Source: Candidatus Bathyarchaeales archaeon
GTDB lineage: Archaea > Thermoproteota > Bathyarchaeia > Bathyarchaeales > Bathycorpusculaceae
Length of the DNA: 64,000 bases
Reading direction: 5' to 3'
Assembly: GCA_049717905.1 (NCBI GenBank)
Contig: JBNASL010000001.1
Location: forward strand, 7,987 to 71,986
A model generated the notes under the pieces. The model was given only the letters and a program-made list of their open reading frames with translations, did no database searches and was not told where the DNA came from. The position numbers and the translations under genes are program-made. This document shows, one piece after another, positions 1-64,000 of the stretch (position 1 is the stretch's first letter; every line of letters begins with the position of its first letter).

Positions 1-117
1 TAATGTCAAGTTTTGTGGCTTTAAGGTTAACTATGAAGACTAGTTTGTTTTCCCTTTCAACCATTAAGCTTGCGGATTCAGTCATCAAAGGATAAAGTAT
101 TACCTCATAAGGGTCCA
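1..117 (-). CDS. rpl23: 50S ribosomal protein L23 (uL23), 5' fragment running off the window start
   Basis: Not in the ORF track because it is open-ended. A minus-strand ATG at 117 abuts the L4 stop at 118-120. My translation is [39 protein letters not shown]. It follows the conserved archaeal L3-L4-L23 order. Confidence 0.7.
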
Positions 118-903
118 TTAGGCTTCGCCTCCGCCGTAAAGTTTATCTAAGGTTTCAATGGCGCTTTTCGTCCATATCGCTAACCTTCCAGGATGCGTGC
201 CAGGCGCAAGAACCTCAGGGTTCAAACTTTTAACCGGAACTACTTCTAGGCCAGGGATGTTCCGAGCGGCTTCCCCTATACCTTTGTCCTCAGCCACAAC
301 TATGAGAGGCCCTACAGCTTGCTTTACTTTTCTTCCCCGACGCTTTCCTTTACCAGCCCTAACTTTTATGCTTTCTCTAACCCTGTATAAGTCGGATAAA
401 ACTCCAAGTTTTATGAGGGCTTCCTCAACTTCCTTTGTCTTCTTTAAACCCTCCAGCTCGTCTACAGCCACTATTGGAATTTGGGGAACATCCTCAACAG
501 AGTGCCCACGGGAGGCCACCATTTCTTTGGAAGCTGTAGCCGCTATAGCGGAAAAAAGGGCTAAACGTTTCTCTTTTTTGGGAATTCTTTTAACAATCTT
601 CTTTTCCGGAGTTGGCGGGTGAGCCACTCTTCCACCCACTGTTCCTGGGGCAAAGGCTCCTGTGCCCTGTGGACCTTTTATCCTTGGGATTCTTGCCATG
701 GCTAAGCCTACGCCTCTTGATTCTGCTGTTGTCCTTTTTCCAGCCATGGGATCCCTGCCTTGAGGTTGGAACCTTTTGGATTGTATGGCTAGGACAGCGC
801 GTTTTATGACGTCTGGCCTTATTGGGGTTTCAAAAATTTGTGGTAGTTTTAATTTTTCGACGGGTTTTCCATTAAGGTCGAAGACTTTCACTGTTTTAGC
901 CAT
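118..903 (-). CDS. rpl4: 50S ribosomal protein L4 (uL4)
   Basis: 261-aa ORF. The N-terminus [24 protein letters not shown]...[23 protein letters not shown] is typical of archaeal L4. It lies downstream of L3. Confidence 0.95.
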
Positions 904-916
904 GGACTTTCACCGT

Positions 917-1930
917 TCACTTTCCTTGGGGAGATTCTATTGATAGGTATGTGATCTGCGGAGGTTCTTCTGGAACTTGTTTCGGTGGGCGTGCCGGATA
1001 ACGCAGTTTTATTGGGCGCTTTTCTGGCCCAGGTATGCCTCCCTCTATAAGCATGTAGGGGCCACGGATTACGCCGTACCTTATGAAACCGCCTTTCGGA
1101 GTCACTTCTTTGCCGTCTTTGCCGATTTTTAAGATTCGTTTGTTGTATTCTGTCCTTTGGTGGAAGCCCATTTGCCCAGCTCTTGGAACACTATACATCA
1201 CGTGGTGAGGATTCCACGGCCCGAGGGTTGCTACGCCTCTTTTAGTCTTCCTTCCTTTATGCTGGAGAATGGCTACTCCCCAACGCTTTACTGGCCCCTG
1301 GAAGCCTTTCCCAGTGGTTACACCTATCACGTCCACGTGTTGGCCTTCCTTGAAAACTTCATTCGGGTTTACGGTTTTTCCAATAAGGCTTTTTGCGTAT
1401 TCAAACTGTTGCTGTAAGGTTCCTCCGCCTATTTCAATTTCGGCCACGTCTGGCTTTTTCTTGGGCACACTTGCCTGTTTAGGTTGGGTTATGGCTATGA
1501 CGCGGATTTTTGAAACTTTATCTAGGTTTTCCTCTATTTTCTTCAAGTTTTCTTCCGTGGTGAATTTCTCTGGAAGCGTAAAAACTCTTTCAAGTTCGTC
1601 TGGCGGATCTGCCATCCAAGCCTCTGCGAAGGTTTGGAGCCCATAGGGGGTTTTTGTGTAGGCTCTTACGGCGCAGATAAGCAGCGGTGGTGTTTCTAGA
1701 ACTGTGACTGGGCGGATTACCTCTTTTCCAAAGTTTGGTGAGCGTTTCCTGTCCTCTATAACCATGGCATAGGTCATGCCAGCCTTATAACCCATAAAAC
1801 CCAAAAGTCTAGGCGCGTCAGCCTTTATTTCTGGCCAGTAGCGGATTCGCGCCAGTATACTTTTAGCGCGTTTCCTAGGTAAATAGGATAGCGAACCGTG
1901 TTTTGGGGCATGTCTTTTCCTGTGACCCAT
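917..1930 (-). CDS. rpl3: 50S ribosomal protein L3 (uL3)
   Basis: ORF 917..1966. I prefer the internal ATG at 1930, which gives MGHRKRHAPKHGSLSYLPRKRA, the canonical archaeal L3 N-terminus. Confidence 0.93.
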   Translation of the reverse strand: MGHRKRHAPKHGSLSYLPRKRAKSILARIRYWPEIKADAPRLLGFMGYKAGMTYAMVIEDRKRSPNFGKEVIRPVTVLETPPLLICAVRAYTKTPYGLQTFAEAWMADPPDELERVFTLPEKFTTEENLKKIEENLDKVSKIRVIAITQPKQASVPKKKPDVAEIEIGGGTLQQQFEYAKSLIGKTVNPNEVFKEGQHVDVIGVTTGKGFQGPVKRWGVAILQHKGRKTKRGVATLGPWNPHHVMYSVPRAGQMGFHQRTEYNKRILKIGKDGKEVTPKGGFIRYGVIRGPYMLIEGGIPGPEKRPIKLRYPARPPKQVPEEPPQITYLSIESPQGK

Positions 1931-2135
1931 CTTTTCCCGCTTCGCGTCTTCTAGGAATGAATACATTAGGTTATAAATCTTATCCTTCCAGTAACCTCAC
2001 AGTTTTCGTGTCTTTTTAATGAGAAAATGAAATATTTTAAACCGTCGGATTTGGCATTTTTGCCTGTTGAAAACTTTGTGAGTAGTTTTAAATACACACT
2101 CAAACAAATGCTATAGCCGTAAAGGCTGAAGGCAT

Positions 2136-2471
2136 ATGGTTAAAGTTCCTGACACTTCTGATAACATGAAAATGTGCATTTGCCCGAAATGCCCAACCTA
2201 TAAGAAATGCAAATTAACCGGCGGACTTTTCTGCGCAAAAGGCAAAGCTAAAGAGAAAGCCACAAAAGAAGGATGTATTTGCGCTAAATGCGAGGTATAC
2301 TCAAAATACAACCTTAAAGGAGAGTACTTCTGCCGAAAACCAGCCAAAATGTTATGGTGGATTTTAGGGCTAGCAGCAATAATAATCATCGTCGCCGTCG
2401 TCGTTTGGATATTGCTTTCAGGCGGTTCATCAGCGCCTCCCATGGAAATCCCCACTGAAGCCCCTCAGTAA
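2136..2471 (+). CDS. Small cysteine-rich protein (DUF2769-like CxxC repeats) with a C-terminal transmembrane helix
   Basis: 111 aa. Contains CICPKCPTYKKC...CICAKCEVY...FC motifs followed by the hydrophobic stretch WWILGLAAIIIIVAVVVWILL. Confidence 0.5.
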   Translation: MVKVPDTSDNMKMCICPKCPTYKKCKLTGGLFCAKGKAKEKATKEGCICAKCEVYSKYNLKGEYFCRKPAKMLWWILGLAAIIIIVAVVVWILLSGGSSAPPMEIPTEAPQ

Positions 2472-2615
2472 ACGTTGCACACACGCCAACAAAAACCTAA
2501 ACTTTTTTTCACTTTTATAAACAACTAACCTAACAAAAATAAGAAGTCGTTGCTTTAAGAAAGGCGTGCTTCCACGTAGTTTGGCTGTTTTCTTAATAAA
2601 TAGTGCCTAGGTGCT

Positions 2616-3173
2616 CTAGGTTTTTGCGTGCCACTTTTTGATTATTGTTTCAAAAATTTTTTGGGCTGCTTGTTCTGGAGTAAGCTTTGCGGTGTTTACT
2701 GTTATTTCTGGGTTTATGGGCGGCTCGTAGGGTTGTCCTACGCCGGGCACTGTGGGTGCTTTTCCTTCTAGGGCTTTTGCGTAAATTTGTTTTGGCGCAT
2801 GGTAGGTTTTGCCTCTTTTTGATTCGCGTTCGATGCAGATTTCCAAGGGACACTCTAAGTAGGCTTCCATAAACCTTGGAATAAGCTTTCTGGCGTTTTC
2901 TCTGTAACGCCGTAGATTGCCAGTGGCGTCAATGACAACGTTTACTCCGTTTCGGGTTAAAAGTTCTGCAATGTAAACAAGTGTAGCGTAAACTATATCG
3001 CGCTCTTCAAGGGAGTATGCGGGTTTAGGGGTCAAAACTTTGCGCAGTGCGTCAGAAGACAAAAGTTGCGCGTGTATGCCTTCTTGTTCTAAAAGTTTAA
3101 TTAGGGCTTCTGAAACGACGGATTTGCCGCTTCCAGGTAAGCCTGTAACCCAGACACACCAACCTTCATGCAA
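2616..3173 (-). CDS. Adenylylsulfate (APS) kinase-like P-loop kinase
   Basis: 185 aa. Walker A VTGLPGSGKS is followed by a CysC-like core (LSSDALRK, VVIDATGNLRRYRENARK). Confidence 0.7.
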   Translation of the reverse strand: MHEGWCVWVTGLPGSGKSVVSEALIKLLEQEGIHAQLLSSDALRKVLTPKPAYSLEERDIVYATLVYIAELLTRNGVNVVIDATGNLRRYRENARKLIPRFMEAYLECPLEICIERESKRGKTYHAPKQIYAKALEGKAPTVPGVGQPYEPPINPEITVNTAKLTPEQAAQKIFETIIKKWHAKT

Positions 3174-3270
3174 TTCAATTCACTTCTGAAATGGTTCTAG
3201 CAGCCTTTAAACTCTCTTCTGCATAATGTTTATTAATTGTTGCCTTGTTTTGGGTTTGAAAGGGATTGTT

Positions 3271-4047
3271 ATGTTAATTGTTCAGATTTCAGATGTTCAC
3301 TGTGGTCCCATGTTTGATGACGGTAAATTCCGCGCTGCGATAGATGAAATTAACGCTTTGTCGCCTGACGCTGTAGTGATAACTGGAGACATAACGGAGA
3401 ACGGCATCCTCTCAGAGTTTAAGATGGCAGCAGAAGAGTTCAAAAGACTGAAAACAAAAAATACAATTTATATAAGCGGAAACCACGATTACCGCGCCAC
3501 GGGCTATCTGCTTTTCAAACAGTTTTTCCCCTTCAACCAAGTCACAGAGGTAGGCGACGCGGTCATAATAGTGCTAAGCAGCGCCCGCCCAGACAGAGAC
3601 GACGGCGAAGTCGGCCACAGACAAAACCTTTGGCTGGAAAACACATTGGAAAAATATAAAGACAGAGTGAAAATTGTTGCGATACACCACCACATAATCC
3701 CAGTTCCAGACACGGGCGCAGACCAAATCACCATAGTGGACGCAGGCGACGTCCTAAGAAGCCTCGTAAAATCCAAGGCAGACCTTGTTCTATGCGGTCA
3801 CCGCCACAGACCGTGGAAATGGCAAATAGAGAATATACAGGTGGTTCACGCTGGAAGTGTTTCATGTGAAAAACTGCGGGGCTTCTTCCTCAACTCATAC
3901 AATGTAGTAGAGATTAAAGACAAAATGGTTGAGGCGAAATTGAAAATCGTCGGCGGAGACTACGTGGACTTTAAAGAAATAATCCAAAAACGTGAAATTC
4001 TTCAAGCTTCAGATGTCTCCGAATGCAGCGACTCGCTGGCAAGATGA
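3271..4047 (+). CDS. Calcineurin-like metallophosphoesterase
   Basis: Motifs ISDVHCG, GDITENG, GNHD, HHH and GHRH are present. The start was moved to the ATG at 3271 (MLIVQISDVH). Confidence 0.8.
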   Translation: MLIVQISDVHCGPMFDDGKFRAAIDEINALSPDAVVITGDITENGILSEFKMAAEEFKRLKTKNTIYISGNHDYRATGYLLFKQFFPFNQVTEVGDAVIIVLSSARPDRDDGEVGHRQNLWLENTLEKYKDRVKIVAIHHHIIPVPDTGADQITIVDAGDVLRSLVKSKADLVLCGHRHRPWKWQIENIQVVHAGSVSCEKLRGFFLNSYNVVEIKDKMVEAKLKIVGGDYVDFKEIIQKREILQASDVSECSDSLAR

Positions 4048-4454
4048 TAAAGGGTTAAACCGCACTTTAAACACAAATCTTCTAATAAACTGTAAGTGTT
4101 AAACCTGAAAAGGTGACTTACACAGCGGCAATCTGAACATCCAAACTTTTTAACTGCAAAACCCTTTTCACTAAACCCGCGCGCCACAGTGCACTCTTCA
4201 GGTTTTTCCGCCTCTTTATAGAAAGCCTTTAAGACGCTTGCATGCGCATTAGCAAGCAAATAGTCAATGTGCCAAAACTTCCTCTTTGCCCATTGAAAGT
4301 GCCGCCTTAAACGCTTATCAAGATTGTTTTGGGCTGAACCCACATAAGCGTATAAGCCTTTCTCGAAGGTGACGTTTCCCAAGGCGCCGACTTTAATGGT
4401 TACGCTTTTGTTGACGGAAATCGCTAGAACGTAAATTCCTTTCACGGGGCTCAT
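4002..4454 (-). CDS. GIY-YIG-type (DUF123 / Uri superfamily) putative endonuclease
   Basis: Contains GIYVLAISV...GLYAYVGSAQNNLDKRLRRHF plus a C-terminal Cys cluster. The likely start is MSPVKGIYVL at 4454, whereas the track ORF extends to 4475. Confidence 0.65.
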   Translation of the reverse strand: MSPVKGIYVLAISVNKSVTIKVGALGNVTFEKGLYAYVGSAQNNLDKRLRRHFQWAKRKFWHIDYLLANAHASVLKAFYKEAEKPEECTVARGFSEKGFAVKKFGCSDCRCVSHLFRFNTYSLLEDLCLKCGLTLYHLASESLHSETSEA

Positions 4455-4629
4455 CCGCTTTAAAAACATTAGCACCGTACCATTTCAAAATTTCCTCAGC
4501 AGCCTTATCAGAATAACCCATATGTCTAAGCTTTTTCTTCAAATCGGCTGCCGAATCCTTACTCAATAAGGAACACCATGCAAACTCTATTTTTACCCGC
4601 TTACTATATTTATCTTTTAAACTTCCACG

Positions 4630-5784
4630 CTAAACAGGCTGAATGTACGCGTTTACAGCGTCTAAATCAAACTTTTCGTGGCGGAGAACATTTTTCACAA
4701 AGTTCAGAAGTTTTACGCGGACATCGCGGCTTAAGTTTGGATACCATATGGGCGAAGCCACAACCAAACCTCGCCAAGCATAGAAGGGCTGAACAACCTC
4801 GAGGATTTCCAAGTCTCCAGTCTTCTGCAAATAGTTCTCCCAGAAAAGCCTATACAACCGCTCAAAAACTCCAGCGAGTTCGCCGTACTTCTGTAGGGAA
4901 TAGAAAATGTAGTTAATGGTCATGGCTGTAACGTCGTCTGCAGGTTCTCCCCACTCGCCTCGGCTTCTATCCAGAACAGTGAACTCATCGCCTTGATGAA
5001 ACATTACATTCCAAGGATGAAAATCGCCGTGAACTTGACTAAGTCTATGGGTTTTGCGTTTAAGACGCCAACGCCAAACCACACAATCTTTTTCAACGTT
5101 TATTAAATCTCGTTCTGTAATAAAATCCAGTTCAGGAGGGTAACTGTCTAATAAGCCCATTATGCATTCGCCGTGGCCCACAAGCTCACGGGTTCTCCGC
5201 ACATAGAGCCATGGCGCTTCACGTTTCAAACGGTGAATTTTAACAAGGTAGTCTGAAAGTGCCAAACACCGCTTTTCATCTAGCTTGCTCATCTCGCCTG
5301 TGCTTTTAATGCGGTCTAGGTCTAAGTGGTAAAGTTTCCCATCCACATATTCGGTTAAAATGAAAAACTCGCCGCAATCTCCGAGAGATTTTAAACTTTT
5401 GCCGTCTGCAGTGAAGGCGCCCACATCCACTGAACGCACATGGAGGGGCAGTTTGTTAAAGACTGAATGCTGCCAAAGCAAAATCTGAGCACGATCAGAA
5501 GGGAAATCGTGCCCAAACCCTCCAGGGCGCATTGTTTCCAATACAACACGTTTAACTTCGCCCTTAACTTGGAACTCAATAACGTATGGAACACCATAGC
5601 CGAAACCCTTCAAATCCTTAAAGCCCTCAGTCTTCTCGCTGCCAAGCCTCCAAAAACCACAAATATTCACAGGGCAACCATACAAGCTTGAAAGATATTC
5701 TTGAAGAGCCCTCTCAGAAAAACTTGCAGACATACCGCCTTTTTCTTCAACCATCCCTTTTAACACCACCAAGCAAACACGCAT
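4630..5784 (-). CDS. Phosphotransferase of the aminoglycoside/choline-kinase (APH) fold
   Basis: 384 aa. Has the catalytic-loop signature VHGDFHPWNVMF and a downstream VLDRSRGEWG. The start is ambiguous (M1, M11 or M18). Confidence 0.65.
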   Translation of the reverse strand: MRVCLVVLKGMVEEKGGMSASFSERALQEYLSSLYGCPVNICGFWRLGSEKTEGFKDLKGFGYGVPYVIEFQVKGEVKRVVLETMRPGGFGHDFPSDRAQILLWQHSVFNKLPLHVRSVDVGAFTADGKSLKSLGDCGEFFILTEYVDGKLYHLDLDRIKSTGEMSKLDEKRCLALSDYLVKIHRLKREAPWLYVRRTRELVGHGECIMGLLDSYPPELDFITERDLINVEKDCVVWRWRLKRKTHRLSQVHGDFHPWNVMFHQGDEFTVLDRSRGEWGEPADDVTAMTINYIFYSLQKYGELAGVFERLYRLFWENYLQKTGDLEILEVVQPFYAWRGLVVASPIWYPNLSRDVRVKLLNFVKNVLRHEKFDLDAVNAYIQPV

Positions 5785-5848
5785 AAGAGAAAAGGACTAC
5801 TTAAATATAAACTGGAACTGAAAAACTTAACCGAAAGAAGGGTTAAAG

Positions 5849-6241
5849 TTGAAAAAAGAAAGCAAAGCCTTCTCCTTCACAAAAGTTTACAAAGATTTAA
5901 CAGAAGTTCTAATGGATCATAAGCTGGCAGCTTTAGGCGACGCGTACATAAACTTCGCCTATTCTCTAGCCTTATCTCAGAATAGGGGGCAACCGTCTGG
6001 AGCGAAGGTTAGGGGCAGTATCCTCGCAGAAGCCTTTAAAAAAGCAGGTTTAAGAGCGCATATGCCTTCAAGGGTTTCGCGGCACATGTTAGCCGACGCT
6101 GCAGAAGCCTTAACCGTTTATGCTTGGCTCCACAGCCATATAACATTAGAGGAATGTGTGGCAATACTAGAGAAGACTGAAGACCCCGTTGAAGGCTTCA
6201 CTCAGCTATTTTTAACAATAAGGGATAGGGTTAAGTTTTAA
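5849..6241 (+). CDS. Small RNase III-like domain protein (tentative)
   Basis: 130 aa. KLAALGDAYINFAYSLAL resembles the RNase III signature (LxxLGDA), and a second acidic motif LADAAEALTVYAW follows. Start is either TTG at 5849 or ATG at 5912. Confidence 0.4.
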   Translation: MKKESKAFSFTKVYKDLTEVLMDHKLAALGDAYINFAYSLALSQNRGQPSGAKVRGSILAEAFKKAGLRAHMPSRVSRHMLADAAEALTVYAWLHSHITLEECVAILEKTEDPVEGFTQLFLTIRDRVKF

Positions 6242-6512
6242 AGGCTTTTTGAAGCTCTTTGCTAAACTCCTTGTTCATCTCTCTGGCTTTTTTCACAGCT
6301 TTCCGCAGGGCTTCTTCAGGTTTTTCCTTACCCTTTGTCCGTACATAGATTATGGGGTTTGAAGCGAGCGGATGGGGAACGTCGTAACCGGCTAAATCCA
6401 CGTTTTCGTCTTCAAGAAGCCTCTTCTGCAACAAATTGCAAAGCGTGTGTCCTGCACCCTCAACTTCAATTTTAAGCTCATTTTCAGTTTTCTTTAACAC
6501 TTTAATTTTCAT
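6231..6512 (-). CDS. rpoL: DNA-directed RNA polymerase subunit L (Rpo11)
   Basis: 93 aa. MKIKVLKKTENELKIEVEGAGHTLCNLLQKRLLED...GYDVPHPL is typical of the family. Sits in the conserved Dph2-Csl4-RpoL neighbourhood. Confidence 0.9.
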   Translation of the reverse strand: MKIKVLKKTENELKIEVEGAGHTLCNLLQKRLLEDENVDLAGYDVPHPLASNPIIYVRTKGKEKPEEALRKAVKKAREMNKEFSKELQKAFKT

Positions 6513-6529
6513 CTATGCCCACGACCGTT

Positions 6530-7114
6530 TCAGAGTATTCCCTTCCCATAGTCTATAGTTGTTTTGCGCTTTTCAATTTTACCACATCGCAAACACTGTA
6601 AGCCGCGACCTCTTTGCTCCAGCATGGAACCACAATTGGAACAGAAAGCGTAAACCACACCTAAACCTTTATCTTTAGTTGATAGGTGGTAAACCCTATT
6701 CTTTTCACTTACAACTTTTGCCCTTATGACGTCGCCTGGTTTGCAAACGTCAAACATGGAGTTGACAAACCTTAAATGCGCATCTGAAACGTAGAGAAAA
6801 CCTGTGAAGAATCCTGAAAGAAGTTTGTTGCCTATTTTGAATATTCGCACTGTGGCTGTTTGAGGCTGAACACTTGAAACTTGCCCCACCACTATGCTTC
6901 CAACCTTTGGAGCTCTTGCCCCATGAACCAGTGGGAAAACTGAAACTCGCTTGTTCAGAAAGTCCACAAGTGCACGCCCCACAACCTTTGAATATATAAT
7001 TCCGTCCTTCACGTATGTTCCAGCGTCTGGAATAAACTCTTCAATAACGCCTAGCTGTTCACCTGGTAACACGAATCTGCCACTGTCCCGCTTCGAATTC
7101 GACAAACTCACCAC
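6530..7114 (-). CDS. csl4: Exosome complex RNA-binding subunit Csl4
   Basis: 194 aa. Has an N-terminal domain, an S1-like core and a C-terminal zinc ribbon (CSNCGS...CLRCG). GTG start. Confidence 0.85.
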   Translation of the reverse strand: MVSLSNSKRDSGRFVLPGEQLGVIEEFIPDAGTYVKDGIIYSKVVGRALVDFLNKRVSVFPLVHGARAPKVGSIVVGQVSSVQPQTATVRIFKIGNKLLSGFFTGFLYVSDAHLRFVNSMFDVCKPGDVIRAKVVSEKNRVYHLSTKDKGLGVVYAFCSNCGSMLEQRGRGLQCLRCGKIEKRKTTIDYGKGIL

Positions 7115-7214
7115 AGCACCTCAAATCACATGAAATTGGCATTTACATGGCTGAAAGCTAAACACCGCGCACCTCAATAAACCTTTTTGTTTATTTTGTC
7201 AAAAATGCTTAGCA

Positions 7215-8222
7215 CTAGTCCCAGAACAACCCTTTTCTGCAAAGTTCTTCCCAAGAAAGTTCGCCGATAATCACGCGCGCCTCATTTAATGTGAGCACTG
7301 GTTTCCGAAATCTTGAAGCGTCCTCAAGGGATATTCGTGGGCATGCAGTGTTAACATAGGCGTCAACCACTGGAAACTCCATGAGAACTTCTGGGTTTAG
7401 CTCCCTAAAAGCGAAAATATACGCGTCTTTCCCATTTTTTTCAAGCTTTTCCTTAATGTTTAAAGCTTTATCAACGCGCTTTTGCCCAGGTTTTAGGCCT
7501 ACAAGAACTGCGAAGGTTTTTGCCTTTTCCGCTTCCTGTATGCTTGCCCACCGTTTTTTAAGGAGTTTCTGAGCCTCCTCATCAACAGTGTAAGCCCTTT
7601 TTTCATACGGATCAGCAACTATTGTTGGCTTTAACGTTGAAAGGGCTAAGCCTAAGGCATGGAAACGCCCCCCACCAATGAAAAGAAAGGCTTCAACATC
7701 ATTGGCTATGGATCTCGTGTTGCTATAGTCGCATCCTATAACTTGCCCGGGATAACTCATGCGGCCAGCATCACCAACCATAACTGTTTTCCCAGCGCGA
7801 ACCAAAATCTCTTTGACCTCGTCAAGGGTCTGCACATGTTGAACTGTTGTGGCTAAACCTATCTTATGCCATTCCTCCATGAGAGATAAAGCCTTCTCCA
7901 CAGCCTCATCAACGCTTAAAGTTGCTCTCGCCTCAACATAAACCGTGGGCACCTTCTCGTACTTTAAAAGCTTTGAATGCCCATAATGGATTATTAGGTC
8001 GGCACCTAGGGTTTCAGCCTCAGCCGTTGCCAAGTCACATGCGCCATAACATGGGTCTGCAGAAATTATGGGTAAGGCACTTGTCTTTTCAACAATCTTA
8101 GCAAGTCTCACGCCTTCATTTTTCAGTCCTTGCGGGAGCTGTATCAGTACGCGTTTGGCTCCAAGTTTGATTATTTCCCGTTTCACTCTCTCTTCTTCAA
8201 AATCAAATTGTTTCAAAATCAA
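7215..8222 (-). CDS. dph2: Diphthamide synthesis protein Dph2 (2-(3-amino-3-carboxypropyl)histidine synthase)
   Basis: 335 aa. Contains Dph2-like blocks (LIQLPQGLK, ADPCYGACD, FLFIGGGRFHALG, ACPRI). TTG start. Confidence 0.85.
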   Translation of the reverse strand: MILKQFDFEEERVKREIIKLGAKRVLIQLPQGLKNEGVRLAKIVEKTSALPIISADPCYGACDLATAEAETLGADLIIHYGHSKLLKYEKVPTVYVEARATLSVDEAVEKALSLMEEWHKIGLATTVQHVQTLDEVKEILVRAGKTVMVGDAGRMSYPGQVIGCDYSNTRSIANDVEAFLFIGGGRFHALGLALSTLKPTIVADPYEKRAYTVDEEAQKLLKKRWASIQEAEKAKTFAVLVGLKPGQKRVDKALNIKEKLEKNGKDAYIFAFRELNPEVLMEFPVVDAYVNTACPRISLEDASRFRKPVLTLNEARVIIGELSWEELCRKGLFWD

Positions 8223-8276
8223 ACACCCAAAGGAACAACATAGGAAGAGTATGCAGTATGGAAAATGGCACTTTTG

Positions 8277-10754
8277 CTATTTTGTATTTTCATCCCATTG
8301 AGGCGTCCATTCCCAGTCGCTCTTTGGCCTTCGAATTGGACGCCCTAGAGCCCTTTCATGTTGCTCAGCTAGTTTTTCAAGGATTATCTTTTGTTCTATG
8401 CTTGCGACAAGGTTTTTGGTGGCTACAACAGCGTCGGCGTTAACTGAAATGCTGTCTATTCCGGCTCTTACAAGGAACTCTGTGAAGTCTGGAAGGTTGG
8501 ATGGGCCTTCTCCACATATAGAAACTGTGCACTCGTTTTCATGGGCTACTCTTATTAGATGGGCGATTATTCGCTTCACTGCAGGGTCTCTTTCATCAAA
8601 ATATCCCATTTGCCCAAGGCGTTCTGAATCCCTGTCAATCATAAGTATCCCCTGAGTCATGTCGTTTGAGCCTATGGAAAATCCGTCGCAGAGCTTTGAG
8701 AATTCATCAGCAAGTATAGCTATGGAAGGCGTTTCAGCCATAAACCAAACTTGAAAGTCCTTAGTCCTTTCTAGACCTTCCTCCTTCATTAACTCTAAAC
8801 ACTTTTTGGCTTCCCAGACTGTGCGAACCACTGGAAGCATAACCCAAACATTTTTGAGCCCCCACTCTTCACGGCATTTTTTGATGGCTTGACATTCGAG
8901 GCGGAAGGCCTTCTCATACCATGGGCTTATGTAGCGGCTGCAACCTCTCCAGCCAAGCATAGGGTTAGCCTCAACAATTTCATATTTGTCTCCGCCTTTC
9001 AACTCGCGGTACTCGTTGGTCTTGAAGTCGCTGAAGCGCACAACAACTGGACGAGGCTGTATAGCCCTGGCAACTGTTGCTATGCCCTCAGCAAGTTTAT
9101 CCACAAACTTTTGGCCCTGCCCAGTTTCCACAAGATAAAGGGGATGCTCACCTATGTAGCTGGCTAAAATGAATTCTATGCGCATTAGCCCTATTCCTTC
9201 GAAGGGTAAATCCTTATACTCCTCAACCTTTTCTGGGACACCCAAGTTCATGTAGATTTTTGTGGCAGTGACTGGAACTGCCTTGAAGATGCCTCCTGCA
9301 ACAGTTGCTGAGGAAAAGCTGATTCCAGGTGAAACTGGTTGTTCGGTTATTGTTGTCATAACACCTTCGTAAACAACGCCGTTTCGCGCATCAACGGTGT
9401 ATTCTTTACCGCTAGCCATGAGCTTTGTTGCATTTTCGGTTCCAACAACACATGGGATGCCAAGTTCACGGCTGACTATAGCCGCGTGACATGTAACGCC
9501 ACCCTTATCGGTTACAATTGCACCTGCCATCTTCATGAAAGGCACATAGTCGGGGTTGGTCATCTCAGCAACTAAGATGTCGCCTTTCCGCATAACTTTA
9601 GCAGCTTCTTCTGGATTTAGAACAACTTTTGCAACGCCGGCGCCTATTCCCCTCTTGCCAGCAGCTATTCCCTTAACAACAACCTTTAACTCTTCTGCAG
9701 GTCTCGCCAAATCCACCTCAGTCCTCTTTTCAAGAGCCTTCTCCACTTTCATGCTCCAAACCGTTTCAGGTCTGGACTGCACTATGAAAATGTTCTCTGG
9801 AAACTTTAAGTCGCTGTCAATAGCCCATTCAATGTCTTGAGCCGTCCCATAGTGTTGCTCTATCTTTTTGGCTAGTTCTGCAAGCTTAATGACTTCTTCA
9901 TCGCTTAAGCATGGTTGATTCTGTTTTTCAGCGGGCACTTCCAAGTGTACTGTCTTGCCTGTCTCTGGGTCGCGGGCATACTGCACCTTTTTAGTAGCTA
10001 TACGCCTATCAACTATTTTCATGGTTTGCTTGTCTACGATAAACTCGTCTGGTGTAACCGAGCCTGAAACAACCGCCTCGCCTAAACCAAAGTTGCCTTC
10101 AATAACTATCTGATCGGGGTCGCCGGTTACAGGATTTATGCTGAACATTACGCCCGCAGCCTTGGCGTTAACCATTTTCTGAACCCCAACGCTTATGAGG
10201 ACCTTTTCATGAGCGAAACCCTTTTGAGTACGGTAGAAGATGGCGCGGGGAGTGAAAAGGCTTGACCAGCATTTAACAGTTTTTTCAATAAGCTCTTCTT
10301 CCCCCTTAACATTCAAGTAAGTTTCCTGTTGCCCGGCAAAGGATGCGTCAGGCAGGTCCTCTGCAGTGGCACTTGACCTAACAGCGACAAAAACTTCATC
10401 TAAATCCAGTTTCCGACAAAGCTCCCGATACGCCAACTTTATGGCTTTTTCCACATATCTAGGCGCTGGCGTAGATTCTATTAATGCGCGAATTTTTTTA
10501 GAAGCTTCCTCATACTGTTTTGGATCACTCGGGTCTGTAACGGTTTCCTCAATAGTTTTGTATATTTTTTCAGCTATACCCGTTTCTCCAATGAATTTTT
10601 TATAGGCGTAGGCTGTTATGGCAAAGCCGTGGGGGACAGGAATCCCCGCATTTAGCATTTCGCCTAAATTAGCGTTTTTACCCCCAACAATTGGAATATC
10701 GTTTCTCCTAAGGTTTTCAAACCAGATTACCAGATCCTCTTTCATTTTCGTCAC
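8277..10754 (-). CDS. ppsA: Phosphoenolpyruvate synthase
   Basis: 825 aa. Has an N-terminal ATP-grasp part (VGGKNANLGEM), the phospho-histidine swivel motif (GGVTCHAAIVSRELGIPCVVG) and a C-terminal PEP-utilising domain. GTG at 10754 or ATG at 10745. Confidence 0.95.
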   Translation of the reverse strand: MTKMKEDLVIWFENLRRNDIPIVGGKNANLGEMLNAGIPVPHGFAITAYAYKKFIGETGIAEKIYKTIEETVTDPSDPKQYEEASKKIRALIESTPAPRYVEKAIKLAYRELCRKLDLDEVFVAVRSSATAEDLPDASFAGQQETYLNVKGEEELIEKTVKCWSSLFTPRAIFYRTQKGFAHEKVLISVGVQKMVNAKAAGVMFSINPVTGDPDQIVIEGNFGLGEAVVSGSVTPDEFIVDKQTMKIVDRRIATKKVQYARDPETGKTVHLEVPAEKQNQPCLSDEEVIKLAELAKKIEQHYGTAQDIEWAIDSDLKFPENIFIVQSRPETVWSMKVEKALEKRTEVDLARPAEELKVVVKGIAAGKRGIGAGVAKVVLNPEEAAKVMRKGDILVAEMTNPDYVPFMKMAGAIVTDKGGVTCHAAIVSRELGIPCVVGTENATKLMASGKEYTVDARNGVVYEGVMTTITEQPVSPGISFSSATVAGGIFKAVPVTATKIYMNLGVPEKVEEYKDLPFEGIGLMRIEFILASYIGEHPLYLVETGQGQKFVDKLAEGIATVARAIQPRPVVVRFSDFKTNEYRELKGGDKYEIVEANPMLGWRGCSRYISPWYEKAFRLECQAIKKCREEWGLKNVWVMLPVVRTVWEAKKCLELMKEEGLERTKDFQVWFMAETPSIAILADEFSKLCDGFSIGSNDMTQGILMIDRDSERLGQMGYFDERDPAVKRIIAHLIRVAHENECTVSICGEGPSNLPDFTEFLVRAGIDSISVNADAVVATKNLVASIEQKIILEKLAEQHERALGRPIRRPKSDWEWTPQWDENTK

Positions 10755-11269
10755 TTCGTTTCAGCCTCCTCCAACCTCACCTTCTCAACAACTATTCTAC
10801 ATGGTATCGGAAGTTTTGCGCTTCCCCTCTTTAGAGCATCCTTAGCCACTTCAACGCCGTCCGTGTTTACTTTAACAGTGATTATTGTTTGGTTTGGCAG
10901 TACGCGCGCTGCTGTCCCGATAGGCTTTCCAAAAGCTCTGCGCATACCGTCTTGAAGGCGGTCAGCATGCGCCCCAAAAATCATTTTGTTTTCTCTAAGG
11001 ATAACATGGGGGTATGGATGAACTTGTAAAAGATAATTGTTTGAGAGCCTTTCCATTAAAAGACGGTTTGTAGCCACTCTTGCTGCTTCCAGAGCATTAT
11101 GCCTAATTTGAGCTTTTTCTAGGGCCATAAGCCTAACTTCGTATTCAAATTTGGCGTTGGGGTCTCCCATAGTGAATTTTGTTATTTTAGGCTGAGGGAA
11201 ACCCTTAACAAACTCTCTTCTGGTATATGGCTGTCCCTTAACCGCTCGATAGTTACGTGCACGCATCAA
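10751..11269 (-). CDS. rpl10e: 50S ribosomal protein L10e (uL16)
   Basis: 172 aa. MMRARNYRAVKGQPYTRREFVKGFPQPKITKF is a typical L10e N-terminus. Confidence 0.95.
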   Translation of the reverse strand: MMRARNYRAVKGQPYTRREFVKGFPQPKITKFTMGDPNAKFEYEVRLMALEKAQIRHNALEAARVATNRLLMERLSNNYLLQVHPYPHVILRENKMIFGAHADRLQDGMRRAFGKPIGTAARVLPNQTIITVKVNTDGVEVAKDALKRGSAKLPIPCRIVVEKVRLEEAETK

Positions 11270-11379
11270 ACATCCCTTTCAAATATCCTATAAACAAATT
11301 ATTTAAACATTTGTTGAAAAACCAAACTTCACAAATATTTGAGGTTCATATTTTCAGTTTGAGGAATAGGGATGCTTAG

Positions 11380-11901
11380 TCACAGGGGCATTCGCTTATT
11401 TTTGAACCATACCTTTGCAAGTTCATCGTAGTTTGGGAAAACTTTTTTCAAAATTGGAATATACATGTGCACTTCCTCGTCTGTTAGATACTGAAACTGG
11501 TATTCCCCCATGTACGGCGATGGTTCGCCTTCTCTCGTTATGAATTCTATGTGCATGAAGGGGTCTCCACGTTTAATTGTTATGGGACAGCGGTCGTTGC
11601 TTAAATTCACAATTTCAAGGGCAAGTCTCCCGATGAAGCCGCTGTGAACTTTTGCCGCGTTCAAGAAGGATAATCCCATTCTTCCATACTTGCTTTTGGC
11701 TGTTAGATGCGCAACATAGTTTGGCGGTGTGAAAACTATTTCGTAGGATATGATGTTTTTATGTTCCAGATAATGCAGTGTTGTCTCATCTTTAACTGTT
11801 AAGATATAACCGTCTCCATCAAGCAAATTATAGTCGTAGGGGTATAGGCACTTATAATTCTCTATAAGCTCCTTCAACTTATCTTTCCCAATTATACACA
11901 T
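11380..11901 (-). CDS. dCTP deaminase / dUTPase-superfamily protein
   Basis: 173 aa. The core block GFIGRLALEIVNLSNDRCPITIKRGDPFMHIEF resembles the Dcd/Dut beta-barrel core. Confidence 0.6.
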   Translation of the reverse strand: MCIIGKDKLKELIENYKCLYPYDYNLLDGDGYILTVKDETTLHYLEHKNIISYEIVFTPPNYVAHLTAKSKYGRMGLSFLNAAKVHSGFIGRLALEIVNLSNDRCPITIKRGDPFMHIEFITREGEPSPYMGEYQFQYLTDEEVHMYIPILKKVFPNYDELAKVWFKNKRMPL

Positions 11902-11988
11902 GGCAAGTGCGCCTCAAAGCTTTTCTAGCAATAGTAAAGCCCTCAAGTTATATATTTTTCCGAAAATAAATGCGCAATTCAAACTTGC

Positions 11989-12615
11989 CTAAAGGTTAGC
12001 TTGGATAAGCATTATTGTCTCGAAAAGGGGAAGGTCAAGCTTTGCAATAATTTTCACCTTAAACCCATTTTGAGAGAAAGTTTCCAAGGTTTTATTAACA
12101 TCGGCTAGGGTGGACTGCATTAAGAGGATTTGCCCACCGCTTTTCAAGTGTTTAGACACTTCGCATATGAAATGGTCAATAACTGCTCTTCCATCAGGTC
12201 CTCCACACCATGCCCGTCCAAGCCATGTTTCGCTTTCACAGGGTTCAGAAGGCAGATAAGGAGCATTAAACATGATTAGGTCAAATTTCTGCGTGGGTTT
12301 TATTGGCGTGAACAAGTCGCCTTGAACGAAAAACATTTTGTCTGCAACATGATTTAGCTTGGCGTTCTCTTTCGCACAGCACACCGCATATGGGTTTATA
12401 TCAACAGCCAAAACCATAGAAGCTTTTTCTGCAGCGACTATGCCCAGAATTCCGCACCCGGCGCCCATATCAAGAACGCTTTCGCCTTCTTTCACTGTTA
12501 GATTTTCGGCAAACATGAAAGAGTCTTCAGCTGGTTCATAGACGCTGTCCCAAACATAGAAAGTGTAATCTTTGAAAAACACTTTTTTAGCTGGCGAGTG
12601 CATTTGCCAGTTCAC
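11989..12615 (-). CDS. HemK/Mtq2-type SAM-dependent (N5-glutamine) methyltransferase
   Basis: 208 aa. Has the SAM motif VLDMGAGCGILG and the NPPY-like motif FNAPYLP. Sits in the conserved neighbourhood with KsgA. Confidence 0.75.
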   Translation of the reverse strand: MNWQMHSPAKKVFFKDYTFYVWDSVYEPAEDSFMFAENLTVKEGESVLDMGAGCGILGIVAAEKASMVLAVDINPYAVCCAKENAKLNHVADKMFFVQGDLFTPIKPTQKFDLIMFNAPYLPSEPCESETWLGRAWCGGPDGRAVIDHFICEVSKHLKSGGQILLMQSTLADVNKTLETFSQNGFKVKIIAKLDLPLFETIMLIQANL

Positions 12616-13402
12616 CGAAGTCTTCAGGTGCTAACTCTCTAACGCGTCTATTGTGAAATGGGAGAGAATCGGCAACTCTAGCAGCATCTTCTACGGATGC
12701 ATAACGCCTCCTTATGAATGATTGAATGGCGTTTCTAACTTTTCTATTGCGCTGTGTGAAAAGCGTCTGCACAAGGCGCTCAAACAATGCATAGTTTTTC
12801 ACATGGAAAGGCGGCGAAGTAGGTGTTAAACGCAAAATTATGGAGTCAACTTCGGGCGGGGGATAAAACATCCATTTGGGCACTTCGTCGAAAAGTTCAA
12901 CTTCAAAGTGGTAATACGCCAAGACTGTTAACCACCCATAATCTTCGCTTCCAACAGATGCCACAAGGCGGTTTGCAAACTCCTTCTGAAAGACCAAAAC
13001 TGCGCAGGCAAAGTTCTTGTTGAAAAGCCACTTGAGCAAAGCAGAAGAGATGTTGTAGGGCGGTATAGAAACAATCTTAGTAAATTGAGGTATATGCGCT
13101 TTAAACAAGTTGCCCCCAAAAACTTCCACATTGGGCAAGTTTCTGAGGTTTTCCCGCAAAACCTTCACGAGTTTTGAATCAAGCTCAACAGCCAAAACTT
13201 TTCCACACTTTTCAGCGAGGAAACGGGTCAAAAATCCAAAGCCAGCGCCAATATCTAGTACAACATCGTCAATGACAAGTGAGGCACGTTCAGCCAAAAG
13301 TTGAAAAATTAACGGCTCAATCATAAAATGTTGCCCCAAACTTTTCTTCGGAAAAATTCGGTGCCTTCGAAGGAGATGCTTCGTTTCTTCAAGCAAGCTC
13401 AT
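12587..13402 (-). CDS. ksgA: 16S rRNA (adenine-N6,N6)-dimethyltransferase KsgA/Dim1
   Basis: 271 aa. Contains KKSLGQHFM, VLDIGAGFGFLT and SIPPYNISS motifs. Confidence 0.9.
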   Translation of the reverse strand: MSLLEETKHLLRRHRIFPKKSLGQHFMIEPLIFQLLAERASLVIDDVVLDIGAGFGFLTRFLAEKCGKVLAVELDSKLVKVLRENLRNLPNVEVFGGNLFKAHIPQFTKIVSIPPYNISSALLKWLFNKNFACAVLVFQKEFANRLVASVGSEDYGWLTVLAYYHFEVELFDEVPKWMFYPPPEVDSIILRLTPTSPPFHVKNYALFERLVQTLFTQRNRKVRNAIQSFIRRRYASVEDAARVADSLPFHNRRVRELAPEDFGELANALAS

Positions 13403-13424
13403 AAAATTTTTAACCAGCCAGCTT

Positions 13425-13991
13425 TCAGCGTGCCCTAGTGAACAGCCGATATTTGCTTTCGCCAGCCAACTCCTCCAGAACCCTTTTTGTAATTAGCTTT
13501 ACGGGGTTAGGCACTTCGGTGCGTTTCTGCAAATCCTCAAAACTTTCAAAAGGCTTCTTTTCACGTTCGTTGATGACTTGCCACATGTACTTTTTACCTA
13601 TGCCGGGAATCAGTTCAAGAGCGTGCATCCTCGGGGTTATGGCTTGTGCGGTATTGAAGAAGTTGACAAACCATTTTTCACGGTTGAGCACTATGCGGCT
13701 GATAACTGCTGGAAGCTCCATCTTCGCGGCTGCGGTCAACTCATCGTAGCCTACCCGTCCAATGATGTAGGTTATTTCTTCACGGGCTTCCTTTCCAACG
13801 TAAACGCGGTCATGAGGCTTAAGGGTAACACCTTCCTTAACCAAAGCCTCAAGAAGTGTAAAGAATTCCTCGCCTACAAGCTGGACAAGGGCTCCCGCTC
13901 TGTAACCAGCCCTTCCCATGACACGAACTCCTGGACGCCCATGGGGAAGGAAATCTAGGACATAGGCATACTCTTCGTACCGCTTTTCCAT
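13425..13991 (-). CDS. DUF655 putative RNA-binding protein
   Basis: 188 aa. Has YAYVLDFLPHGRPG at the N-terminus and an HhH-like C-terminus. This family is a conserved archaeal neighbour of KsgA, RpoF and L21e. Confidence 0.75.
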   Translation of the reverse strand: MEKRYEEYAYVLDFLPHGRPGVRVMGRAGYRAGALVQLVGEEFFTLLEALVKEGVTLKPHDRVYVGKEAREEITYIIGRVGYDELTAAAKMELPAVISRIVLNREKWFVNFFNTAQAITPRMHALELIPGIGKKYMWQVINEREKKPFESFEDLQKRTEVPNPVKLITKRVLEELAGESKYRLFTRAR

Positions 13992-14045
13992 CGTATTCGC
14001 CTTTTTACACGCGCTTACTTTTAAAAATAGAAGAAGATGGAAGTG

Positions 14046-14393
14046 CTATTTCAATCTATGTTCGTTTAAAAGTTTAACTATGTCTTCCAACTTTGAAGAC
14101 TCGATAATTTTGCGTCCTCCGCCAAGAAAAACTCTAAGCTCTTCCACGCTGCTAGGCATACAATTAACAATTTGAACAGCTTCAGCTTCTTCTAATCCAA
14201 ACTCTCCAACAAGCTTCTCCGCAAGTTTTTCAGCAGTTTCAGCGTCACATTTAGAAAACTTAGAGGCATAATCCAGCGTGCGCCTCTGGAACTGGTCTAA
14301 ATTTTCTTCACCCAGTTCTTCCAGTAACTTTTTAACCTGAGGAACTGTTAGATTTTTTTCTTTAACCTTCTCAGTTTCAGGCTTTTCCAACAT
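14046..14393 (-). CDS. rpoF: DNA-directed RNA polymerase subunit F (Rpo4)
   Basis: 115 aa. The acidic helical protein lies immediately downstream of L21e, the conserved position. Contains ...FQRRTLDYASKFSK...VQIVNCMPSSVEELRVFL. Confidence 0.8.
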   Translation of the reverse strand: MLEKPETEKVKEKNLTVPQVKKLLEELGEENLDQFQRRTLDYASKFSKCDAETAEKLAEKLVGEFGLEEAEAVQIVNCMPSSVEELRVFLGGGRKIIESSKLEDIVKLLNEHRLK

Positions 14394-14394
14394 T

Positions 14395-14691
14395 TTAACC
14401 TCTTTTATAGGGTTCTAAATGTTCAGGTCTAACAATAATTTCTTTAACAGCGTTTCCTTGGGTGACGCTTACAATGTAGCTTCTTCCCCGTTTCCCAACT
14501 ATCGTGCCTACTCTGCCGTGGTAACGTCTATGGGGCATTCCTTTTTGAACGCTTGGGTCTATTTTTACGGTTACACTGTTTCCAGTTTGATACTCATGCA
14601 ACAATTTGCTTAGCTGTAATTTGCCCCTTTCTCTAGGCTTCTTTCTCAGTAGACGTCGCGTTTTTGCACGGTATCCTTTTGACTTCCTCAT
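14395..14691 (-). CDS. rpl21e: 50S ribosomal protein L21e
   Basis: 98 aa. Contains MRKSKGYRAKTRRLLRKKPRERG...MPHRRYHGRVGTIVGKRG. Confidence 0.95.
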   Translation of the reverse strand: MRKSKGYRAKTRRLLRKKPRERGKLQLSKLLHEYQTGNSVTVKIDPSVQKGMPHRRYHGRVGTIVGKRGRSYIVSVTQGNAVKEIIVRPEHLEPYKRG

Positions 14692-14703
14692 TTTTCCACC
14701 TTC

Positions 14704-16038
14704 CTAATCCTTCATAATCACGTTTAAAACGTCGAGTTTTATAAGCTTCGCTTTGCAGTTGAGAATTTCTGAGACGCTTGGAGTGGTTCTTCCATCATCA
14801 CCAGTCACCAATTCTTTTACATATAGTCCTCCTTGGCAGCGTATTTTCATTTCAGCCCTTTTCGGCGACAATCTTCTTACTTTAACCTCGTATATGTGCT
14901 TTTCTCGTGTTAGGTCTGTACGTCTATGCAAAACACGGGTAGGTGTCCGTTGTCTAACAAGGGTGTTCGTCAGTTTTTCCTCTAATAGGCTTATGTCCGC
15001 GTCTGTAAACTCTTTTTCGAATTCTACGATGACGCGGTATTCCTTCTGAGCTGACTCTGCCTTCTTTAACCTTCTAACAAAATCCTTATCAACAAAGCGC
15101 AGACTTGAAACTTCAACCTTGCCTACTGCACTAGCATTTACATTTTCCTCGAGCTTTTTAAGGTCTAGAAACCGTTTTTTAGGCTGGGAAATTTCTATTA
15201 CGAAGGGTCTGCCCTTTCCAAGCATGCGGGCATCTATGTCTTCTCGCCCGGAAGCGTGAAAAAAGGTTTTTACGCCTTCTGTAGCTTTCAAAAAAGGTTC
15301 GCTGATTATTTCTTCTACTGATTCTGGATACATTTTTCCAGTCCAATTACATTTTTCGCAGCCTTTACCGCGGCAGCTGGAACAGAACCATTTAGACTGG
15401 GGTATGCCCCTTACAAGTTTCTTGTAACGTCCAGCTATGTAAAGTGGATTGATTTGAACCCGTATTTCTTCAGTCACTGGATTGATGATTATGACAACTT
15501 CGGGCTTTTGGTATTCTACGGTTTTGCCGCTGTAAAGGGAGATTTTCTTCCCAAGCAATTTTCCAAATTCGATTCTAAGGTTTTCACCATATTCAACTTC
15601 AAATTTGGCTTTAAATTCGTCTTCGCGCTCCTCAACCTCAACGGGCAGTTCTACGCCCACCAAAAAGTTGTGATACTCATAGTCCAGAAGCTTCTCTAAA
15701 GCCTTTTTTGCCAGTTCATCCACAAGGGCGAACTTGTTTCCGCATAGAAAACAAGTTTTTTGCAGATTTTTCCGCTGAACCCGCTTCTTCATTCTGCAGA
15801 GAATTTCTTCTGCATTTTTGGAAAAACCGTTTGTTGCAAGAACTTTGAGTATGCGTATTCCTTCCTCTCTTTTTGAATAGGCCAGTGCTTGGGCTTCCAT
15901 GGCTAAAACGGTTTTTATGGCTTTTCCTCTTTCATCGTTTTCCATATCGCGCCCTAAAAAAGCAAATTGCCTTCCCAAACAGTGGTCGCATAGGGGATGC
16001 TTTTCAAGCATTCCTAAGGCTTTTTTAAGAATATCCAT
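14704..16038 (-). CDS. pus10: tRNA pseudouridine(54/55) synthase Pus10
   Basis: 444 aa. Has N-terminal CxxC zinc motifs (CDHCLGRQ, CFLCGNK, CSSCRGKGCEKC), a THUMP-like middle part and a catalytic C-terminal domain (HASGREDIDARMLG). Confidence 0.85.
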   Translation of the reverse strand: MDILKKALGMLEKHPLCDHCLGRQFAFLGRDMENDERGKAIKTVLAMEAQALAYSKREEGIRILKVLATNGFSKNAEEILCRMKKRVQRKNLQKTCFLCGNKFALVDELAKKALEKLLDYEYHNFLVGVELPVEVEEREDEFKAKFEVEYGENLRIEFGKLLGKKISLYSGKTVEYQKPEVVIIINPVTEEIRVQINPLYIAGRYKKLVRGIPQSKWFCSSCRGKGCEKCNWTGKMYPESVEEIISEPFLKATEGVKTFFHASGREDIDARMLGKGRPFVIEISQPKKRFLDLKKLEENVNASAVGKVEVSSLRFVDKDFVRRLKKAESAQKEYRVIVEFEKEFTDADISLLEEKLTNTLVRQRTPTRVLHRRTDLTREKHIYEVKVRRLSPKRAEMKIRCQGGLYVKELVTGDDGRTTPSVSEILNCKAKLIKLDVLNVIMKD

Positions 16039-16064
16039 AGAAACTCCTTTAGTTAGCCATGGGC

Positions 16065-17399
16065 TTAACCTACATCAAGAGGCAAGCCCTTACCGAAAAA
16101 GGGTAGTTTCTTCTTTCTCCGAAGAGTTTTCAGCATTTTGCGCATGAGACTGTACTGCTTCAGAAGCTCTTTAACCTCTTTTTCGCTTGTTCCAGAGCCC
16201 CGTGCCACACGCTTCAGCCTTGAGGCATTAAAAACTTTAGGGTTTTCCCTCTCTTCAGGAGTCATGGACTGAATTATGACACGCCACTTTTCTAAACGGT
16301 CTTCAGCCATGTTAAGCATTTCTTCGGGCACATCGTATGACATGCCTGGAAGCATCTTCAAAATCTTTTGAAACGGCCCCATTTTCCGCATGGCTTCGAA
16401 CTGTTCATACATGTCGGTTAGGGTGAATTTGCCGCTTAGAATGGCTTTCGCCTTTTTCTCAGGAACCTTTATCTCAGCTTCCCGAACCTTCTCAAGTAGG
16501 GTTTCCAAATCGCCCATGCCAAGGAGGCGACCAACAAAGCGAGATGGAACAAAAGGTTCAATGTCCTCAACCTTTTCGCCTGTGCTTATGAACTTTATAG
16601 GCGCACCTGTAGCTGCAACAGCTGACAAGGCGCCTCCGCCCCTTGCTGAACCATCCAGTTTCGTTACAATTATGGATCCCAGAGAAGTAGCCTCATTGAA
16701 GGCTTTAGCTTGCACCAGTGCTTGTTGACCGATGGTTCCGTCAATAACGAGGATAACTTCGTCTGGCCGGATTTTTTCCTCAAGTATTTTCATCTCTTTG
16801 ATGAGTCCCCGTTCTTCTTTGTGTCGGCCAGCCGTATCAACTATTATTATGTCGCGGTCGCTGAAGCGTTTTAGGCCTTCAAGGGCTATTTTAACAGAGT
16901 CTTTGGCTTTTGGATCTCCATAGATGGGAACGTTTATTCTGTTTGCTAATTGTTGAAGCTGGTCGAAGGCACCTGGGCGATAAGTGTCCACGCATACCAG
17001 CGCTGGTTTTAAGCCTCTTTTTTGGAAGTACTTGGCAAGTTTGGCTGCGGCGGTCGTTTTTCCAGAGCCCTGAATGCCCACGAGCATTATTAATTTTCTT
17101 TTACCAAGCTCCACTTTTAGGGGAACGGGTTTTTCGCCTAGAAAACGTGTCAACTCTTCATAAACAACCTTAATCACGTGTTCGCGGCGGGAAACGCCAG
17201 GCGGAACCTTTTCTTTTAGCGCCCTTTCTTCTATGCGCTTAGAAATGTCGAGGACGAGTTGAACGTTTACGTCTGCCTGCAACAAAGCCCGCTGCACGTC
17301 TCGGACGAGCTCTTTAACAGTTGCTTCATCCACAACAGCCGCTCTGAAAATCTTCCTTAAAGCTTCGTGAAGAGATGAACCAAGGCGTTCTAAGGCCAT
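16065..17399 (-). CDS. srp54: Signal recognition particle protein Srp54
   Basis: Has an N domain, a G domain (GIQGSGKTT, DTAGR, TKLD) and a Met-rich M domain. I prefer the ATG at 17399 (MALERLGSSL) over the track start at 17441. Confidence 0.95.
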   Translation of the reverse strand: MALERLGSSLHEALRKIFRAAVVDEATVKELVRDVQRALLQADVNVQLVLDISKRIEERALKEKVPPGVSRREHVIKVVYEELTRFLGEKPVPLKVELGKRKLIMLVGIQGSGKTTAAAKLAKYFQKRGLKPALVCVDTYRPGAFDQLQQLANRINVPIYGDPKAKDSVKIALEGLKRFSDRDIIIVDTAGRHKEERGLIKEMKILEEKIRPDEVILVIDGTIGQQALVQAKAFNEATSLGSIIVTKLDGSARGGGALSAVAATGAPIKFISTGEKVEDIEPFVPSRFVGRLLGMGDLETLLEKVREAEIKVPEKKAKAILSGKFTLTDMYEQFEAMRKMGPFQKILKMLPGMSYDVPEEMLNMAEDRLEKWRVIIQSMTPEERENPKVFNASRLKRVARGSGTSEKEVKELLKQYSLMRKMLKTLRRKKKLPFFGKGLPLDVG

Positions 17400-17514
17400 A
17401 ACCGTCTCCAAACTTAAGAATGTTAACACCCTTAAATACATTTTAACCTTTTAGCAAGATTAGGAAACTTCTTTTACCACAAAAGGCATTACTTGATTGA
17501 GTGACCCTTCAAAG

Positions 17515-19656
17515 ATGGAAACACAATACGTCTGCCGCCGATGCGGAGAAACCTATTCATTAAACGATTATTTGAGAAACCATTTTTGCGGAAACTGTGG
17601 AACCCTACTCATCAAAAAAGTAGCCTATGAAAGGGTGAAAGAGAAAACAGAGGTAAAAACGGAGGATCATTTTCAAGATTTAGTTAAAGAGTTTTTCCCA
17701 TACCAGAATTTTCGTCCCTTCCAGCTTAACGCCATAAAATTTGCCTACGAAACCATTAGAGATGGAAAAGTTGGCTTGCTTTCTTCTCCATGCGGTACTG
17801 GAAAATCCATTTCAGTTTTAACAGCCTTTTTTGCAGCTAGAGGACTTAACTCATCCTTGGGAAGGCTTCTAGCTTTAACTCGCACGAAAAATCAGCTTGA
17901 AATCTATTCTCGAGAACTCCAAAACATTAAGGAATACTGCGGTGTTAGCTTTTCAGCATCAATTTTTAAAAGCAAAAAAGAAATGTGTCCCCACGCTTTT
18001 GAAGATTCGAAACTTGGGGATGTAAGTTATAGGGATTTTCTTTACTACTGTAAGGGCTTAAAGAACGGCGCTTTCGGCAGAACATGTGAATATTTTGACA
18101 AAGCTTATGCCGAGTGGAAGCCAAGCTGGCACGCCTACAATGTAATCAACAAAATCAAGAAGATTGGACCTCTATTGCCAGACGAAGTTTATGGGCTATG
18201 CCGCGACGAAGGATTATGCCCTTACGAGGTTACAAAAATCTTAACAAAATATGCGGACATCGTTGTAGGCAACTACAATTATATTCTCGTGGAAGCTATC
18301 CGCGGTTCAGTTTTGGGCAAGGCGGGCATACGCGTCAGAGACATAAACTGCGTGTTCGACGAAGCCCACAGCTTGCCCTACTATGCGGCAGGAATATTAT
18401 CAGACGAGCTTTCATCAAGGTCTGTGCGTAGAGCCAGAAAAGAAGTTAAAACCTTTGAAGTTGACGATTTCGACTTTCTAGAAGCCTTACACAAAATCAT
18501 GTTTGATTTTGGGAAGAAGGTTTACAGAAATTACGGATTGGATGTGGAGCACATTGTTGAAGGAGACGCTCTGATTGGCGCTTTGGCTAACAAACTTAAG
18601 GTTGACCATAAAAAGCTTCTTGAAATCATCCATGAACTTGCCGACAAAGGTGAACAAGTTCGCCAAAAGAGAAGCGAAATGGGAAGAAGCCCGGTCTCTT
18701 ACCTTTCCCGTTGCGCAGATTTTCTCATGAACTGGACAAGCCTAACAGGTTCAAGCTATGTAAGATATGCGAAGGTTGAGGTTGACAGAGACAAAAGAAA
18801 ACAGGTAAGGCTTGGAATTAGATGCTTAGATCCGGCTTTAGCTGCAAGCGTTATCAACGAGCTCCGCTCCGCCATACTCATGTCTGGAACCCTCTGGAAC
18901 ACAGACTACTACATAGACGTTTTAGGCATAGAAAGAAACCGCTGCCAAAGCCTAGAGCTTCCAAGCCCATTCCCACCAGAGAACAGACTTATTGTTGTGG
19001 ATGAGTCGGTTACAACAAAATTTGAAAAACGTAGTGAAATCCAATGGAAAATGATTGTGGCGCACCTTAACCAAATAATCGAGAAAGTTGAAGGCAGAAT
19101 CGCTGTTTATTTCCCATCCTATGAGGTGATGCAAAAGGTTGTCAGAGAGGTAAAGAATGATTTGCCAATGCTGGTCGAGGAGAAAAGAACAAGGATTTTG
19201 GATGTGCTTAGGTTTTTGAAAGAAAACGACAAGTGCGTGGTTCTAGGCGTCGCAAGAGGAAAAATAAGCGAAGGAGTCGACATGACCCTTGAAGGTCGAA
19301 GCATGCTTTCAGCCGTAATCCTTGTCGGACTGCCTTTTCCAAAGAAAACAGAGCTTCAAACCGCTCTATACGAGTATTTTAGAGAGAAATTTGGGGAAAA
19401 AGCCATGGAATACGCAAACAACATTCCCTGCCTAAACGCTTTAGCTCAATCCGCTGGAAGACTTTTACGTAGCCCAGAGGACAGGGGAATAATAATCCTT
19501 ATGGATAGACGCGCAGCTGGGAGGTTTAGGCACATGCTTCCAAAAGAATGGAAAAACGAGTTAAAAGCCCATTACAGGATAGAGAAAATCCTTGAGAGAA
19601 TAGAGGATTTTATGGCTCAAAAAGCGATGCAAAGTCGTGGCACTTTCATTCCATAA
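17515..19656 (+). CDS. XPD/Rad3-family DNA helicase with an N-terminal zinc-ribbon extension
   Basis: Walker A SPCGTGKS and a DEAH box (VFDEAHSL) are present. Four Cys are spaced like the XPD 4Fe-4S domain (CPH, YYC, TCEY, LCPYE). The N-terminus carries CRRCG...CGNCG. Start is ATG at 17515 or TTG at 17497. Confidence 0.8.
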   Translation: METQYVCRRCGETYSLNDYLRNHFCGNCGTLLIKKVAYERVKEKTEVKTEDHFQDLVKEFFPYQNFRPFQLNAIKFAYETIRDGKVGLLSSPCGTGKSISVLTAFFAARGLNSSLGRLLALTRTKNQLEIYSRELQNIKEYCGVSFSASIFKSKKEMCPHAFEDSKLGDVSYRDFLYYCKGLKNGAFGRTCEYFDKAYAEWKPSWHAYNVINKIKKIGPLLPDEVYGLCRDEGLCPYEVTKILTKYADIVVGNYNYILVEAIRGSVLGKAGIRVRDINCVFDEAHSLPYYAAGILSDELSSRSVRRARKEVKTFEVDDFDFLEALHKIMFDFGKKVYRNYGLDVEHIVEGDALIGALANKLKVDHKKLLEIIHELADKGEQVRQKRSEMGRSPVSYLSRCADFLMNWTSLTGSSYVRYAKVEVDRDKRKQVRLGIRCLDPALAASVINELRSAILMSGTLWNTDYYIDVLGIERNRCQSLELPSPFPPENRLIVVDESVTTKFEKRSEIQWKMIVAHLNQIIEKVEGRIAVYFPSYEVMQKVVREVKNDLPMLVEEKRTRILDVLRFLKENDKCVVLGVARGKISEGVDMTLEGRSMLSAVILVGLPFPKKTELQTALYEYFREKFGEKAMEYANNIPCLNALAQSAGRLLRSPEDRGIIILMDRRAAGRFRHMLPKEWKNELKAHYRIEKILERIEDFMAQKAMQSRGTFIP

Positions 19657-19702
19657 GCCTTTTACATTAAAACATGCAGAATAATTAGGGAGATGATCTT
19701 GT

Positions 19703-20449
19703 TTGAATCCGGATATAAGGATTATTGAGAAGAAGGAGATTCCAAAGGGGGCAATTATGATTTTCGGCTTTCCAGACGTGGGGCTGGTTGGGGTAATAGC
19801 AGCATCCCACCTGATTTCAGAGCTTAACCTAACAGAAGTTGCATACATAGATTCCAGACTGTTGCCGCCAGTAATAGTGTTACACGAAGGCCTTCCCCAT
19901 TCATCCATAAGGATTTTCGGAAATCACCAGATTCTTTTGGCAGTGTCTGAAATTCCTCTGCGAGAGGATCTAGTATACCCAGTAATGCATTCACTAATTG
20001 ATTGGGGAAAAGAGAAAGAAGTTAAAATGATGATTTCATTAAGTGGTATACCTCTTCAAGAGAGGCAAGACCTTGAAGAGCTAAAAGTTTTCGCCGCCGC
20101 TTCAATTCCTGAAACATTGAAAATGGTTCAAGATAAAAACTTAGAAGTGCTGAAAGAGGGTTACATGGTTGGCCCTCAAGCAATTATGCTCCAGTACTGT
20201 GCCACTTTAGGGTTGCCAGCCTTAACTCTGCTCGCCCAATGTTTCTTCAACTATCCAGACCCAGAAGCCGCGGCAAAAGCGTTAGAACAATTAATGAATA
20301 TCACGGGTTTAAAAGTTAACATTTCAACACTTCTTGAGAAAGGCGAAGAAATCCGTTTAAAGGCTAGGGACATGATGAAGAGAACTCAGCAGGAACTCAC
20401 AAAGATGAAGAAAACCCAAGAATATGACATCCCCTTGTACGTCTCATAA
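19703..20449 (+). CDS. PAC2-family proteasome assembly chaperone-like protein
   Basis: 248 aa. MIFGFPDVGLVGVIAASHLI is typical of archaeal PAC2-family proteins. TTG start. Confidence 0.65.
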   Translation: MNPDIRIIEKKEIPKGAIMIFGFPDVGLVGVIAASHLISELNLTEVAYIDSRLLPPVIVLHEGLPHSSIRIFGNHQILLAVSEIPLREDLVYPVMHSLIDWGKEKEVKMMISLSGIPLQERQDLEELKVFAAASIPETLKMVQDKNLEVLKEGYMVGPQAIMLQYCATLGLPALTLLAQCFFNYPDPEAAAKALEQLMNITGLKVNISTLLEKGEEIRLKARDMMKRTQQELTKMKKTQEYDIPLYVS

Positions 20450-20464
20450 GAAAGGGGTGGTGGA

Positions 20465-20911
20465 ATGGCAACAAGTAGAAGAAAGCGCTCAATTTTCGAC
20501 GTCATGGACGAATATTTTGAAAGCATGGAGGAATGGGCTGAAAGCATAATGGAAAGCATCATGGAAAGGCCGAGCTGGAACTGTAAAGCGTGCACCATGG
20601 AACCTCTCCGTAACATTGTGGTAACAGGCGATAAAGTGATAGTTACTGTGGATTTGCCATATGCCGAGCAAAGCACTATACAAGTTAAGCCCATAAGTAA
20701 GGATACTGTTGAAGTTTCAGCTCAGATGAGGAGAAAGGTGAGCTTTGACGATTTTGGAATAACCCATTATAAAGGTGAATTTCAAAGATTCCACTGCCAA
20801 ACGCGTATTCCAGTGCCAGTTTACATGGATAAAATGGAAGTTCGCTTCAAGAAGGGAATACTAGAGATTCACTTGCCTAGAAAACATGAATACGAAATTC
20901 CAATAGGGTGA
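20465..20911 (+). CDS. Hsp20/alpha-crystallin small heat-shock protein
   Basis: 148 aa. Alpha-crystallin-like strands are present (VIVTVDLPYAEQSTIQVK ... FKKGILEIHLPRK). Confidence 0.75.
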   Translation: MATSRRKRSIFDVMDEYFESMEEWAESIMESIMERPSWNCKACTMEPLRNIVVTGDKVIVTVDLPYAEQSTIQVKPISKDTVEVSAQMRRKVSFDDFGITHYKGEFQRFHCQTRIPVPVYMDKMEVRFKKGILEIHLPRKHEYEIPIG

Positions 20912-21049
20912 AGCCTCAGCTATTCTCAGGAGTCTTCACAAATCCGACGGCTCTTCTTGCATCATTGGCTTCAAAGAAAAATGCACAAACGAGAAGATAA
21001 GCTTAATGAAAAATCTTAAAAAAAACAGCTAAAGTAATTCTAAGTTCAG

Positions 21050-21265
21050 TTGGTGGCATGGTTGACGGCTGAACGGGCAATACAATGTGCCATGTTTATT
21101 CTGATATTAGTGGGCCTATGTGGAGTAAGCGCTTGGGCAAGTTACGCTTACCTCAGCGAGGCGCATCCAATTCTAGAAGTTGCTGCAATAACATTAAGTT
21201 GGGGGGTTATTCTCCTAGTTCTTTACGTAAGCTTCAAAAAACTCGAGTGGAACTGGTGGAGTTAA
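21050..21265 (+). CDS. Hypothetical small membrane protein (two predicted TM helices)
   Basis: 71-aa ORF with two hydrophobic segments. It has a non-ATG start and no recognisable family, so support is weak. Confidence 0.3.
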   Translation: MVAWLTAERAIQCAMFILILVGLCGVSAWASYAYLSEAHPILEVAAITLSWGVILLVLYVSFKKLEWNWWS

Positions 21266-21292
21266 CAATTCAAATCGCTTGCTAAATCAACG

Positions 21293-21685
21293 TTATTTAG
21301 TTCTTACAATCTTTACCTTGCCAAGTATCCGCCAATACTCGATTTCAACCCCTGGAGCAAGCTTCGCCTTCAAATCCTCCTCTTCAGGATAAGGAGCATC
21401 TAAATACTCGTAGGTTTCCAAATCCATAACTTGAACATTAGAAGGAGTCACGGCGAAAACTTGTCCGCTTCTCTTCTCAATTATTGGCACTTCTGCTGTG
21501 GCATCCACTGGTTTAACAAGACTCCTTTTTGCGCCGTCGAATATTCCTATGGCAACTATTCTCGCTTTGGCTGAACCATGCTTTCCAGGCTTAGACTTGG
21601 TTATCTCAACTATTCGGCATGGTTCACCGTCAACAATGATGTACCCGCCTTCCCTTAGGGTCCCAACATCAACAGGTTTGCTCAC
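21293..21685 (-). CDS. eif5a: Translation initiation factor 5A (aIF5A)
   Basis: 130 aa. The hypusination loop is present: TKSKPGKHGSAKARIVAIGIFDG. GTG start. Confidence 0.95.
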   Translation of the reverse strand: MSKPVDVGTLREGGYIIVDGEPCRIVEITKSKPGKHGSAKARIVAIGIFDGAKRSLVKPVDATAEVPIIEKRSGQVFAVTPSNVQVMDLETYEYLDAPYPEEEDLKAKLAPGVEIEYWRILGKVKIVRTK

Positions 21686-21784
21686 ATTATCACCAGCTTA
21701 GCGGTTTTCACCACAGCAATTTTAAACAACACCCATATATAAGTTAAGATGATTAAAAGTCGTGTTTAGATTGAAGGGAGAAAA

Positions 21785-22639
21785 GTGTTTAAAAGCGTCG
21801 GTCTAGTAGCCCGCTTCGACAAAAGAAAAGCGGTAAAACTCACAGAAGACTTGGCTGAATATCTAAGGAAAAAAGGACTTGAGGTTTACATTGAAGAAAC
21901 ATTAAAGACCAAAATAAGGACGAATGAAAAATTCCTACCTTTAGAAGATATGAAGACTGATTTTATAGTCACGGTCGGCGGGGATGGAACAATTTTAAGA
22001 ACATGTATAGCTATTCCAAACCCAGAAACTCCTATACTGGCAGTAAACATGGGAGTTCGAGGCTTTCTAACAGAAGTCTCACCTCGAGAGGCTTTCACGG
22101 CAATCGACAAATGCTTGAAAGGCGAATTCAAAATAGAAAAATGTGCAAAGCTAGCTGTAACCGCTGAAAGTGCAAAATTTCCAGATGCTCTAAACGAGGT
22201 AATGATATCGGTGGATGAACCCGTTAAGCTGCTTTATGCAAGGGTTTCGAAAAACACTGAACAGGTCTTAGAGTGCCAAGCTGATGGACTTATGATAGCC
22301 ACACAGACAGGCTCCACTGGTTATTCGCTTTCAGCAGGAGGCCCCGTCCTAGATCCCCATGTTGAGGCGTTTGTTTTGACGCCAATATGCTCCTTAAGCG
22401 TTTTACGCTCCATAGTCTTTCCAGCAGATTCCAAAATTATAGTGGAGGTTCTCAGACCTAGGAGGATACTTGTGGTTGTAGATGGAGCGCATAAGCAAAT
22501 TATAGAGTCTAAGCTTCCAAGGATAACGGTTACACGTTCAAAACACGGAGCAGTATTCATAAGATTTCGGGAAAACTTCTATCACCGCTTAAGAAGCAGA
22601 TTGCTCTTCCGCGGAATTGGAGGAAAGCCCAACGGCTAA
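21785..22639 (+). CDS. nadK: NAD kinase
   Basis: 284 aa. Contains GGDGTILR and TGSTGYSLSAGGP motifs. GTG start. Confidence 0.9.
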   Translation: MFKSVGLVARFDKRKAVKLTEDLAEYLRKKGLEVYIEETLKTKIRTNEKFLPLEDMKTDFIVTVGGDGTILRTCIAIPNPETPILAVNMGVRGFLTEVSPREAFTAIDKCLKGEFKIEKCAKLAVTAESAKFPDALNEVMISVDEPVKLLYARVSKNTEQVLECQADGLMIATQTGSTGYSLSAGGPVLDPHVEAFVLTPICSLSVLRSIVFPADSKIIVEVLRPRRILVVVDGAHKQIIESKLPRITVTRSKHGAVFIRFRENFYHRLRSRLLFRGIGGKPNG

Positions 22640-23168
22640 TTTAGGCAAACGCATTGTAATTTTAGACACTTCAGCCTTCGTAGCTGGTTTTGACCCATTT
22701 TCAATAAGCGAGGAACAATACGCTGTTCCAGCAGTTAGAGAGGAAGTTGCTGGAAGCTCCATGGCTTGGATTAGATTCAAAACAGCAGTGGAAAACGGAA
22801 AACTAAAAGTCAAAATGCCTGAAAGTGCCTTCTTAGAAAAAGCCAAAGCATCAGCAGCCGCTGTTGGAGACTCATTTTTACTTTCAGAAACAGACTTTCA
22901 GGTTTTAGCGTTAGCTCTTCAGTTTAAAATGCAAGGCTGCTCGCCGCTTGTGGCTACTGACGACTACTCCATACAAAATGTCGCAAAACATTTAGGGATA
23001 GAATTCGCTCCTCTAGCAACTTTTGGAATACGTCTTCCCCTAAAATGGGTAAGATATTGCCCCGCCTGCCGCAAAAAGTACTCTGCAAATTATAAATTTC
23101 GGATATGTAGAGTGTGCGGCACAGAGCTAAAAAGGAAAACTTCAAGGAAAAACTATAAGAAAATGTAA
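22617..23168 (+). CDS. nob1: Nob1-like PIN-domain endonuclease with a C-terminal zinc ribbon
   Basis: 183 aa. Has the PIN start IVILDTSAFVAG, the acidic residues of DDYSIQN, and the ribbon CPACRKKY...CRVCG. TTG start overlapping the NAD kinase end. Confidence 0.75.
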   Translation: MEESPTANLGKRIVILDTSAFVAGFDPFSISEEQYAVPAVREEVAGSSMAWIRFKTAVENGKLKVKMPESAFLEKAKASAAAVGDSFLLSETDFQVLALALQFKMQGCSPLVATDDYSIQNVAKHLGIEFAPLATFGIRLPLKWVRYCPACRKKYSANYKFRICRVCGTELKRKTSRKNYKKM

Positions 23169-23184
23169 GCAATGGTGGTGCCAA

Positions 23185-23760
23185 ATGAGTTTTATCGAGA
23201 GAAAAGTTGCATATTTTCAGAATGCTGGCAAAGAGAACACAGAGGCTCTATTAAATCTTGTAAAGGAATATGCTGAAAAGGAAGGCTTAAAAGATATTGT
23301 TGTTGCTTCAACTACTGGCGAGACTGGAGCTAAAGCATCCAAAATCTTCAAGGGATGTAACGTTGTTGTAGTTACACATTGCTTTGGCTTTCAGCAACCA
23401 GGAGAAAGTGAGTTAAAAGAGAATTATAAACGAGAAATTTTGGAAAATGGCGCAAAACTATTCGCTGGAACTCACGCCCTAAGCAGCGTGGAACGCGCAA
23501 TACGCAAGAATTTTGGCACACTTCAGCCTTTGGAATTGATTGCTAACACCCTAAGACTTATGGGAGAAGGAACAAAAGTGTGCGTGGAAATAACATTGAT
23601 GGCAGCAGACGCAGGTTTAATTCCAGTTGACAGAGACATTGTTGCAATTGCAGGAACAAGTAGAGGAGCAGACACTGCCCTTAGAATACAGCCCGCAAAC
23701 ACTTCAAGATTTTTCGATTTTAAAATAAGGGAAGTAATAGCAAAGCCATCCACTTTCTAA
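23185..23760 (+). CDS. Pyruvate kinase C-terminal (alpha/beta) domain-like protein
   Basis: 191 aa. Blocks such as IVVASTTGETGAKASK and IVAIAGTSRGADTA resemble stand-alone archaeal PK C-terminal domain proteins. Confidence 0.6.
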   Translation: MSFIERKVAYFQNAGKENTEALLNLVKEYAEKEGLKDIVVASTTGETGAKASKIFKGCNVVVVTHCFGFQQPGESELKENYKREILENGAKLFAGTHALSSVERAIRKNFGTLQPLELIANTLRLMGEGTKVCVEITLMAADAGLIPVDRDIVAIAGTSRGADTALRIQPANTSRFFDFKIREVIAKPSTF

Positions 23761-23784
23761 ACTGCCTCAGAAAACGTCCACAAG

Positions 23785-25122
23785 CTATTTCTCTCTTTCA
23801 ACCTCTTTTACAACATCTCCGATAATATCTAGAGCTGAATCCACAAGTTCTCTGGTTATATTGAGGGGCGGCGCAATCCTTATTGTGGAAACCCCACAGG
23901 TGATAACAGCGACTCCGCGTCTCCATGAACGTAGAATAATTTCACTTGCCTTGTCGGGTGCCGGTTTCTTATTTTCTTTATCTGCCACAATTTCCATACC
24001 TATCATCAAGCCTTTCCCTCTAACATCTCCGATGATACTGCTTTCCCCCTTGAGCTCTTCCAGTCTTTTTAAAATGTAGGTTCCCTGCTTTGCTGCGTTC
24101 TCCAACAGTCTTTCTTCTTTGATTATCTCAATAACAGCCATGGCTGCAGCACATGAAAGGGGGTTTCCGCCAAATGTGCTTGCGTGAGAACCACCAGTCC
24201 AGTCCATGATTTTTGCTTTTGCAATTGTTACGCCTAGGGGTAAACCTGAGGCTAGGGCTTTGGCTGCGCATAAGATGTCTGGCTCAACGTTCCAGTGTTC
24301 AATGGCGAACCATTTACTTGTTCTACCTGTTCCCGATTGCACTTCATCATCTATTAGCAATAGCCCATACTTGTCAGCAAGCTTTTTTAGGCGTTGGAAA
24401 TATTCAGGTGGTGGAACAATATATCCGCCTTCGCCTTGAATTGGTTCGAAAAGGATTGCGGCAACATCTTCTGGGGGAATATACTTCTGCAAGATCCACT
24501 CATCTATAAAATCTATGCACCAGTATTGACAATCGGGATAGGTTTGCTTGAAGGGGCAGCGGTAGCAGTATGGATATGGGACATGAGTGACTCCTGGCAT
24601 TAGAGGAAAGAAGTAACGCCTTTGTGCTGGTTTGCTGGCGGTGAAAGACAAAGTGCCTATTGTCCGCCCGTGGAAAGCATTCACAAAGCCGATAAACAGC
24701 TGCTTTCGGGTATGCCATTTCGCCAGCTTAACTGCCGCTTCAACTGCCTCTGCTCCGCTGTTGCTGAAAAAGGTTTTCTTTTCAAAATTTCCAGGAGTAA
24801 TTTCTGCAAGCTTTTCCGCTAGGACAATAACCTCATTGTAGTAGAAGTCCGTGTTAGAGTAGTGTAGGAAACGGTCACACTGGTTTTTTATGGCTTCAAC
24901 CACTTTAGGATGGCATTGTCCAACGTTTAGGCATGCTAACCCGGAGTTGAAGTCTATATACTCGTTGCCGTCAACATCTCTAACTATGCAACCCTTGCCA
25001 GATTCAACAACGAGGGGATAAAAACGCAAATACGAGGGGGAAATCACCCTATAATCTCTTTTAACAAGTTCCCTTGCCTTTGGCCCCGGTGGAGTTACAA
25101 CTATTCTGGGATAATCAGTCAT
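23785..25122 (-). CDS. Class-III PLP-dependent aminotransferase (4-aminobutyrate/ornithine type)
   Basis: 445 aa. Contains SNSGAEAVEAAVKLA, FHGRT, LLIDDEVQSGTGRT and STFGGNP motifs. Confidence 0.85.
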   Translation of the reverse strand: MTDYPRIVVTPPGPKARELVKRDYRVISPSYLRFYPLVVESGKGCIVRDVDGNEYIDFNSGLACLNVGQCHPKVVEAIKNQCDRFLHYSNTDFYYNEVIVLAEKLAEITPGNFEKKTFFSNSGAEAVEAAVKLAKWHTRKQLFIGFVNAFHGRTIGTLSFTASKPAQRRYFFPLMPGVTHVPYPYCYRCPFKQTYPDCQYWCIDFIDEWILQKYIPPEDVAAILFEPIQGEGGYIVPPPEYFQRLKKLADKYGLLLIDDEVQSGTGRTSKWFAIEHWNVEPDILCAAKALASGLPLGVTIAKAKIMDWTGGSHASTFGGNPLSCAAAMAVIEIIKEERLLENAAKQGTYILKRLEELKGESSIIGDVRGKGLMIGMEIVADKENKKPAPDKASEIILRSWRRGVAVITCGVSTIRIAPPLNITRELVDSALDIIGDVVKEVEREK

Positions 25123-25257
25123 CTGCCTCCCAACGGAGACTAACCATTAGAAATACAATTTTATATAACTATCTGTGCAAACTTGAAAATATTATGAAAC
25201 AGATTCAACACTCACAAAATATAAGCAGTAGTTTTAACTGTGTTATGAATGACCGTT

Positions 25258-25590
25258 TTATGGTTTTGTCACTGTAATTTCAATTGTTGAAACGTTTGTC
25301 TTTTGCCCTTCGCCTCTTGTAACTTCTTCAGTGCCTATGGAAATATCTTTCAGCTGCAAGTCTTTGAGGAAAGCGCGTCTTAACAATTCAACGGTGTCCA
25401 CTGCTCTGCTGATTGCCCGCCCCCTAGCCTTTATAACAACCTTTTGAGCGCCAGAGTTAAAGAATGTTAGGCAGGCAACCACATAGTTCATTATTGGTTT
25501 CTTACCGATAAGCACCGTGTTCTCGTTTACTGGCACATTTTTTGTTGTTTTTTCCTCCTTTATGGGCCTCTTCTGCTTTTCTTCAGACAT
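25258..25590 (-). CDS. albA: DNA/RNA-binding protein Alba
   Basis: 110 aa. The Alba core is [44 protein letters not shown], preceded by a basic N-terminal tail. Confidence 0.9.
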
Positions 25591-25751
25591 GTTCTACCTC
25601 CTTTAACTTCTTTTGCACGGCTGATGGCACTAGCAGACATATCATTACCCCCTTGAGATTCTTATATTTTTCCATAGGCGCCACGTCAAAAGCACTTCTC
25701 TAAATGCTCGCTATATGCCCCCGCTTCAGCCGTTTTGGATTGGGGTTAGGC

Positions 25752-27566
25752 TCAGACAAATAATAAAAAGGAAAAGAGAAATAGGAAGGTAGCCGCAAAC
25801 AATGGAACAATGATTCTTTTAGCCCTTTGAACCGCTTTATCGGGGAGCAGGCATAATTTTTCCAAAGGCTTCTGTCCAATAACTCTAACTTTTGGAACCA
25901 TCACGCTTCGGCAGCCAAATTTAGCCTGTTCTAAACCAGCTACTGCAGCGTTTACTGCCTCTTTAACATAGCCAATCAGCTTTTCATGATCTATAACTTC
26001 GCCTAGAGGGTGATATCCCCTCTCATTAAGCGTTAAAGCATTTACGGAATGCGTATCTGTGGTGAAAACCTCACCTTCACCTACGCCTAAAGAGCTAATA
26101 GCTGACAGAATTTTTTCACGCAGGCCAGAAATCATGTTGTTTCCATCGATAACCACATAGGCTGCCTTTTGATTGTCAACTTCAACAACTATTACTGTTA
26201 TGCCGCCTGAACCCATGCCGTCTCTGAGGCTAAACTCTTTTGGCATTATGGTTGATACACCAACTTTAAACGGCATCTTATTCAAAGAAGCAGCTTTTTC
26301 TATACAGGTAATGGCAACTGTTTTTAATGCATCCAAAGCCTCTTTTGAGTTCACGGCACCGTCTATGCTGTTGTGGGCATTTATAACCATGCAGGATTGA
26401 AGCCCATGTTTCTGAGCTTCCTTTCGAACAAAGAGCCCCAATTCTTGAGGGAAATCTTCAGTAGTTTTTGGAGCAAGAGAAAAAGCAATTAGGGCGGAGT
26501 TACCGAAAATTTGGCAAGATGCTGTAGCCAGATCATTACTGATTTTTATAAAAGGTGTCGCTTCGCCTTCAAAAGCCTGAAAGTTCACTGAGTTGACAAC
26601 ATAGGCCATTACCTTTTGATTCTGAGTTTGAGAAGCCAAATCAAGCTCGTGACCAAGCAGACCCAGAGGCACACACGCAACACAGTCAAACTTCTGTTCC
26701 AAGGCTGTTTTAAGTAGGGATGGCAAAGCACTGCTTCCAACATTCTTAAATGGTCCTGGATGAACAGAGGGAACCACCATAACTGTTTTAGATTTACTGC
26801 CATCAAACTTTGCCACTGAAACTTCCACATCTTTTTCCTCGCTTAACTTCTCTAAGAGAGCCTCAAAAGGAGTGTTCAAATCTGCAATCCAGTTTAGCAA
26901 AAACGCCCTAAGAATCGCGAGAGAGGGCATTCCTACAATCCGTTCGCCCACACGGTTTAGCAAATAAATGAAAGAAAAACTTGAAAGGATGCTGATACCC
27001 AGCGCATAAAGTAAGAAGAAAGAAACGATTTTAATGTCAGTCGTGTTTAACCACAGAATCATAAATGGGATTATGCAGGAAAAAGGCTGAAAAACAGAGG
27101 CCACAAAAAAGCGTTTATACCCAATAGAAGACGTTGCATAAAGAACAATAAAACGGAGAATTAAAACTGCTGAAAATCCGAGGAGGCAAAGCCTAACCGC
27201 CCATACTGAACCGAAAAATGCGGCTGCACCCCCGCCCATGAAAATGAAAAGAAGCCATAAAACCCAGCTATAAAGGGAAAGCGCCGCTGTCCTCCTCAAG
27301 TTGTAAATTGCATCCTGCTTTAAGACGAAGGCAGACAAAACATAATTAGAAAATAAGGTAGCAAGGAAAAGGGTAAAGCCTAAAAGTAGCCCATCAGCCA
27401 AACCTCCATAGGAGAAGGATATGCTGGTTGTGTATAGCAGACTTCCAAATACGCAAGTCAGCGCTGAAAACAAGATTAGGTTTCTGTATGATGGAAGCAT
27501 GAAAAGGGATGAGTAGTGCTTAACTGCCCTATCTAAGTGTTGGTTAAATGCTTCTTCTGCAGCCAC
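25752..27566 (-). CDS. Large polytopic membrane protein, DUF2070-like
   Basis: 604 aa. The N-terminal half has many hydrophobic helices. A soluble C-terminal half and a terminal TM helix follow. GTG start. Confidence 0.5.
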   Translation of the reverse strand: MAAEEAFNQHLDRAVKHYSSLFMLPSYRNLILFSALTCVFGSLLYTTSISFSYGGLADGLLLGFTLFLATLFSNYVLSAFVLKQDAIYNLRRTAALSLYSWVLWLLFIFMGGGAAAFFGSVWAVRLCLLGFSAVLILRFIVLYATSSIGYKRFFVASVFQPFSCIIPFMILWLNTTDIKIVSFFLLYALGISILSSFSFIYLLNRVGERIVGMPSLAILRAFLLNWIADLNTPFEALLEKLSEEKDVEVSVAKFDGSKSKTVMVVPSVHPGPFKNVGSSALPSLLKTALEQKFDCVACVPLGLLGHELDLASQTQNQKVMAYVVNSVNFQAFEGEATPFIKISNDLATASCQIFGNSALIAFSLAPKTTEDFPQELGLFVRKEAQKHGLQSCMVINAHNSIDGAVNSKEALDALKTVAITCIEKAASLNKMPFKVGVSTIMPKEFSLRDGMGSGGITVIVVEVDNQKAAYVVIDGNNMISGLREKILSAISSLGVGEGEVFTTDTHSVNALTLNERGYHPLGEVIDHEKLIGYVKEAVNAAVAGLEQAKFGCRSVMVPKVRVIGQKPLEKLCLLPDKAVQRAKRIIVPLFAATFLFLFSFLLFV

Positions 27567-27757
27567 GTATATCCACTCAAGCGGTTTTTCTATGAAAGCG
27601 CATCAAACATATTAAACTGTCGCATAACTTCTAACATAAAGATTTAAAAGTGGAAACTAAAAAGCAACAACCAAATTGCCTTTAACATTGTTCTAAACGT
27701 TGCCTAAAAGAGTAACTGTTTTATCCTTAAAGCACTAATTAAGAGTTTGCGGAGCCT

Positions 27758-28045
27758 ATGCCTGAACAAACTCTACCCCCAACAGTATTCCACATGCTCG
27801 AGAAAAATCTAGGTAAAAATGTCAGAGTTATCTTAGATCCTTCCTATGGTTTTGAAGGAACATTGGTGGCGGTGACTAGAGAGCCATCGGGCATATGGCT
27901 TTCAGATGCAGAAGCAGTGGTTTTACGTGCGACGATTGCCCAGCCAATTCCACAGGTTGCAAGCAGGGAGGAACGCAGCGAAATATTCATTCACCTCAAT
28001 TCTGTTCAGAGAATAGAGGTTTTGCATTCAACTTCTCGTCGTTAA
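27758..28045 (+). CDS. Sm-like (LSm-fold) small protein, tentative
   Basis: 95 aa. LEKNLGKNVRVILDPSYGFEGTLVAV...IWLSDAEAVV resembles an Sm1 motif, and IFIHLNSVQRIEVL resembles an Sm2 motif. Confidence 0.4.
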   Translation: MPEQTLPPTVFHMLEKNLGKNVRVILDPSYGFEGTLVAVTREPSGIWLSDAEAVVLRATIAQPIPQVASREERSEIFIHLNSVQRIEVLHSTSRR

Positions 28046-28056
28046 AACATTGGCTT

Positions 28057-28224
28057 TCAGAAAAACACATGTGCCAAAATGCATATGACTATCAGTGAGG
28101 TTGCCGCAGCTACCAGAATTTCAGGTCTAACCTTAACTCCTTCGGTTTCTTCCTCAAAAAACCTTAATAACCCTGCGCTTGCAGCGGGCATGGGTGATGA
28201 ATCGCTTTTCTTTTTCTTACTCAT
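28057..28224 (-). CDS. secG: Preprotein translocase subunit Sec61beta (archaeal SecG)
   Basis: Not in the ORF track (55 aa). My translation is MSKKKKSDSSPMPAASAGLLRFFEEETEGVKVRPEILVAAATSLIVICILAHVFF. The AGLLRFFEE motif plus a C-terminal TM anchor is characteristic of the family. Confidence 0.8.
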   Translation of the reverse strand: MSKKKKSDSSPMPAASAGLLRFFEEETEGVKVRPEILVAAATSLIVICILAHVFF

Positions 28225-28341
28225 TTTAGACTCCTCTGCTTTCTCTTGTTTAAATCGTATCTAATCTCAATTATTAACATTACGTTAGACAACTTCTCAA
28301 AATAGTTTTATTTTATGAAGAAGCTATAGGAAAAGCAAGCG

Positions 28342-28776
28342 GTGGAATTGCCGGCAACATTGTGGACTATTGGGCACAGTAACCGTTCCATGGAGGTTTT
28401 TCTGGAACTGTTGAAGGAGCACGCCATCCAAGTTTTGGCAGATGTCCGCAGTTTTCCAACATCTAAAATTGAACATTTCAAGAAAGAGGCGATGGAAAAG
28501 TGGCTTCCAGAAAATGGCATAGAGTATTTGTGGCTTGGAAAAGAGTTGGGGGGTTACCGAAGAGGCGGTTACAAGGCGCATATGAGAACCAAGCTGTTTA
28601 AGGAAGGAATCAAAAAGTTGCTTGAAACAGCCTCCCAAAAAAGAACGTGTATAATGTGTATGGAGCTCAACCCAAAATACTGTCATAGAAGGTTTATATC
28701 AGCGCATCTTGAGAGAAAAGGCGTCAAAGTAATCCATATAGTTGCTAAGGGACAGAAAAGCCTCATACAGTCTTAA
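28342..28776 (+). CDS. DUF488 family protein
   Basis: 144 aa. LWTIGHSNRSMEVFLELLKEHAIQVLADVRSFPTS and CMELNPKYCHRRFI are typical of DUF488. GTG start. Confidence 0.75.
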   Translation: MELPATLWTIGHSNRSMEVFLELLKEHAIQVLADVRSFPTSKIEHFKKEAMEKWLPENGIEYLWLGKELGGYRRGGYKAHMRTKLFKEGIKKLLETASQKRTCIMCMELNPKYCHRRFISAHLERKGVKVIHIVAKGQKSLIQS

Positions 28777-28813
28777 AGCTTTAACAGAGGCAAGGACAAT
28801 TCAAAATGTGCGG

Positions 28814-29110
28814 ATGGTGAATATGCACATAAAAGAGTTTCAGGAAATGATGCGGCGTCTATACTTTCATAGGGATTCGGAGAGGGGCGTTGAAAAAACT
28901 TTTGAGTGGCTTGTAGAAGAGGTGGCAGAACTAGGTGGAGCGTTAAAAATAGGTGAAAGAAAGGCTTTAGAAAATGAGTTTGCAGATGTCATCGCTTGGC
29001 TGGCTTCTTTGGCAAATATAACTAATGTAGACCTTGAAGAGGCTGCCATCGGCAAATATGACAACAAATGCCCGAAGTGTAAACACTCCCCATGTCAATG
29101 CTTTTTCTAG
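28814..29110 (+). CDS. MazG-like nucleotide pyrophosphohydrolase
   Basis: Contains EWLVEEVAELGGAL ... ENEFADVIAWLASLAN (EExxE...ExxxD style). Start chosen at ATG 28814, with 28823 also possible. The track ORF begins at 28742 inside DUF488. Confidence 0.6.
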   Translation: MVNMHIKEFQEMMRRLYFHRDSERGVEKTFEWLVEEVAELGGALKIGERKALENEFADVIAWLASLANITNVDLEEAAIGKYDNKCPKCKHSPCQCFF

Positions 29111-29133
29111 CTAGGCAAGCAACTTTCCGCTTA

Positions 29134-29394
29134 CTACAATCTTTTTTGCCCCAGTCCTGTGACCGCCCAAACATATGGGCGCCAGCCTTTCCTTTGCACA
29201 ATCCCCTTTGCTTCTAAAAGTTTAAGATGATGCATAACAACCCCATAGGGCAAGCCAGCGCCTCTTGCGATTACTTTTGCGTCTGCATTGCCTCTATCTA
29301 AGAGGTTCAATATCGCGGTTCTGGCTTTTAATCCAAGCTTAACATTTTTAAATTCTGCTAAATAGGCGTTAGGATGATACCCTTCTTTAGGCAT
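29134..29394 (-). CDS. ArsR-like winged-helix transcriptional regulator
   Basis: About 86 aa. RTAILNLLDRGNADAKVIARGAGLPYGVVMHHLKLLEAKGIVQRKG is a typical wHTH. ATG at 29394 or TTG at 29409. Confidence 0.6.
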   Translation of the reverse strand: MPKEGYHPNAYLAEFKNVKLGLKARTAILNLLDRGNADAKVIARGAGLPYGVVMHHLKLLEAKGIVQRKGWRPYVWAVTGLGQKRL

Positions 29395-29439
29395 ATTCAC
29401 CAAAAACAATTCTATGCTTTAAATAGAAAAGTTTTCACT

Positions 29440-32400
29440 TTATGCGAAGTCTGTAAGGCTTATTTGTTTAGGCTTTTTACCCTCGAAAAGAGAGCTAATC
29501 TCCTCTTTCATAAGTAAAATTCTCTGAGTGTAATATTTTGGCAGGCTGTACTTTTTGATTATTTGTTCAGCCGCGTCGAGATATTTCTCTATGCCTCCAC
29601 GGTAAACCGTTAAGGTTAGTTCTCCACCACATATGGGGCATTTACCGCGCAGAGGCAAACGGCGAAATCTTTTGTTGCAAGCTTTGCATCTAAACCCCTG
29701 TGTCGAAAAAGCCCTCAGGTTCCCGGCAATATCCCTAATAAAATGTTTTGTCAGAACCTTTAAGGCTACTTTTCTCGCATCCACAGCCTCAATTTTCTCC
29801 GCAAGCGCAAGTTGTCCATGTAGCTTATCAACCATGGTCTTGAACCGTTTATAGGCGCTTTCATCGTTACCCATGTTGACATCTGAAACTGGCATTGTGA
29901 AGCGAAATTCTTCAAATTGCGCTTCAGTTCCAAGCCTATACTCAATTAAATCTATGAGAGAGCTTACATGTTTGGCTTCTGCTTTTTCCAATGTTTTCTC
30001 ATAAAACTCCAAAGGGTAAGCACCCGCAACATCCAAATCGTGGGCTTGCCTCTGCACCTCTTTCGGGTTTACAACCGGAACCAAAAGCAAAGGAGCATCC
30101 ATAATTCCGCCAATTTGGGCAGGCAAATATTCCCGTGAAAAGTTAAGCAACGTGTCTAAGGCAAGCATTAAAGTATCTTCGTCTCCGTCACAGTCCCTTC
30201 GTTTAGCAGAGTGCCAAACAGGATGCGCATAACAAACATTTAGGCTGGTAAATCCTATAATGCGGCCTAAAATGCCCACTGAAGTGTGAGGAGCCAAACC
30301 TATGACAAGATGGCCTATTAGCTCGTCGGCATGTTTAACATTGTAGTATGGCGGAAGCCCATAAACCTTTGTTAGGAGTTCGTCGATAAAGCTTGCAACG
30401 CGAACAAAATATTCGGCGCACTTAACTGGGATAACAACATCTTGAACTTTTAACTCGCAAATCTGATTTGGATTCGCCAAGGGATTTCCATGCATATCAT
30501 GTGCGTAACCAAGTTGCAGAAGGCGATCAACAGAAACCCCTATTTCACAGGGCTTAAAGTGGGTTAAAGGCGCGTTGGTTGCGTCAAAACGGATTGTCCC
30601 ATCCTTGTAAACTGAAAGGTCGTATTTTGCACGCAAAATACCTTTCTCAATTATTTCAGGAGTCTTTTTTTCGTTGGTTAAACCCTTAACGCCTTTCAAA
30701 ACCTTTGGAACAGAAACTCCTAAACGAGTGCACGCCTTCTCCAGCAACTCCTTAACATTAACAGCTTGTTTTTCATAAGATACCCCTGAAGTTTTACACA
30801 CAGGGCAAATATTTCCGTTTAGAGTTCTTCCACATCTTGGGCAAAATCTTTCAAGAACAGTTTCGGAGTTGCAAGCGGCACACTTTATGCTGACTCTATA
30901 GGTTTTGCAGATTGGGCATTTGCGCTTAACGATCTCTACAAAAATGTTCTCCCGTTTAGCTGCCTCTAAAATATCCCTATGGGAACCCCCAGCCAACCCT
31001 ACTGGAAAGAGAACATGCACTAGAGGAGCCATTTCCCGCCTCTTGGCTTTTTCAGGACGCCCCATTCTTGCACCAACAAAGGTTGGAGCCTTTTCCCTAA
31101 CCGCCACGCCAGAAAGCCTTCCGATAGCCTCTAAAACGGTTTCATGGGAAGAGAATTCTATATCTTTAGATTTGCAACTGAGACAGAAGGCAAAGGCGCA
31201 AGCCTCATCATTTTCAATAACAATCTTTCCTTCTGAAACTTTATGGGGAAGGCAGATTTTTTCTAATGCTTTTTTAACATCATCCGCCATTTTACCAGTA
31301 ATCCTGTGGACGACATTCCCTTTAATCTCCATTTCCGAAGTAAAAAGCCACTTTCTTAAAAGCTCAAGTTCCTTAATATCGTTGAGGTTCGACCAGAAAA
31401 ACGTAAAAGCTGGGTGAAGAGGTAAATGCGCTTTTAGGGACAAGGCAATGGCCTCCTCAAAATTAGGCTTTTTCGTGAAAGGATCATCCAAAAACTCTTT
31501 AAGCCTTTCCGCTGAAACCTCAAGAGTATCAGCCGCCTTTTTAAAGTCACCACCGAACTCGTTTAAGATTGCTTTACGTAAATCTTCAGCCCACCATTCC
31601 TCAACATACCCGGAAGGACTCAGGCTTTTGCCTTGATAAAGGAAATCGCCGAAACTGACTAGAATGTCCCCAAGGAAAAGAATCTTTTCAATTCTGTCTT
31701 TTACAAGGTTAAAGTTGCTTACAGAAACTCGAACCACCGATCCGTCTTTTAACTTGACTATAGGTGGCTCCAAAGAATCAACTGGAACAGCGACGCCGCC
31801 CTTTCCGGGAAGCTCTAAACGTAACTGAGTGCCAGCAGCTATGAAGCCTTGAAGCACAAGCATCGTTGCTGGGTGAATGCCCACAGCGGTTAGCCCAGTG
31901 TTCCTAGCCCTTCCGTATCTTAGGCGGAATCCGCCGCGTCTAGATGGAAAAGAGAATATGGGGCGGCCGGCGACAATGTCGTCCATAAATCCTGCGGATT
32001 TCTTTTCAGACATTTTCCTAATTTCCTTAAGCCAATCCCAACCTTGAATTTCAAGCTTTTCAATTATTGCTAAAACTTTTGAAGCACGCCCAACAATGCC
32101 GTCATTTACAACTCGTAATGCGCCGCCACGGACCCTATTTGTTTCGACGCGTGGAAGATTGCGGTAGGAGGAAACCTCAACAGGGTCTGACTCTGTTCCT
32201 GTAACTTCCACGGGCAACCAGTTTAAAGCCTTTTTTAGCTCCCCGTCTGAAACATGATATTGAAAGCGGCTTACAGACCGCTCATAAAGTCTAATCTCCT
32301 CAATGAAGCGGGCAATCTCCTCTTCTGTAGGCTTATAGCGGTCAAGCCCTAGAATTCTACGGATAAAATCGCCGATGACAAGGGTTAAAGCTTGATCTGT

Positions 32401-32841
32401 CCCACCTGCAGAACGTATTGGCCCGGCAAAATAAATTGCAAGATATTTTGTCCTATCGCTGTTTTCTTTAATTTTAACTTTCGCAACTCCTTGCAAAGGA
32501 GCAGCCGTGAGGCCCTCTGTAAGAATTGCTAGGGCTGTGCGCACTGCTTGTTCTGCCGCAACTTCAGGTTCCATGTGCCCAAATTTACCATAAACAATTT
32601 CTTCCGCAACCTTGAAAGCTAATTCTTCCCTTGGAAGCTTGGAGCTCAATTCCCTGATTCTTTCGGCAACGCCTTTTGGACCAACAAGCCCCTCTACAAG
32701 GTCAGCCATGTCTCTTGCAATATCGCATTCTGGTTTAAATGCAGGATCAAGGCCTTTCTCTCTAGCCTTTCGGCATATGTCATATAGCTGTTTGAGTTGA
32801 AATTCTAGATTTTCCGTATATTTCTCGTAGTCCTTGCTCAT
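29440..32841 (-). CDS. polC: DNA polymerase II (PolD) large subunit DP2
   Basis: About 1133 aa, with DP2-typical blocks and several CxxC zinc modules (CPICKT...CAACNS, CPRCGR...CPVCK, CKACNKRF...CPICGG). ATG at 32841 is preferred over TTG at 32853. I saw no intein-like insertion. Confidence 0.93.
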   Translation of the reverse strand: MSKDYEKYTENLEFQLKQLYDICRKAREKGLDPAFKPECDIARDMADLVEGLVGPKGVAERIRELSSKLPREELAFKVAEEIVYGKFGHMEPEVAAEQAVRTALAILTEGLTAAPLQGVAKVKIKENSDRTKYLAIYFAGPIRSAGGTDQALTLVIGDFIRRILGLDRYKPTEEEIARFIEEIRLYERSVSRFQYHVSDGELKKALNWLPVEVTGTESDPVEVSSYRNLPRVETNRVRGGALRVVNDGIVGRASKVLAIIEKLEIQGWDWLKEIRKMSEKKSAGFMDDIVAGRPIFSFPSRRGGFRLRYGRARNTGLTAVGIHPATMLVLQGFIAAGTQLRLELPGKGGVAVPVDSLEPPIVKLKDGSVVRVSVSNFNLVKDRIEKILFLGDILVSFGDFLYQGKSLSPSGYVEEWWAEDLRKAILNEFGGDFKKAADTLEVSAERLKEFLDDPFTKKPNFEEAIALSLKAHLPLHPAFTFFWSNLNDIKELELLRKWLFTSEMEIKGNVVHRITGKMADDVKKALEKICLPHKVSEGKIVIENDEACAFAFCLSCKSKDIEFSSHETVLEAIGRLSGVAVREKAPTFVGARMGRPEKAKRREMAPLVHVLFPVGLAGGSHRDILEAAKRENIFVEIVKRKCPICKTYRVSIKCAACNSETVLERFCPRCGRTLNGNICPVCKTSGVSYEKQAVNVKELLEKACTRLGVSVPKVLKGVKGLTNEKKTPEIIEKGILRAKYDLSVYKDGTIRFDATNAPLTHFKPCEIGVSVDRLLQLGYAHDMHGNPLANPNQICELKVQDVVIPVKCAEYFVRVASFIDELLTKVYGLPPYYNVKHADELIGHLVIGLAPHTSVGILGRIIGFTSLNVCYAHPVWHSAKRRDCDGDEDTLMLALDTLLNFSREYLPAQIGGIMDAPLLLVPVVNPKEVQRQAHDLDVAGAYPLEFYEKTLEKAEAKHVSSLIDLIEYRLGTEAQFEEFRFTMPVSDVNMGNDESAYKRFKTMVDKLHGQLALAEKIEAVDARKVALKVLTKHFIRDIAGNLRAFSTQGFRCKACNKRFRRLPLRGKCPICGGELTLTVYRGGIEKYLDAAEQIIKKYSLPKYYTQRILLMKEEISSLFEGKKPKQISLTDFA

Positions 32842-32982
32842 TTGGGCGTTCAAGTAGCTCCCGTAGTTTATACCGCGGGTAGGGGTTTATTTTGGCTTTC
32901 TAACATGAAAAAGAAAAACTTATTGTCTTGCGGAAGAGTCAAAACCGTGGATGCTATACAAGATTTTGCAAATATTAGAAAT

Positions 32983-33744
32983 TCATGTTTTGCAGCTTTT
33001 TATGCCTTCAACAATTTCTGAAACCTTATCCTTAACTTGCCCATTCTCGACAACATTCCCCGTGACTATTATGTTTGCACCTGCAGATGCTGCAGCCAAA
33101 GCTTGCGCTCTGGATTTTATACCTCCGCCAACAATTAGGGGCACATCAATGTAATGTCTAACCGCTCGAATCATCTCTTGAGGAACTGGCTTCTTGGCAC
33201 CGGAACCAGCCTCTAAATATATGAAACGCATACCCAAATATTGCCCCGCCAAAGCATGGGCTACAGCCAATTCAGGCTTATCATACGGAATAGGAACTGC
33301 TTTTCCAACTATGCCTGCGGTTCCGCCCTCACCGACAATTATATACCCTAAAGGAATTGGTTCTAAACTGTACCTTTTAACCAAAGGAGCCCCTAAGACT
33401 TGCGCCCCCATTAGAAAGTAGGGATCCACTGAGTTTATAAGGGACATAAACCATATGGCATCAGCGTACCGGCTTATACTTGTAACATTATTGGGAAAAA
33501 GTATTACAGGGATTTTTACAAAGCGTTTAACAGTTTTAACCACGGCATCAAGGTGTCTCACTGAAACAAAAGTGGAGCCCCCTATCATAATAGCGGAGGT
33601 TCCGCTTACACTTGCCTTTTTAGCTATTGTCGAAGCTTGAGGAGGCGTTACCTTCTCAGGATCGATCAGGGTCATGTGGATTGACCCCTCAGATTTTATC
33701 CTGTCGAGCAAGTATCTTTCCACAGCGCCAACCATAAGCATCAC
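32983..33744 (-). CDS. Geranylgeranylglyceryl phosphate synthase (PcrB family)
   Basis: 253 aa. TIM-barrel blocks are present: MIGGS, YLEAGSGA, PLIVGGGIKS. Confidence 0.85.
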   Translation of the reverse strand: MMLMVGAVERYLLDRIKSEGSIHMTLIDPEKVTPPQASTIAKKASVSGTSAIMIGGSTFVSVRHLDAVVKTVKRFVKIPVILFPNNVTSISRYADAIWFMSLINSVDPYFLMGAQVLGAPLVKRYSLEPIPLGYIIVGEGGTAGIVGKAVPIPYDKPELAVAHALAGQYLGMRFIYLEAGSGAKKPVPQEMIRAVRHYIDVPLIVGGGIKSRAQALAAASAGANIIVTGNVVENGQVKDKVSEIVEGIKSCKT

Positions 33745-34014
33745 TCAGCTTGTACCCTTAACCTCTGGCGCAGAGGACCCCTTCATTCCACCATAAATTT
33801 TGTCGGTAAACATGCAGTATACGTCAATCTCTCCTAGGGCACGTTTAACTGGAAACTCTTCCCTTGCACCACAACTGCCGCAGCTCACAACAGCTCGGTC
33901 TTCATCACGGAACAGTTCTACACGAACAGTTTCCTTACCGCAAATAGGGCAAGAGAAGAACTTTGGTAAATGCTTCTTTGGAATGCGGACGACTTTCCTC
34001 CTTCTTCGTCCCAT
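33745..34014 (-). CDS. elf1: Transcription elongation factor Elf1 homologue (zinc ribbon)
   Basis: 89 aa. A basic N-terminus [14 protein letters not shown] is followed by CPICG...CGSCG and then IDVYCMFTD, as in Elf1. Confidence 0.75.
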
Positions 34015-34105
34015 AATCTAATCCTTCATATGGTGCTTGCGCCAACACTTTACCATTATTCTATCTTCGTCCTTAAATACTTGCCTAGTGCCTTAAACAA
34101 TTGGG

Positions 34106-34954
34106 ATGACCCCTTTGAATTTAACGCCATCCATTCTAGATTTAGACTGGGCAGAGGTGGAGACAAAAATAAAGCGTTTCATAAAAGACTATGTGGAAAA
34201 GTCTAAGGCTAAAGGCATTGTTTTAGGTTTGTCAGGAGGAATTGACAGCAGCACTACAGCAGCTCTTTCCGCCCTAGCCATAGGAGGAGACAAGGTTTTA
34301 GGGCTTTTACTGCCTGAAAAAGAAACTTATAACAAAAAGGACATAGAAGACGCCAAACTCGTAGCAGAAAAATTCGGGTTAAACACGGAAACCATCGACA
34401 TAACACCCGCCTTAGAGGCGATTCAAAATACAATACCAGCTTTTAACCCTGAAGACAAATTATGCAAAGGCAATTTAAAAGCGCGAATACGAATGGCCTA
34501 CCTATACTATTACGCTAATAGGCTTAACCTAACAGTGTGCGGAAGCTCAGATAAGTCGGAAACAATGATAGGCTACTTCACTAAATGGGGAGACGCCGCC
34601 GCGGACATTGCCCCCTTAATGGATCTTTACAAAACCCAGGTTCGAAAGCTTGCAGAACACATAGGCTTGCCAAGAGAAATCGTGCAAAAACCGTCATCGC
34701 CAGCTTTGTGGCCTGGGCAAATAGCGGAAGAAGAAATAGGCCTAAAATACGAAGTCCTCGACCTCATTTTATATGGACTAGAACATTTTATGAAGACAGA
34801 AGAAATAGCTCACCAGTTGGGCTTGGAAAAGGCTACGGTGGATAAAGTGAAGGACAGATGGAAAAGTATGGAGCATAAAAGGAGAATGCCCCTAACAACA
34901 AAAATTCAGTATAGAACCGCCGGATTCGATTTTAGACTTCCCCGCACAACGTAA
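34106..34954 (+). CDS. nadE: NH3-dependent NAD+ synthetase
   Basis: 282 aa. Has the PP-loop GLSGGIDSS and the GSSDKSETMIGYFTKWGD block. Confidence 0.9.
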   Translation: MTPLNLTPSILDLDWAEVETKIKRFIKDYVEKSKAKGIVLGLSGGIDSSTTAALSALAIGGDKVLGLLLPEKETYNKKDIEDAKLVAEKFGLNTETIDITPALEAIQNTIPAFNPEDKLCKGNLKARIRMAYLYYYANRLNLTVCGSSDKSETMIGYFTKWGDAAADIAPLMDLYKTQVRKLAEHIGLPREIVQKPSSPALWPGQIAEEEIGLKYEVLDLILYGLEHFMKTEEIAHQLGLEKATVDKVKDRWKSMEHKRRMPLTTKIQYRTAGFDFRLPRTT

Positions 34955-34979
34955 AACTCTAAAGAAGGAGACGTAAAAC

Positions 34980-35813
34980 ATGAAGGAAACATTCAAAATA
35001 GCCTTGGCACAGATAAGCTGTCGAAGAGGAGACAAAAAAGCAAACCTGCATAAAATGGAAGAATATGCAAAAAAGGCGAAAAAACAAAACGCGGAGCTTG
35101 TGGTGTTTCCGGAACTTTCGTTAACAGGATATACTGTGCGAGATGAAATCTACGAGCTAGCGGAAAAAATACCAGGCCCCTCAATAAGCATTATTGAAAA
35201 AATGACTAGAGAAATCGGCATACACGTAATTTTCGGAATGCCAGAACTCAGCGAAAAAACAGAGGCAACAATTTACAACTCCGCTGTCCTAATAGCTCCA
35301 GACGGCTTTATCGGGAAATACCGTAAAATGTATCTGCCAACCCACAGCGTTTTTGAAGAGAAACGTTATTTTAGGCCAGGATATGATGCTGGTGCTTTTG
35401 AAACTGAGCTGGGCAAAATAGGCTTACTCATATGCTATGACATCTTCTTTCCAGAGGCAAGCCGACTGACACGTCTAGAAGGGGCAAAACTTATAGTTTG
35501 CATTTCAGCTTCACCATCCGTCCGCAGAACATACTTTGAAACCTTAACAACTGCAAGAGCCATAGAAAACGGAGCCTTTTTGGCATATGTTAACCTCGTA
35601 GGCGTAGAAGATGGACTGCAGTTTTGGGGAGGAAGCAGGCTCATCAGTCCAAACGGAAATATTATTGCAAAAGCAGGACATGACGAGGAAAACCTTGTTG
35701 TCGGCGAGGTCAACTACGCTGACATTAGACCTGTGGAAATTTTTGTTCCCACATTGAGAGACTTACGCCCAGAAATTTTCGAAAAATTGAAGATAAAAAC
35801 TGAAACGCTTTAG
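34980..35813 (+). CDS. Carbon-nitrogen hydrolase (nitrilase superfamily)
   Basis: 277 aa. The Glu-Lys-Cys triad context is present: VVFPELSLTGY, YRKMYLP, LICYDIFFPE. Confidence 0.85.
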   Translation: MKETFKIALAQISCRRGDKKANLHKMEEYAKKAKKQNAELVVFPELSLTGYTVRDEIYELAEKIPGPSISIIEKMTREIGIHVIFGMPELSEKTEATIYNSAVLIAPDGFIGKYRKMYLPTHSVFEEKRYFRPGYDAGAFETELGKIGLLICYDIFFPEASRLTRLEGAKLIVCISASPSVRRTYFETLTTARAIENGAFLAYVNLVGVEDGLQFWGGSRLISPNGNIIAKAGHDEENLVVGEVNYADIRPVEIFVPTLRDLRPEIFEKLKIKTETL

Positions 35814-35911
35814 GATTCACATCAGCACTAAATCACAGTTAAATCACATACCCTTTGAGACATCACAGGAACCCCCAATTTTATGGAGAATCTTCAAATA
35901 ACCGCGTATCA

Positions 35912-35921
35912 TCACGCGTGA
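35912..35921. repeat. Perfect 10-bp palindrome TCACGCGTGA within a TCACA-core motif array
   Basis: Read directly. It is flanked by TCACA/TGTGA cores at about 35818, 35834, 35845, 35864, 35935 and 35950. Confidence 0.8.
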
Positions 35922-36044
35922 CTTAAACGTGATATGTGATATCGCACGATCACAATTATTAATACGTCGCAACAAGCTCGCCTAAACCTCTCTCCTAAGA
36001 GCATATTAATCTTCATAAGGCAACTAAATTTAGAATTCAAGCGT

Positions 36045-36070
36045 CACAAAAAGGACACTTCCTTTTTGTG
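36045..36070. repeat. Perfect hairpin-forming inverted repeat (11-bp stem, 4-nt loop)
   Basis: CACAAAAAGGA-cact-TCCTTTTTGTG, read directly in the 548-bp non-coding gap. Confidence 0.85.
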
Positions 36071-36361
36071 CAAATTCTTTCTACAAGGCTAAAGCCTCTG
36101 AACACCTGAGAAAAACATTTTATCCTAGTTGTAGGTCAGGTTAAAATCTTGCAGAAGCATATTGTCTTAGATGTTTAAATCGGTAAATATCAACTTTTTT
36201 AACCTAAAATTGTAAAAAAAAGAATTTAAGGCGGCGCTTTTACATTTTTAGTTGTAATTTTTCCTTTTAACATGTTTAAAGCTCGAACTTTAATATGATG
36301 TTCTCCGATAACCTTTAAATTCTCTTGTATACAAAAATGTATCCATTGAAGGGAACACGGG

Positions 36362-36850
36362 ATGCAAAAAATGAAGCTAAAAGAAAATGTCCAAATATGG
36401 CTAAAAAAGTCTTTAGAAGACCCCATTGTAAAAATATTGGCTAAAACAAGTCACTTAACAAAAACTCAGCTTGAAACACTGATAATTAATATTTTAGCAG
36501 AAAATATTGCGGGTAAACCACTTAAATATGAAGAAAAAGCCAGATTACGGCTAACAAAGGCAAAAATAAGCCGCGGAGCTTTTAACAGAACCTTAAAACA
36601 GGCTGAAGAAAACGTCATAAAATCAATCTACACGGTACTACTTTTAGGATACTTGGGAATCTTTGAAAGCACAACTTTAGACCCATATATCGAAATATCA
36701 AACAAACTACAAGAATATGTAGAAGCACACAAGAACATGCCAATAAGCAATGCACAATTGGAGGAACAGGTAAAATTCCTAAAAATTCTGCGAGAGGGGC
36801 TTGAAACAAGCCTAAAACAGTTGGCAAATCCTTCGGAAGGGCTTCCGTGA
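36362..36850 (+). CDS. Hypothetical protein with a Tfx/sigma70-region-4-like HTH (tentative)
   Basis: 162 aa. LTKTQLETL ... ISRGAFNRTLKQAEENVIKSIYT resembles the Tfx/LuxR-type HTH layout. There is no other recognisable domain. Confidence 0.35.
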   Translation: MQKMKLKENVQIWLKKSLEDPIVKILAKTSHLTKTQLETLIINILAENIAGKPLKYEEKARLRLTKAKISRGAFNRTLKQAEENVIKSIYTVLLLGYLGIFESTTLDPYIEISNKLQEYVEAHKNMPISNAQLEEQVKFLKILREGLETSLKQLANPSEGLP

Positions 36851-36856
36851 CGTCAC
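36847..36856. repeat. Palindrome GTGACGTCAC (TGACGTCA core) overlapping the stop codon of the 162-aa gene
   Basis: Read directly. The second TGACGTCA copy is at 37000-37007. Confidence 0.8.
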
Positions 36857-36990
36857 AAATCACAAAATAGTTAAGCAGAGTCACTGCTTGTGGCAAGCCA
36901 AAACTCAAAGAAAAAGGCCTAAAGGCTAAAAAGCAACTTTAAGAAGGCGTTTCAGCAGTGCGTGTTTTTATCATAGTAAGAAAAGATTAT

Positions 36991-37007
36991 TGTGATGTGT
37001 GACGTCA
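36991..37007 (+). promoter_or_regulatory. Candidate operator: TGTGATGTGTGA repeat copy 1, fused to the TGACGTCA palindrome
   Basis: TGTGATGTGTGACGTCA lies about 35 bp upstream of a TATA-like TTTAAATT (37039-37046) preceding the 37126 gene. Confidence 0.5.
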
Positions 37008-37061
37008 TAATGCCATCATGGGTGGGAATACCATAATCTTTAAATTTTGTTTATGATAGAC

Positions 37062-37076
37062 TGTGATGTGTGATGT
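37062..37076 (+). promoter_or_regulatory. Candidate operator: TGTGATGTGTGA repeat copy 2
   Basis: TGTGATGTGTGATGT lies about 20 bp downstream of the TATA-like box, where the transcription start would be expected. Confidence 0.5.
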
Positions 37077-37125
37077 AACATGACGAAATCACGCAAGCAC
37101 TACATGAGAACGCGAGGGATCTTGC

Positions 37126-37839
37126 ATGAGTGAAGTGATATTGTTTCTTGCAGTGGTTTTCTTCGCTGTGGCAGTTGGTGCCGCTTTTGAGTATTACAGG
37201 CATATTGTGAAGGTTAAGGTGGAGTATGAGAAAGCTAAGAGAGCTTTTAATGATGTTATTTTAAGCTTCAGTAGAGAGCTTAAGCGCACTGCTGAAACAT
37301 TGGGATCCGTCTCCTACAAGGTTGATGCAGCATCTTCAAGGAGCAGTGAAGCCCTTAAAAGGGTGGAGAATCTTGAGGGGAAACTCGGCGGTTTAGAGGC
37401 AAAAGTCAGTTTAACACCAGAAGAATTGCAGAAGTTGCAGGCGAAACTAGATGAAGTGGAACAAAAGACCCGTGATATTGTTGTATCACAGGAGAATTTA
37501 ACAGCTAAGGTAGCGTCTTTAGAGGAACAAGCACAAAAATTGTCGATGGTTCCTGAGCCCAGTGTCGAAGCAGTTATACCTATAAAGCGGGAAAAAGCGT
37601 TGGCGCCTCTGACGGAAACAGAGTTGGCTGTGCTTGAAATGTTGGCTGCAGAGGGTCCCAAAACCGCGCCTGAGATTAAGGATAGAATTAAACTCAGTAG
37701 GGAGCATACTGCTAGATTGATGAAGAAGCTTTATGAGGAAGGCTATTTGGAGAGGGATTCGAGTAAGATTCCTTTCAAATATGGGGTTAAGAAAGAAATG
37801 GAGAAGCTTTTAAAGAAAACAGAGGCTGGCGCAGCATAA
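37126..37839 (+). CDS. Membrane-anchored coiled-coil protein with a C-terminal MarR-like winged-helix domain
   Basis: 237 aa. Has an N-terminal TM helix VILFLAVVFFAVAVGAAF, a long heptad-like region (LEGKLGGLEAKVSL...LQAKLDEVEQK...) and a C-terminal wHTH LTETELAVLEMLAAEGPKTAPEIKDRIKLSREHTARLMKKLYEEGYLER. Confidence 0.55.
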   Translation: MSEVILFLAVVFFAVAVGAAFEYYRHIVKVKVEYEKAKRAFNDVILSFSRELKRTAETLGSVSYKVDAASSRSSEALKRVENLEGKLGGLEAKVSLTPEELQKLQAKLDEVEQKTRDIVVSQENLTAKVASLEEQAQKLSMVPEPSVEAVIPIKREKALAPLTETELAVLEMLAAEGPKTAPEIKDRIKLSREHTARLMKKLYEEGYLERDSSKIPFKYGVKKEMEKLLKKTEAGAA

Positions 37840-37842
37840 TAG

Positions 37843-39378
37843 CTAAAGTTGAAGAGAATGTTGTTGTCTTAAGCTTTTTAGTCGGTTTTCCATTTCGGAA
37901 ATGCTTGAGGATGAAGGAAACTCATAGTCTTTTGTTACCCTGTTGAGGTATTCTGGATAGTGGGTTACTTTTATTGGCACAGCGAATCTTATTTTTGGTT
38001 CAGAAATCAACAGGGCTTCGCCTACGTCTAGCATTTTAATTTCTGTGTCGCTGTATTCCAAATAAGGAGTGCTTTCAGTTAGGTAAGCTCGGTCTCTCCG
38101 CAGTTCTGTTTTCATGATGATTTTTGTCCATAACTCGGCGAAAACATCAAAGTTTATCCTTGAAGGCCTTGGGGTTACAGCGTTAAGTCCTACGCGGTAT
38201 TTTCTATATGTTAGTGCAATGTCTGAAAATATTGTCCTAGGCTTGTTTGGATCCAAGAATTCATGGGCCTCTTCAAGGGTTATTAAAAGCGTTGGAAGTT
38301 TCAGCCATTCCTCATAGTTTTCCTCCCACATATGCTTGTAATGGTTTGCAACAGCAGAAGCGGTGAGACACACAATCCTGTTTTGCTCCTCTGAACCCAT
38401 TCCAGAAATGTCCACAAGACAGGTTACGCCTCGGCATATGTTTTGGACAACGCTGTCGATGAAACTATAGTCAGAAGCAGGGAAAAGCTCTCCAGACAAC
38501 GATGAAAGCTTCAGCATTAAAGCCTCAATGACATGTTTCATTTTATAGTCAGCCAAGCGGCCTACACCAGCGTATCCTTCAGCACTGTAAGCTTCTCTAG
38601 CCTTCTCAATCCAAACTTTGCCTAGTTTCGCGTAAAGTTTCTTAGCAAGCCTCCATTGAGGGTAACCTATGTCGGGAAACATCATTACAAGCTTGCCAGG
38701 AGTGACCGTGTATAATCCTATAACCATCTTTCTGTCTTTGGGCGAATAATACTGAACTTTAGTAGGAAATAATGGGTGATCTTTAAGGCCTTTCTGGGGG
38801 CTGATTCCCTTTCCCTCAAGGAGTTGACCTGCAAAATCGAAGATTAGGGCTACTGTTTTTGGGCTGTTGTCGATGATTTGGGCGTTTAGGATGAGTTCAG
38901 CGTTTGTTTTACCTGAGCCCGTCATTCCAAACATGCCCATCATCAGCGGAATAGCCTCAATGTTTACACCCACAGAACCTAAGAGTTGGTCTCCTGATCG
39001 GAGGCGCCCAATTTCCAGCACTCCGGAAAGCTTGAGAACAGAGCCATCTTCTTCGCTTATGGTGTAAACTTTGTCACCGTAGTTTGGGTTAAATGTTGGA
39101 GAGCGCGCCTTTTCTTTACTTTTTTCCAGAAAGAGAACTGCCTCTACACTTCTGAAACTTGAGTAAGGTCCAAACGCTTCCTTGCCGTCAGCCTCTCGAA
39201 GTTGCTCAATGGTTTTTAGTGTGGAGCTACTTTGAGCATTAACGACCCTTGCGTAAAAGTTTCTTTCGCCAGAATCGATGCGCACAATCTGCCCAAAAGA
39301 AAGTGCCACTTGAGAATTTAGAAAGAAAAGCACTTTGTCCCCTTCCGTTCCACACACAAACCCTATTGGTTCACTCAT
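37843..39378 (-). CDS. herA: HerA-like (FtsK-HerA superfamily, DUF87-type) ATPase
   Basis: 511 aa. Has an N-terminal barrel-like segment (GQIVRIDSGERNFYARVVN), Walker A GMFGMTGSGKT and Walker B LLITLEEAHEF. Its start overlaps the NurA-like stop by 8 nt. Confidence 0.75.
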   Translation of the reverse strand: MSEPIGFVCGTEGDKVLFFLNSQVALSFGQIVRIDSGERNFYARVVNAQSSSTLKTIEQLREADGKEAFGPYSSFRSVEAVLFLEKSKEKARSPTFNPNYGDKVYTISEEDGSVLKLSGVLEIGRLRSGDQLLGSVGVNIEAIPLMMGMFGMTGSGKTNAELILNAQIIDNSPKTVALIFDFAGQLLEGKGISPQKGLKDHPLFPTKVQYYSPKDRKMVIGLYTVTPGKLVMMFPDIGYPQWRLAKKLYAKLGKVWIEKAREAYSAEGYAGVGRLADYKMKHVIEALMLKLSSLSGELFPASDYSFIDSVVQNICRGVTCLVDISGMGSEEQNRIVCLTASAVANHYKHMWEENYEEWLKLPTLLITLEEAHEFLDPNKPRTIFSDIALTYRKYRVGLNAVTPRPSRINFDVFAELWTKIIMKTELRRDRAYLTESTPYLEYSDTEIKMLDVGEALLISEPKIRFAVPIKVTHYPEYLNRVTKDYEFPSSSSISEMENRLKSLRQQHSLQL

Positions 39379-40384
39379 GTTCTACCCACTCCCATTCAAA
39401 CGCATGTTTTACTCCGTGAAGCTCGTCTGGGAAACTACAAGCCAATTCTTCAAGGCGAAGTAAATCCATTAAGCCCTCTTCCTTAAGAAAACTCTCAACT
39501 TTATCGTGGTAATGGAGAAGCATGACATCTGACGGACGGGAAAAATGATGGGCAAGGAACAGAGGAATAGGATATCCGAGACATCTTGGATCTTCAGAAA
39601 TGAAAGTTAATGGGGAAAGAATTTCAACAACATTGCCGGCTGTCAAATATTCCATTATGTCGCAGCGAAAAATTCGTCCACTGTCCTGGCATAATTTTAC
39701 CACGGAAACCTCACCGTAAAGGTGTTCATCTTTATTCGGTTCTTTAATGGATGGGTAAACCCAGAGGGGATAAGGGGAAAGCCCGCTAACTACAGCTATG
39801 AAATCTCTGCCTTTTTCGTCATGTAAAATTGGAGAGCTCTTACTTATAGCGAGGAGGCATATTGCCCTTTCTTTACATTCATCGTAAAGGGAAACTCTAA
39901 ACTTTCTTTCGCCTCCGAAGTAGCTTCCCCCATCTAAAAGGACATAATCATTAGGGGTATGTCCGTCGTATACATCTTTAAATTTCTCATGTATAATTCT
40001 TAGAGCCGCCTGGCTTTCCAATTCTAACCTATAATCTTCAAGGATTCTACGACGGACATGGATATCCCCAACAGCAGAATACAACCTCTCCTCGTAACCC
40101 CATTTTACATCATGACCCTTAACTAGGGCGTATGATGGCCGCATAAGGTAAATGCCCCAATTATTAGCCCTCTTCAGCGTTCTTGTCGAACAGTCCACAG
40201 CCAAAAATTGTCCTTCGTAATTACTTACTTTTCTAAGAGGCTTTATCCGCAGAGGATCTGGCTTAACTGAAATTGCGGGCTCTCCTCGTAGCTCCATAGA
40301 ACTTGCAACACGCCCTTTTTCAACATAGGTTTTAAGTTTCTCTCTAATATTTGTCAAGTCTTCCATTATTTTAGCATCCATCAT
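39371..40384 (-). CDS. nurA: NurA-like nuclease (RNase H-like fold)
   Basis: 337 aa. Candidate catalytic blocks occur in NurA order: FLAVDCST (Asp), RLELESQ (Glu), YVLLDGGSY (Asp), LLAISKSS, FLAHHFS (His). Translationally coupled to the HerA-like gene. Confidence 0.6.
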   Translation of the reverse strand: MMDAKIMEDLTNIREKLKTYVEKGRVASSMELRGEPAISVKPDPLRIKPLRKVSNYEGQFLAVDCSTRTLKRANNWGIYLMRPSYALVKGHDVKWGYEERLYSAVGDIHVRRRILEDYRLELESQAALRIIHEKFKDVYDGHTPNDYVLLDGGSYFGGERKFRVSLYDECKERAICLLAISKSSPILHDEKGRDFIAVVSGLSPYPLWVYPSIKEPNKDEHLYGEVSVVKLCQDSGRIFRCDIMEYLTAGNVVEILSPLTFISEDPRCLGYPIPLFLAHHFSRPSDVMLLHYHDKVESFLKEEGLMDLLRLEELACSFPDELHGVKHAFEWEWVEHE

Positions 40385-40432
40385 AATTGTCCCATGCCGA
40401 TGTATTAATTAACAAATAGGAGAGAAGGCTTA

Positions 40433-40858
40433 TCAAGTTATTTGCTGCTTTATTGTGGGATTTGGAATGCTTGGTGCAATCCTATATTTTAATCTGTTTG
40501 AATTACCAGCCTTAACAAGCATTCCTTTATGTGTCATTCTAAAAAGGTAAGTTGCCACCGTGCTGAGGTTTATCGGTTCCTTAAACTCACGCTCATAAAC
40601 CTCTTGAACCTCCTTTGAAGAAAACCAAGCAACAGGAAAATACTTTTGAATCAAAAATCTCAGCCTATCATATTTTGAATCTTCATTACTCATAATGTTA
40701 ATGCTTGGATTGGTTTCACTACTGGAAACACCGCCTAACAATTCAACCAAATCTAATATGCGAAGTGCTTTATCCCGCGTCACTTGACCCTCAAAGGCTA
40801 TGCTATACTTGTTGCCTTCACTGTCAAATACTTCAATACGCATTTTCTTCGCTGGCAT
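40433..40858 (-). CDS. Small protein with a C-terminal winged-helix-like domain; first gene of the NurA/HerA-like operon
   Basis: 141 aa. FSSKEVQEVYEREFKEPINLSTVATYLFRMTHKGMLVKAGNSNRLKYRI looks like helix-turn-helix plus wing. The N-terminal half is unassigned. Confidence 0.45.
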   Translation of the reverse strand: MPAKKMRIEVFDSEGNKYSIAFEGQVTRDKALRILDLVELLGGVSSSETNPSINIMSNEDSKYDRLRFLIQKYFPVAWFSSKEVQEVYEREFKEPINLSTVATYLFRMTHKGMLVKAGNSNRLKYRIAPSIPNPTIKQQIT

Positions 40859-40880
40859 CTAAAGTTAAGCACCTTCGGTT

Positions 40881-40903
40881 CTTCACAACTTTACACTTCA
40901 CAA
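40881..40903 (+). promoter_or_regulatory. Direct repeat CTTCACAA x2 (15-bp period) between a TATA-like box and the start of the 141-aa gene
   Basis: Copies at 40881-40888 and 40896-40903. A TATA-like AATTTAAAGG (minus sense) lies at about 40941-40950. Confidence 0.45.
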
Positions 40904-41054
40904 GTTATAGCTGTTACGGTGAATAAGAGAAAATTAAAACCTTTAAATTAGGCATTTTAAGGAAAAAGAAGGGAAAATTTCCATTTTTTTAAAATACAAG
41001 CTTCACATCTTATCCAAAATAGCTTTGTGAAAAAAAGAAAATAATATTTTGTTG

Positions 41055-41078
41055 TTTCCAGTAGAAACTAAGGGGTGG
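41055..41078 (+). promoter_or_regulatory. Origin recognition box (ORB)-like element 1
   Basis: TTTCCAGTAGAAACTAAGGGGTGG has a TCCA-N-GAAA dyad plus a G-string, nearly identical to element 3. Confidence 0.7.
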
Positions 41079-41293
41079 CTTATTCACATCTTAAAGACAT
41101 AAAAAAGTTAACGATTATGGAAAAGAGGTTTAAAAAGCGACAAAAACAAATCAACTTCACATGGTGTTTGCAAATTGTGAAAGTGAATAAGCTATCACAT
41201 TTTCTTTTTGAATTTAAAGTGCTGGCTAAAACAATATAAAATCATTGGAAAAATGATGAAAATATATAGTTGCAGAGAAAGAGTCACCCCATG

Positions 41294-41320
41294 TTTTCCA
41301 CTGGAAAAGCAAGAGGGGAC
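41294..41320 (+). promoter_or_regulatory. ORB-like element 2 (palindromic core TTCCACTGGAA)
   Basis: TTTTCCACTGGAAAAGCAAGAGGGGAC. A CACCCC lies just upstream, so a G-string is present on both strands. Confidence 0.6.
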
Positions 41321-41460
41321 TTTTAATTTTAAAATAATATGTTGTAACAATTTTCTTATTTTATTTAGATTTTTTTACAGTAAGATTTTTGTTCTTTAAA
41401 CTGTTCTTACCTTTCAGAGTATATTTCTTTTAGATAGAAATCACAATTTTAACTTCTTAC
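41321..41460. other. Candidate duplex-unwinding element (AT-rich tract) of oriC
   Basis: By hand count there are about 26 G/C in 140 nt, roughly 80% A+T. It lies between ORB-like elements 2 and 3. Confidence 0.5.
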
Positions 41461-41468
41461 TTCAGAGA

Positions 41469-41493
41469 TTTCCAGTTGAAACTTAGGGGTGCC
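41469..41493 (+). promoter_or_regulatory. ORB-like element 3
   Basis: TTTCCAGTTGAAACTTAGGGGTGCC lies about 150 bp upstream of orc1/cdc6. Confidence 0.7.
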
Positions 41494-41642
41494 TCCCTTT
41501 TCCTTTTTTGCATACTAAGTCTCCTACACTTTTTAGAATTTTTAGGCTAATTATTCACTTTTCTGTATGATATGCCTTATTTTGTTAGCCTTAAAGTAAG
41601 ACATTACCTCCGCTTCAAACTTAAAAAGGGAGAAATGGACCA

Positions 41643-42893
41643 ATGGACAACGAAAATATCCTTGACGAAGTTTTCAATAAATTTTTCACTAATACAAGTA
41701 TTTTTAGAGATAGGGAGGTCCTTCGTCACGATTACTTACCTGAAAGGCTACCTCATCGTGAGGAACAGATTAAACATCTTGGGGAGGTAGTTGCTCCAGT
41801 TCTAAAGGGTGCGAGGTGTTCAAACATTTTTGTGTATGGGAAAACTGGAACGGGAAAGACTGCAGTAACAAAATATGTGCTGAACAGATTGGAGGCTAAG
41901 GCAAAAGAAATTAACGCGCCTGTTGACTTTTGTTATGTCAATTGTCGCTTGGCGGGTACCGAATATCGCATTCTCTCCAGTTTATGTCAGAAGGTTCGAC
42001 TTTTTGTTCCCTTTACTGGTTTATCTGTTGGAGAAGTGTTTGATAGGTTTAGGAAAGGCTTAGATGAACTGAAAACGATTTTTATGGTGGTCCTAGATGA
42101 AGTAGACGCCCTAGTAAAGGCTAGAAGCGACATCCTTCTATATGAGCTTACGAGGATTAATGAGATGTTGTCCCACAGCAAAGTTTCAATTATTGGAATT
42201 TCCAACGACTTGAGGCTTAAGGAATTTCTTGATCCGCGGGTTTTAAGCTCCCTTAGCGAGGAGGAAATCGTTTTTAGACCATATGATGCAAGCGAATTAA
42301 GAAATATTCTTTTCGAACGTGCACAAGTGGCCCTCCGTGAAGGGGCTTTAAGCGAAGGAGCCTTAAGCCTCTGTGCAGCTTTGGCAGCAGCTGAACATGG
42401 TGATGCTCGACGAGCTTTGGATTTGCTTCGGGTTGCTGGTGAGGTTGCGGAGCGTAGGGGTGCGAGTATTATAAACGAAGAGCATGTTAGAGAGGCGGAG
42501 AAACTTATTGAACATAACCGTGTTGTGGAAGCTTTGGCAAACCTAACTTTACATTCAAAGCTTGTGATTTTGAGTGTATTTCAAATGGTTAAGGCAAATG
42601 GTTATCGCGCAGTGACAGGTGAAATATATGAAGTTTATAATGAGCTCTGCGGAGAATTAGCGGTAACTCCATTAACGCAGCGGCGTGTAAGCACTCTGGT
42701 TAATGAGCTGGACGCGTTGGGCTTGTTGAATGCACAAGTTGTAAGCATGGGGAGATATGGACGGACCAAGAAGATTCGGTTAGAGGTTACGCGTACACTT
42801 ATTAGAGAAGCATTCTCTAATGATGCTAGGCTTGGGCGCCTGATTGATTATGACCCTAAATGTCTTTCAAAAAATGCAGGTTGTAGGGATTGA
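41643..42893 (+). CDS. cdc6: Orc1/Cdc6 replication initiator
   Basis: 416 aa. Contains LPHREEQIKHL, Walker A GKTGTGKT, Walker B VVLDEVD, sensor motifs and a C-terminal winged helix. Confidence 0.95.
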   Translation: MDNENILDEVFNKFFTNTSIFRDREVLRHDYLPERLPHREEQIKHLGEVVAPVLKGARCSNIFVYGKTGTGKTAVTKYVLNRLEAKAKEINAPVDFCYVNCRLAGTEYRILSSLCQKVRLFVPFTGLSVGEVFDRFRKGLDELKTIFMVVLDEVDALVKARSDILLYELTRINEMLSHSKVSIIGISNDLRLKEFLDPRVLSSLSEEEIVFRPYDASELRNILFERAQVALREGALSEGALSLCAALAAAEHGDARRALDLLRVAGEVAERRGASIINEEHVREAEKLIEHNRVVEALANLTLHSKLVILSVFQMVKANGYRAVTGEIYEVYNELCGELAVTPLTQRRVSTLVNELDALGLLNAQVVSMGRYGRTKKIRLEVTRTLIREAFSNDARLGRLIDYDPKCLSKNAGCRD

Positions 42894-43407
42894 GGATGGA
42901 AGTTTTAAAAAAGGAGTTACTAAAAAGGCGCTTCTTGTAGCAGTACTCTTCAAAGGATTGGAAATTGAAAATGTAAATTTTGCAAAGATAGAAGTTGACG
43001 GTTTAGATGCAACAGAAAAAATTGTTAAAATCCTAAATGAATGGAAATTTGATGCAGTTATGCTTGCTGGAGTTTCTTTTGCAGGATTCAACATCATTGA
43101 CCCTAAGGTTCTCTTTAAGAAATTTGGAAAGCCCGTAATCATTATTTTGCGAACGAAACCAGACAATAAAGCGATAAAGCGTGCTCTTCATGCCCATTTC
43201 AAGGATTGGCAAATCCGCTGGAGCGTATTTGAGAAATTAGGCCCCATTCGAAGAGTAAAGGCTTTAGCTGAAGAAAATCCCCTCTACTTTGAAGCCTTGG
43301 GTGCGGATGCCCAGTGGACTAAACACCTTATAAAAGCCTTAGCAGCTTGCGGCAGGGTACCTGAACCTCTCCGAGTTGCGCGGCTGGTTGCCCGCGGACT
43401 AAGTTAA
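42874..43407 (+). CDS. DUF99 (UPF0215) endonuclease V-like fold protein
   Basis: MQVVGIEDGSF... is a typical DUF99 N-terminus. The ATG at 42874 overlaps the orc1 3' end by about 20 nt, and the track ORF starts at 42844. Confidence 0.7.
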   Translation: MQVVGIEDGSFKKGVTKKALLVAVLFKGLEIENVNFAKIEVDGLDATEKIVKILNEWKFDAVMLAGVSFAGFNIIDPKVLFKKFGKPVIIILRTKPDNKAIKRALHAHFKDWQIRWSVFEKLGPIRRVKALAEENPLYFEALGADAQWTKHLIKALAACGRVPEPLRVARLVARGLS

Positions 43408-44978
43408 GTGAATGAAAGAGTTTTAACACCCAATGTTTGAAGGTTCACTACAGGAACTAAGCCTGGTGTTGGAACAAAACCAAGCCTCCTCATATAATCC
43501 GTCTGCAATTGCCAACACCCTGAATTAACAACTAAAACTCCTCGATAATTTGCATATCCTAAAGTATGCACGTGGCCTGCATGGAAAATGTCTGGGACGC
43601 GTTCAATAACCAAAAAATCCCTCCTTTCAGGTGACAAAGGCGTTTTTCCGCCATAAACAGGCGCTAAATGGCGACATTGCAGAAACAAAGTCATAGCCTT
43701 CTCCGGATGGGTATAATCTATTCCAGGAACTGTGGATATAACGTCGTCGAGGCTGCGTCCATGATAAACTAGTACTTCCACTTTATGTAGACTGATAAAG
43801 CTTGGATTTCCCACAGAGTAAACTTTTCTTGACTCTTGCAGTGTTTCAAGGAATGCATTTGAAATTGGCGGTTGAGGCAGAGCTTTTCTTGGGGCATCAT
43901 GATTTCCAGGTATAATTACCACTTCAATGTATTCTGGAATTTGTTCAATGAATTTTGCAGCCAGCCTATACTGCCCATAAACATCTTTAACTGCCAATTC
44001 CTTAACTTGGTTTGGGTAAATTCCTATCCCGTCGACGATGTCTCCTGCTATCAAAACATATTTTACATGGCTTGCTATTTCTCGCATCTCTTCGTTCCCA
44101 TATTTGCCATTAAGCCATAAAATGAAACGGTCGAATGCTTCCTTCTGAAACATTGTGCTGCCCACGTGCATGTCTGATGTGAGTGCTGCATAAACTGGGA
44201 CTGAAGCCTTGTTCTGAGATTTTTGGGCTACTTCAGGCATGATTATGTCTTCAGCAATTAGCAAATTGCCTCTTGTTTTTGTAACACTTACGCATATCAC
44301 TTGATCCAACAGGAGCATCCTTGCCTTGTTTAAAAGTTCTGTCGAGGCGTTCTGGGGCACAAGCACCATGGCGTTTGCAGTCATGTCTTCAATGGTTAGG
44401 AAAACTTTTTGTTTGTGTTCTCGCTTTTCAGTGATCATGCCGATTACTTTAAGCTTGGTGTTGGGCGGTGCCTTTAAGGCTTCAACAATTGATGTCGCAC
44501 TCTTAACATCTATTCTCTGCCTCAAAAGCTTCTCAATACGCCTAAACCTGTCTCGAAAATATTCCAGATAATCCTCCATTGTTCCACTTGAGCTCAACTT
44601 GCTGCCAAAATCCTCAATTATATTAAGATTTGCTTCCACTTCTTTTGCATAAGGGCGAAAGAGCTTTTTCCCCTCTAGGATCTGTTTTGGGGGCTCCTGC
44701 TCAATTGCGGGTAATTTTTTGGCTTCTTCTATCTTTGGCTGAGCTAAGCCTTCTTCAATGGGTTCCAGCTTCTTTGTAAGCTCTTCTAGAAACCTTCTTT
44801 CAATGAACAAGGGCTTGTCTTTTAGGGTTTCTATTTTTTCCAATGCTCTATTTACAACTTCCACAGGGTCTTCCACTGCGGCTATGATGTTTAAAAATTC
44901 AAAAGCTTCCTTGTTTAGCTGATAACCTGCTGTAAGCGTTAATTCCACAGCTTTTTGCAGCTTTTCAGCGTTGTTCAT
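43404..44978 (-). CDS. polB: DNA polymerase II (PolD) small subunit DP1
   Basis: 524 aa. Has an OB-fold middle part and a C-terminal calcineurin-like phosphoesterase domain (LTSDMHVGS, AGDIVDG, PGNHD, HAGHVH). Confidence 0.9.
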   Translation of the reverse strand: MNNAEKLQKAVELTLTAGYQLNKEAFEFLNIIAAVEDPVEVVNRALEKIETLKDKPLFIERRFLEELTKKLEPIEEGLAQPKIEEAKKLPAIEQEPPKQILEGKKLFRPYAKEVEANLNIIEDFGSKLSSSGTMEDYLEYFRDRFRRIEKLLRQRIDVKSATSIVEALKAPPNTKLKVIGMITEKREHKQKVFLTIEDMTANAMVLVPQNASTELLNKARMLLLDQVICVSVTKTRGNLLIAEDIIMPEVAQKSQNKASVPVYAALTSDMHVGSTMFQKEAFDRFILWLNGKYGNEEMREIASHVKYVLIAGDIVDGIGIYPNQVKELAVKDVYGQYRLAAKFIEQIPEYIEVVIIPGNHDAPRKALPQPPISNAFLETLQESRKVYSVGNPSFISLHKVEVLVYHGRSLDDVISTVPGIDYTHPEKAMTLFLQCRHLAPVYGGKTPLSPERRDFLVIERVPDIFHAGHVHTLGYANYRGVLVVNSGCWQLQTDYMRRLGFVPTPGLVPVVNLQTLGVKTLSFT

Positions 44979-45571
44979 AGTTTAATGTTTCTCCAGTCCT
45001 GCTTTTTGGGAACCACCACATACCCTTCTTCCTCGTCGCCTAAGGCTTCTGTTAAGCCTTGCATATGAAGGTAAGCTGTTAGGGCGGCGGTCACCGCATC
45101 AATTTCATGAGGCTTTAAAGCGCGCACTTTTAGGCTTCCTTCTAGGCTCATGCTTTCTAAAGTTTTTTGGGCTTCTCTCCAGTCTTTTAATGGCATGTTA
45201 AGCGCCTTGCGAGTTGATGTCGGGTGCACTTCTATTGTTTCTATTCCTTTTTCCGTTATTAACCTATTTAGCTTGATTGCGCGAAGGGTTAGCCTCTTCA
45301 TGGCTGGCAAGCCAGGTGGGAAAACGCGGTATCCCCTTCTTATTAGCTCCTTGTCCGCTTTTCTGAATAAGCCCTTTTTTGGGAGTTTAAGGGGAGCGTC
45401 GATTGCTACAATTGTGGGCTTAATACGCGTGATTTTTTCTATAATTTCGTTATCCGTGTAAATGAGCGCAGTTTCCACCATTTTGTTTTCCCATAAAGCC
45501 CATCCTGTGGGATTTTTCTGTTTGCCAGCCAAATCTATACCAATTATAACTTTATTTTCCAATATCGACAC
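44975..45571 (-). CDS. Predicted RNase H-fold nuclease (DUF429-like)
   Basis: 198 aa. Contains IIGIDLAGKQKNPTGWALW and IVAIDAPLKLP. Its stop overlaps the DP1 start by 4 nt. Confidence 0.5.
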   Translation of the reverse strand: MSILENKVIIGIDLAGKQKNPTGWALWENKMVETALIYTDNEIIEKITRIKPTIVAIDAPLKLPKKGLFRKADKELIRRGYRVFPPGLPAMKRLTLRAIKLNRLITEKGIETIEVHPTSTRKALNMPLKDWREAQKTLESMSLEGSLKVRALKPHEIDAVTAALTAYLHMQGLTEALGDEEEGYVVVPKKQDWRNIKL

Positions 45572-45640
45572 CAGTACTTAAGTTTATATATTGAATACTT
45601 GTTTTAGATGTGTTAATATATTTGCAGCCATGTATACATT

Positions 45641-46651
45641 ATGGTGATTGTAATGGGCGAAGTTCGTAAGGTTCAACGCACTCCAAGCGGCACTTTCTTT
45701 GTTTGTATACCTAAGGATTGGGCTGAACGTTATGGTTTGAAACGGGGCTCCACTGTTGCTGTAAGCGAAACAAGCGACGGTAAACTTCTTATAGACCCTA
45801 AATATGGTGCTGTTTCTTCTCCCCGCGTTGCAATTTTAAAGCCTGTGCCTTATTTGAGCCGCGAAATTACCGGGAAGTATTTGCTGGGCTTCGACATTAT
45901 CCGTGTGGAGGGAAAAGAACGCATTAGCTTTGAGGTGCGAGAGGATGTTAAGAAGACTGCTAGCCGCCTCGTGGGCTTGGAAATAGTTGAGGAGGATTAT
46001 TCAAAAATAGTTTTGCAGTGTTTACTGGAACCTTCGAGTTTTCCACCCGATAAGATTCTCCGAAGGGGCTACACCATTGCCGCTGGCATGCACCGTGATG
46101 TTGTTAATGCACTGGTGAGTGGAGATGTTTCTTTGGCTAAAAGTGTTATAGCCCGCGATGAGGAGGTTAACAGGCTTTACTTTCTTCTTATACGCATTCT
46201 TAGAACCATAATTCAGAACCCAAGCTTAAGCGAAAAGTTGGGGGTTCAGCCAATTGAATGCTTAGATTACCGTTTGACGGCGAGTTTGGTGGAGAACATC
46301 GGCGACGAGTGCGTGCGCGCCGCATACAAGGTTGTGGCGCTTAAAGGAGCAAAATTAACTGAGGACTTGAAAAAGACATTTGTCGAATTTCACGCAACGT
46401 GTTTCGAATCCCATGAAAACGCTTTGAACGCCTTCTTGGCTGGTGATGTTGCACTAGCCGTAACTGTAGGCGCCATGCGTGAAAAGATTATAAAAATTTT
46501 CGATGTTCTTGAAAAGAGCACTAAAGCACAAAGCCCCGACATAGTGCCCCACTTTCTAGCTACTGCCTCATCCCTAATGCAGATCTACGAACACAGTGTA
46601 GACATAGCAGACTTAGTAATGCCTAAGAAGCTACAATCTCAAAGTATATGA
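45641..46651 (+). CDS. PhoU-domain regulator with an N-terminal AbrB/SpoVT-type DNA-binding domain
   Basis: 336 aa. The N-terminus FFVCIPKDWAERYGLKRGSTVAV is AbrB-like, followed by two PhoU-like helical repeats (ARDEEVNRLY...). Confidence 0.7.
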   Translation: MVIVMGEVRKVQRTPSGTFFVCIPKDWAERYGLKRGSTVAVSETSDGKLLIDPKYGAVSSPRVAILKPVPYLSREITGKYLLGFDIIRVEGKERISFEVREDVKKTASRLVGLEIVEEDYSKIVLQCLLEPSSFPPDKILRRGYTIAAGMHRDVVNALVSGDVSLAKSVIARDEEVNRLYFLLIRILRTIIQNPSLSEKLGVQPIECLDYRLTASLVENIGDECVRAAYKVVALKGAKLTEDLKKTFVEFHATCFESHENALNAFLAGDVALAVTVGAMREKIIKIFDVLEKSTKAQSPDIVPHFLATASSLMQIYEHSVDIADLVMPKKLQSQSI

Positions 46652-46661
46652 GGTTGTCTGC

Positions 46662-47483
46662 TTGCATTTGCCAGAACCCGGCAAAAAACAGTACCACATT
46701 GCATGTGGAAAAGGCGACTTGGCAGAGTATCTGCTTGTTCCAGGAGACCCTGATCGTGTTCCAAAGATAGCTAGATTTTGGTATTCATCAAAAGAAATCT
46801 CCTGCCACCGTGAATTTCGAAGCTTTACAGGCAAATACAAAGGAATTCGGGTTTCCGCCATATCCAGCGGCATCGGACCAGCTTGCATGGCCATTGTGGT
46901 TAACGAGGCTTCCGCTTTGGGAGTTCACACCTTCATCCGTGTGGGCAGCACTGGCGCCATACAAAAAGACATTAAATGCGGAGACCTTATAATTTCTTCA
47001 GCCGCTGTTCGCTTAGACTGCACAAGCAACTGTTACATTACGCCCGAATACCCTGCCGCAGCCAACTATGAAGTTTTATTAGCGCTAATTGAAGCAGCTG
47101 AAACCCTTGGCATAAGCAACTATCATGTGGGCGTAACCGCCACAACCGCAGACTTTTACGCTGGGCAAAACCGCTCGCCCACGTCTCGCATGCCACTTCA
47201 GCAAACCGGAAGTCTTATTGCGGTGATGCAAAATGCTGGGGTGCTCAACTTTGAAATGGAAACCGCAACCTTATACACTTTGGCAAGCCTAAAGGGTTTA
47301 AGAGCAGGCTCCATATGCGCCGTATACGCCAACAGATGCACCGACGAATTCAAACCCGGAGAAGGCGAAGAAAGCGCCATAAAAACTGCCAACGAAGCAG
47401 TAAAAATCCTCCACGAATGGGACAACAAAAAAGCTGGGAAAAAGAAAAAGTGGCTTTACCCATCGCTAATAACAACTGTGTGA
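46662..47483 (+). CDS. Uridine/purine nucleoside phosphorylase (PNP/UDP family 1)
   Basis: 273 aa. Contains LLVPGDPDRV, IRVGSTGA and FEMETATLY blocks. TTG start. Confidence 0.8.
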   Translation: MHLPEPGKKQYHIACGKGDLAEYLLVPGDPDRVPKIARFWYSSKEISCHREFRSFTGKYKGIRVSAISSGIGPACMAIVVNEASALGVHTFIRVGSTGAIQKDIKCGDLIISSAAVRLDCTSNCYITPEYPAAANYEVLLALIEAAETLGISNYHVGVTATTADFYAGQNRSPTSRMPLQQTGSLIAVMQNAGVLNFEMETATLYTLASLKGLRAGSICAVYANRCTDEFKPGEGEESAIKTANEAVKILHEWDNKKAGKKKKWLYPSLITTV

Positions 47484-47527
47484 AAACCCTTTTAGACAAC
47501 CAAAACACTTTCTACAATGCCCGACGT

Positions 47528-47661
47528 GCCGGGGTGGCGGAGTGGTTATCGCGCTGGCCTCGAGATCCAACTGGCCTAATAACTAGGGGGTTAAGAGAGA
47601 AAAAGGACAAGCAAGCCAGTGGGCCTTCGGGCTCGCAGGGGTTCGAATCCCCTCCCCGGCG
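47528..47661 (+). tRNA. tRNA-Ser (anticodon CGA) with a roughly 49-nt intron at the canonical 37/38 position
   Basis: Hand-folded. The acceptor GCCGGGG pairs with CCCCGGC, followed by discriminator G. The D arm is GCG/CGC. The anticodon stem is CTGGC/GCCAG with loop CTCGAGA. There is a long variable arm TGGGCCTTCGGGCTCGC. The T arm is AGGGG-TTCGAAT-CCCCT. CCA is not encoded. Confidence 0.85.
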
Positions 47662-47694
47662 CTTATGCCGAACCATTAAGTCTGTCAACTTGTA

Positions 47695-47714
47695 TTTTTA
47701 ACGGAAGGTTTTTT
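47695..47714 (+). terminator. Oligo-T tracts (T5 and T6) downstream of tRNA-Ser
   Basis: GTATTTTTAACGGAAGGTTTTTTGG. Archaeal termination commonly uses oligo-T runs. Confidence 0.3.
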
Positions 47715-47756
47715 GGAAAGGATACTGTTGATATTTGAGAGATAAAGTGAAATAAC

Positions 47757-47870
47757 ATGAGTAGAGAACAGGATTCTAGTAGAAAAGCAAAAGAGAGCGC
47801 TCGTCGTAGCAAAGAGAGAGGCCGCCAAACTAGACGAACTCGTGGTGGAAAGAAACAGAAGAGAAGATAA
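47757..47870 (+). CDS. Speculative 37-aa highly basic micro-ORF
   Basis: My translation is MSREQDSSRKAKESARRSKERGRQTRRTRGGKKQKRR. It is below the track cutoff and no family was recognised. Confidence 0.2.
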   Translation: MSREQDSSRKAKESARRSKERGRQTRRTRGGKKQKRR

Positions 47871-47996
47871 TAGTGGCAAAGTGGTGTTGGGTGGCCCTTC
47901 CACACTTTTGTTCCCCCTAAAACAAATATTCATAGTTTCATAACGTTTGTTAAAGATGCTTAAAGTGAGGGATTTGCCATACTTGAGTTTCTCGCT

Positions 47997-48485
47997 TTGT
48001 TTTTGCTAGGTTTTATCGTGGGGCTTAGCGGTGCAGTAATTCCTGGTCCTCTTTTGGCATTCGTCGTCTTCGACGCCGTCAGAAAACGTAAGGTTACAGG
48101 TCACTTCGTTATCGCAGGGCACGTGGTGTGGGAGACTCTTATAATTTTTCTAATTCTTTTCGGTCTTGGTAGCATAATATTGCAGTATAAACTGTTTGTT
48201 TACGTGGTTGGCGGGACGGTTCTGGTGTTGATGGGCGCGCTTATGGTTAAGGGCATAGGTGAAGTAAAAATTAAAGAGTCAAAAGTTAGCTCATCCCTGC
48301 TAGGCGGGATTTTCTACACCGCTTTTAACCCCACTCAGCCTCCATGGTGGGCTTCTGCTGGATTGGCTTTGCTCCTTCAAGGGTATGAACTTGTAGGAAG
48401 CATCGGCATAATAATAGTAACAGCGGGACATCGGCTCGCCGACCTAATTTACTATTTCCTAATATTTTACATAACCTGCAAATAG
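47997..48485 (+). CDS. LysE/RhtB-type amino-acid exporter, possibly truncated or frameshifted at the 3' end
   Basis: 162 aa. The N-terminus LLGFIVGLSGAVIPGPLLAFVV is typical of LysE-type translocators. A C-terminal-like TM segment (ALTLGVFVVALGVYFIINGIIK) is encoded in another frame at about 48520-48588. Confidence 0.55.
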   Translation: MFLLGFIVGLSGAVIPGPLLAFVVFDAVRKRKVTGHFVIAGHVVWETLIIFLILFGLGSIILQYKLFVYVVGGTVLVLMGALMVKGIGEVKIKESKVSSSLLGGIFYTAFNPTQPPWWASAGLALLLQGYELVGSIGIIIVTAGHRLADLIYYFLIFYITCK

Positions 48486-48613
48486 GACAGATTTGTTGCC
48501 CCACGGCAAAGGTAAATAGCCTTAACCCTTGGAGTTTTTGTCGTGGCGCTTGGCGTCTATTTCATAATCAACGGAATTATAAAGTAGGCGTGTGCAATAA
48601 AATGAGGGGTTGT

Positions 48614-49120
48614 TTATTTTAGGAGTAAATCGCCTTTCTTTTTGACGTAGCCGACGAGGCCTCCCGCTTCTAAAATCTGTAAAAGCTGCTGTGGGAAAGG
48701 CTTAAACTTCGCTTCCAAATTGCGCGTTACGTTTCTCACGGTGCTTTTTGCAATGTCTATTTCCAGCAGGTCCGCCTCAAAAGTTGAATCTACAAACGTT
48801 TCGTCCACAACAAGGGCGGGCAAACCCACGTTTATAGCGTTTCTGAAAAAAATTCTCGCAAAAGACTTTGCAACTACGGCGGATATGCCGGCTGCCACCA
48901 TAACCCTTGGAGCTTGTTCCCTGCTGGAGCCGCAGCCAAAGTTTTTACCTGCAACAACTATGTCGCCTGGCTTAATTCTAGAAACAAGCGTAGGGTCTAT
49001 ATCTTCGAATATGTGCTTCGCCATATCTTCCACAGAGACGGATCTAAACTTGTATCTGCCAGCTATGACGAGATCCGTGTTAACGTCGTCTCCAAGTTTA
49101 ATCACTTTTCCCTTAAACAT
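48614..49120 (-). CDS. Homoaconitase / 3-isopropylmalate dehydratase small subunit (LeuD/HacB type)
   Basis: 168 aa. Contains GDDVNTDLVIAGRY and GKNFGCGSSREQAP. Confidence 0.85.
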   Translation of the reverse strand: MFKGKVIKLGDDVNTDLVIAGRYKFRSVSVEDMAKHIFEDIDPTLVSRIKPGDIVVAGKNFGCGSSREQAPRVMVAAGISAVVAKSFARIFFRNAINVGLPALVVDETFVDSTFEADLLEIDIAKSTVRNVTRNLEAKFKPFPQQLLQILEAGGLVGYVKKKGDLLLK

Positions 49121-49124
49121 GCCC

Positions 49125-50336
49125 CTATTCCCTCAAATACTTTCTAGGATCAGCTATTTTTCCCTCTAAGGCTGTGGCCGCAGCTGTTGCAGGGCTGGCT
49201 AAAAATATTTTTGCGCTTGGATCTCCCATTCTTCCTGTGAAGTTTCTGTTCGCTGTGGATACTGCTATTTCCTCAGGGGCAAGCAGTCCCATATGGGCGC
49301 CCACACATGGCCCGCATGTTGGAGGGCCTATGACGCAGCCTGCCTTTAATAAAGTTGTAATAACGCCGTTTTCTATAGCCTTCTCATAAACTTGTCTGGA
49401 AGCAGGAATAACCACGCATCTTAAGCCTTTCTTTACCTTTTTGCCGTTCAATATTTTTGCAGCTATTTCTAAGTCTTCAAGTCTGCCGTTAGTGCAGCTT
49501 CCTATAAATACCTCATTTACCTCCGTGTTTTCAACCTCTGAAACTGGGGCAACATTAGAGGGAAGCGGAGGTTTAGCAATAAGGGGGTCTAGGCGACTGC
49601 AGTCTAAATCTATTTCCCTAAAATAAACCGCATCCCTATCAGGAGTGAAGGGCTCTACTGGGAATATCGCGGCTTTTGCGCCCATTTCAGCGGAAAGATT
49701 AGAAATTGTGGCCTTAGAAGATTGGGAAAGTTTTGGCGAAAGTTCGTCGTGATATTCAATGGCCATGTAACTTGCGCCGTCTGTGCCCAGCTCTTTTAGC
49801 AAAGCAAGGGCTATGTCCTTTGAAAAAACGCCTAAACCCAAAATGCCCTTGAGCATAACCTTTATGCTTTCTGGAACCTTAAACCATAACTTTCCAGTTG
49901 TAAGTGCAAAAGCGGCGTCGGTGCTGCCGACGCCTACTGCAAATGCCCCTGCTGCTCCATGAATAGTGGTGTGAGAATCTGCTCCGACCACAACGTACCC
50001 GGGTTGCGCAAAATGGTGATCCATGACTACTTGGTGGCATACGCCTTCTCCTACGTCGAAGAGTTTAATGCCGTGGAGGGCGGCAAACCTCCTCATTTTT
50101 TTATGCAGAATGGAAGATTGTACAGAAGGGCTTGGCGCCGCGTGATCAATGAAGAGCGCACTTTTACTCGCTAGTTTTAGGGTGGTTACGCCGAACTCGC
50201 TTATTGCGTCTATCATTAAAGGAGCTGTTCCATCATGGGCAAAAACAAAGTCAACATTGGCTACGACAAATTCTCCAGGCTCCACACGCTTGGCTTCCGA
50301 AGCTTTGGCGAGGATTTTTTCAGCGGTTGTTGCCAT
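49125..50336 (-). CDS. Homoaconitase / 3-isopropylmalate dehydratase large subunit (LeuC/HacA type)
   Basis: 403 aa. Aconitase-family blocks are present: HQVV, GADSHT, GSCTNGR, and the Fe-S ligands of CGPCVG. Confidence 0.9.
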   Translation of the reverse strand: MATTAEKILAKASEAKRVEPGEFVVANVDFVFAHDGTAPLMIDAISEFGVTTLKLASKSALFIDHAAPSPSVQSSILHKKMRRFAALHGIKLFDVGEGVCHQVVMDHHFAQPGYVVVGADSHTTIHGAAGAFAVGVGSTDAAFALTTGKLWFKVPESIKVMLKGILGLGVFSKDIALALLKELGTDGASYMAIEYHDELSPKLSQSSKATISNLSAEMGAKAAIFPVEPFTPDRDAVYFREIDLDCSRLDPLIAKPPLPSNVAPVSEVENTEVNEVFIGSCTNGRLEDLEIAAKILNGKKVKKGLRCVVIPASRQVYEKAIENGVITTLLKAGCVIGPPTCGPCVGAHMGLLAPEEIAVSTANRNFTGRMGDPSAKIFLASPATAAATALEGKIADPRKYLRE

Positions 50337-50602
50337 ACTTCAAAGTTCCTTTAAACTTGTATGTTTTGCCCCACGTTTAAGCTAACTTGGTAAAACCATA
50401 ACATAGCCTTTATATAAACATGCATGGTTAAAAGCCCTTTTTCTGCCTTTTTGTGAGGCAACTTTTAAAAGATAGCAATTGCTGCTACAGCCACTGTAAA
50501 TGTATCAGTTGGAACATAAACGGTTATTTTTTGTTACAATTATGCCGTAAAAGTTAAAAGAAAGATTTTTGCTTAAAACCCCTTCATTTAAGGTGAAACT
50601 AT

Positions 50603-50779
50603 ATGAAAACTGCAAGGTGCCCCGACTGTGATTCAGAACTTAATCTTTCAGGAGAGGTTGTACAGGGGGAAATTTTAAGTTGCCCAGGATGCGGTCTTGA
50701 ACTTGAAATAGTTGTGGTGAACGGAGATTCTGTGGAATTGCGAGAGCTGGTAATCGAGGGCGAGGATTGGGGAGAATAG
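50603..50779 (+). CDS. lysW: Amino-group carrier protein LysW
   Basis: Not in the ORF track (58 aa). My translation is MKTARCPDCDSELNLSGEVVQGEILSCPGCGLELEIVVVNGDSVELRELVIEGEDWGE. It has a CxxC...CxxC zinc ribbon and the acidic C-terminal EDWGE tail, directly upstream of lysX. Confidence 0.85.
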   Translation: MKTARCPDCDSELNLSGEVVQGEILSCPGCGLELEIVVVNGDSVELRELVIEGEDWGE

Positions 50780-50853
50780 CCATCTCTGTCCAATGCTCTG
50801 CAAATTCCTAAAACACTGTTATACCTTTTTGATGGACGCTAGAAGGCTGAGAA

Positions 50854-52032
50854 ATGAGCATTGGGCTTTTATGTGATTACCTTGAAATTGATGAGATAGG
50901 CATAAAGGCAACTGCAGAAAAGTTAGGCATAAATTTAACCTACATCCCCTTCCGTAAAATTTCCATAAAAATAGGCGACGACGGATATAAGGTAAGAAGC
51001 AAGGGAAAAGACTATTCCGAGACCATAGGAAATGTCAAGGTTGTTTTAAATCGAATACAGAGCAAAAACCGCAGACTAATGGCCGCAAGCTTCCTAGAGG
51101 CGCTGGATAAGCCCGCAATAAACCCTCTACCCGTCGAGTTCCTATGCTTCAGCAAGCTGCGAACCCTCCTATATTTACATAAAAACGGGGTTAAAATCCC
51201 AAAAACCGTGTTTATTCCATGCGATCCCCACGAAAAAACAAAAGACGGAACTGAAGTCCGCAGTGAGGAAGAAATCGCGGGATTGATACAACAGGAACTT
51301 GGCGAGAGCATGATCGTGGTTAAACCTGACGCTGGAACCCATGGAAGAGGAGTTGAACTTGCTGAAAATCGAGAAGAACTTTTAAAGATTATTGGAAAAA
51401 ATGAATCTTCAATAATTAATCCTGTAGGTGTTTTTGTCCAAGAATTCGTCAAAAAATGGTTCTACGACCTAAGAATAATAGTTGCAAAGGAGAAGGGGAA
51501 AACCCCCTACTGTCATCCTAAAGCCATGGCTAGAGCAAGTTTCAAAGACTTCAGAACAAACACTTCCCTAGGCAATTTTGTCTTCGACGTAGACCTGCCA
51601 CCCTACATCAGGGATACGGCTTCAAAATGCGGTAAAATCATCGGTAAAAATTGTGAGGCTTGGCTTATAGCGCTTGATGCAATGGTCTCTATTGGTGAAA
51701 ATAAAGTTGTTGACGATGAGTATGTGAAGGCGGAACTTGAGAAACTTGCCGCACCCTTTGAAACTGTTAAAAAGGCTAGGAATGACCCGGCAAAAAAGAG
51801 GGGCTTCTCAAGCTGGAACAGGATGTTAGAAGAGTCCTTTCAAAATTATAAGTGCTCAGAGGCTTACGAGAATGTGAGAAAAGTGATTAACGAAAGTGTG
51901 GAGAAAAATAAATACAATGTTTTATTTCATGAAGCCAACTCATGTCCAGAGTTTTGGGAGCAAACAAGACTTGCAACCGGAGCCAATTTGGCCGAGTATC
52001 TGTTAAAATGTGCAAAAAGCATGATTACTTAG
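50854..52032 (+). CDS. lysX: RimK/LysX-type ATP-grasp ligase (LysW-aminoadipate/glutamate ligase), unusually long
   Basis: 392 aa. The ATP-grasp core is present (VVKPDAGTHGRG, VQEFV, DLRIIV, LIALDAM ... LFHEANSCPEF). The position after lysW supports the call. It carries a roughly 70-aa insertion (see findings). Confidence 0.7.
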   Translation: MSIGLLCDYLEIDEIGIKATAEKLGINLTYIPFRKISIKIGDDGYKVRSKGKDYSETIGNVKVVLNRIQSKNRRLMAASFLEALDKPAINPLPVEFLCFSKLRTLLYLHKNGVKIPKTVFIPCDPHEKTKDGTEVRSEEEIAGLIQQELGESMIVVKPDAGTHGRGVELAENREELLKIIGKNESSIINPVGVFVQEFVKKWFYDLRIIVAKEKGKTPYCHPKAMARASFKDFRTNTSLGNFVFDVDLPPYIRDTASKCGKIIGKNCEAWLIALDAMVSIGENKVVDDEYVKAELEKLAAPFETVKKARNDPAKKRGFSSWNRMLEESFQNYKCSEAYENVRKVINESVEKNKYNVLFHEANSCPEFWEQTRLATGANLAEYLLKCAKSMIT

Positions 52033-52048
52033 GAGGGGTAATGGAAAA

Positions 52049-53101
52049 GTGAGGGTTGGAATTGTCGGCGGTTCCGGATACGTGGGTGGAGAACTTCTGC
52101 GACTGCTGCTCTTCCATCCAAAAGTAGAGGTTACAGTAGCCACTTCTGACAAGTATGCTAACGAATACGTTTTCACGGTTCACCCAAACCTACGCGGGTT
52201 AACCCAACTAAAATTTGCCCCACTAGATCTGTCCATAATCAAAAACAACTGTGATCTAGTTTTTACGGCAGTTCCTCACGGCAGTGCCTTGAATCTTGTT
52301 CCGAAAATCCTTGAATCAGGCCTAAAAGTTATTGACATGAGCGCAGACTTTCGATTGAAAAACCCAGACGATTATATTAAGTGGTATGAGTGGAAACACA
52401 CTCAAACTGAGTTGTTAAAGGAAGCCGTGTATGGTCTGCCGGAGTTGCACCGCCAAGAAATAAAAGACGCTAAGTTAGTTGCATGTGCTGGGTGTATGGC
52501 AACTGCCACTATTCTTGGATTAGCCCCTGTAGTTAAGGCGGGCATTATAGAAAAGGACAAGATTGTGGTTGACGTTAAAATAGGGTCTTCAGGTGCTGGA
52601 GCTAAGCCATCACTAGCGTCGCATCATCCAGAAAGATTCGGAGGGGTTCGCGCCTATAATGTTGTTGATCATAGGCACATAGCTGAAGTTGAGCAAGAGC
52701 TTAATCTCCTGTCAAGTGAACCGTTGACGATTTCGCTTACTCCCCATGCGGTTAACATGGTTCGCGGCATTCTCTCAACCATTCACGTGTTTTACTCGAA
52801 AAACCTGGCTTTAAATGAGGTTTGGCGCATTTTCCGTTCGCAATATGAAAAAGAACCGTTCATACGTCTTGTGAAATATAAGAAGGGTTTGTATAAGTTG
52901 CCAGATCCAAAAGTTGTTGTGGGAACGAATTTCTGCGATATTGGCTTTGAGATAGATTCTCGGGCTAACCGTCTAGTCATACTTTCAGCTATTGATAACA
53001 TGGTGAAAGGTGCGGCGGGCCAAGGAGTCCAATGCCTGAATATAATGCTTGGCGTCGACGAAAAAACTGGGTTAGAAAATGCGGGTTTCCATCCGATGTG
53101 A
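52049..53101 (+). CDS. lysY: [LysW]-aminoadipyl/glutamyl-phosphate reductase (ArgC/LysY)
   Basis: 350 aa. Contains VGGSGYVGGELLRLL and the active-site GCMATA context. GTG start preceded by AGGAGGGG. Confidence 0.9.
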   Translation: MRVGIVGGSGYVGGELLRLLLFHPKVEVTVATSDKYANEYVFTVHPNLRGLTQLKFAPLDLSIIKNNCDLVFTAVPHGSALNLVPKILESGLKVIDMSADFRLKNPDDYIKWYEWKHTQTELLKEAVYGLPELHRQEIKDAKLVACAGCMATATILGLAPVVKAGIIEKDKIVVDVKIGSSGAGAKPSLASHHPERFGGVRAYNVVDHRHIAEVEQELNLLSSEPLTISLTPHAVNMVRGILSTIHVFYSKNLALNEVWRIFRSQYEKEPFIRLVKYKKGLYKLPDPKVVVGTNFCDIGFEIDSRANRLVILSAIDNMVKGAAGQGVQCLNIMLGVDEKTGLENAGFHPM

Positions 53102-53106
53102 TTGCG

Positions 53107-53916
53107 ATGTTAATTGTGGTTAAAGTTGGGGGAAGCATAGCAAAAGAAATTGCCTCTTCCGAGCTTGTTCAAGATATAAAAAACCTTCTGTCAGAGAATA
53201 AAGTGGTTGTTGTGCACGGTGGAGGCGATGAAGTTACAGAGATAGCGTCTAAACTCGGCAAGGAACAGAAATTTGTAGTTTCACCTGAAGGCTTTCGAAG
53301 TAGATACACCGACAAAGAAACTGCTGAAATATACACTATGGTGATTGCTGGAAAAATCAATAAGCAAATAGTCTCAATTTTTCAAAGCGGCGGAATACCC
53401 GCCATAGGACTTTCAGGTTTGGATGGTTCCCTTATACGGGCGAACCGCAAAAAGAAGATAATAATAGTTGACGATGCGAGAAGGAAAAGGGTAATAGATG
53501 GCGGGTATACTGGAAAAATAAGCGAAGTAAACGCCCGCCCAATACGTCTTCTCATAGAAAATGGGTATGTCCCAGTGATAGCTCCCGTTGCCCTAGGCGA
53601 AGAATACGAACCTCTTAATGTGGATGCAGATAGGGCGGCAGCCCATGTTGCAGGAAACCTCAAGGCAGATAAGATTGTGCTGTTAACTGATGTAGAAGGC
53701 TTACTGCTGGATAACCAAAAAGTGCCAAAATTAACCCTTTCAGAGGTGGAAAAAATCCTTCCAAAAATCGGCCCGGGAATGATTACTAAGGTTTACGCGG
53801 CCATGGAAGCTGTTAACATGGGAGTCTCTGAAGCCCTAATAGCTTATGGCTTTGGGAAGTTTCCAGTTTCCTCAGCGCTAAAGCATGAATGTGGGACGGT
53901 AATAACGCGTGAATGA
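53107..53916 (+). CDS. lysZ: [LysW]-aminoadipate/glutamate kinase (ArgB/LysZ)
   Basis: MLIVVKVGGS..., VVVHGGG and LLTDVEGL are present. The start was moved to the ATG at 53107, just after the lysY stop. Confidence 0.9.
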   Translation: MLIVVKVGGSIAKEIASSELVQDIKNLLSENKVVVVHGGGDEVTEIASKLGKEQKFVVSPEGFRSRYTDKETAEIYTMVIAGKINKQIVSIFQSGGIPAIGLSGLDGSLIRANRKKKIIIVDDARRKRVIDGGYTGKISEVNARPIRLLIENGYVPVIAPVALGEEYEPLNVDADRAAAHVAGNLKADKIVLLTDVEGLLLDNQKVPKLTLSEVEKILPKIGPGMITKVYAAMEAVNMGVSEALIAYGFGKFPVSSALKHECGTVITRE

Positions 53917-55129
53917 AGGAGAAATCATAGAAACCGAAGATAAGTTCATGGCTAATGTGTACGCTAAAAGGCCTGTGGCCATTGTTAAAGGAAAAGGCGC
54001 ATTGGTGTGGGATGTAAACGGTAAGGAATACATAGACTGTGCTGGAAGCTATGGAACATGCATTGTAGGTCACTGCCACCCTAAAGTTGTGGAAGCAATA
54101 AAAAAACAAGCAGAAACGCTGATTTCGTGTCACGGATCCCTTTACAATGACGTGCGGGCAGAACTTTTACAAAAAATTGTGCAAATCGCTCCTCAAGGCT
54201 TGAATAAGATTTTTCTCTCGAACAGTGGGGCTGAAACAGTTGAATGCGCCATAAAACTAGCTCGAAAATTTACAGGTAAGCCTGAAATAATCGCAATGAT
54301 GGGTGCCTTTCATGGAAAAACCATGGGTGCGCTTTCTGCTACATGGGATAGAAAATACCGCGACCCCTTTAAGCCTCTTGTCCCAGAGTTTAAACATGTT
54401 CCAGCAGACAACTTGGAAAAGGTTGAAGAAGCCATTACAGAGAAAACAGCGGCAGTTCTTGTGGAGCCCATTCGAGGCGAAGGAGGAGTTAGAGTTCCCC
54501 CAGAAGGTTTTCTTAAGGGTTTGAGAGACGTTTGCGATGAAAAGAAAGTCTTGTTGATTTTCGACGAAGTTCAAACGGGATTCGGCCGCACTGGAAAAGT
54601 TTTTGCATGTGAACATTGGAAAGTAATTCCAGATATTTTGTGCATGGCAAAGTCTGTGGCTGGCGGCTTGCCGATAGGTGTAACCATAGCAAAAGAGGAG
54701 GTCATGGCTTCTTTAAAAGTTGGGGAGCATACAAGCACTTTTAGCGGAAACCCCCTTGTATGCGCAGCAGCATGTGCCGCAATAGAAGTGCTAATGAAAG
54801 AAAGACTTCCTGAAAGGGCTGCGACTTTGGGCGAGTATTTCAAGGGGCGGCTTGAAAACCTAAAAGCACATCACAAAATAATCCGAGAAGTCCGCGGCTT
54901 AGGCCTCATGCTTGGAGTTGAGCTACGGTTCGACGTTTTGAATGTGCTTATGGAATCCATGGAAAACGGGGTTATCATTCTTGACGCTGGAAAAAACGTT
55001 CTAAGGTTCTTGCCACCTCTGGTTATTGAAAAGGTGCAAATAGACAAAGTAATTTCCATTCTAGATATGGTTTTAGAGGAAGAGGAGCATGAAAGACTAC
55101 GCAGTTCAACTCTTGACCAAAATGCTTGA
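53909..55129 (+). CDS. lysJ: Acetylornithine/[LysW]-lysine aminotransferase (ArgD/LysJ)
   Basis: 406 aa. Class-III aminotransferase motifs are present: SNSGAETVE, FHGKT, IFDEVQTGFGRTG, STFSGNP. Confidence 0.9.
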   Translation: MNEGEIIETEDKFMANVYAKRPVAIVKGKGALVWDVNGKEYIDCAGSYGTCIVGHCHPKVVEAIKKQAETLISCHGSLYNDVRAELLQKIVQIAPQGLNKIFLSNSGAETVECAIKLARKFTGKPEIIAMMGAFHGKTMGALSATWDRKYRDPFKPLVPEFKHVPADNLEKVEEAITEKTAAVLVEPIRGEGGVRVPPEGFLKGLRDVCDEKKVLLIFDEVQTGFGRTGKVFACEHWKVIPDILCMAKSVAGGLPIGVTIAKEEVMASLKVGEHTSTFSGNPLVCAAACAAIEVLMKERLPERAATLGEYFKGRLENLKAHHKIIREVRGLGLMLGVELRFDVLNVLMESMENGVIILDAGKNVLRFLPPLVIEKVQIDKVISILDMVLEEEEHERLRSSTLDQNA

Positions 55130-56198
55130 GATTTACAGCCCTTCAGGAAAGGAAGAAAAGATTTCACGGTTTCTAGCCGAAGAAATGGCGAAAAACGGTT
55201 TCCACACGAAAAGGGACTGCGTTGGAAATGTTATAGGAGAAATTGGCAAAGACAAACCAGTCATCTTATTATGTGGGCATATGGACACAGTCGCTGGATA
55301 TATTCCGGTGCAAAACAGAGGTAACAAGCTATACGGTAGAGGCGCTGTTGATGCGAAAGCCTCTTTGGCGGCAATGATTGCTGCAGCATCAGCCTTTGTC
55401 GCCGGGGGAAATTCGGCTAAAATCATAGTTGCAGGCGTGGTTGACGAAGAAGGAAAAAGCAGAGGCATCAAAAACCTTTTGAAAGAAGGTTTAACAGCTG
55501 ATTACGCCATATTTGGAGAACCTAGCGGCGTTGAAAAAATAACCATAGGATACAAGGGAGATTTACGCTTTAAAATAGCGTGTAAGACTAGCACCGGTCA
55601 TTCAGCGGCTAACATGCTTTATGAAAACGCTGTTGAAAAAGCATTTGAACTATGGAAGGAAATCCAGAAAATTCACCTCCCTTCGGAAAAACTTGAAAGC
55701 CCTTTTTACTCCATTACTTCATCTATAACTAAAATTGAAGGTGGTGAAGGGGATTCCACTATACCTTCCAAATGCCAAATCCACATTGACATGCGAATTC
55801 CCCCACAGTTAACCACCGCTCAGGTTTTTGAAGAAGTCTGCAAGCTTATTGGACAGTATCAAAAGGCTAATCCAAAAATCTCAATAAAAACCCAAATTGA
55901 GGATTCTGTTGAACCCTTCGAAGCAGACTCGAACTCGCCACTTGTTCAAGTGCTCTCACGATCCATTAGAGAGGTTAGGCATAAAGCTGCAATGCTTATG
56001 AGAAAGACTGGAACGGGAGACATGAACATTTTCGGCAGAGCCGCGAATATTCCCGTAGTTACTTATGGTCCAGGGGATCCAACTCTGAGTCACACAGAAA
56101 ACGAATACATTGAAATTCAAGAGTTCCTCGATGGGATTGAGGTTTACAAAAGAGCTGTAGCTAGGCTGATTGGGAGCATGGATAAAGGGCATGAATAA
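55089..56198 (+). CDS. lysK: [LysW]-lysine/ornithine hydrolase (ArgE/LysK, M20 peptidase)
   Basis: 369 aa. Contains LLCGHMDTV, RGAVDAKASL and DEEG motifs. Confidence 0.85.
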   Translation: MKDYAVQLLTKMLEIYSPSGKEEKISRFLAEEMAKNGFHTKRDCVGNVIGEIGKDKPVILLCGHMDTVAGYIPVQNRGNKLYGRGAVDAKASLAAMIAAASAFVAGGNSAKIIVAGVVDEEGKSRGIKNLLKEGLTADYAIFGEPSGVEKITIGYKGDLRFKIACKTSTGHSAANMLYENAVEKAFELWKEIQKIHLPSEKLESPFYSITSSITKIEGGEGDSTIPSKCQIHIDMRIPPQLTTAQVFEEVCKLIGQYQKANPKISIKTQIEDSVEPFEADSNSPLVQVLSRSIREVRHKAAMLMRKTGTGDMNIFGRAANIPVVTYGPGDPTLSHTENEYIEIQEFLDGIEVYKRAVARLIGSMDKGHE

Positions 56199-56221
56199 AT
56201 TAGGGTGCTGGTTTTCTCGTG

Positions 56222-56839
56222 TTACCTTGTTACATTAGAGAGAATTTCGTAAGTTTTAATGCTGTCCTTTTTCTCCACAACGATTATTGTGTCTGTCCAG
56301 CAGGAGATGAACTCTATGATGTTGATATTCTGCTCTGCTAAGAGTGATGTTAGAAATGCGACGACTCCCGGTGTGGCTTCAAGTTCTGCTGGAGAGTGTA
56401 TGACAATCATGACGCAGTCTTCATGTTTCTGGAGAACGCCATTTATTTTGTCCAAGTTATTTTTATCTGTTAGATAAACAAATTTGCCTCCCAAGTTCAC
56501 TTTTATTTTGTCTTCTGTTTCCAAAGGCTTGCTTGTAACCACCACAGAGTTTCCGTCATGAAGCGTTATAGTGCTCTCTCTTAAAATTTTGAGAACTTTT
56601 TCCTCTCTCTTATGCTTATGTTTCTGCAATTCCTCAGAGAATCTTCTTAAAGCTGCTTTTATTGCAACTATGTTTTTGATTTTCAATTCATTTTGGATTT
56701 GCCGGGATAATTCGCTGAGGTTTACGATGCCCTTTTCCAAGGCTTCTAGCACATAGGGCCTGTTTTTCAGGTAGTTCCTCACTTCTTGGGCTATTGTCAC
56801 GAACGCTACACCGTGGAAGCATTGTATCAATTTGAACAT
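56222..56839 (-). CDS. Hypothetical protein with a C-terminal ACT-like domain and an N-terminal HTH-like segment
   Basis: 205 aa. VVAFLTSLLAEQNINIIEFISCWTDTIIVVEKKD is ACT-like. The N-terminus YVLEALEKGIVNLSELSRQIQ is HTH-like. It is the only minus-strand gene inside the Lys/Arg cluster. Confidence 0.45.
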   Translation of the reverse strand: MFKLIQCFHGVAFVTIAQEVRNYLKNRPYVLEALEKGIVNLSELSRQIQNELKIKNIVAIKAALRRFSEELQKHKHKREEKVLKILRESTITLHDGNSVVVTSKPLETEDKIKVNLGGKFVYLTDKNNLDKINGVLQKHEDCVMIVIHSPAELEATPGVVAFLTSLLAEQNINIIEFISCWTDTIIVVEKKDSIKTYEILSNVTR

Positions 56840-56939
56840 TTAAAGCTTGTTCTGTAACAAATAAGTCACAAAGCTTAAAAAGGAGATGAAAAATTCGTGT
56901 CTAAAACAAAGCTAGGAGGAATAGAAAATAACTGAAAAT

Positions 56940-58220
56940 GTGGTGTTGGCGTACTCTGGCGGATTGGATACTTCAGTAATGGTGAAGTGGATCCAAGAAA
57001 AATACAATGCAAATGTGATAACAGTTACTATAGATGTGGGGCAACTTGATGACCTAAATGAGATAGAAGAGAAGGCAAAGACCGTTGGAGCCCTAAAACA
57101 TTACTCAATAGACGCAAAAAACGAGTTCGTAACTAAATATGTTTTTCCGGCAATAAAGGCAAACGCCCTTTACGAAGGAAAATATCCACTAAGCAGCGCC
57201 TTGTCCCGTCCATTAATCGTTTCAAAACTTGTGGAAATCGCAAAAAAAGAAGGAGCAAGCGCAGTGGCTCACGGATGTACTGGCAGAGGAAACGATCAAG
57301 TTCGCTTCGACGTAACTATAAAGTCTCTGGCTCCTGGCCTAAAAATTATTGCTCCGGTCCGAGAGTGGGGTCTAACACGAGATGAAGAAATAAAGTTTGC
57401 AGAGGCAAAAGGCATACCCATAACTTGTTCCGCAAAACCCACATATAGTATAGACCAAAATTTATGGGGGAGGGCAATTGAATGTGGACCCTTAGACGAC
57501 CCAAATGATGAGCCGCCGGAGGAAATTTTTGAATGGACCGCCTCACCTGAAAAAGCTCCCGATAAGCCTGAATATGTAAGCATAAAATTTGAAGAAGGTG
57601 TTCCATGCTCATTAAACGGAGAAGAACCAGATCCTGTAATGTTAATTGAAGAATTGAACAAAATTGCTGGAAAACACGGTGTCGGCCGCATAGACCACAT
57701 TGAAGATAGGCTTGTAGGAATCAAATCCCGCGAAGTTTACGAGTGCCCAGCCGCAACAGTTCTTTTAGAGGCGCATAAAGATTTAGAAAAAATGGTTTTG
57801 ACGCGGCATGAGGTTTTGTTCAAACAGCAGATAGACGCTCAATGGACGTTTCTGGCTTATACAGGATTGTGGATGGAGCCCCTTAAAGAGGATCTTGAAG
57901 CCTTTATTAACAAAACTCAGGAACGTGTGAACGGAGAGGTTCATGTCAAACTATACAAGGGGGGGCTGCGTGTTGTCCGTCGTTGTTCAAAACTTTCCCT
58001 CTACAATCAAAACTTGGCAAATTACAACATTAAAACATCCTTTAACCAGTCTTATGCCGAGGGCTTTATTGAACTATGGGGGCTGCCCACAACGGTATTC
58101 AATGCCTTAAAAAATAAGATAGTGTTTGCAGAAGAACCTAAAATCTCCAAAGAATATCTGGGTCCAAAACCTCTGCCTTCTGTAAAAGGTAAAACTGTTC
58201 AAGGCGGCCAAGATGTCTAA
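56940..58220 (+). CDS. argG: Argininosuccinate synthase
   Basis: 426 aa. Contains VLAYSGGLDTS and AHGCTGRGNDQVRF. GTG start. Confidence 0.95.
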   Translation: MVLAYSGGLDTSVMVKWIQEKYNANVITVTIDVGQLDDLNEIEEKAKTVGALKHYSIDAKNEFVTKYVFPAIKANALYEGKYPLSSALSRPLIVSKLVEIAKKEGASAVAHGCTGRGNDQVRFDVTIKSLAPGLKIIAPVREWGLTRDEEIKFAEAKGIPITCSAKPTYSIDQNLWGRAIECGPLDDPNDEPPEEIFEWTASPEKAPDKPEYVSIKFEEGVPCSLNGEEPDPVMLIEELNKIAGKHGVGRIDHIEDRLVGIKSREVYECPAATVLLEAHKDLEKMVLTRHEVLFKQQIDAQWTFLAYTGLWMEPLKEDLEAFINKTQERVNGEVHVKLYKGGLRVVRRCSKLSLYNQNLANYNIKTSFNQSYAEGFIELWGLPTTVFNALKNKIVFAEEPKISKEYLGPKPLPSVKGKTVQGGQDV

Positions 58221-59724
58221 ACTTCTCTGGGGAGGAAGAATACCTTGCGTAAAAGAGGATGTTGTTAAGTTCACTTCTTCCATTCAAAGTGACAAAAAAC
58301 TGTTAAAAGCCGTTATAAAAATTAACCAAGCCCATGTTATAATGCTGATGGAGCAGAAAATAATAGAGTGGCAAGATGGAGTTAAGCTTCTCCAAGCTTT
58401 AAACAAATTAAAACCCAAAATAGCGTTGGATCCTTCCCTCGAAGATGTGCACATGTTTGTTGAAGACAAAGTCATAGAAATCTGTGGTCCAGAAGTTGGC
58501 GGCAACTTGCACATAGCAAAAAGCCGAAACGATCAAGTTGCCACAGCCATCAGAATGGAATTGCGCGAAAATCTGGTCAGCGTAATGAGCAGTATTGTTG
58601 AGCTTCAAGAAGCCCTCATTAAGCTTGCTGAAGGCAACCTAAAAACGCTTTTTCCAGGTTACACGCACATGCAGCCAGCCCAACCGGTGACTCTCGCTCA
58701 TTACCTCCTATCCTATGTTGACTGCTTTGGAAGAGACCTTCAAAGATTGGAAGAGGCTTATGAAAGAGTTAATCTGTGCCCAATGGGTGCGGGGGCACTT
58801 GCAACCTCAAGCTTCCCAATAAACCGCGAACGCGTTGCTGAACTCCTCGGCTTTGCCGGTATTCTTGAAAATTCTATCGACGCTGTAAGCAGCCGAGACT
58901 TTGTCATAGAAACACTGGCTGTTTTAGCCATAACCGCTGTGGACATAAGCCAATTAGTTGAGGACTTAATCTTGTTTGGTTCATCAGACTTCGGTTTAAT
59001 TGAACTTCCAGACGATTTCTGTTCAACCAGCAGTATAATGCCCCAAAAGAAGAATCCTGACGTTTTGGAGGTTATCCGCGCGAGAATGAGCCAAGTTTTA
59101 GGCAATTTTGTAACTTCAACTGCAACGCTTAAGGCTCTTCCATCATGCTACAACTTGGACTTTCAAGAAATCACCCCAAGACTTTGGGAATCCTTGGAAA
59201 TAGTTGAAAGTTCTTTAGGCATACTTTCCAAACTTGTAATAAACTTGAAGCTGCGGAAGGATGCGCTCGCTAAACCCCAGTTTAGCTTCCTTGCAGCAAC
59301 CGAGTTGGCCAACATGCTTGTTAGAAAGTATAAGGTTCCATTTAGAAGTGCCCATAAAATAGTTGGTTCCATGGTTAGAGAATTAGTAAACAAAGGTTTA
59401 ACCTTTAACAGCGTAACCGCTGAATTATTAAATAAGATTGCTAGTTCCTTTGGCTTCACACTTAATGTTAAAGACGAAGATTTACAGGAAGCAGTTGATC
59501 TTCTGAAAATTGTTGAAAGCCACGATGTTATGGGTGGGCCATCACCGAATAAAGTTGACCGCATGTTAAAAACCCGAAAAGAATGGAGTCTTTCCGCAAA
59601 ATCAAGATTGGCAAAGAGAAAACTTGAAGCGGATAAGGCTTACGAGCAAATGCAGTTGATCATAAAATCCTATTTAAGTTCATCTAACAGCGCACCGCAA
59701 GCTTTAAAAAGTTCAAAGTCATAG
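58213..59724 (+). CDS. argH: Argininosuccinate lyase
   Basis: 503 aa. Contains HIAKSRNDQV, GYTHMQPAQP and the fumarate-lyase signature SSIMPQKKNPD. Confidence 0.95.
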   Translation: MSKLLWGGRIPCVKEDVVKFTSSIQSDKKLLKAVIKINQAHVIMLMEQKIIEWQDGVKLLQALNKLKPKIALDPSLEDVHMFVEDKVIEICGPEVGGNLHIAKSRNDQVATAIRMELRENLVSVMSSIVELQEALIKLAEGNLKTLFPGYTHMQPAQPVTLAHYLLSYVDCFGRDLQRLEEAYERVNLCPMGAGALATSSFPINRERVAELLGFAGILENSIDAVSSRDFVIETLAVLAITAVDISQLVEDLILFGSSDFGLIELPDDFCSTSSIMPQKKNPDVLEVIRARMSQVLGNFVTSTATLKALPSCYNLDFQEITPRLWESLEIVESSLGILSKLVINLKLRKDALAKPQFSFLAATELANMLVRKYKVPFRSAHKIVGSMVRELVNKGLTFNSVTAELLNKIASSFGFTLNVKDEDLQEAVDLLKIVESHDVMGGPSPNKVDRMLKTRKEWSLSAKSRLAKRKLEADKAYEQMQLIIKSYLSSSNSAPQALKSSKS

Positions 59725-60876
59725 GTGGAGAGGGCTTTGAAGGTCAACTTGAATCCCGGAAACCGAAGAAAAGCTGTCCTTGTGTTGGAGGATGGGTCTT
59801 TCTTTTTCGGCTATGGCTTTGGGGCTTCTGGGAAAGTTTCTGGAGAAGTCGTGTTTTCAACTTCCATGGTTGGATATCCCGAAGCATTAACCGACCCCTC
59901 TTATAAAGGGCAAATTTTAACGCTGACATATCCACTTGTGGGCAATTACGGTGTTCCACCGAAAATTCTTGAGATGGATGTTCCAAAATACTTTGAGTCA
60001 GACAGCATTAAAGTCTCAGGGTTAGTTATTCATGAACTATGCGAGAAACCATATCATTGGGCTTCAGAAAAAACTTTAGACGAATGGCTCATGGCAGAAA
60101 AAATTCCCGGCATTTACGGGGTTGACACTAGAAGACTTACCAAAAAACTGCGAGTTAAAGGCGTCATGCTTGGAATTTTGCAGGTTTGCGATGATGAAGA
60201 GCCTGATATTGAAAGGCTTCTGGAAGAAGCAAAGAATATTCCAGACCCTAACTCTACAGATCTCGTTAAAGAAGTAACAGTTCACGAACCCATTTATTAC
60301 AAGACTGGAGGAAACCGCAAAATTGTTCTGATCGACTGCGGAGTCAAATACGGTATCCTTCGCAGTCTGTTAAAGCTCGGGGTAAACGTCGTAAGAGTTC
60401 CTTACAATTTCTCATCTAAAGAAATTTTAGAATACCGCCCCGATGGCGTTCTAGTAAGCAACGGTCCTGGCGACCCCAAAAAATGCGCTGAAACAATCGG
60501 GTGCGTCCGAGAGCTTGCTGATGAATCTGTTCCCATGATGGGCATATGCTTAGGAACCCAAATCTTGGCATTAGCCCTAGGCGGAGACACCTACAAGCTC
60601 AAATATGGCCACAGATCTCAAAATCAACCCGTACTTGACCTTAAAAGTAACAGATGCTACATTACAACACAGAACCATGGCTATGCTGTGAACGCGGAAT
60701 CCCTTAAAAACACAGAGTTAGAGGCTTGCTTCATAAACGCAAATGACAAAACCGTTGAAGGCATAAGGCATGCAAAGAAACCAGTATTCGCATTTCAGTG
60801 GCATCCAGAAGCTTCGCCAGGCCCTTATGATACGGAGTTTCTTTTTGAAGAATTTTTGAAAGTTTTGGGGGGGTAA
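59725..60876 (+). CDS. carA: Carbamoyl-phosphate synthase small (glutaminase) subunit
   Basis: 383 aa. Contains GNYGVP and the active-site GICLGTQILA, plus the HRSQNQPV and FQWHPE blocks. GTG start. Confidence 0.95.
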   Translation: MERALKVNLNPGNRRKAVLVLEDGSFFFGYGFGASGKVSGEVVFSTSMVGYPEALTDPSYKGQILTLTYPLVGNYGVPPKILEMDVPKYFESDSIKVSGLVIHELCEKPYHWASEKTLDEWLMAEKIPGIYGVDTRRLTKKLRVKGVMLGILQVCDDEEPDIERLLEEAKNIPDPNSTDLVKEVTVHEPIYYKTGGNRKIVLIDCGVKYGILRSLLKLGVNVVRVPYNFSSKEILEYRPDGVLVSNGPGDPKKCAETIGCVRELADESVPMMGICLGTQILALALGGDTYKLKYGHRSQNQPVLDLKSNRCYITTQNHGYAVNAESLKNTELEACFINANDKTVEGIRHAKKPVFAFQWHPEASPGPYDTEFLFEEFLKVLGG

Positions 60877-60877
60877 A

Positions 60878-63800
60878 ATGCCAAAGTTTGAGTCTGTACG
60901 TAAAGTTTTGGTTCTGGGCAGTGGTGCCATAAAAATTGGAGAGGCAGCAGAGTTTGATTATTCAGGAAGTCAATGCCTTAAAGCGTTAAAAGAAGAGGGC
61001 ATAGAGACTGTTTTAATCAACCCCAACATAGCCACTATTCAGACTGATCCGCGTTTAGCAGGAAAAGTTTACCTGTTGCCCGTAACGCCTGAATATGCTG
61101 AGAAAGTTATTGAAAGAGAAAGACCAGATGGGATTCTTCTCAGTTTCGGTGGGCAAACGGCGCTAAACTGTGGAGTTCAGCTTGCAAAGAAGGGCATCCT
61201 TGAAAAATATGGCGTCAAAGTTTTAGGCACTCCAATTAAGGCGATAGAGGACACTGAAGACCGGGAACTTTTTAGACAAGCAATGATTCGTGCAGGAATT
61301 CCCATTCCAAAAAGTAAATCTGCCTCATCCCTAGATGAGGCCTTTAAGGTTGCTGAGGAAATAGGGTATCCAGTTATCGTCAGAGTTGCCTACACCTTGG
61401 GAGGCAAAGGTTCAGGAGTAGCCCACAATAAAACCGAGTTAGAAGAGATTGTGAGGCGTGCTCTGGCGCAAAGCATGATCACCCAAGTGCTAGTCGAAGA
61501 ATACTTGGGACACTGGAAAGAAATTGAATACGAAGTTATGCGGGATTATGCAAACAACTGTTTAACCGTATGCAATATGGAAAACTTTGATCCCATGGGA
61601 ATCCATACTGGCGACTCAATCGTCGTAGCCCCTTCACAAACGTTAACAAACCGTGAATATCATCTGCTCCGTTCAGCTTCCATAAAAGCTGTACAAAGTT
61701 TAGGCATAGTTGGCGAATGCAACATTCAATGGGCGCTAGATCCCAAATCAGAGGAGTTCCGCGCCATAGAAATAAACGCGCGAATGTCAAGAAGTTCAGC
61801 CCTCGCCAGCAAAGCAACCGGTTACCCCCTAGCGTATATTGCGGCAAAACTTGCGATAGGCTATCTGCTTCCAGAGCTTATTAACAAGGTCACAGGAGTT
61901 ACCACGGCATGCTTTGAGCCAGCCTTGGACTACCTTGTAGTTAAGTTTCCAAGATGGGATTTCAGAAAGTTTCGGCATGTAGACAACCACATAGGCCCGC
62001 AAATGAAATCTGTTGGAGAGGTAATGGCTATTGGAAGGTGCTTCGAAGAAGCCATTCAAAAAGCAGTCCGCATGCTGGATGTTAACAAGAAAGGTTTAGT
62101 CTGCAATTCCGATGAAGACAAACCTGAACCCTTAGAGAAAATAAAGGATGCCTTGGCAAATCCAACAGACGAAAGACTTTTCAAAATAGTTAAAGCCATA
62201 AAAATGGGAATACCCACAGAGGAGATTTATAAGCTAAGCGGAATTGACCCCTTCTTCTTATACAAAATCAAAAATGTAGTGGATATGGAGAAGAGACTAC
62301 GCTCATTAAAGTCTTGGGACAGCAACTCTTTGGAAATAATTAAAGAGGCAAAACGCCTCGGGTTTTCAGATGAACAGATTGCCCTTTGCATCCAGACAGA
62401 TGAAATGACTGTAAGAGAATTGAGAAAGAAGGCGCATATACTTCCGGTAGTCAAACAGATAGATACTTTGGCGGCTGAATGGCCAGCTATGACAAACTAC
62501 CTTTATCTAACATACGGCGGAGAAGAGGATGACATAGATTTTCATACGGGTAAAAGCAAGGTTATAGTTATTGGAGCCGGCGTTTTCAGAATAGGGTCAA
62601 GCGTCGAGTTCGACTGGTGCGGGGTTAACACCATATGGGCGCTTCAAAAGTTCGGCATCCAAGAGGCGATAATGGTTAACTGCAACCCTGAAACCGTCTC
62701 AACAGATTATGACATTTCAGATAAACTCTACTTTGAAGAATTAACCTTGGAAAGGGTTTTAGATATATATGAGAAGGAAAAACCCTTAGGCGTCATAGTT
62801 AGCGTTGGAGGGCAAATTCCGAATAATTTGGCCTTAAAATTGGCAAACTCTGGTGTTAGGCTTCTTGGCACGTCAGCTGAAAACATAGACCGCGCAGAAG
62901 ATAGGGCGAAGTTCAGCGCTCTCCTAGACTATTTGAAAATTCCGCAGCCAGAGTGGAGCAAATTAACAACAATGGAAGATGCCAAAAATTTTGCAAAGAA
63001 AATAGGCTATCCAGTTTTGGTTCGCCCAAGCTACGTTCTATCAGGCTCAGCCATGAAAGTGGTCTACTCGGAAGAGGAGCTGGAAAACAGTTTGAAACTG
63101 GCAACTGAAATTTCCCGTGAGCACCCAGTAGTCGTATCCAAGTTTATTGAAGGGGCAAAGGAGACAGAAGTAGACGGGGTTTCTGACGGCGAAAATGTTT
63201 TAATCGGCGCAATCATCGAGCATGTTGAAAATGCTGGAGTGCACAGTGGCGACGCCACGATGGTTATACCACCACAAACATTGCCAAGCAATGTGCTAAA
63301 AACCATCGAGGACTACACGCACAGAATAATAAAGGCCCTTCAAGTAAAAGGACCATTCAACATTCAGTATCTAGTAAAGAACGGTGTCACTTACGTAATT
63401 GAATGCAACCTCCGTGCTTCCAGATCAATGCCTTATGTGAGCAAAACTCGCGGTATTCCTCTTATAGAGTTAGCCACTTTGGCAATGCTAGACAAAAAGA
63501 TTCCGCAAGCTGAATTAGCTCAACCCCCATCTTTCACGCATGTAGGCGTAAAGGTTCCTCAATTCAGTTTTATGCGTTTAAGCGGGGCTGACCCAGTTCT
63601 TGGCGTCGAAATGCTGAGCACAGGAGAGGTGGCGTGTTTAGGAGAAGATTTTGCAGACGCTCTTTTGAAGGCCCTGCAAGCAGCCGAGCTAAATATTCCC
63701 TTTAAGGGCGGTTCAGTCCTAATAACTGTTGGCGGCAAAGAGTTAAAGAAAAAGATTACGCCATTGGGGATGACATTAGCCGACCTTGGGTTCAAAATCT

Positions 63801-64000
63801 ATGCTACAGAGCACACTGCAGAAGCTTTGCGCAGCGCCGGAATTAACAACATAACAGTTGTATATAAAGTCAGAGAGGCAGATAAGCAGCCAAACATCCT
63901 TAACCTTCTCCAAGAAGGTAAAGTTCACCTAGTAATTAACATTCCAACAAATAACACGGAAAGTTACGCCGACGCCTTGGAAGACGAGTATACTATTCGA
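60878..64000 (+). CDS. carB: Carbamoyl-phosphate synthase large subunit, 3'-truncated by the window end
   Basis: Not in the ORF track because there is no stop in the window. ATG at 60878 gives MPKFESVRKVLVLGSGAIKIGEAAEFDYSGSQCLKALKEEGIETVLINPNIATIQTD. The frame stayed open through the roughly 400 codons I translated and is in phase with the window end. Confidence 0.93.
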   Translation, partial: MPKFESVRKVLVLGSGAIKIGEAAEFDYSGSQCLKALKEEGIETVLINPNIATIQTDPRLAGKVYLLPVTPEYAEKVIERERPDGILLSFGGQTALNCGVQLAKKGILEKYGVKVLGTPIKAIEDTEDRELFRQAMIRAGIPIPKSKSASSLDEAFKVAEEIGYPVIVRVAYTLGGKGSGVAHNKTELEEIVRRALAQSMITQVLVEEYLGHWKEIEYEVMRDYANNCLTVCNMENFDPMGIHTGDSIVVAPSQTLTNREYHLLRSASIKAVQSLGIVGECNIQWALDPKSEEFRAIEINARMSRSSALASKATGYPLAYIAAKLAIGYLLPELINKVTGVTTACFEPALDYLVVKFPRWDFRKFRHVDNHIGPQMKSVGEVMAIGRCFEEAIQKAVRMLDVNKKGLVCNSDEDKPEPLEKIKDALANPTDERLFKIVKAIKMGIPTEEIYKLSGIDPFFLYKIKNVVDMEKRLRSLKSWDSNSLEIIKEAKRLGFSDEQIALCIQTDEMTVRELRKKAHILPVVKQIDTLAAEWPAMTNYLYLTYGGEEDDIDFHTGKSKVIVIGAGVFRIGSSVEFDWCGVNTIWALQKFGIQEAIMVNCNPETVSTDYDISDKLYFEELTLERVLDIYEKEKPLGVIVSVGGQIPNNLALKLANSGVRLLGTSAENIDRAEDRAKFSALLDYLKIPQPEWSKLTTMEDAKNFAKKIGYPVLVRPSYVLSGSAMKVVYSEEELENSLKLATEISREHPVVVSKFIEGAKETEVDGVSDGENVLIGAIIEHVENAGVHSGDATMVIPPQTLPSNVLKTIEDYTHRIIKALQVKGPFNIQYLVKNGVTYVIECNLRASRSMPYVSKTRGIPLIELATLAMLDKKIPQAELAQPPSFTHVGVKVPQFSFMRLSGADPVLGVEMLSTGEVACLGEDFADALLKALQAAELNIPFKGGSVLITVGGKELKKKITPLGMTLADLGFKIYATEHTAEALRSAGINNITVVYKVREADKQPNILNLLQEGKVHLVINIPTNNTESYADALEDEYTIR

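Follow-up and report, generated by a model that had tools for sequence, protein, structure and literature searches.

Of the structures in the PDB, those of the archaeal HerA-NurA end-resection complex (Sulfolobus solfataricus 4d2i and 2ygk, Thermococcus kodakarensis 9x1l, Pyrococcus furiosus NurA 3tal) match the enzyme pair described here best in sequence and fold. Outside the Archaea, the bacteria Deinococcus radiodurans and Thermus thermophilus also carry nurA-herA as a two-gene unit like our pair, and there it stands apart from mre11/rad50 (sbcCD). These bacterial pairs are not known to begin with a wHTH gene or to be linked to the origin. They are non-essential and modulate repair (PMC7776575). 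Anti-phage HerA systems (Sir2-HerA, DUF4297-HerA and other HerA complexes in the PDB) likewise combine a HerA-family ATPase with a nuclease-type effector. As to genomic setting, a euryarchaeal replication island around oriC was reportedly described by Myllykallio and co-workers in 2000, with oriC, cdc6 and the PolD genes together in Pyrococcus. To our knowledge, the described euryarchaeal islands do not include a nurA-herA operon joined by wHTH genes, and our literature search found no paper linking the two.

In this study we analysed 64 kb of a Bathyarchaeia genome (the window). All five open reading frames proposed by a first-pass annotation were found where it had placed them, next to an initiator gene:

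36362-36850, plus strand: p162, all-alpha orphan protein, 162 aa
37126-37839, plus strand: p237, with N-terminal membrane helix, coiled coil and C-terminal MarR-type wHTH, 237 aa (Pfam)
37843-39378, minus strand: HerA-type hexameric ATPase/translocase gene, 511 aa (PF01935 and PDB profile)
39371-40384, minus strand: NurA-type RNase H-fold nuclease gene, 337 aa, overlapping herA by 8 nt
40433-40858, minus strand: p141, first operon gene, 141 aa, with short N-terminal domain and C-terminal BlaI/MecI-like wHTH (sub-threshold)
41643-42893, plus strand: orc1/cdc6 initiator gene, divergent from the operon (NCBIfam NF001625)

We consider it probable, at roughly 60%, that the three minus-strand genes encode a vertically inherited housekeeping NurA-HerA end-processing machine with lineage-specific partners. 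The two enzyme calls of the first pass held. PF01935 matched the 511-aa protein at 36.9 bits (cut-off 23.2), Sulfolobus HerA 4d2i was its top solved relative (E 9e-16 with the single sequence, 7e-23 with the profile), and Walker A GMTGSGKT and Walker B LLITLEEAH were unvarying across 15 homologues. For the nuclease, PF09376 scored 23.2 bits against a cut-off of 21, covering the C-terminal part only, and residues D64, E121, E123, D151 and H279 were unchanged in 28 homologues. Alignment of the catalytic residues in a profile comparison had been set as a test beforehand; hhalign against the NurAs adjoining the nearest out-of-class herA genes (four of the five source loci also hold an Mre11-like gene) gave a probability of 99.2% and an E of 7e-20 over 259 columns, with the Asp/Asp/His blocks aligned (AVDCS/AIDGG, LLDGG/ILxDG, GYPIPLxLAH/GYPYPLxxxH). 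All top seven Foldseek matches were NurA structures, the model itself being poor (pLDDT 53).

Like the archaeal complex, the window pair has Walker A and B in a HerA central domain, aligned NurA blocks and adjacent, coupled genes. However, identity to that complex is only ~25-30%, and both proteins fall far below the NCBIfam equivalog cut-offs (62 bits against 800 for HerA, 12 against 400 for NurA); their putative orthology is drawn from similarity rank and gene context rather than from a tree. The gene overlap, noted in the first pass, follows directly from the coordinates; of 73 loci examined for it, 70 keep an overlap of either 8 or 14 nt. Such translational coupling would make both subunits together. 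If the pair works as its Sulfolobus and Thermococcus homologues do, HerA would form a hexamer that, powered by ATP, drives double-stranded DNA into a dimer of NurA; there the RNase H-fold active site with its Asp/Glu/Asp/His residues would cut the DNA down into substrates for recombination.

A further difference from the archaeal complex is the setting: the order here is p141-nurA-herA, fixed by oriC and joined by three lineage-specific partners, and neither the operon nor the 64 kb holds mre11 or rad50, a claim of the first pass that our phmmer searches with three Mre11-like and two Rad50 seeds bore out. The nearest HerA relatives beyond Bathyarchaeia share 25-32% identity. Among the five of these with readable context, herA always follows nurA, a Metallophos (Mre11-like) gene comes next in four, and rad50 then follows in the two long contigs; the two Metallophos genes with rad50 downstream match Mre11 models best, below the NCBI cut-offs. 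A bacterial relative (L086) has mre11-rad50 downstream of nurA-herA. We infer that in Bathyarchaeia the pair separated from mre11/rad50, became fixed in an old replication neighbourhood (PolD-DP1, cdc6, oriC, the block, PolD-DP2) and gained the small wHTH protein p141 as its first operon gene.

The first pass had read the five genes as an island and had named a gene order universal in the lineage as a finding that would speak against this. We found exactly such an order: the five genes stand in one and the same order in 66 of 69 eligible genomes (species-level Bathyarchaeia with enough flanking sequence) and are also present in L001, L003 and L092; in 59 of 59 loci cdc6 lies divergently upstream, no more than 1.3 kb from p141, and the block is located between the two PolD subunit genes. 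By sequence identity, the conservation of HerA equals that of PolD DP2 and Cdc6, with medians of 72% across 80 species genomes against 71% and 71%; the choice of the 80 loci by HerA similarity biases these and the other conservation figures. Against L003 the identities are 79, 67 and 67%. The block is a conserved origin-adjacent gene block of Bathyarchaeia, probably for DNA end processing, and not a foreign island. In G+C and GC3, herA, nurA and p237 resemble the core genes on either side, and the neighbours are housekeeping genes (SRP54, Pus10, XPD, PEP synthase). In Hecatellales, the deepest Bathyarchaeia relative sampled, nurA-herA occurs alone, without p141, p237, p162 or cdc6, so that the accessory genes are not obligatory for the pair.

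These data bear on two roles that had been suggested earlier. It is hardly credible that the block is a domesticated mobile-element remnant inserted beside the origin. p162 and p141 are indeed low in G+C (0.354 and 0.378 against 0.440 +/- 0.020), and relatives in mobile contexts exist: in L093 a paralogous copy adjoins TnpB, ParB_N and RHH genes, and one in L079 is flanked by type I restriction-modification genes and an AbiV HEPN gene, with an integrase close by. However, position and order are constant across the sampled species, and any insertion must therefore predate their divergence; herA, nurA and p237 are host-like in composition, and no integrase, transposase, repeat or tRNA borders the block. 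Moreover, the core copies share 68-71% identity with the L079 HerA but 45-50% with that of Hecatellales, which implies flow from chromosome to element.

Defence against viruses or plasmids, with HerA as the ATPase and NurA as the effector by analogy with Sir2-HerA or DUF4297-HerA, is very improbable for the window copy. HerA-family ATPases do occur in defence systems, PADLOC returned weak HerA matches, and the L079 and L093 paralogues with their mobile or defence contexts belong to the clade of the window HerA itself. Against this, the MAG that carries the L079 paralogue has its core copy as well, and the window copy is a core, syntenic gene conserved like PolD, whereas defence genes are patchy and fast-evolving. 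Its effector is NurA; Sir2, DUF4297 or another known effector was not found in the block, and PADLOC gave nothing for NurA, p141 or p162. DSB-repair HerA also outscored anti-phage HerA in both the PDB and NCBIfam, the anti-phage models of NCBIfam reaching 19-21 bits against cut-offs of 800-850.

The NurA-HerA pair had further been described as partnered by three DNA-binding proteins. Three small genes are constantly present, yet only two encode a wHTH. p141 is found in 71 of 80 loci, and its C-terminal winged helix, proposed in the first pass, is sub-threshold but consistent: 17 of 17 orthologues match Penicillinase_R (best E 1.2e-4), and the PDB profile match is 2k4b (E 0.65). p237, conserved in 79 of 80 loci, proved to be the membrane-anchored coiled-coil wHTH protein it was taken for, with a MarR match above cut-off at residues 162-213 (32.8 bits against 24.6, E 6.7e-8), coiled-coil matches in Pfam and an N-terminal hydrophobic helix followed by net positive charge, as is typical of 81 orthologues. 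p162 keeps its syntenic place in 75 of 80 loci, with a median identity of 70%, and has 3151 homologues, the named ones among the best 120 being 'hypothetical' proteins of Bathyarchaeia or unclassified archaeal MAGs. Its supposed Tfx-like HTH found no support, since Pfam, a PDB profile search and AlphaFold2 with Foldseek gave no match, the AlphaFold model being of low confidence. A putative link of p141, p162 and p237 to the enzyme is drawn from synteny and from a pentamer core shared by the repeats around them:

35829-35850, plus strand: conserved TCACA cluster far upstream of p162 (column block of the spacer alignment)
35928-35946, minus strand: degenerate copy of the 19-bp repeat with 2 mismatches, ~430 nt upstream of p162 (pattern search)
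36846-36864, plus strand: operator-like site 1, CGTGACGTCACAAATCACA, overlapping the p162 stop codon
36991-37009, minus strand: operator-like site 2, p237-proximal end ~115 nt upstream of the p237 ATG
37062-37080, minus strand: operator-like site 3, p237-proximal end ~45 nt upstream of the p237 ATG
40882-40903, minus strand: tandem TTGTGAA-N8-TTGTGAA boxes at the p141-nurA-herA core promoter, sole exact match in the window

The 19-bp repeat (consensus TGTGA-N2-TCACA-N2-TCACA, three copies upstream of p237) and the TTGTGAA boxes are new findings, with a putative operator-like role. Sites 1 and 2 form an 18-nt inverted repeat with 94% complementarity, and site 3 lies just downstream of a TATA-like box, TTTAAAT. 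All 76 loci have an exact TCACA-N2-TCACA dimer in the p162-p237 spacer, where its density is 8.1 per kb as compared with 0.028 per kb elsewhere; measured upstream from the p237 ATG, the site positions peak at 40-60 and 100-140 nt. About 20 of the exact dimers outside this spacer are on the p162 flank that faces the CN-hydrolase gene, at a distance of 0.3-1.6 kb. When 37 non-coding spacers from the CN-hydrolase gene to p162 were aligned, the degenerate copy fell in a conserved block; the TCACA cluster belongs to the stretch of highest TCACA density in the 64 kb. In the majority of 65 loci the TTGTGAA boxes gather at about -45 and -30 relative to the p141 ATG, within the conserved string CTATAAsTTGTGAAgTGTAAAgcTTGTGAA. 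p141 might repress its own operon through these two boxes over the core promoter, or target the complex to DNA, and p162 and p237 form a separate plus-strand unit, one of whose own products would bind the 19-bp repeats.

The common TGTGA core and the invariant synteny suggest that the two units are co-regulated. It might instead be that two unrelated neighbours share a location, a NurA-HerA repair operon with its regulator p141 and an independent regulatory or membrane-signalling pair, p162-p237. This is the less likely case, though one to be taken seriously: the triple pentamer occurs on the p162/p237 side only and the tandem TTGTGAA boxes only at the p141 promoter, Hecatellales and the mobile copies have nurA-herA without p162 or p237, and many unrelated housekeeping genes here are equally syntenic. 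Against it stand the TGTGA core in both repeat types and the convergent arrangement. The 3-nt gap between herA and p237, noted in the first pass, follows from the coordinates, and the 3' ends lie -14 to +14 nt apart in 72 of 77 loci; as they abut or overlap, the two transcripts are bound to run into each other. One outgroup genome, too, has a gene convergent on herA that encodes an unrelated wHTH protein, this one with 4-5 membrane helices.

The first pass had also placed a candidate oriC beside the block, and this was confirmed by three ORB boxes in a 34% G+C stretch adjoining orc1/cdc6 (NF001625, 506 bits against a cut-off of 501), with an AT-rich stretch between boxes 2 and 3:

41055-41080, plus strand: ORB box 1 (repeat family D1, inverted pair I1)
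41281-41307, minus strand: ORB box 2, inverted (inverted pairs I1 and I2)
41469-41494, plus strand: ORB box 3 (repeat family D1, inverted pair I2)

An ORB-flanked origin by orc1/cdc6 with both PolD subunit genes near is what the locus shares with the Pyrococcus island. The enrichment of a TCACA core in the flanks could likewise be verified: all the densest 300-bp windows for TCACA/TGTGA in the 64 kb, which count 6-7 copies against a mean of 0.43, fall in the three spacers that surround the block. In 56 origin spacers TTCACA is 7-fold enriched, among the four most enriched pentamers beside the ORB G-strings. Hence one could think of an origin or segregation module, in which HerA as a pump of the FtsK-HerA superfamily, with p237 and perhaps p141 or p162, tethers, processes or moves origin-proximal DNA, break repair not being its main job. 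The constant neighbourhood of oriC/cdc6, the replication-like conservation of HerA, the absence of mre11/rad50 nearby, the build of p237 and its abutting 3' end, and the outgroup's convergent membrane wHTH gene would fit this. We nevertheless regard it as doubtful. The adjacency may be inherited synteny in a region of stable gene order, the Hecatellales pair lies away from cdc6, and the nearest relatives adjoin Mre11-like genes, with Rad50 in two loci. None of the 56 origin spacers has an exact 19-bp-type dimer, the TTGTGAA boxes are found mostly at the promoter of p141, fitting ordinary transcription control, and p237 has no sequence similarity to the outgroup protein. As for further copies, the same genomes may hold a second, canonical herA/nurA. 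Paralogous copies were rare and occurred in mobile or defence contexts.

The five genes at 36362-40858 belong to a core syntenic block of Bathyarchaeia and are not an island. An ORF scan placed all of them exactly where the first-pass annotation had put them: a plus-strand unit encoding a 162-aa protein (p162) and a 237-aa protein (p237) converges on a minus-strand operon of p141 (141 aa), nurA and herA. The 8-nt overlap of nurA and herA and the 3-nt gap between the ends of herA and the p237 gene, both reported earlier, are confirmed by the ORF coordinates; the overlap measures 8 or 14 nt in 70 of 73 loci and the two 3' ends abut in 72 of 77. We scanned one genome per GTDB species and found a relative in 163 genomes, the best 80 of which were all Bathyarchaeia. 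The gene order is general in the lineage: the five genes follow each other in 66 of the 69 loci with enough flanking sequence, and a divergent cdc6 gene lies within 1.3 kb of p141 in 59 of 59. Two megabase contigs share the order PolD-DP1, cdc6 (reverse), spacer, p141, nurA, herA, p237 (reverse) and p162 (reverse), followed past p162 by CN-hydrolase, NAD synthase, Elf1, PcrB and PolD-DP2, and the one member examined of a branch at 66% identity has the same five-gene block. Homologues of HerA, NurA and p162 number hundreds to thousands and are mostly from Bathyarchaeia; within the top 120 of each list, all named proteins belong to Bathyarchaeia or to an unclassified archaeal MAG. Since loci were selected for similarity to HerA, the conservation figures flatter HerA somewhat: median identity to the window is 72% for HerA, 71% for DP2 and Cdc6, 70% for p162, 63% for DP1, 58% for p141, 57% for NurA and 51% for p237, and against the distant locus L003 HerA reaches 79% where DP2 and Cdc6 reach 67%.

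In G+C and GC3 herA, nurA and p237 equal their neighbours, which speaks against an island; p162 and p141 are more AT-rich. The other window genes include SRP54, Pus10, XPD and PEP synthase. The first-pass annotation had considered an island, a defence system or a mobile-element remnant. For the window copy these readings are contradicted by synteny, conservation and the host-like composition of herA, nurA and p237, and we rejected them. The patchy spread over variable regions expected of anti-phage HerA systems (Sir2-HerA, DUF4297-HerA) is not seen for the window copy, which keeps its place in 66 of the 69 loci with enough flanking sequence. Neither a Sir2 nor a DUF4297 effector was found among the five block proteins with Pfam and PADLOC.

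Several smaller observations concern this neighbourhood. The G+C content of p162 (36362-36850) is 0.354 and that of p141 (40433-40858) 0.378, against 0.440 +/- 0.020 for the other window genes, despite the conservation and synteny of both genes across the sampled genomes. On the Candidatus Bathyarchaeum chromosome CP070820.1 (locus L065, 7561-11563) nurA seems to be cut short right next to a gene for a eukaryotic-type topoisomerase IB, and p141 and cdc6 are absent upstream; either a rearrangement has its breakpoint within nurA or the assembly is faulty. Between PolD-DP1 and cdc6, whose 3' end it overlaps by 50 nt, lies an endonuclease dU gene (Endo_dU, 42844-43407); as it was detected in just 20 of the 80 species loci, it is a variable insert. 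An XPD/Rad3-type helicase gene (17497-19656; DEAD_2, HBB, Helicase_C_2), some 20 kb away from the block, adds a further DNA-repair gene nearby.

Two other copies illustrate how a copy on an island looks, and they show gene flow from the chromosome to an element. A second nurA-herA copy (L079, 2499-15797) occurs in one MAG that holds the core block (L031). It has type I restriction-modification genes (HsdM, HsdS) on one side and an AbiV HEPN gene on the other, and genes for an integrase, a family-B DNA polymerase (PolB) and a Rad51/RadB-like protein are close by. Its HerA shares 71% identity with the core copy of the same MAG and is closer to it than the HerA of Candidatus Hecatella is. The other copy (L093, 740-8178) encodes a HerA of 49-51% identity with a 332-aa gene upstream, presumably nurA, and adjoins TnpB (Cas12f-like), ParB_N and RHH genes; these surroundings look like a plasmid or virus context. 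The contrast between core and mobile or defence copies of one gene pair should be useful for sorting HerA proteins into repair or defence by sequence alone.

The 511-aa protein is a HerA-like ATPase, as had been proposed from its Walker motifs. Its residues 122-336 match the central HerA domain (DUF87, PF01935) with 36.9 bits (cut-off 23.2), and the closest solved structure is the Sulfolobus repair helicase HerA 4d2i (E 9e-16 with the single sequence, 7e-23 with a profile). Walker A GMTGSGKT (G151, G154, G156, K157) and Walker B LLITLEEAH (364-372) are unchanged across 15 homologues with identities down to 47%, and line up with Sulfolobus HerA. At the N-terminus the HAS-barrel (PF09378) remains below its cut-off (14.2 vs 25.2 bits, E 0.047), and the PDB alignment begins only at about residue 113. 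Repair HerA scores above anti-phage HerA in both PDB and NCBIfam. The equivalog level for repair HerA is not reached (NF040937, 61.7 vs 800 bits; NF040819, 45.1 vs 970 bits), nor is it by any of the ten nearest full-length representatives that we scanned, including ones adjoining Mre11-like genes; the anti-phage models NF042943 and NF042944 gave 21 and 18.8 bits against cut-offs of 800-850. An exact-protein look-up with the window HerA returned no record.

Three independent tests support the identification of the 337-aa protein as NurA, which the first-pass annotation had called NurA-like. Across 28 homologues (58-93% identity), residues D64, E121, E123, D151, D242, D265 and H279 never vary. 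We then have the hhalign comparison of a profile of these homologues with a profile of five NurAs from the nearest out-of-class HerA loci, four of which also hold an Mre11-like gene; it gave a probability of 99.2% (E 7e-20, 259 columns), with the blocks AVDCS/AIDGG, LLDGG/ILxDG, FRCDI/FRVDI and GYPIPLxLAH/GYPYPLxxxH in register. The D64, D151 and H279 blocks match the comparison NurAs and Sulfolobus NurA (YILMDG, GYPFPLLKAH), while the alignment of the Glu column is insecure. Finally, the seven best PDB matches in Foldseek were all NurA (E 7e-5 to 5e-4), obtained with a poor AlphaFold2 model (pLDDT 53, TM-scores 0.22-0.28) in which strands and helices of the N-terminal half follow each other as in an RNase H fold; the input alignments for NurA and p162 held Bathyarchaeia sequences only. 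In Pfam, PF09376 passes its cut-off (23.2 vs 21) on the C-terminal part alone. A NurA profile retrieved a single PDB sequence, Sulfolobus NurA, weakly (E 0.17), and the single-sequence PDB search with NurA gave nothing relevant.

An exhaustive HerA search through 1.84 billion cluster representatives yielded only 470 matches. Five full-length relatives stand at 48-67% identity, two of them nameable and both Bathyarchaeia, one being Candidatus Hecatella; after a gap the next follow at 32% or less. In Candidatus Hecatella (Hecatellales, 50% identity) nurA-herA stands alone, without p141, p237, p162 or cdc6 there. Outside the class the gene order is nurA-herA-mre11-rad50 in a bacterial MAG (L086), nurA-herA-small winged helix-mre11-rad50 in a Nanoarchaeota MAG (L087) and nurA-herA followed by a Metallophos gene in L089 and L091; the nearest out-of-class relative, a Thermoprotei MAG (L084), has nurA-herA with a convergent winged-helix gene. 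The Metallophos proteins of L086 and L087 match Mre11 models best, below the NCBI cut-offs. In the 64-kb window we found neither Mre11 nor Rad50, as had been noted before. The only Metallophos ORF of the window (3226-4047, 273 aa) was rejected as Mre11 because it is YfcE/phosphodiesterase-like; its best NCBIfam models, cAMP phosphodiesterase and 'anti-phage phosphoesterase', both remain far below cut-off. With orthology judged by similarity rank and gene context, the best reading of these sequence comparisons is that the window pair is probably the divergent housekeeping repair pair of the class, separate from mre11/rad50 at this locus.

The three partners differ in how well they can be classified. 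For p237 the earlier description as a membrane-anchored coiled-coil winged-helix protein holds: a MarR-type winged helix (PF01047) at residues 162-213 scores 32.8, above the cut-off of 24.6, the Pfam scan gave coiled-coil matches, and an N-terminal hydrophobic helix is typical of 81 orthologues. The winged-helix-like C-terminus suggested for p141 is consistent with BlaI/MecI-type matches, which stay below threshold yet recur in 17 of 17 orthologues. The Tfx-like helix-turn-helix proposed for p162 was not borne out. p162 itself matched nothing, none of 20 orthologues carries a Pfam helix-turn-helix, and the PDB profile search was empty; its AlphaFold2 model (pLDDT 50) had no Foldseek match at E <1, and the fold search was uninformative. 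A Tfx or sigma-70 region 4-like domain is unsupported. Homology was undetectable between p237 and the winged-helix proteins adjoining herA in the outgroups, and between p141 and the 140-aa protein upstream of nurA in L091.

Small winged-helix genes beside herA may be a recurring theme. The product of the gene convergent on herA in L084 (7613-8539) has an ArsR/DUF7347 winged helix and, after it, 4-5 membrane helices. This is a second case of a DNA-binding protein anchored in the membrane and encoded next to herA, and its sequence similarity to p237 is undetectable. In L087 a 98-aa winged-helix protein (3701-3997) with weak DUF7347 and HVO_A0261_N matches lies between herA and mre11.

The TCACA-core motif that the first-pass annotation described in both flanks is confirmed and can be separated into two conserved elements, a 19-bp repeat and TTGTGAA. 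These elements and the origin boxes obtained by repeat search lie as follows.

35928, degenerate 19-bp repeat about 430 nt before p162, inside a conserved block of 37 aligned spacers
36846-36864, 19-bp repeat overlapping the p162 stop
36991-37009, 19-bp repeat about 115 nt upstream of the p237 start
37062-37080, 19-bp repeat about 50 nt upstream of the p237 start, placed with the preceding one around a TTTAAAT box
40882-40903, exact TTGTGAA-N8-TTGTGAA tandem, once in the window
41055-41080, plus strand, ORB box of oriC
41281-41307, minus strand, ORB box of oriC
41469-41494, plus strand, ORB box of oriC

The 19-bp repeat, TGTGAC(A/G)TCACA(C/A)ATCACA, consists of three pentamers at 7-bp spacing, the first one inverted. 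With up to 2 mismatches it occurs in the whole window only at its four listed places, where 0.14 would be expected by chance and 0 of 100 shuffles reached 4. Exact TCACA-N2-TCACA dimers are present in the p162-p237 spacer of 76 of 76 loci, usually three apiece, at 8.1 per kb against 0.028 per kb elsewhere, and 56 origin spacers contain none. TTGTGAA has a density of 7.05 per kb in origin spacers, compared with 0.96 per kb overall, and is concentrated in the conserved string CTATAAsTTGTGAAgTGTAAAgcTTGTGAA. In most loci this string places two TTGTGAA boxes at about -45 and -30 relative to the p141 start; a third cluster is at -300 to -350. Archaeal repressors usually act on boxes between the TATA-like element and the start codon. 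The call of a candidate oriC between p141 and orc1/cdc6 is sound, given a spacer of 34% G+C, its three ORB boxes and an Orc1/Cdc6 at equivalog score (NCBIfam). The boxes are inverted around an AT-rich stretch beside orc1/cdc6, and the ORB core is present in the corresponding spacer of most loci.

By homology, end resection would rely on a HerA hexamer that passes duplex DNA into a NurA dimer, and the conserved nurA/herA overlap fits stoichiometric co-translation. Presumably p141 either controls the operon through the TTGTGAA boxes or directs the NurA-HerA complex to DNA, and p162 and p237 presumably form one unit regulated via the 19-bp repeat. The common TGTGA core, the abutting 3' ends and the invariant synteny suggest, rather than prove, that the two units are coordinated. 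The most interesting alternative is a role of the block linked to the origin or to segregation. Its invariant adjacency to oriC and its membrane-anchored winged-helix protein, which has an unrelated counterpart in L084, would fit such a role, but the Hecatella pair lies away from cdc6, most of the nearest out-of-class relatives are linked to Mre11-like genes and the boxes are placed like promoter elements. A single origin-proximal machine, in which p237, p141 and p162 recruit the HerA pump and NurA to TGTGA-core sites at and beside oriC and couple origin processing, or anchoring or segregation, to the membrane, appears unlikely to us. If it were true, HerA-NurA would have a role outside break repair.

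What remains with the housekeeping reading is a known system in a new form, a NurA-HerA operon that is specific to the class, adjoins the origin and has three orphan partners as well as well-defined operator-like repeats. Bathyarchaeia are abundant archaea for which we know of no genetic system. A literature search turned up no publication about genes for DNA repair or replication in Bathyarchaeia, and nothing relevant on Bathyarchaeota/Bathyarchaeia together with HerA, NurA, Mre11 or Rad50, or on HerA-NurA tied to origins. Our analysis lets the NurA-HerA pair be recognised as a core function that Bathyarchaeia conserve very strongly, apart from mre11/rad50 at the locus and locked beside the replication origin. 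The three class-specific partner proteins and the two sharply conserved operator-like repeats are directly testable in vitro. Interest would grow if Bathyarchaeia lacked mre11/rad50 genome-wide, or if the partners bound origin DNA.

An Rfam scan of 35500-42000 gave no RNA families. The 548-nt non-coding stretch upstream of p162 (35814-36361) represents one of two configurations among 65 loci: 36 have 0.5-0.8 kb of non-coding DNA there, and 28 have a spacer of 1.2-1.7 kb, with an aminotransferase gene in the three of these with called genes. We searched the 548-nt spacer for an aminotransferase remnant and found none. Conserved blocks in this stretch lie at 35829-35850, at 35910-35950 and, right before the p162 start, at 36327-36345 (GTATACAAAAnTGTATCCATT).
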